A stretch of DNA of 7,419 bases from Candidatus Heimdallarchaeota archaeon B3_Heim (lineage in GTDB: Archaea > Asgardarchaeota > Heimdallarchaeia > Hodarchaeales > Hodarchaeaceae): the NCBI GenBank assembly GCA_003144275.1, contig NJBF01000085.1, positions 1 to 7,419 of the forward strand, written 5' to 3'. A program made the position numbers and the translations under genes. The notes under the pieces were generated by a model that had not been told where the DNA came from, made no database searches, and was given only the letters and a program-made list of their open reading frames with translations. The first letter of the stretch is position 1. Every line of letters begins with the position of its first letter. Below, piece after piece: positions 1 through 7,419 of the stretch.

Positions 1-1059
1 TCCTTCATCGACAACTGTTTGTGCTAGTAATGCTACAAACATTTTACCATGTAACCATGCTCTGCATGACTCTTCATCTTTTTTTGGCAAATGTCCCAGG
101 CCTAAAATACTTTTAAGTCGTTTGAAAGCAATTTCTACTTGCCATCTAAATCTGTATAATTCTAAAATTTGTTTTGCATGGATTTCTTTTGGCAAGGAAG
201 TAGCCAAAATGAAATATTTACAATATTCAAGCGTATCAGGTTTTAATTTATATTGCCCTTTGCTTGCTCTTCTCTTAGCTTTTTTTATAGAGTTCTCTAT
301 TTGTTGCTTGCTTTTTTTAATAACACATAATCGCAATTTTTGTCTTAACCCACCTTTTGTAACTCCTTCAACGGTCCATTCTCTAATTTGTCTGTATTCT
401 AAACTTTTAAATTCTTTTATCATGTTGAATTCCATTCCATTTTTGTATATTGTAAAAGCATCTTTCTTTAACCTGGAAATAAAATCCCCTCCATTATCTT
501 TTACATATACAAATCCTGACAACCTACCATAAGCACGATCCCCAAGCAATAAATCTCCTTTCTCAATTTTAAAATTACGGAAACTTTCACCCTTTTTTGG
601 TTTTGTTATGATAAACTGTTCACATTGCAATCCAAACAAATTAATATTATAATGCAATCGCCAGTTTGAACCGGTGCTACCTGGTTCAGTTATAATGGAA
701 GCATCAATACTTTTTACTCGATAATTCTTCAACCAATTTGGAGGTATAATTTCAATTCCTTTGTTTTTTAATAATTCTACTGACATCCATCTGAACCATT
801 CTGATGATCCTTTTAATCTTTTTAATAAGGCAACATCTGAAATGTCACATAATTTGCCTTGCTTAGCCCGAGCAATTGTTTCTCGTAATGAACACCCATC
901 AGCAAGATGGATTAACAAAACCCTTATAAGGTATTTTACAGACTTGATATTCCTGGATCGCTTGAAAGCACCGAGTTTTTTAGCTTCAACAATCCATCCT
1001 TTTGGGAAAAATCTCATGAGGACTTTCCAGTCTTCATTAAAATAATTATTTGTTTCCAT
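1..1059 (-). CDS. IS4-family DDE transposase (IS231-like), 3' end runs off the window; absent from the ORF track because no stop codon is in the window
   Basis: Manual translation from ATG at 1059 gives 353 uninterrupted codons to base 1 (METNNYFNEDWKVLMRFFPKGW...AWLHGKMFVALLAQTVVDEG). Catalytic triad: D119 in SIDASII (703-705), D174 in GDRAY (538-540), E309 (133-135). E309 lies in LYRFRWQVEIAFKRLK, which matches the IS4 Y-2-R-3-E-6-K signature (Y302, R305, E309, K316). Confidence 0.93.
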   Translation of the reverse strand, partial: METNNYFNEDWKVLMRFFPKGWIVEAKKLGAFKRSRNIKSVKYLIRVLLIHLADGCSLRETIARAKQGKLCDISDVALLKRLKGSSEWFRWMSVELLKNKGIEIIPPNWLKNYRVKSIDASIITEPGSTGSNWRLHYNINLFGLQCEQFIITKPKKGESFRNFKIEKGDLLLGDRAYGRLSGFVYVKDNGGDFISRLKKDAFTIYKNGMEFNMIKEFKSLEYRQIREWTVEGVTKGGLRQKLRLCVIKKSKQQIENSIKKAKRRASKGQYKLKPDTLEYCKYFILATSLPKEIHAKQILELYRFRWQVEIAFKRLKSILGLGHLPKKDEESCRAWLHGKMFVALLAQTVVDEG

Positions 1060-1065
1060 GGCTTA

Positions 1066-1094
1066 AATATAAATATATTTAGCCATATATGCAA
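1066..1094 (-). promoter_or_regulatory. Candidate canonical sigma70-type transposase promoter (TTGCAT-17 bp-TATATT)
   Basis: Minus strand: TTGCAT (1094-1089), 17-nt spacer, TATATT (1071-1066), then 6 nt to the ATG at 1059. The region is very AT-rich, so a chance match is possible. Confidence 0.4.
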
Positions 1095-1115
1095 CTTTTT
1101 AAGTTAGCGCTTATG

Positions 1116-1126
1116 GGGCGGAGCCC
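1116..1126. repeat. Probable 11-bp IS target-site duplication copy GGGCGGAGCCC
   Basis: It directly abuts the IRL and fits GGG-N5-CCC, the known IS231A target consensus. The second copy would lie outside the window and cannot be seen. Confidence 0.65.
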
Positions 1127-1169
1127 CGGGGAACCTGACGTCCATATTCCCCAGGCTGAAAGCCTGGAA
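1116..1169. repeat. Cluster of GC-rich REP-like hairpins downstream of the HUH transposase remnant
   Basis: GGGC-GGA-GCCC (1116-1126); CCCCGGGG (1124-1131); GGGGAA...TTCCCC (1128-1133/1147-1152); CCAGGCT-GAA-AGCCTGG (1151-1167, 7-bp stem, GNA triloop). The cluster begins 8 bp after the TnpA stop codon on the minus strand. Confidence 0.65.
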
Positions 1170-1175
1170 CAAAAT

Positions 1176-1343
1176 TCAATCCCATAAATATTTTTCATTG
1201 TATTCAATATTATATTCTTCCAGGAAATTTCGTAACTCATCCTGAAAACTTATTCTCTTATGATACTCCTTCTGCTTCAAGATGTAATTCTTTACAACCT
1301 CAACTTTTGAGGCACTTACAGAAAAACCTCGGAATAATTCAAA
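1176..1343 (-). pseudogene. tnpA: C-terminal fragment (55 aa) of an IS200/IS605-like or REP-associated Y1 HUH transposase (TnpA); no start codon, HUH motif missing
   Basis: Manual translation: FELFRGFSVSASKVEVVKNYILKQKEYHKRISFQDELRNFLEEYNIEYNEKYLWD*. It shows the (G)FSVS motif, the catalytic-tyrosine motif YIxxQ (Tyr codon 1284-1286) and the characteristic YxExYLWD terminus. An in-frame TAA lies at 1344-1346 and no TnpA similarity is recognisable upstream. Confidence 0.88.
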
Positions 1344-1527
1344 TTATAATAAAACACCTTAAAAGAATTGATTTTTTCATACTTCATCAACATCTTTGGC
1401 ATTTTATATTAAAAAGTTATTTTTTTACTATGTATGTTTGGAAAAAACTAGAATATTTATCGAAATAACAATAAATAAATATAAACTCGTTTGACACGTG
1501 AAACTTTAATTGACATTTTGAATGTCT

Positions 1528-2373
1528 TTATTTAAAATACTCTTCCAATGTGAATGTATCCTTTACTCTGATACCTTTGGGGGTATCCTTAAGGTTACAG
1601 CACTCATGAAAAATATCATGTTCGAAAAACAAAATATAACCGTTCTCAAAAGCTTCCTTTAAAAAGCTTTCTTTTTCCTCCATTACCATTAATGGTCTGG
1701 TATCATAACCCATAATCCAGGGAACAGGGATGTGAACTGTTGAAGGTATCAGATCTGCTGTAAATACAATGGTTTTGTTGTTGTATCTTATAAAAGGGAT
1801 TATTTGTCCTTCCGTATGCCCGTTAAATAACCTGACACTAAATCCTGGATATAATTCCTTGTTTTCTTCAATAAAAAATAATTGACCGCTTTCTTCCATT
1901 GGAAGCATGTTCTCTTTCAAATACGAAGCCGCTTCCCTTCTATTCGGGTTCATGGCCCATGCCCACTGCTGCCGGCTTACCCAATATTTTGCATTCGGGA
2001 AAGTGAGCTCAAATCCGGTTTTTTCATGGTTAAATTTCACGCCTCCACCACAATGATCAAAATGAAGATGAGTTAACACAATATCGGTAATATCCCCTGG
2101 AGTGTATCCGTGTCTGTCAAGCGCTCCATCAAGTCCATATCCTCCGTTCAGGTAAAGATGACTGAAAAATTTATCGTCCTGTTTATCACCGCAACCATTA
2201 TCCACCAGTATTTTCCTGTCCCCTGTATCAACTAAAACAGATCGCAAAGCCCAGTTGCAGAGATTATTCTCATCAGCCGGATATTGCTTTTTCCACAAAA
2301 CTTTCGGTACAACTCCAAACATAGCTCCACCATCAAGCTTGAAATTGGAAATGTGAATTGAATGTACTTTCAT
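1528..2373 (-). CDS. Metallo-beta-lactamase-fold hydrolase (YtnP-like subfamily), 281 aa
   Basis: Contains the HxHxDH motif (THLHFDHCGG) plus GHTEGQ, ADLIP and FEHD ligands. The N-terminal FKLDGGAMFGVVPKVLW is typical of YtnP-like proteins. ATG at 2373 is preferred over GTG at 2379. Confidence 0.95.
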   Translation of the reverse strand: MKVHSIHISNFKLDGGAMFGVVPKVLWKKQYPADENNLCNWALRSVLVDTGDRKILVDNGCGDKQDDKFFSHLYLNGGYGLDGALDRHGYTPGDITDIVLTHLHFDHCGGGVKFNHEKTGFELTFPNAKYWVSRQQWAWAMNPNRREAASYLKENMLPMEESGQLFFIEENKELYPGFSVRLFNGHTEGQIIPFIRYNNKTIVFTADLIPSTVHIPVPWIMGYDTRPLMVMEEKESFLKEAFENGYILFFEHDIFHECCNLKDTPKGIRVKDTFTLEEYFK

Positions 2374-2428
2374 TATCACTGTTAATATTTAAGGTAACTA
2401 ATCAATGTGTTGATTTATGAAATAATCG

Positions 2429-2436
2429 CAAAGATA
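2429..2436 (-). promoter_or_regulatory. Bacteroidota -7 promoter box for the MBL gene
   Basis: The minus strand reads TATCTTTG, which fits TAnnTTTG, 56 bp upstream of the ATG. No good -33 TTTG is present at the expected spacing. Confidence 0.55.
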
Positions 2437-2521
2437 TAAGATAATACAGGTATTATACTAACTTTTATCACCTGTGGGGAATCAATCGAAGCGAAAATCC
2501 TAAAGTATTCACAAAGTGTTC

Positions 2522-2634
2522 AAGAGGCTATCTTTCTAAATATCAATCCTTTGCGTCCCGATAGCTATCGGGATTTGCGTAATCTTTGCGGTCTCTGCGA
2601 GAACTTCTTTATAGTACTTTTGAGACAGCCCCTT
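2522..2634. repeat. Composite MITE/REP-like element: imperfect terminal inverted repeats around a perfect 18-bp palindrome and four TTTGCG-type heptamers
   Basis: AAGAGGCTATCT (2522-2533) versus AGACAGCCCCTT (2623-2634) is 10/12 inverted identity. TCCCGATAGCTATCGGGA (2556-2573) is a perfect palindrome. Heptamers: CTTTGCG 2549-2555, ATTTGCG 2573-2579, CTTTGCG 2584-2590, CTCTGCG 2593-2599. The motifs are certain; their interpretation as one element is inferred. Confidence 0.55.
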
Positions 2635-2679
2635 AGTCATTTTTTACTAATTTTACGAAGGGATCAATATGGGAAAAAT

Positions 2680-3501
2680 ATGGAGAACATTGGAACTGAA
2701 ACATTAATCTTTGCTTTCGGATTAACTCTGTTTGCAGGATTATCAACCGGAATAGGAAGTGCTATTGCTTTTTTTGCCAGAACGACCAATATAAAATTTA
2801 TTTCCATTTTTCTCGGCTTTTCGGCGGGTGTAATGATCTATGTTTCGATGGTTGAAATTTTTGTTAAAGCAAAAAGTGCACTGGTTATGGAGCTGGGAGT
2901 TGTTGGTGGGAACTGGGCAACCGTAGGTGCATTTTTTAGCGGAATTTTCATTATTGGAATAATTGACCGGTTTATTCCTTCCGCGGAGAACCCACATGAA
3001 ATAAAAAGAGTGGAAGATATGGCATCTCCGGATTCCGCAGGTAGAAACCACAAATTAATGAGAATGGGGTTATTTACCGCTCTTGCGATTGCCATTCATA
3101 ACTTTCCGGAAGGATTGGCAACTTTCACAGCTGCCCTTACCGACCCAGGTTTGGGTATTGCTATCGCTGTGGCAATTGCCATTCATAATATTCCTGAAGG
3201 AATAGCTGTTGCCGTTCCCATTTTTTACGCAACCGGAAGCAGGAAAAAAGCATTTTTACATTCATTTCTGTCTGGTTTGGCAGAACCGTTGGGTGCATTG
3301 ATAGGCTACCTCATCTTAATGCCATTCATGAATGAGATCGTATTTGGATTATTGTTTGGAGCAGTGGCAGGTATTATGGTATTTATTTCAATTGATGAAC
3401 TCTTACCCACTGCAGAAGCATATGGGGAGCATCATTTATCAATATACGGACTAATCGCGGGTATGGCTGTAATGGCCTTAAGTCTTTTGCTTTTTGTCTA
3501 A
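2680..3501 (+). CDS. zupT: ZIP-family divalent metal (zinc) transporter ZupT, 273 aa
   Basis: Multiple hydrophobic helices, the twin metal-binding motifs [10 protein letters not shown] and [10 protein letters not shown], and LAEPLGA and DELLP. The true start is ATG at 2680 ([26 protein letters not shown]). The track's extension to 2551 translates the intergenic repeat. Confidence 0.96.
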
Positions 3502-3527
3502 ACCTATCGGAATTTACTCTCCTCCGG

Positions 3528-3556
3528 CTCTGTGGAATATATTCGATTTCACAGGG
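3528..3556 (+). terminator. Hairpin after zupT (possible terminator or REP-like element)
   Basis: CTCTGTGGAAT-ATATTCG-ATTTCACAGGG forms an 11-bp stem with two G-U pairs, 27 bp after the stop. It has no U-tract. Confidence 0.35.
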
Positions 3557-3707
3557 TCATATGGTAAATTCGCGAAGCTATGTTCCCGGCACCAAGATGA
3601 CTTTAACATTGGGAATTACATGGATAGTAATTATATTTACGGCCCGGTAAGACCTATAACGATCTATTTTGTAGTTAAACTGACTAACATTTAAATATCC
3701 AATTATA

Positions 3708-4178
3708 ATGATACGAAAGCAACTTTTAATTTTAATCTTTTTCTTCGGTTTACTGGCTGTTTCAAAAAGCCAGGATTATACTAATGGCATCGGCCTCAGG
3801 GGCGGATTACCATATGGAATAACGGTTAAACATTTTTTAAGTGACAAGAATGCCGTTGAAGGAATATTATCCACCCGCTGGGGAGGATTCCGGATAACGG
3901 CTTTGTACGAAATTCACGAACCTACCAAACAATACCCTGGTCTTAAGTGGTTTTATGGTGTGGGAGCCCATGCGGGTTTTTGGGATAGCCGAAGTCCGTT
4001 TGTTAACGATCCGGATAGCCAGGCTATCCTTGGAATCGATGGAATTCTGGGTTTGGAATACACCTTTGATGAAATCCCGCTGAACCTCGGAATTGACTGG
4101 ATCCCAAGTTTTAATCTTATCGGCCATAGCGGATGGGGTAATTGGTTAATTGGGATTTCTGCAAGGTATGTCTTCTAA
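3708..4178 (+). CDS. Secreted small outer-membrane beta-barrel-like protein of unknown function, 156 aa
   Basis: Signal peptide MIRKQLLILIFFFGLLAVSKS-Q, alternating hydrophobic Gly/aromatic-rich beta-strand pattern (GIGLRGG, WFYGVGAHAGFW, LGIDGILGLEY), and C-terminal ARYVF with the terminal Phe typical of BAM substrates. Confidence 0.8.
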   Translation: MIRKQLLILIFFFGLLAVSKSQDYTNGIGLRGGLPYGITVKHFLSDKNAVEGILSTRWGGFRITALYEIHEPTKQYPGLKWFYGVGAHAGFWDSRSPFVNDPDSQAILGIDGILGLEYTFDEIPLNLGIDWIPSFNLIGHSGWGNWLIGISARYVF

Positions 4179-4189
4179 TAATATTTTCG

Positions 4190-4219
4190 TTGGCTGGAAA
4201 TAAAAATATTATACCTTTG
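4190..4219 (+). promoter_or_regulatory. Bacteroidota primary-sigma promoter for tRNA-Glu
   Basis: TTG (4190-4192), 19-bp spacer, TACCTTTG (4212-4219, fits TAnnTTTG), 26 bp before the tRNA. Confidence 0.65.
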
Positions 4220-4245
4220 CAATCCGAAGTTTGGGAAGGTAAATT

Positions 4246-4317
4246 GGTCCGTTCGTCTAGGGGTTAGGACGCCAGGTTTTCATCCTGGTAACAGGGGTTC
4301 GATTCCCCTACGGACTA
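4246..4317 (+). tRNA. tRNA-Glu (anticodon TTC), CCA not encoded
   Basis: Full cloverleaf: acceptor GGTCCGT/ACGGACT, D arm GTC/GAC, anticodon arm CCAGG-TTTTCAT-CCTGG, T arm AGGGG-TTCGATT-CCCCT, discriminator A4317 followed by CAA. Confidence 0.97.
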
Positions 4318-4323
4318 CAAAAC

Positions 4324-4337
4324 ATAGCTTAAGCTAT
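4324..4337. repeat. Perfect 14-bp palindrome right after the tRNA (weak terminator or att-associated)
   Basis: ATAGCTTAAGCTAT, 6 bp after the discriminator base. Its function is not determinable from the sequence. Confidence 0.45.
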
Positions 4338-4495
4338 TGATATTCAGCTGATTATTTTTTAGTGTTGTCAGATTCGTTGGTAAATGATAGGAAAATAGTG
4401 TTTTTACTATACATTCAAATCATTTTGTAAAATTGTCCGGGTCGGACTTACGGAAATATTTCTTACCTGACCTGAAAACAGTGTTTGGGTATACA

Positions 4496-5119
4496 TTAAA
4501 GGTAATTATAGTTATTTTTTTTCCATTTATCTGGGCATTCTAAAGTATAATCATCACTAATCTTTATTTTATTTTCAAAGAGAGAATTTTTAAATGACTT
4601 CTCTCTTCCTTTTAAAAGGATTACTTTATTTGCTTTGCCTTTAATATCATAAGAAAAAGTATTTGGTGGGAAAAAAGCAATTATTTTATGTTGAGGTTTT
4701 ATCTCTTTTATTACTTCTATTGGCGGGGATAAATCTCCATCAGCACAAAAAAGAAATGAAATATCCCATTTATTTAAAATAACATCTCTAATCATATGAC
4801 AAGCAATTGAAACATCTGTTTTCTTTTCCTCCCAATATGTAATTTTTACAGATTCTTTTTTCTCACCTATTTTTACACGTTTCCATCTATGTCTTTTTCT
4901 AAAATCGCCTAATATGAGTTCAAATTTCGGATTAAGTAAATTTGCTTGAAAAAACAAATCTTGCCTTTCGGCTTTATCTTTATCATATTGAACAGCAGAA
5001 AAGTATTTTACTGTGTTTTGATCCCTAGAAAGTGTCCGGATAAAACAAGAATCACTGTCCGGAATGGTCAGGAATCGGTGTCCGGTTTGGGCAAGAATAT
5101 GCACAAATCTACTTTTCAT
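4496..5119 (-). pseudogene. NYN-domain (PIN-like, LabA/DUF88) nuclease, N-terminally disrupted; chimeric but still open ORF of 207 aa
   Basis: NYN-like segments VKYFSAV, QDLFFQAN, EEKKTDVSIA and ADGDLSP start at about 5012. The usual first-strand motif (hhDGxN) with the first catalytic Asp is absent. In its place is translated IS-end DNA (HILAQTGHRFLTIPDSDSCFIRT). Confidence 0.78.
5030..5103 (-). mobile_element. Solitary IS21-family-like terminal (TG end plus three 23-bp direct repeats)
   Basis: The minus strand from 5103 reads TGCAT followed by ATTCTTGCCCAAACCGGACACCG / ATTCCTGACCATTCCGGACAGTG / ATTCTTGTTTTATCCGGACACTT. ATTC and CCGGACA recur with an exact 23-bp period. TG termini with arrays of transposase-binding repeats are established for the IS21 family. 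No istA or istB is in the window. Confidence 0.72.
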
Positions 5120-5200
5120 TAATTTCAATCAATTTAATCAATCCGCACCAACCTATCTTTATTTTGTTTTTGAGAGATGGCCAAAACTGCCAAACAGAGC

Positions 5201-5316
5201 AGAAAACCTTTATATGCTTTGAAAAATTTTTCAATTTTTGCTTGCGATTTGGCTTTTGGGAATTGCAAGTATGCATGAAAAATACTGAACTAATTGACTG
5301 GAGCGATTTGTTGGGT
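5201..5316 (-). other. Degenerate attC-like site at the 3' end of the HEPN gene
   Basis: The left half is canonical: R'' ACCCAAC (5316-5310, fits RYYYAAC), 5-bp spacer AAATC, L''-like GCTCCAG. An imperfect plus-strand hairpin spans 5230-5289. The right half is poor: R' candidates are GTTTTCT (5207-5201) or GTTGGTG (5152-5146). Confidence 0.35.
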
Positions 5317-5979
5317 ATTGAATTTCTTCGCGAGTGCATCATATAAACAGTCAAAAAATGTATGCATCTCTTGTGTGCTGTTTTCTACAAAACCCTTGTT
5401 CAAAACGATTCTCTCGTGTTTGTCAATATCCAATACGGTAATGTCTTTGATGAAATTTTTAATTGTGTCTGTATCTTTACGATTCTTTAGAGAACCTTCA
5501 ACATGAACGATGCAGTTTCTTATAAGATTAAGATTTTGGGATAAGTTAATGTAATACTTGCATTTGGACGTGTCAATTCCTACTTGGTTCTCAAGGTATT
5601 CCACTCCTCGTGCGATCACACCTGGGGTGTTGTCTTTGAAATCTTTTGAAATAGAAAATATCCGACGAGCAGTTCGACAAAGTCCAATTATATTGGCCTC
5701 TACCATACTCATTAGACTAGCGAACAGCGCATACCGCTGAAGACGAGGAAAGTCAGTTTCGACCTGAAAGATGTCTTCTGCATAAAATTCGGCCAAGAGC
5801 GAAGCCTCGTTCTCATCATTCACGGAACTAAGTTTCTTGGCAGCATCTGATTCTCTCCGCTTTCGCTCAGTTTGCAGAGCATTTTCAATAAAGCGTGCCA
5901 ATTCCTCGAATCTTTCTCGGTCGCAAGATGCTTTCTCGCGTCTCGCGCATAGAAGTACTTTGGCTCCAATGGTCCTCAT
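5290..5979 (-). CDS. Putative HEPN-domain protein (candidate RNase), 229 aa
   Basis: Predominantly helical sequence with the RxxxxH motif IRNCIVH (5520-5503) followed by xxG. ATG at 5979 is preceded by the A-rich leader AATTAAAAAA. The family call rests on this motif and its context only. Confidence 0.72.
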   Translation of the reverse strand: MRTIGAKVLLCARREKASCDRERFEELARFIENALQTERKRRESDAAKKLSSVNDENEASLLAEFYAEDIFQVETDFPRLQRYALFASLMSMVEANIIGLCRTARRIFSISKDFKDNTPGVIARGVEYLENQVGIDTSKCKYYINLSQNLNLIRNCIVHVEGSLKNRKDTDTIKNFIKDITVLDIDKHERIVLNKGFVENSTQEMHTFFDCLYDALAKKFNTQQIAPVN

Positions 5980-6067
5980 TTTTTTAATTAATAATTTACA
6001 AACTATTAACAAGCTGAAGAAGTAGTAACAATTTTTACCGCACTTTCCTTTTGCTTAACTTCAATGT

Positions 6068-6970
6068 CTATTTTAACAATAATACTGGATCAAAAACTTT
6101 ATCTGTCTCTCCAAATACCATCTCAAATGCTTTATAGTCGTTATTAGAAAGAAAACAGTTATTACTTTCAATAAGCTTCCCATTATTTATATATGAATAT
6201 ATGCTTATATTTTTTGCGATCTCATTTAATTTTTTGTCCCAAACTCTATCTATTTTTGGGTCAATTGAATAATCACAGTATAACATTACATATGTGGCAA
6301 TATCGTGAAGCACTGCGACTCAGTATATATGTTCTAATACTTTGGCCATTTCTTCATTTTTTTTCTCTTTCCTTAAGTTCTGTATCAAAGCTCGGCATTT
6401 CTTTCTTTCTTCTCTTAAAGCCCCTAAAGGAATTAATTGAATACTTGCATAATCAAAGTCAGGTTCAAACTCAATCTCACCAGACCAACGTTTTGCTTTA
6501 CTCATTAATTCTTGAACATTGATTGACTTGTTTTGGACTTGTTCCAATATACTCAAAGCATAATTAAGGTCGCGAACTTGCTTTTTCTCAATAAGTATGG
6601 AGGCAAGTGCAATATTGGCTTCTTCATTATTTGGGTCAATCTTTAAAGCTTCATTTAATATGAAAATAGCCCTTTTTAATGGAGTTGTTTTATCTTGATT
6701 TTTTCTACGATACCATATGGAGAAAAGCTCCCATCCTTTGCCTGTAAGAGTAAACAACTTTGGACTTGAATACTTTTTAGCATTCTGCTCAAATATTAAA
6801 AGATCTTCTTGCATTTTCTTTTCCCATATAGGCCAGTCATCGGTCATTGAGTAGCTTGCATATATCCCGGTACCCATTAAGACACTCTCAGCATAATTAA
6901 TAAGGTCTGTTTCACTTAATGAATCAATCTTTTTCTTTAAGCCTAAAATATTGCCAATAATACTGTTCAT
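6068..6970 (-). pseudogene. TPR-like hypothetical protein of about 300 codons interrupted by one in-frame TGA at 6320-6322
   Basis: Track ORFs 6320..7000 and 6068..6313 share a frame: ...EHIY-TGA-VAVLHDIATYV... A TPR-like segment reads RAIFILNEALKIDPNNEEANIALASILIE. ATG at 6970 after TTTAAACAGA is preferred over TTG at 7000. Confidence 0.75.
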
Positions 6971-7063
6971 TCTGTTTAAATTATATATGACACAATTCAA
7001 TAATAATCATTCCTGTTTCAAGTTATAAATTAATTATCACCCGGATTGTTGTTTTCGCCTTGT

Positions 7064-7192
7064 GCATAACGGGAGTGTATGAAAAGTTGCCGACTTCGAA
7101 GCGATTCCTTATTAAGATACACTGACCTTGAGACGGGCTAAAACGCCTAAATTTACTGCTATCACGGCAATTTTTTATACACATTGTTGTAA
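7064..7192 (-). other. attC-like recombination site (129 bp, Bacteroidota-type)
   Basis: Minus strand: TTACAAC (R''-like, 7192-7186), arm GTGTATAAAAAATTGCCG (7182-7165), 72-bp centre, arm CGGCAACTTTTCATACAC (7092-7075), then GTTATGC (7070-7064, fits GTTRRRY except at one position). The arms pair 16/18. The site starts 8 bp after the upstream stop and lies between co-oriented genes. Confidence 0.75.
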
Positions 7193-7200
7193 GCTGGCTG

Positions 7201-7419
7201 TTATTTATCCTTATCAATTTTATTTAGTTTTATATCAATGTCCCAAAAGATTTTTTTGTCTCCTTTAAAATCAAATGTTTTATTATCCTTAACCAGAAAT
7301 CCAGATAATTTATCTTCATTAAAGGCTAAATAATCAGCTTGAAATAACAAATATTCATAAACCTTTAGCAAACTTATATGCTTTCGTTTTCCTTTCAAAA
7401 AATTAACGCATATATCAAA
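7201..7419 (-). CDS. C-terminal 72 aa of a hypothetical protein; 5' end outside the window
   Basis: The frame is open to the window edge (FDICVNFLKGKRKHISLLKVYEYLL...KIDKDK*), so the track's TTG at 7398 is not necessarily the start. The stop TAA directly precedes the attC-like site. Confidence 0.7.
   Translation of the reverse strand, partial: FDICVNFLKGKRKHISLLKVYEYLLFQADYLAFNEDKLSGFLVKDNKTFDFKGDKKIFWDIDIKLNKIDKDK

Follow-up and report, generated by a model that had tools for sequence, protein, structure and literature searches.

The window, that is, the whole stretch of 7,419 nucleotides analysed here, begins inside an insertion sequence (IS) of the IS186/IS421 type, and it is very probable that this element sits in the GGG-N5-CCC tip of a hairpin flanking a Y1 (HUH) transposase gene and belongs to a clade that picks dyad-symmetric, G+C-rich sites. 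The identity and the boundary of the IS, its empty site, the target duplications of its relatives and the pattern of targets at about 100 ends (among the matches listed) were observed directly, and they amount to a clean example of a known target preference, with no new mechanism.

Identity and ends of the insertion sequence

The window is the entire contig C5 of the 103-contig assembly G000, and the IS occupies positions 1-1115 on the minus strand, where the left 1115 bp of roughly 1340 bp are present and the remainder is truncated by the contig start; it is the sole copy in G000. A complete copy of 1340 bp (L002:5-1344) differs from it at 5 of the 1115 shared bases (99.55% identity). The transposase ORF, on the minus strand from 1059 to 1, reaches the contig start without closing; 353 of its 363 codons are present, and it contains a DDE_Tnp_1 domain (Pfam PF01609, 1.3e-15, 58 bits). 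The full-length transposase (363 aa) of L002, the ~99% identical copy, reaches 145 bits on the curated NCBIfam model NF033592, 'IS4 family transposase', for which the cut-off is 115. From residue 302 of the window's own ORF, YRFRWQVEIAFKRLK shows the Y-(2)-R-(3)-E-(6)-K signature of the IS4 family, which is defined with a single transposase ORF and without frameshift (PMC2266710). Both the domain and the signature thus place the element in the IS4 family. The best annotated protein matches are to 'IS4-like element IS421', at 29% identity, and the nearest named relative of the window IS is E. coli IS186/IS421. IS421 itself (1339 bp) shares 99.9% identity with the copy found 15.4 kb into a K-12 chromosome, which we take to be the IS186A locus.

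The left inverted repeat (IRL) lies at 1096-1115 on the minus strand and matches the right inverted repeat of L002 at 19 of 20 positions, 17 perfect bases of it being CATAAGCGCTAACTTAA, the reverse complement of TTAAGTTAGCGCTTATG on the plus strand at 1099-1115. With AA at positions 11-12 and TAA at 15-17, CATAAGCGCTAACTTAA fits the end signature CAT-------AA--TAA of the IS231 subgroup, in which the target duplication is 10-12 bp (PMC2266710 Table 1, De Palmenaer et al. 2008). The same terminal 17-18 bases are found at the ends of E. coli IS186/IS421 and in elements with transposases 54-66% identical. These bases are near-invariant despite transposases that are only 29-66% identical, and their hosts range across phyla and, nominally, domains: a Promethearchaeota MAG (L007), Chloroflexota (L006), Desulfosarcina (L005) and E. 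coli (L150).

The flanks of the window copy and of L002 are unrelated outside CAT/ATG, and an IS-free empty site in genome G423 matches the window as far as the junction; these two comparisons fix the boundary of the IS at position 1115. The first-pass annotation had described an IS231-like IS4 element whose IRL abuts its target, and both parts of this description agree with our data: the end CATAAGCGCTAACTTAA closes at 1115 and GGGCGGAGCCC follows at 1116-1126, the IS4 family is given by NF033592 and the YREK signature, and the ends are those of the IS231 subgroup, with IS186/IS421 as the nearest named relative.

The comparison with IS186/IS421 has two sides. In both, the terminal 18 bases are CATAAGCGCTAACTTAAG, the length is 1339-1340 bp, the main ORF encodes 363-370 aa with the YREK signature and is accompanied by the same +1-frame tail, and the duplications are of 10-11 bp, have G-rich and C-rich outer bases and lie inside palindromes. 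The two differ in that the transposases are only 29% identical, in that the host of the window IS is a Bacteroidota-type MAG whereas IS186/IS421 belongs to Enterobacteriaceae, and in that the window IS type has 11 bp at GGGC-N3-GCCC, whereas IS186 has mostly 10 bp at GG(G)-N-CC(C). The target of IS186 takes the form GGGG-N6/7-CCCC. A consensus target for IS186 was reportedly described by SaiSree et al. in 2001.

Membership of the IS231 subgroup holds in part, on ends and target but not on size and ORF length. IS231A of Bacillus thuringiensis shares with the window IS the type of target and the 11-bp duplication, as well as the ends of the subgroup. It also prefers the ends of another transposon, Tn4430. 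The transposase of the window IS, however, is about 24% identical to that of ISBce4 (E 4e-7), and transposases of the IS231 type have ~476 aa in one frame, unlike the 363 aa plus a tail in another frame seen here. Likewise, the 1340 bp of the window IS type fall below the range of 1450-5400 bp given for the subgroup in 2008, yet IS421, which has the same size, is listed in ISfinder under the IS4 family, IS231 group (PMC10741216).

In 9 of 9 complete elements of the clade, IS421 included, the main ORF ends 3-12 codons past F(S/P)P(WGY), and a conserved tail of 50-75 aa in the +1 frame (WRETSFAL..QAI.P.L...NW.EI...L.E..RKR) runs to the IS end. The tail lies at L002:1106-1336, just outside the left edge of the window, at L150:1712-1870, and also in L003-L008 and L052. 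Its differences by codon position (0.48/0.35/0.65) are as for coding sequence, and a T/C run may be the site of a programmed +1 frameshift, here in elements whose family is defined as being without frameshift. The main 363-aa ORF is intact in L002, and the site of the frame break is outside the window. A loosely similar tail, in frame, was seen by eye in ISBce4, with BLASTP against ISBce4 not significant, and a tblastn search of plasmids with the +1-frame tail gave one match only.

The target hairpin and its empty site

The target GGGCGGAGCCC (1116-1126), presumably one copy of an 11-bp target duplication, is directly followed on its 3' side by CGGGG at 1127-1131. It is an exact GGG-N5-CCC, as had been claimed from the sequence at first reading, and corresponds to the published preference of IS231A, which has the target GGGNNNNNCCC and an 11-bp duplication (PMC2577343 Table 1). 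The last base of the IS, G1115, is also part of the structure called hairpin B, with the core GGGGC-GGA-GCCCC (1115-1127), a 5-bp stem and a GNA triloop, which is the mini-hairpin that had been noticed earlier; a G stands at that place in the empty site too.

Hairpin B had further been taken as the centre of a longer palindrome, with the CGGGG arm left unpaired and CCCG predicted as the left arm. The empty site in G423 reads, on the plus strand of the window, ...CAGCCTG-GGGCGGAGCCC-CGGGGAACC..., without the IS, so that the left arm is CCTG and not the predicted CCCG. An extended stem does exist, but it is imperfect: CCTG against CGGG leaves one mismatch, which means that a perfect long stem is not required. 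Nor is the CGGGG arm bound to stay unpaired: with the window and the empty site folded as single-strand DNA, CGGGG(AA) at 1127-1133 can pair with TTCCCC at 1147-1152, within a middle stem GGGGAA...TTCCCC (1128-1152) that is able to take up this arm. Hairpin A, CCAGGCT-GAA-AGCCTGG (1151-1167), follows 8 bases past the stop of the Y1 remnant and is identical in L210, the locus of G423 that carries the empty site. There the sequence runs on as ...GCCCC AGGCTGTGATG..., with no IS, and a search of G423 for the IS end found no copy. A search of the window and of seven hairpin-module loci with Rfam returned a tRNA and one sub-threshold match only.

Three flanks of the window IS are known, namely GGGCGGAGCCC-CGGGG in the window, GGGCTTCGCCC-GGGG in L002 and GGGCGTTGCCC-GGGG in L173, the last two in genome G401, and all three have the form GGGC-N3-GCCC-(C)GGGG. 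Their likeness would suit a reading in which GGGC-N3-GCCC lengthens the terminal repeat, and so belongs to the IS rather than to its target. We give this reading next to no credence: the loops and stem lengths vary between copies that are 99.55% identical inside, the same sequence continues IS-free in G423 and in the empty paralogue L184, and relatives carry GGGC-N3-GCCC as a direct duplication and not as an inverted one. The empty sites by themselves refute a GGGC...GCCC flank that belongs to the IS.

The Y1 transposase locus

The Y1 (HUH) transposase remnant at 1176-1334 on the minus strand consists of the last 52 codons and the stop (1176-1178), and is without the HUH motif and the N-terminal two thirds. 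A 48-aa query from window positions 1179-1322 shares 96% identity with the C-terminus of protein P0002 (150 aa, PF01797), and tblastn of residues 99-150 against window 1179-1334 gave a 90% match; Pfam gave no match to the 48-aa fragment. JGI gives the name RayT to the cluster of P0001. In G423 the Y1 gene at L210 is intact, with a product of 150 aa that is 95% identical to P0002. The window and L210 share 95% DNA identity over 216 bp, and from a little before the stop codon up to the IS junction they do not differ at all.

The hairpin stands 3' of the intact Y1 gene of G423, and an inverted copy stands upstream. This upstream copy is perfect, CCCGGGGC-GGA-GCCCCGGG, and is flanked by two CCCT-GAA-AGGG hairpins; CCCGGGGCTCCGCCCC gives a 16/16 inverted match between the two sides of the gene, and the upstream and downstream modules have in common a three-hairpin plan, in which CCCT-GAA-AGGG hairpins enclose a central GGGGC-N3-GCCCC (L210:1385-2075, G423:C90). 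Single-strand DNA folds of the Y1 flanks gave z values of -6.0 and -3.7, the latter for the 3' flank. A gene between inverted hairpin copies is the arrangement of RAYT/REP loci, and the attribution of the hairpin to an HUH transposase locus, made in the first-pass annotation from the window alone, is therefore upheld by the intact gene of G423 with the same IS-free sequence on its 3' side and the inverted hairpin on its 5' side. The Y1 protein scores 28.8 bits on NF047646 (REP-associated tyrosine transposase), which has a cut-off of 80, and 51.8 bits on NF033573 (IS200), which has a cut-off of 55; since it falls below both curated cut-offs, we call the hairpins REP-like and not REPs.

The locus resembles the RAYT/REP and IS200/IS605 systems in its 150-aa PF01797 protein, in the same hairpin inverted on both sides of the gene, in dispersed modules and in a gene-less mini-element. 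It differs from them in that the Y1 protein, which is not known to be active, is under both NCBIfam cut-offs, and in copy numbers far below those of classical REPs.

Target duplications

By analogy with its relatives, the window copy would be flanked by an 11-bp duplication; for the IS4 family, a duplication of about one helical turn is expected. Had the IS entered by simple insertion, its far junction on the plus strand would read ...CACAGCCTG GGGCGGAGCCC CATAAGCGCTAACTTAA..., about 225 bp to the left of base 1. Searches of G000 for the far end, using all 1340 bp of the IS as well as the sequence predicted to follow the empty site, found nothing. Perfect 11-bp duplications flank six complete relatives (L004, L005, L008, L009, L052 and IS421), one has a duplication of 10 bp, and a clean duplication is absent in 10 of 17 complete relatives. 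The 11-bp direct repeats in complete relatives are GGGTTTAGCCC, CCCTCCGGGGG, CCCCCGGAGGG, CCCCCGGCCCC and GGGCTGCGCCC, and that of IS421 is GGGGCTTACCC. Repeats of 10-11 bp with G-rich and C-rich outer bases were also found at eight IS186 loci of E. coli, and most of these are situated in the hairpins that end hok/mok loci.

Since the whole target lies within the duplication, each insertion would restore it on either side of the IS. At L103:2019-2065 two IS ends stand face to face with only 13 bp (TGGGCTCTGCCCA) between them, and at L052:96-1779 three IS ends lie amid tandem GGGCGCAGCCC units; both arrangements are as expected if a duplicated target is hit again.

Target choice across relatives

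Metagenome contigs were scanned for the exact 17-bp IS end, which gave at least 87 distinct flanks among the matches listed. GGG-N5-CCC is the immediate flank at 23 of these 87 distinct ends (26%), compared with a background of 0.04% per position in the same contigs, again among the matches listed. In G000 the motif has 245 sites per 3.95 Mb, about 6e-5 per position, and, given this rarity and its frequency at the metagenomic ends, its presence at the IS junction is not due to chance. Among the same listed matches, GG-N7-CC was found at 14 and CCC-N5-GGG at 8 of the 87 flanks, at least 3 of the 4 outer pairs are complementary in 46 (53%), and positions outside the 11-mer are also enriched in G/C. 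Many of the flanks listed carry a related CCC-N5-GGGAGAGGG(TTAGGGTGAGGG) repeat. The target of the IS231 subgroup, GGG-N5-CCC with a duplication of 10-12 bp, is thus seen in the window flank, in the metagenomic flanks and in the duplications of relatives.

If the IS read the short GGG-N5-CCC only, its link with Y1 hairpins would be incidental, and the apparent preference for REP-like sites would be survivorship, because insertions in genes are lost. We regard this as possible, though on balance rather unlikely. It agrees with the sequence consensus GGGNNNNNCCC and 11-bp duplication published for IS231A, with the E. coli copies of IS186 that lie inside genes (an MFS transporter, yeaR and a group II intron reverse transcriptase), and with the empty site of the window, which is an imperfect extended palindrome. 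Natural insertions, moreover, have already passed selection, so that some of the enrichment in intergenic hairpins may be survival and not choice. The G/C enrichment outside the 11-mer in the listed flanks nevertheless argues against recognition of the short motif only, and so do the sites in G401. This MAG, labelled Rikenellaceae, has two further sites of the same IS, both in all-G/C hairpins; it contains 452 GGG-N5-CCC sites, and 3 intact CCSGGGC-N3-GCCCSGG hairpins (reversed control 0) in addition to the 2 that are occupied. Of about 454 GGG-N5-CCC sites, then, the two that hold the IS both belong to the 5 extended hairpins, for which the probability is ~1e-4 if all sites are equal.

In the Desulfosarcina MAG G400, both copies (L005 and L009) of a 56%-identical relative lie inside the palindrome CCTTCTCCC-N5-GGGAGAAGG, which occurs in 54 copies in that genome and 0 times in the control. 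Some of these copies are arrayed with a period of 181-186 bp, for example at C4:175378-175943 and C1:20144-21328. The proposal in the first-pass annotation that multicopy palindromes serve as the target therefore stands for the relatives, on both G401 sites and the 54-copy palindrome of G400, but it is weakened by the small number of perfect hairpins, 3-8 per genome.

At the other extreme, the transposase might read structure, an extruded cruciform or the tip of a single-stranded DNA hairpin, and not sequence, which would make the clade a specialist of REP-like hairpins; we consider this unlikely. Targets of both kinds, GGG-N5-CCC and CCC-N5-GGG, are found, and in each case the site is the tip of a longer palindrome (L005, L009, L007), and the IS186 copies in the terminal hairpins of hok/mok loci would fit as well. 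DDE transposases of the IS4 family, however, act on duplex targets, and the two classes of target may simply belong to different IS lineages.

Hairpin copy number and the host of the contig

Among 21 genus mates of G000 there was no match to contig C5. Over 1469-2708 and 3678-4469 (MBL-hydrolase and tRNA regions) the window matches G402:C369 and G423:C214 at 90-94% identity, and both of these genomes are members of G401's family. A search of G000 for PF01797 gave no match, and nothing close was found when relatives of the Y1 remnant were sought in the order, class and phylum of G000; relatives of the Y1 gene are present in 181 of 301 sampled genomes of G401's family. Contig C5 is probably mis-binned in G000, in which case genome-wide counts in G000, and the absence of repeats there, say little about the true host. 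That the REP-like reading fails because G000 lacks copies of the hairpin is an argument that we considered and rejected on the ground of this probable mis-binning. The contig of G402, collinear in other respects, lacks an equivalent of the ZIP zinc-transporter gene at 2551-3501 (window 2709-3677 compared with L254), and this is an indel between close relatives.

In G000 there are 5 GGGC-N3-GCCC sites, with 4.5 expected, whereas in G423 GGGGC-N3-GCCCC is present 11 times, compared with 2 for the reversed control, and exact GGGGCGGAGCCCC twice only. Perfect CCSGGGC-N3-GCCCSGG hairpins number 3 in G401, 8 in G423 and 7 in G402, and 0 in every control. Related modules are dispersed in G401 and G423, and the recurrent plan is hairpin A, a spacer AACAACAATAG or similar, and hairpin B, with compensatory changes in the outer stem (CCCC/GGGG, CCAG/CTGG, ACA/TGT, ATA/TAT). 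The locus L184 is an unoccupied paralogue of the occupied site L199. At L243:1470-1800 the modules make up an LE+RE unit of some 330 bp that contains no gene and resembles a miniature element, and modules are also present at L242.

Discussion

We propose that a DDE transposase of this type would act by cut-and-paste as a symmetric complex, and that the two ends would be joined to target strands 11 bp apart, centred on the dyad, as is expected from the family. The clade would pick dyad-symmetric, G+C-rich GGG-N5-CCC sites, and the window IS would favour longer all-G/C palindromes of the form (C)CCGGGC-N3-GCCCGG(G), for which A+T-rich genomes may offer hardly any source but the tips of small hairpins. 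The hairpin at the junction would be the central one of a module that flanks the Y1 (HUH, RAYT/IS200-like) gene on both sides, inverted; the IS would have landed in the copy 3' of the gene, and the gene would later have lost its first two thirds. Such hairpins would be tolerated, harmless landing sites. To this extent we infer that the terms 'safe haven' and 'parasitising', used at first reading for one family of mobile elements in the repeats of another, may be apt.

The REP-targeting elements IS1397 and ISKpn1 (IS3 family) and ISPpu9/ISPpu10 are known to insert at the loop or tip of extragenic palindromes that are small and dispersed. These elements differ from the window IS in family, in chemistry and in duplication length, and also in that their targets are the abundant REP/BIME sequences of proteobacteria, whereas the targets here are low-copy hairpin modules. 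It would go further to regard the whole IS186/IS421-like clade, as found in E. coli, Bacteroidota, Desulfobacterota, Chloroflexota and an Asgard-archaeon MAG, as a specialist that recognises REP-like hairpins of HUH transposases by their folded or dyad tip, and a hyperparasite of HUH repeats, and we think this improbable; if it were true, the duplicated target on either side of the IS could build tandem IS arrays at hairpins.

For the preferred reading, that of an IS186/IS421-like element in the tip of a Y1-flank hairpin, from a clade that picks dyad-symmetric, G+C-rich sites, the consequences are several. The GGG-N5-CCC rule of IS231A, known from Bacillus, extends to uncultured Bacteroidota-type genomes and to many metagenomic relatives. 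Annotation gains, in that one can predict IS ends, target duplications and contig breaks at these hairpins, and the occupied and empty sites provide a natural set on which recognition of sequence can be tested against recognition of structure. Finally, the small G/C hairpins round Y1 transposase genes are collecting places for such IS elements.

Follow-up and report, generated by a model that had tools for sequence, protein, structure and literature searches.

In integrons, attC sites have been defined by their R boxes, spacer, L stem, terminal structure and active bottom strand (Nivina et al. 2016; PMC5027507). The additional domain specific to IntI and the extrahelical bases of the folded site are generally seen as central to folded-site recombination. 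According to IntegronFinder surveys, Bacteroidetes are almost free of integrons (bioRxiv 10.1101/2022.02.28.482270), and the only elements that IntegronFinder 2.0 reports in this group are In0 elements and a single complete integron, in Salinibacter. The closest description in the literature is that of the rAID-1 arrays of gut Bacteroidales, in which a XerD-family tyrosine recombinase at the 5′ end precedes as many as 31 low-GC genes that all point the same way (Ross et al. 2019, bioRxiv 10.1101/471110). The intergenic repeats of these arrays were described as reminiscent of integrons, and their cargo consists of defence/immunity genes (Ross et al. 2019). Finally, the pdif modules of Acinetobacter plasmids are an Xer/dif system, the sites of which are double-stranded and 28 bp long (11-6-11).

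The site studied here lies near the right end of the window, i.e., the whole stretch of 7,419 nucleotides that was analysed, which is contig C5 of its bin. We interpret it as the likely counterpart of attC at the 3′ end of a mobile cassette, in integron-like arrays of Bacteroidota that possess a Xer-type recombinase (recombination itself was not measured). With integron attC sites, especially those of sedentary chromosomal integrons (e.g., the Vibrio cholerae repeats), it shares the AAC (R′) and GTT (R″) boxes, the spacer, the L stem and the terminal structure, as well as the position and fixed orientation 3′ of an ORF that looks promoterless, the complementary starts and ends of the cassettes and the better-folding bottom strand. 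As is the case for the uniform attC sites of sedentary chromosomal integrons, one site family serves many unrelated genes. In contrast to integron attC sites, fixed G–T wobbles replace the extrahelical bases, the L stem is long (a perfect 19 bp), the centre of this family appears conserved in sequence instead of variable, the recombinase is devoid of the IntI-specific insertion and co-oriented with the array, and the site family is common to many families of a phylum rather than to one species.

Regarding rAID-1, the common points are a recombinase-headed co-directional array, a Bacteroidota host and a defence/immunity cargo. However, Ross et al. 2019 give motifs only, without folded-site anatomy, strand asymmetry or crossover point, and the present carriers are mostly environmental (Marinilabiliales, Lentimicrobiaceae, Saprospiraceae, Cyclobacteriaceae and others), not gut Bacteroidales. 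Moreover, membership in rAID-1 was defined by Ross et al. through a recombinase at least 44% identical to BF9343_RS08045, and the likeness noted here rests on layout, without data on recombinase homology. Xer/dif modules also have in common with the present arrays that simple Xer-like recombinases shuffle short gene modules, but the sites described here are folded hairpins of ~130 nt with AAC/GTT boxes.

Anatomy of the site in the window

On the − strand, the order of the features is as follows: the stop codon TAA of an ORF (7203–7201), a distance of 8 bp (7200–7193), the box TTACAAC (7192–7186), a 3-nt spacer, a first arm (7182–7165), a 72-nt centre (7164–7093), a second arm (7092–7075), a 4-nt spacer and the box GTTATGC (7070–7064), beyond which come an AT-rich leader and the next co-oriented ORF (6320–6970/7000). 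The two arms of the hairpin (7075–7092 and 7165–7182) are paired at 16 of 18 positions by Watson–Crick pairs and at the other two by G–T wobbles, and the stem has no bulged base. Both of these mismatches are G–T on the + strand and C–A on the − strand.

Read on the + strand, which is the bottom strand relative to the genes (see below), the site begins with the R′ box GCATAAC (7064–7070; top strand GTTATGC). Its AAC triplet (7068–7070) is the predicted crossover triplet, an inference made without any measurement of recombination, and the DNA to the left of the box is inferred to be part of the next cassette. The support for this box comes from the retention of AAC in the aligned copies of the family and from the switch of contig partners at 7063–7071, both of which are detailed below. 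Then come the unpaired 5′-side spacer GGGA (7071–7074), which is one base below the family norm in alignment A2, and arm L′ (GTGTAT G AAAA G TTGCCG, 7075–7092), the two lone G of which are the wobble partners and which is backed by wobble orientation and by the covariation of the outer pairs. The 72-nt centre, i.e., the terminal structure (7093–7164), is conserved across the family, the nearest copies being 82% identical over 104 nt. It is followed by arm L″ (CGGCAATTTTTTATACAC, 7165–7182) and by the unpaired 3′-side spacer ATT (7183–7185), both established by sequence reading and alignment A2. Finally, the R″ box GTTGTAA (7186–7192) and the upstream ORF are parts of one cassette; the GTT of this box is conserved and, in other arrays, the bases after GTT pair with the start of the same cassette.

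Only the 3′ end (72 codons; 7201–7419, − strand) of the site-bearing cassette gene is available, the gene being truncated by the contig end. It has no family match, and its single relative, 45% identical, is found in L199. The unit that starts at the R′ box has as its first gene one for a TPR-repeat protein (6320–7000, − strand; likely ATG at 6970), also includes the subsequent ORFs and opens with a typical cassette start, GTTATGCACAAG being similar to many family flanks in alignment A2. When the window was searched for an R″ complementary to the start of this TPR unit, no match was found within 2 mismatches of 12, and sites of this class are absent from the other three junctions of the window, so that only one junction out of four has one. 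The window is therefore regarded as one site and not as an array, because the downstream TPR unit has no terminal site.

The fold energy of the window copy amounts to −11.7 kcal/mol on the + strand (z = 0.06 against shuffles) and to −10.0 kcal/mol on the − strand, to be compared with a family mean of −19.9 kcal/mol. Because its own fold is no better than that of shuffled sequence, the reality of the hairpin in the window rests on the conservation of the family. Besides its short spacer, the window copy has an A–A at the outermost stem pair. Its R boxes fit the consensus only in part, at 6 of 7 positions for GCATAAC (RYYYAAC) and at 5 of 7 for GTTGTAA (GTTRRRY), and its spacers are of 4 nt and 3 nt for a family norm of 4 nt and 2 nt, the two being always uneven. 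R′ and R″ are complementary at AAC/GTT and at one more base only, which is normal, since same-site complementarity past the triplet averages 3.1 of 9 bases in the family. Altogether, we see the window copy as somewhat divergent and possibly decaying, and read it as the only site still recognisable in an array that is decaying or was truncated.

The rest of the window contains several other features. A DDE transposase gene (1–1059, − strand) is truncated by the left contig end, and a tRNA-Glu (UUC; 4246–4318, + strand) borders the run of − strand genes on its low-coordinate side, tRNAs being common as island borders. The gene at 4496–5128 (− strand) encodes an NYN-domain protein that matches the PADLOC candidate defence family HEC-09 from residue 38 (E = 1.4e-29), and a 240-aa protein (5290–6012, − strand) bears an Rx4H motif along with a weak HEPN match (RTasHEPN, E = 6e-4). 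Within the N-terminal part of the NYN gene, a segment of ~55 nt (5046–5103) recurs in contigs of X1, X2 and X3 (three of the sequencing runs considered below) with both flanks unlike, and corresponds to a short repeat or an insertion scar. Between the 240-aa and NYN genes, there is also an imperfect inverted repeat (5181–5194 / 5248–5259; 12 bp, one arm having a 2-nt bulge), which is devoid of AAC/GTT boxes and falls outside the family described here.

A site family behind unrelated genes

The family was searched for with a pattern composed of the two arm cores (32 bases over two arms) separated by a gap of 60–90 nt. More than 119 stretches were recovered in species-representative genomes and more than 120 in metagenome contigs (both counts being lower bounds), and the same pattern read backwards, used as a control, gave zero matches in the genomes searched. 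Named carriers are almost all Bacteroidota (Marinilabiliaceae, Prolixibacteraceae, Lentimicrobiaceae, Paludibacteraceae, Saprospiraceae, Cyclobacteriaceae and Flavobacteriales), with a minority of a few Ignavibacteria and a few odd bins, and each genome has from 1 to 3 copies. The 16-bp arm cores were preset by the search pattern. The span is of 103 nt in 199 of 250 matches, and the orientation of the wobbles is identical in 246 of 251 copies.

Alignment A2, which is composed of 89 non-redundant copies and the window, led to the following plan for the strand equivalent to the + strand of the window: xxxTAAC - G(T/G)TG - 3 variable bp - GTATGAAAAGTTGCCG - about 71 nt - CGGCAATTTTTTATAC - 3 variable bp - (G/A)T - GTT(A/G)xxx. 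The three outer pairs of the stem are compensatory (e.g., CG 39, AU 26, UA 16, GC 3), the AAC/GTT pairs are retained in 74–82 of the 89 copies and the covariation score is above those of all 500 shuffles and of all slid controls. None of the 89 copies shows a gap or a bulge in the stem columns (21–39 / 113–131). The sequence of the centre is conserved too, the mean column identity over alignment A2 reaching 75%. Two small hairpins proposed within the 72-nt centre are 76–77% paired with almost no compensatory change, and a broad scan of its column pairs was uninformative. Under DNA parameters, the bottom strand (+ strand of the window) folds more stably than the top strand in 86 of 89 copies, the means being −19.9 and −17.2 kcal/mol, respectively.

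To situate the sites with respect to genes, ORFs of at least 60 codons were considered in the copies with enough flank (n = 162), the wobble strand being taken as antisense. An ORF ends upstream of the site in 133 of these 162 copies, compared to 27 when the site is flipped, and it is this orientation that identifies the + strand of the window as the bottom strand. The median distance from ORF end to site is about 20 nt. Clustering of the 167 distinct ORFs found upstream yielded 150 unrelated clusters; one site family thus serves highly diverse cargo.

Some of these points had been anticipated in an earlier note, made from the sequence alone. Its coordinates and its description of the site (stop codon, 8 bp, AAC, an 18/72/18 hairpin, GTTATGC, leader and next gene) held. 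So did its claim that the + strand is the bottom strand and folds better, in view of ORF orientation (133/162) and stability across copies (86/89), and its claim that the arms are long and show no obvious extrahelical base, given the absence of any stem bulge in 89 copies.

Cassette arrays, their recombinase and partner switching

The family trails cassette ORFs in a fixed orientation, and the arrays are headed by a co-oriented Xer-like tyrosine recombinase. In two complete or near-complete chromosomes, those of a Marinilabiliaceae MAG (G061) and of a Bacteroidales MAG (G062), the recombinase is followed by a long co-oriented run of small genes that contains the element. These small genes are each trailed by a site, with repetitive intergenic sequences between co-directional genes. 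The other intergenic gaps of G061 (about 105–130 bp) carry a second type of site (xxxAAC-ACG-CCGTATAC...GCATACGG-CCATCC-GTTxxxx), built on the same plan; sites of this type share AAC-ACG-C(C/G)GTATA and again have G–T wobbles at stem positions 7 and 12.

In the same genome, the start of each cassette is the complement of its own end. For the present family, such complementarity was quantified on 9 cassettes, each located between two family copies, by comparing the nine bases after GTT with the nine bases before the terminal AAC: 4 to 8 of 9 bases are complementary (mean 6.7), for a mean of 2.83 in a random-pairing control. Cassettes lying between such sites thus have complementary starts and ends, and the data support reading this as the signature of cassettes excised and inserted at G|TT, with the reservation that recombination was not measured.

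A full-length, co-oriented homologue of the recombinase was found 0.6–3.5 kb upstream of the element in 8 further loci, which brings the number of arrays to 10 with G061 and G062. This Xer-like tyrosine recombinase is made of SAM-like and catalytic domains, preceded by an unassigned N-terminal extension of 110–145 residues. It scores under the cut-off of the integron-integrase profile TIGR02249, and its match splits around the IntI-specific region. When aligned to the IntI fragment encoded on contig C77 of the bin (see below), two array heads show a gap at the IntI-specific segment, and, according to a manual residue count, they are ~40 residues shorter than this fragment between GKGxKDR and HxLRH. 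No protein above the TIGR02249 cut-off was found in any of the five carrier genomes searched. As for NF040815, it was tried as a marker of the array recombinase and rejected, a plain Xer of the bin (C27) being also above cut-off.

Some observations concern the mobility of other elements within or next to the arrays. In one array of G062, the same cassette (a 160-aa ORF with a family site) occurs twice, 8.5 kb apart (L259:17546-18162 and L260:6044-6658), and the array is also broken by several copies of an IS3-like two-ORF element. In L262:3100-5260 (= G064:C5), the GTT of a family site is immediately followed by an IS91-family element (Y2_Tnp + Zn_Tnp_IS91), with a 305-aa tyrosine-recombinase ORF ahead of it. 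Three distinct loci (L262, L022 and L256) have the flank GAACTAAATCCC after GTT, which suggests targeting of the crossover box by such an element.

Turning to the window site, two runs from public sediment and subsurface metagenomes (X1 and X2) contain window DNA at high identity, and their contigs were compared over positions 4200–7419. Away from the site, adjacent contigs overlap by 30 nt, as predicted by a k = 31 graph, but there is no such overlap at the site. Instead, the contig covering 4957–7071 continues into other DNA that opens with a site-like L box (GCGGTATG-GGTA-G-TGCC), and the contig covering 7063–7419 emerges from unrelated DNA. The stretch common to both contigs (7063–7071, TGCATAACG) is the R′ box with its AAC triplet, and the loose ends are identical in both runs. 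Therefore, each side of the R′ box has more than one partner in the population, as cassette shuffling predicts: the flanks of the window site are joined to other partners in metagenomes, and the switch takes place in the AAC box.

This junction evidence consists of assembled contigs, not of reads, and X1 and X2 are maybe related samples, one of which is possibly the source of the MAG. The own junction of the window is absent among the X1 and X2 contigs; it cannot be ruled out that the MAG contig is a minor variant or a mis-join at the site junction. Runs X3 and X5 have no cover over 6792–7419 and are hence uninformative. A short contig of X2 also matches 7187–7278 with 8 differences in 92 bases and diverges exactly at 7187, within the GTT of R″; it may represent a related cassette gene with a different site.

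Host of the contig, rival explanations and implications

According to both similarity and pattern searches, the window site is the sole one of its class in the whole bin, which also contains no homologue of the array recombinase. No other copy of the family was found in the class (83 genomes) or phylum (189 genomes, at least 90% completeness) of the bin, nor among its congeners, and C5 shares no DNA with 15–21 congeners or with other contigs of the bin. In our view, the absence of copies in congeners, class and phylum points to mis-binning and does not bear on the element itself. The bin itself is not Bacteroidota-like, with no SusD found in it. The ZIP transporter encoded on C5 (2551–3501) is 70–71% identical to those of two Bacteroidota MAGs vs. 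41–47% for the own genus of the bin, and the own copy of the bin is on C61. In all likelihood, C5 is Bacteroidota DNA wrongly assigned to a MAG from a different phylum, the alternative being a recent transfer; for the contig, this supports the host proposed in the earlier note. If mis-binning is retained, as we favour, the bin lacks both additional sites and a matching recombinase because C5 is probably foreign to it.

The bin does encode a canonical integron-integrase fragment (G000:C77:8755-9382, L012:1501-2128), which includes the IntI-specific insertion (TIGR02249, 185.8 + 48.7 bits). The N-terminus of this intI is replaced by an unrelated 500-residue reading frame, a frameshift occurs near HxLRH, and an IS21-type transposase gene comes next. 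This degraded gene most likely belongs to the real organism of the bin and is unrelated to the window site. A scan of the bin combining AAC...GTT and folding was also tried as an attC detector and rejected, the high rank of C5 being due to an internal repeat of the ZIP gene (3116–3220) and to another coding match.

The interpretation given in the earlier note, i.e., a Bacteroidota lineage in which a divergent tyrosine recombinase acts on a variant attC, is supported by evidence from outside the window. The note advised looking for more copies in the contig and the genome: there are none in the bin, and more than 240 in public genomes and metagenomes. It also advised looking for a recombinase and checking it for the IntI-specific insertion: the contig ends at 7419, 219 bp past the site, and Xer-like heads were found in 10 arrays elsewhere, two of which were aligned and lack the insertion. 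A single-copy element without recombinase would, according to the note, refute its reading; this is literally the situation within the bin, to which C5 is likely foreign. A match to a known MITE or ncRNA family, which would have refuted it as well, was not obtained (Rfam returned only the tRNA, and the aligned copies show no target-site duplication).

Four other explanations can be opposed to an attC counterpart served by a Xer-type recombinase. The site could be a classical integron attC, served by a canonical IntI such as the one of which C77 retains a remnant. In favour of this hypothesis are the AAC...GTT boxes, spacer, stem and terminal loop located after an ORF, and the presence in the bin of an IntI fragment with its specific insertion. 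Yet, an extrahelical base is found in no copy, the five carrier genomes have no protein reaching the TIGR02249 cut-off, two array heads are devoid of the IntI-specific segment, and C77 and C5 probably come from different organisms, the C77 gene being moreover frameshifted and deprived of its N-terminus; we thus deem it very unlikely. Hardly more credible is a function at the RNA level: the element would be a structured small RNA (antisense, read on the + strand) or act in transcription as the terminator/processing hairpin for the gene upstream, and its recombination features would be coincidental. Such a role would agree with the G–U-compatible asymmetry kept on one strand, with the covarying stem, with a 72-nt centre conserved well past the levels of classical attC sites and, for a terminator, with a location just past the stop codon. 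However, only the tRNA was found in the Rfam scan of the window (E ≤ 1), the sense strand has no U-run after the stem, and neither the complementarity of cassette starts and ends, nor the AAC/GTT boxes outside the stem, nor the link with a recombinase, nor the partner switches in the AAC box would be explained. A dual role, as both RNA and recombination site, remains possible and is not excluded.

A transposase-mobilised MITE, or what remains of such an element, would account for terminal inverted repeats of 18 bp, a length of ~110 bp and the many copies across genomes. This too is very improbable, considering that no target-site duplication is visible in the flanks of the aligned copies, that there are only 1–3 copies per genome, that the orientation relative to the upstream ORF is strict, and that conserved boxes lie outside the repeats, with flanks that covary with the neighbouring cassette. 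Finally, the window copy, which folds no better than shuffles, could on its own be a chance inverted repeat in AT-rich intergenic DNA, but the 32-base two-arm pattern is found in hundreds of contigs, with none for the backwards-read control in the genomes searched, which all but excludes chance.

Having weighed these alternatives, we retain the attC counterpart, for which the following mechanism can be proposed. The + strand (bottom strand) would fold as single-stranded DNA, the R box being separated by a short unpaired spacer from the 19-bp L stem, itself topped by a terminal structure of 72 nt. The recombinase would bind the R and L boxes, then cut and exchange at AA|C (G|TT on the top strand), and through this exchange cassettes would be excised as circles and reinserted. 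Strand choice would result from the two fixed G–T wobbles and the uneven spacers, not from extrahelical bases, the wobbles being predicted to pair on the bottom strand and to form C–A mismatches on the top strand. Both the folding of single-stranded DNA and the role of the wobbles are inferred. Likewise, anatomy, comparative patterns and contig junctions are the grounds on which a recombination mechanism is inferred, in the absence of any measurement. The conserved 72-nt centre is left unexplained by this model.

A bolder reading would see here an integron-like capture of genes that needs neither the additional domain of IntI nor extrahelical bases, in which strand choice is entrusted to two G–T wobbles and in which a near-universal module, found on at least 150 unrelated genes in many Bacteroidota families, makes it possible to study how an attC comes to be attached to a gene (cassette genesis). 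For the time being, we find the reasons to accept this reading and those to doubt it evenly balanced. At the practical level, the result obtained on the window flags a probably mis-binned contig, the 16-bp arm core is a probe with which such arrays can be found, and a site borne by about 150 unrelated genes is a natural data set on how cassettes arise. If the reading is true, a cassette system without both of the features regarded as central would be abundant in Bacteroidota, which would call for a wider definition of integrons, and strand selection would have received a second, independent solution. It would also imply that, in sediments, sludge and guts, a large reservoir of accessory and defence genes on mobile cassettes has so far gone unseen.
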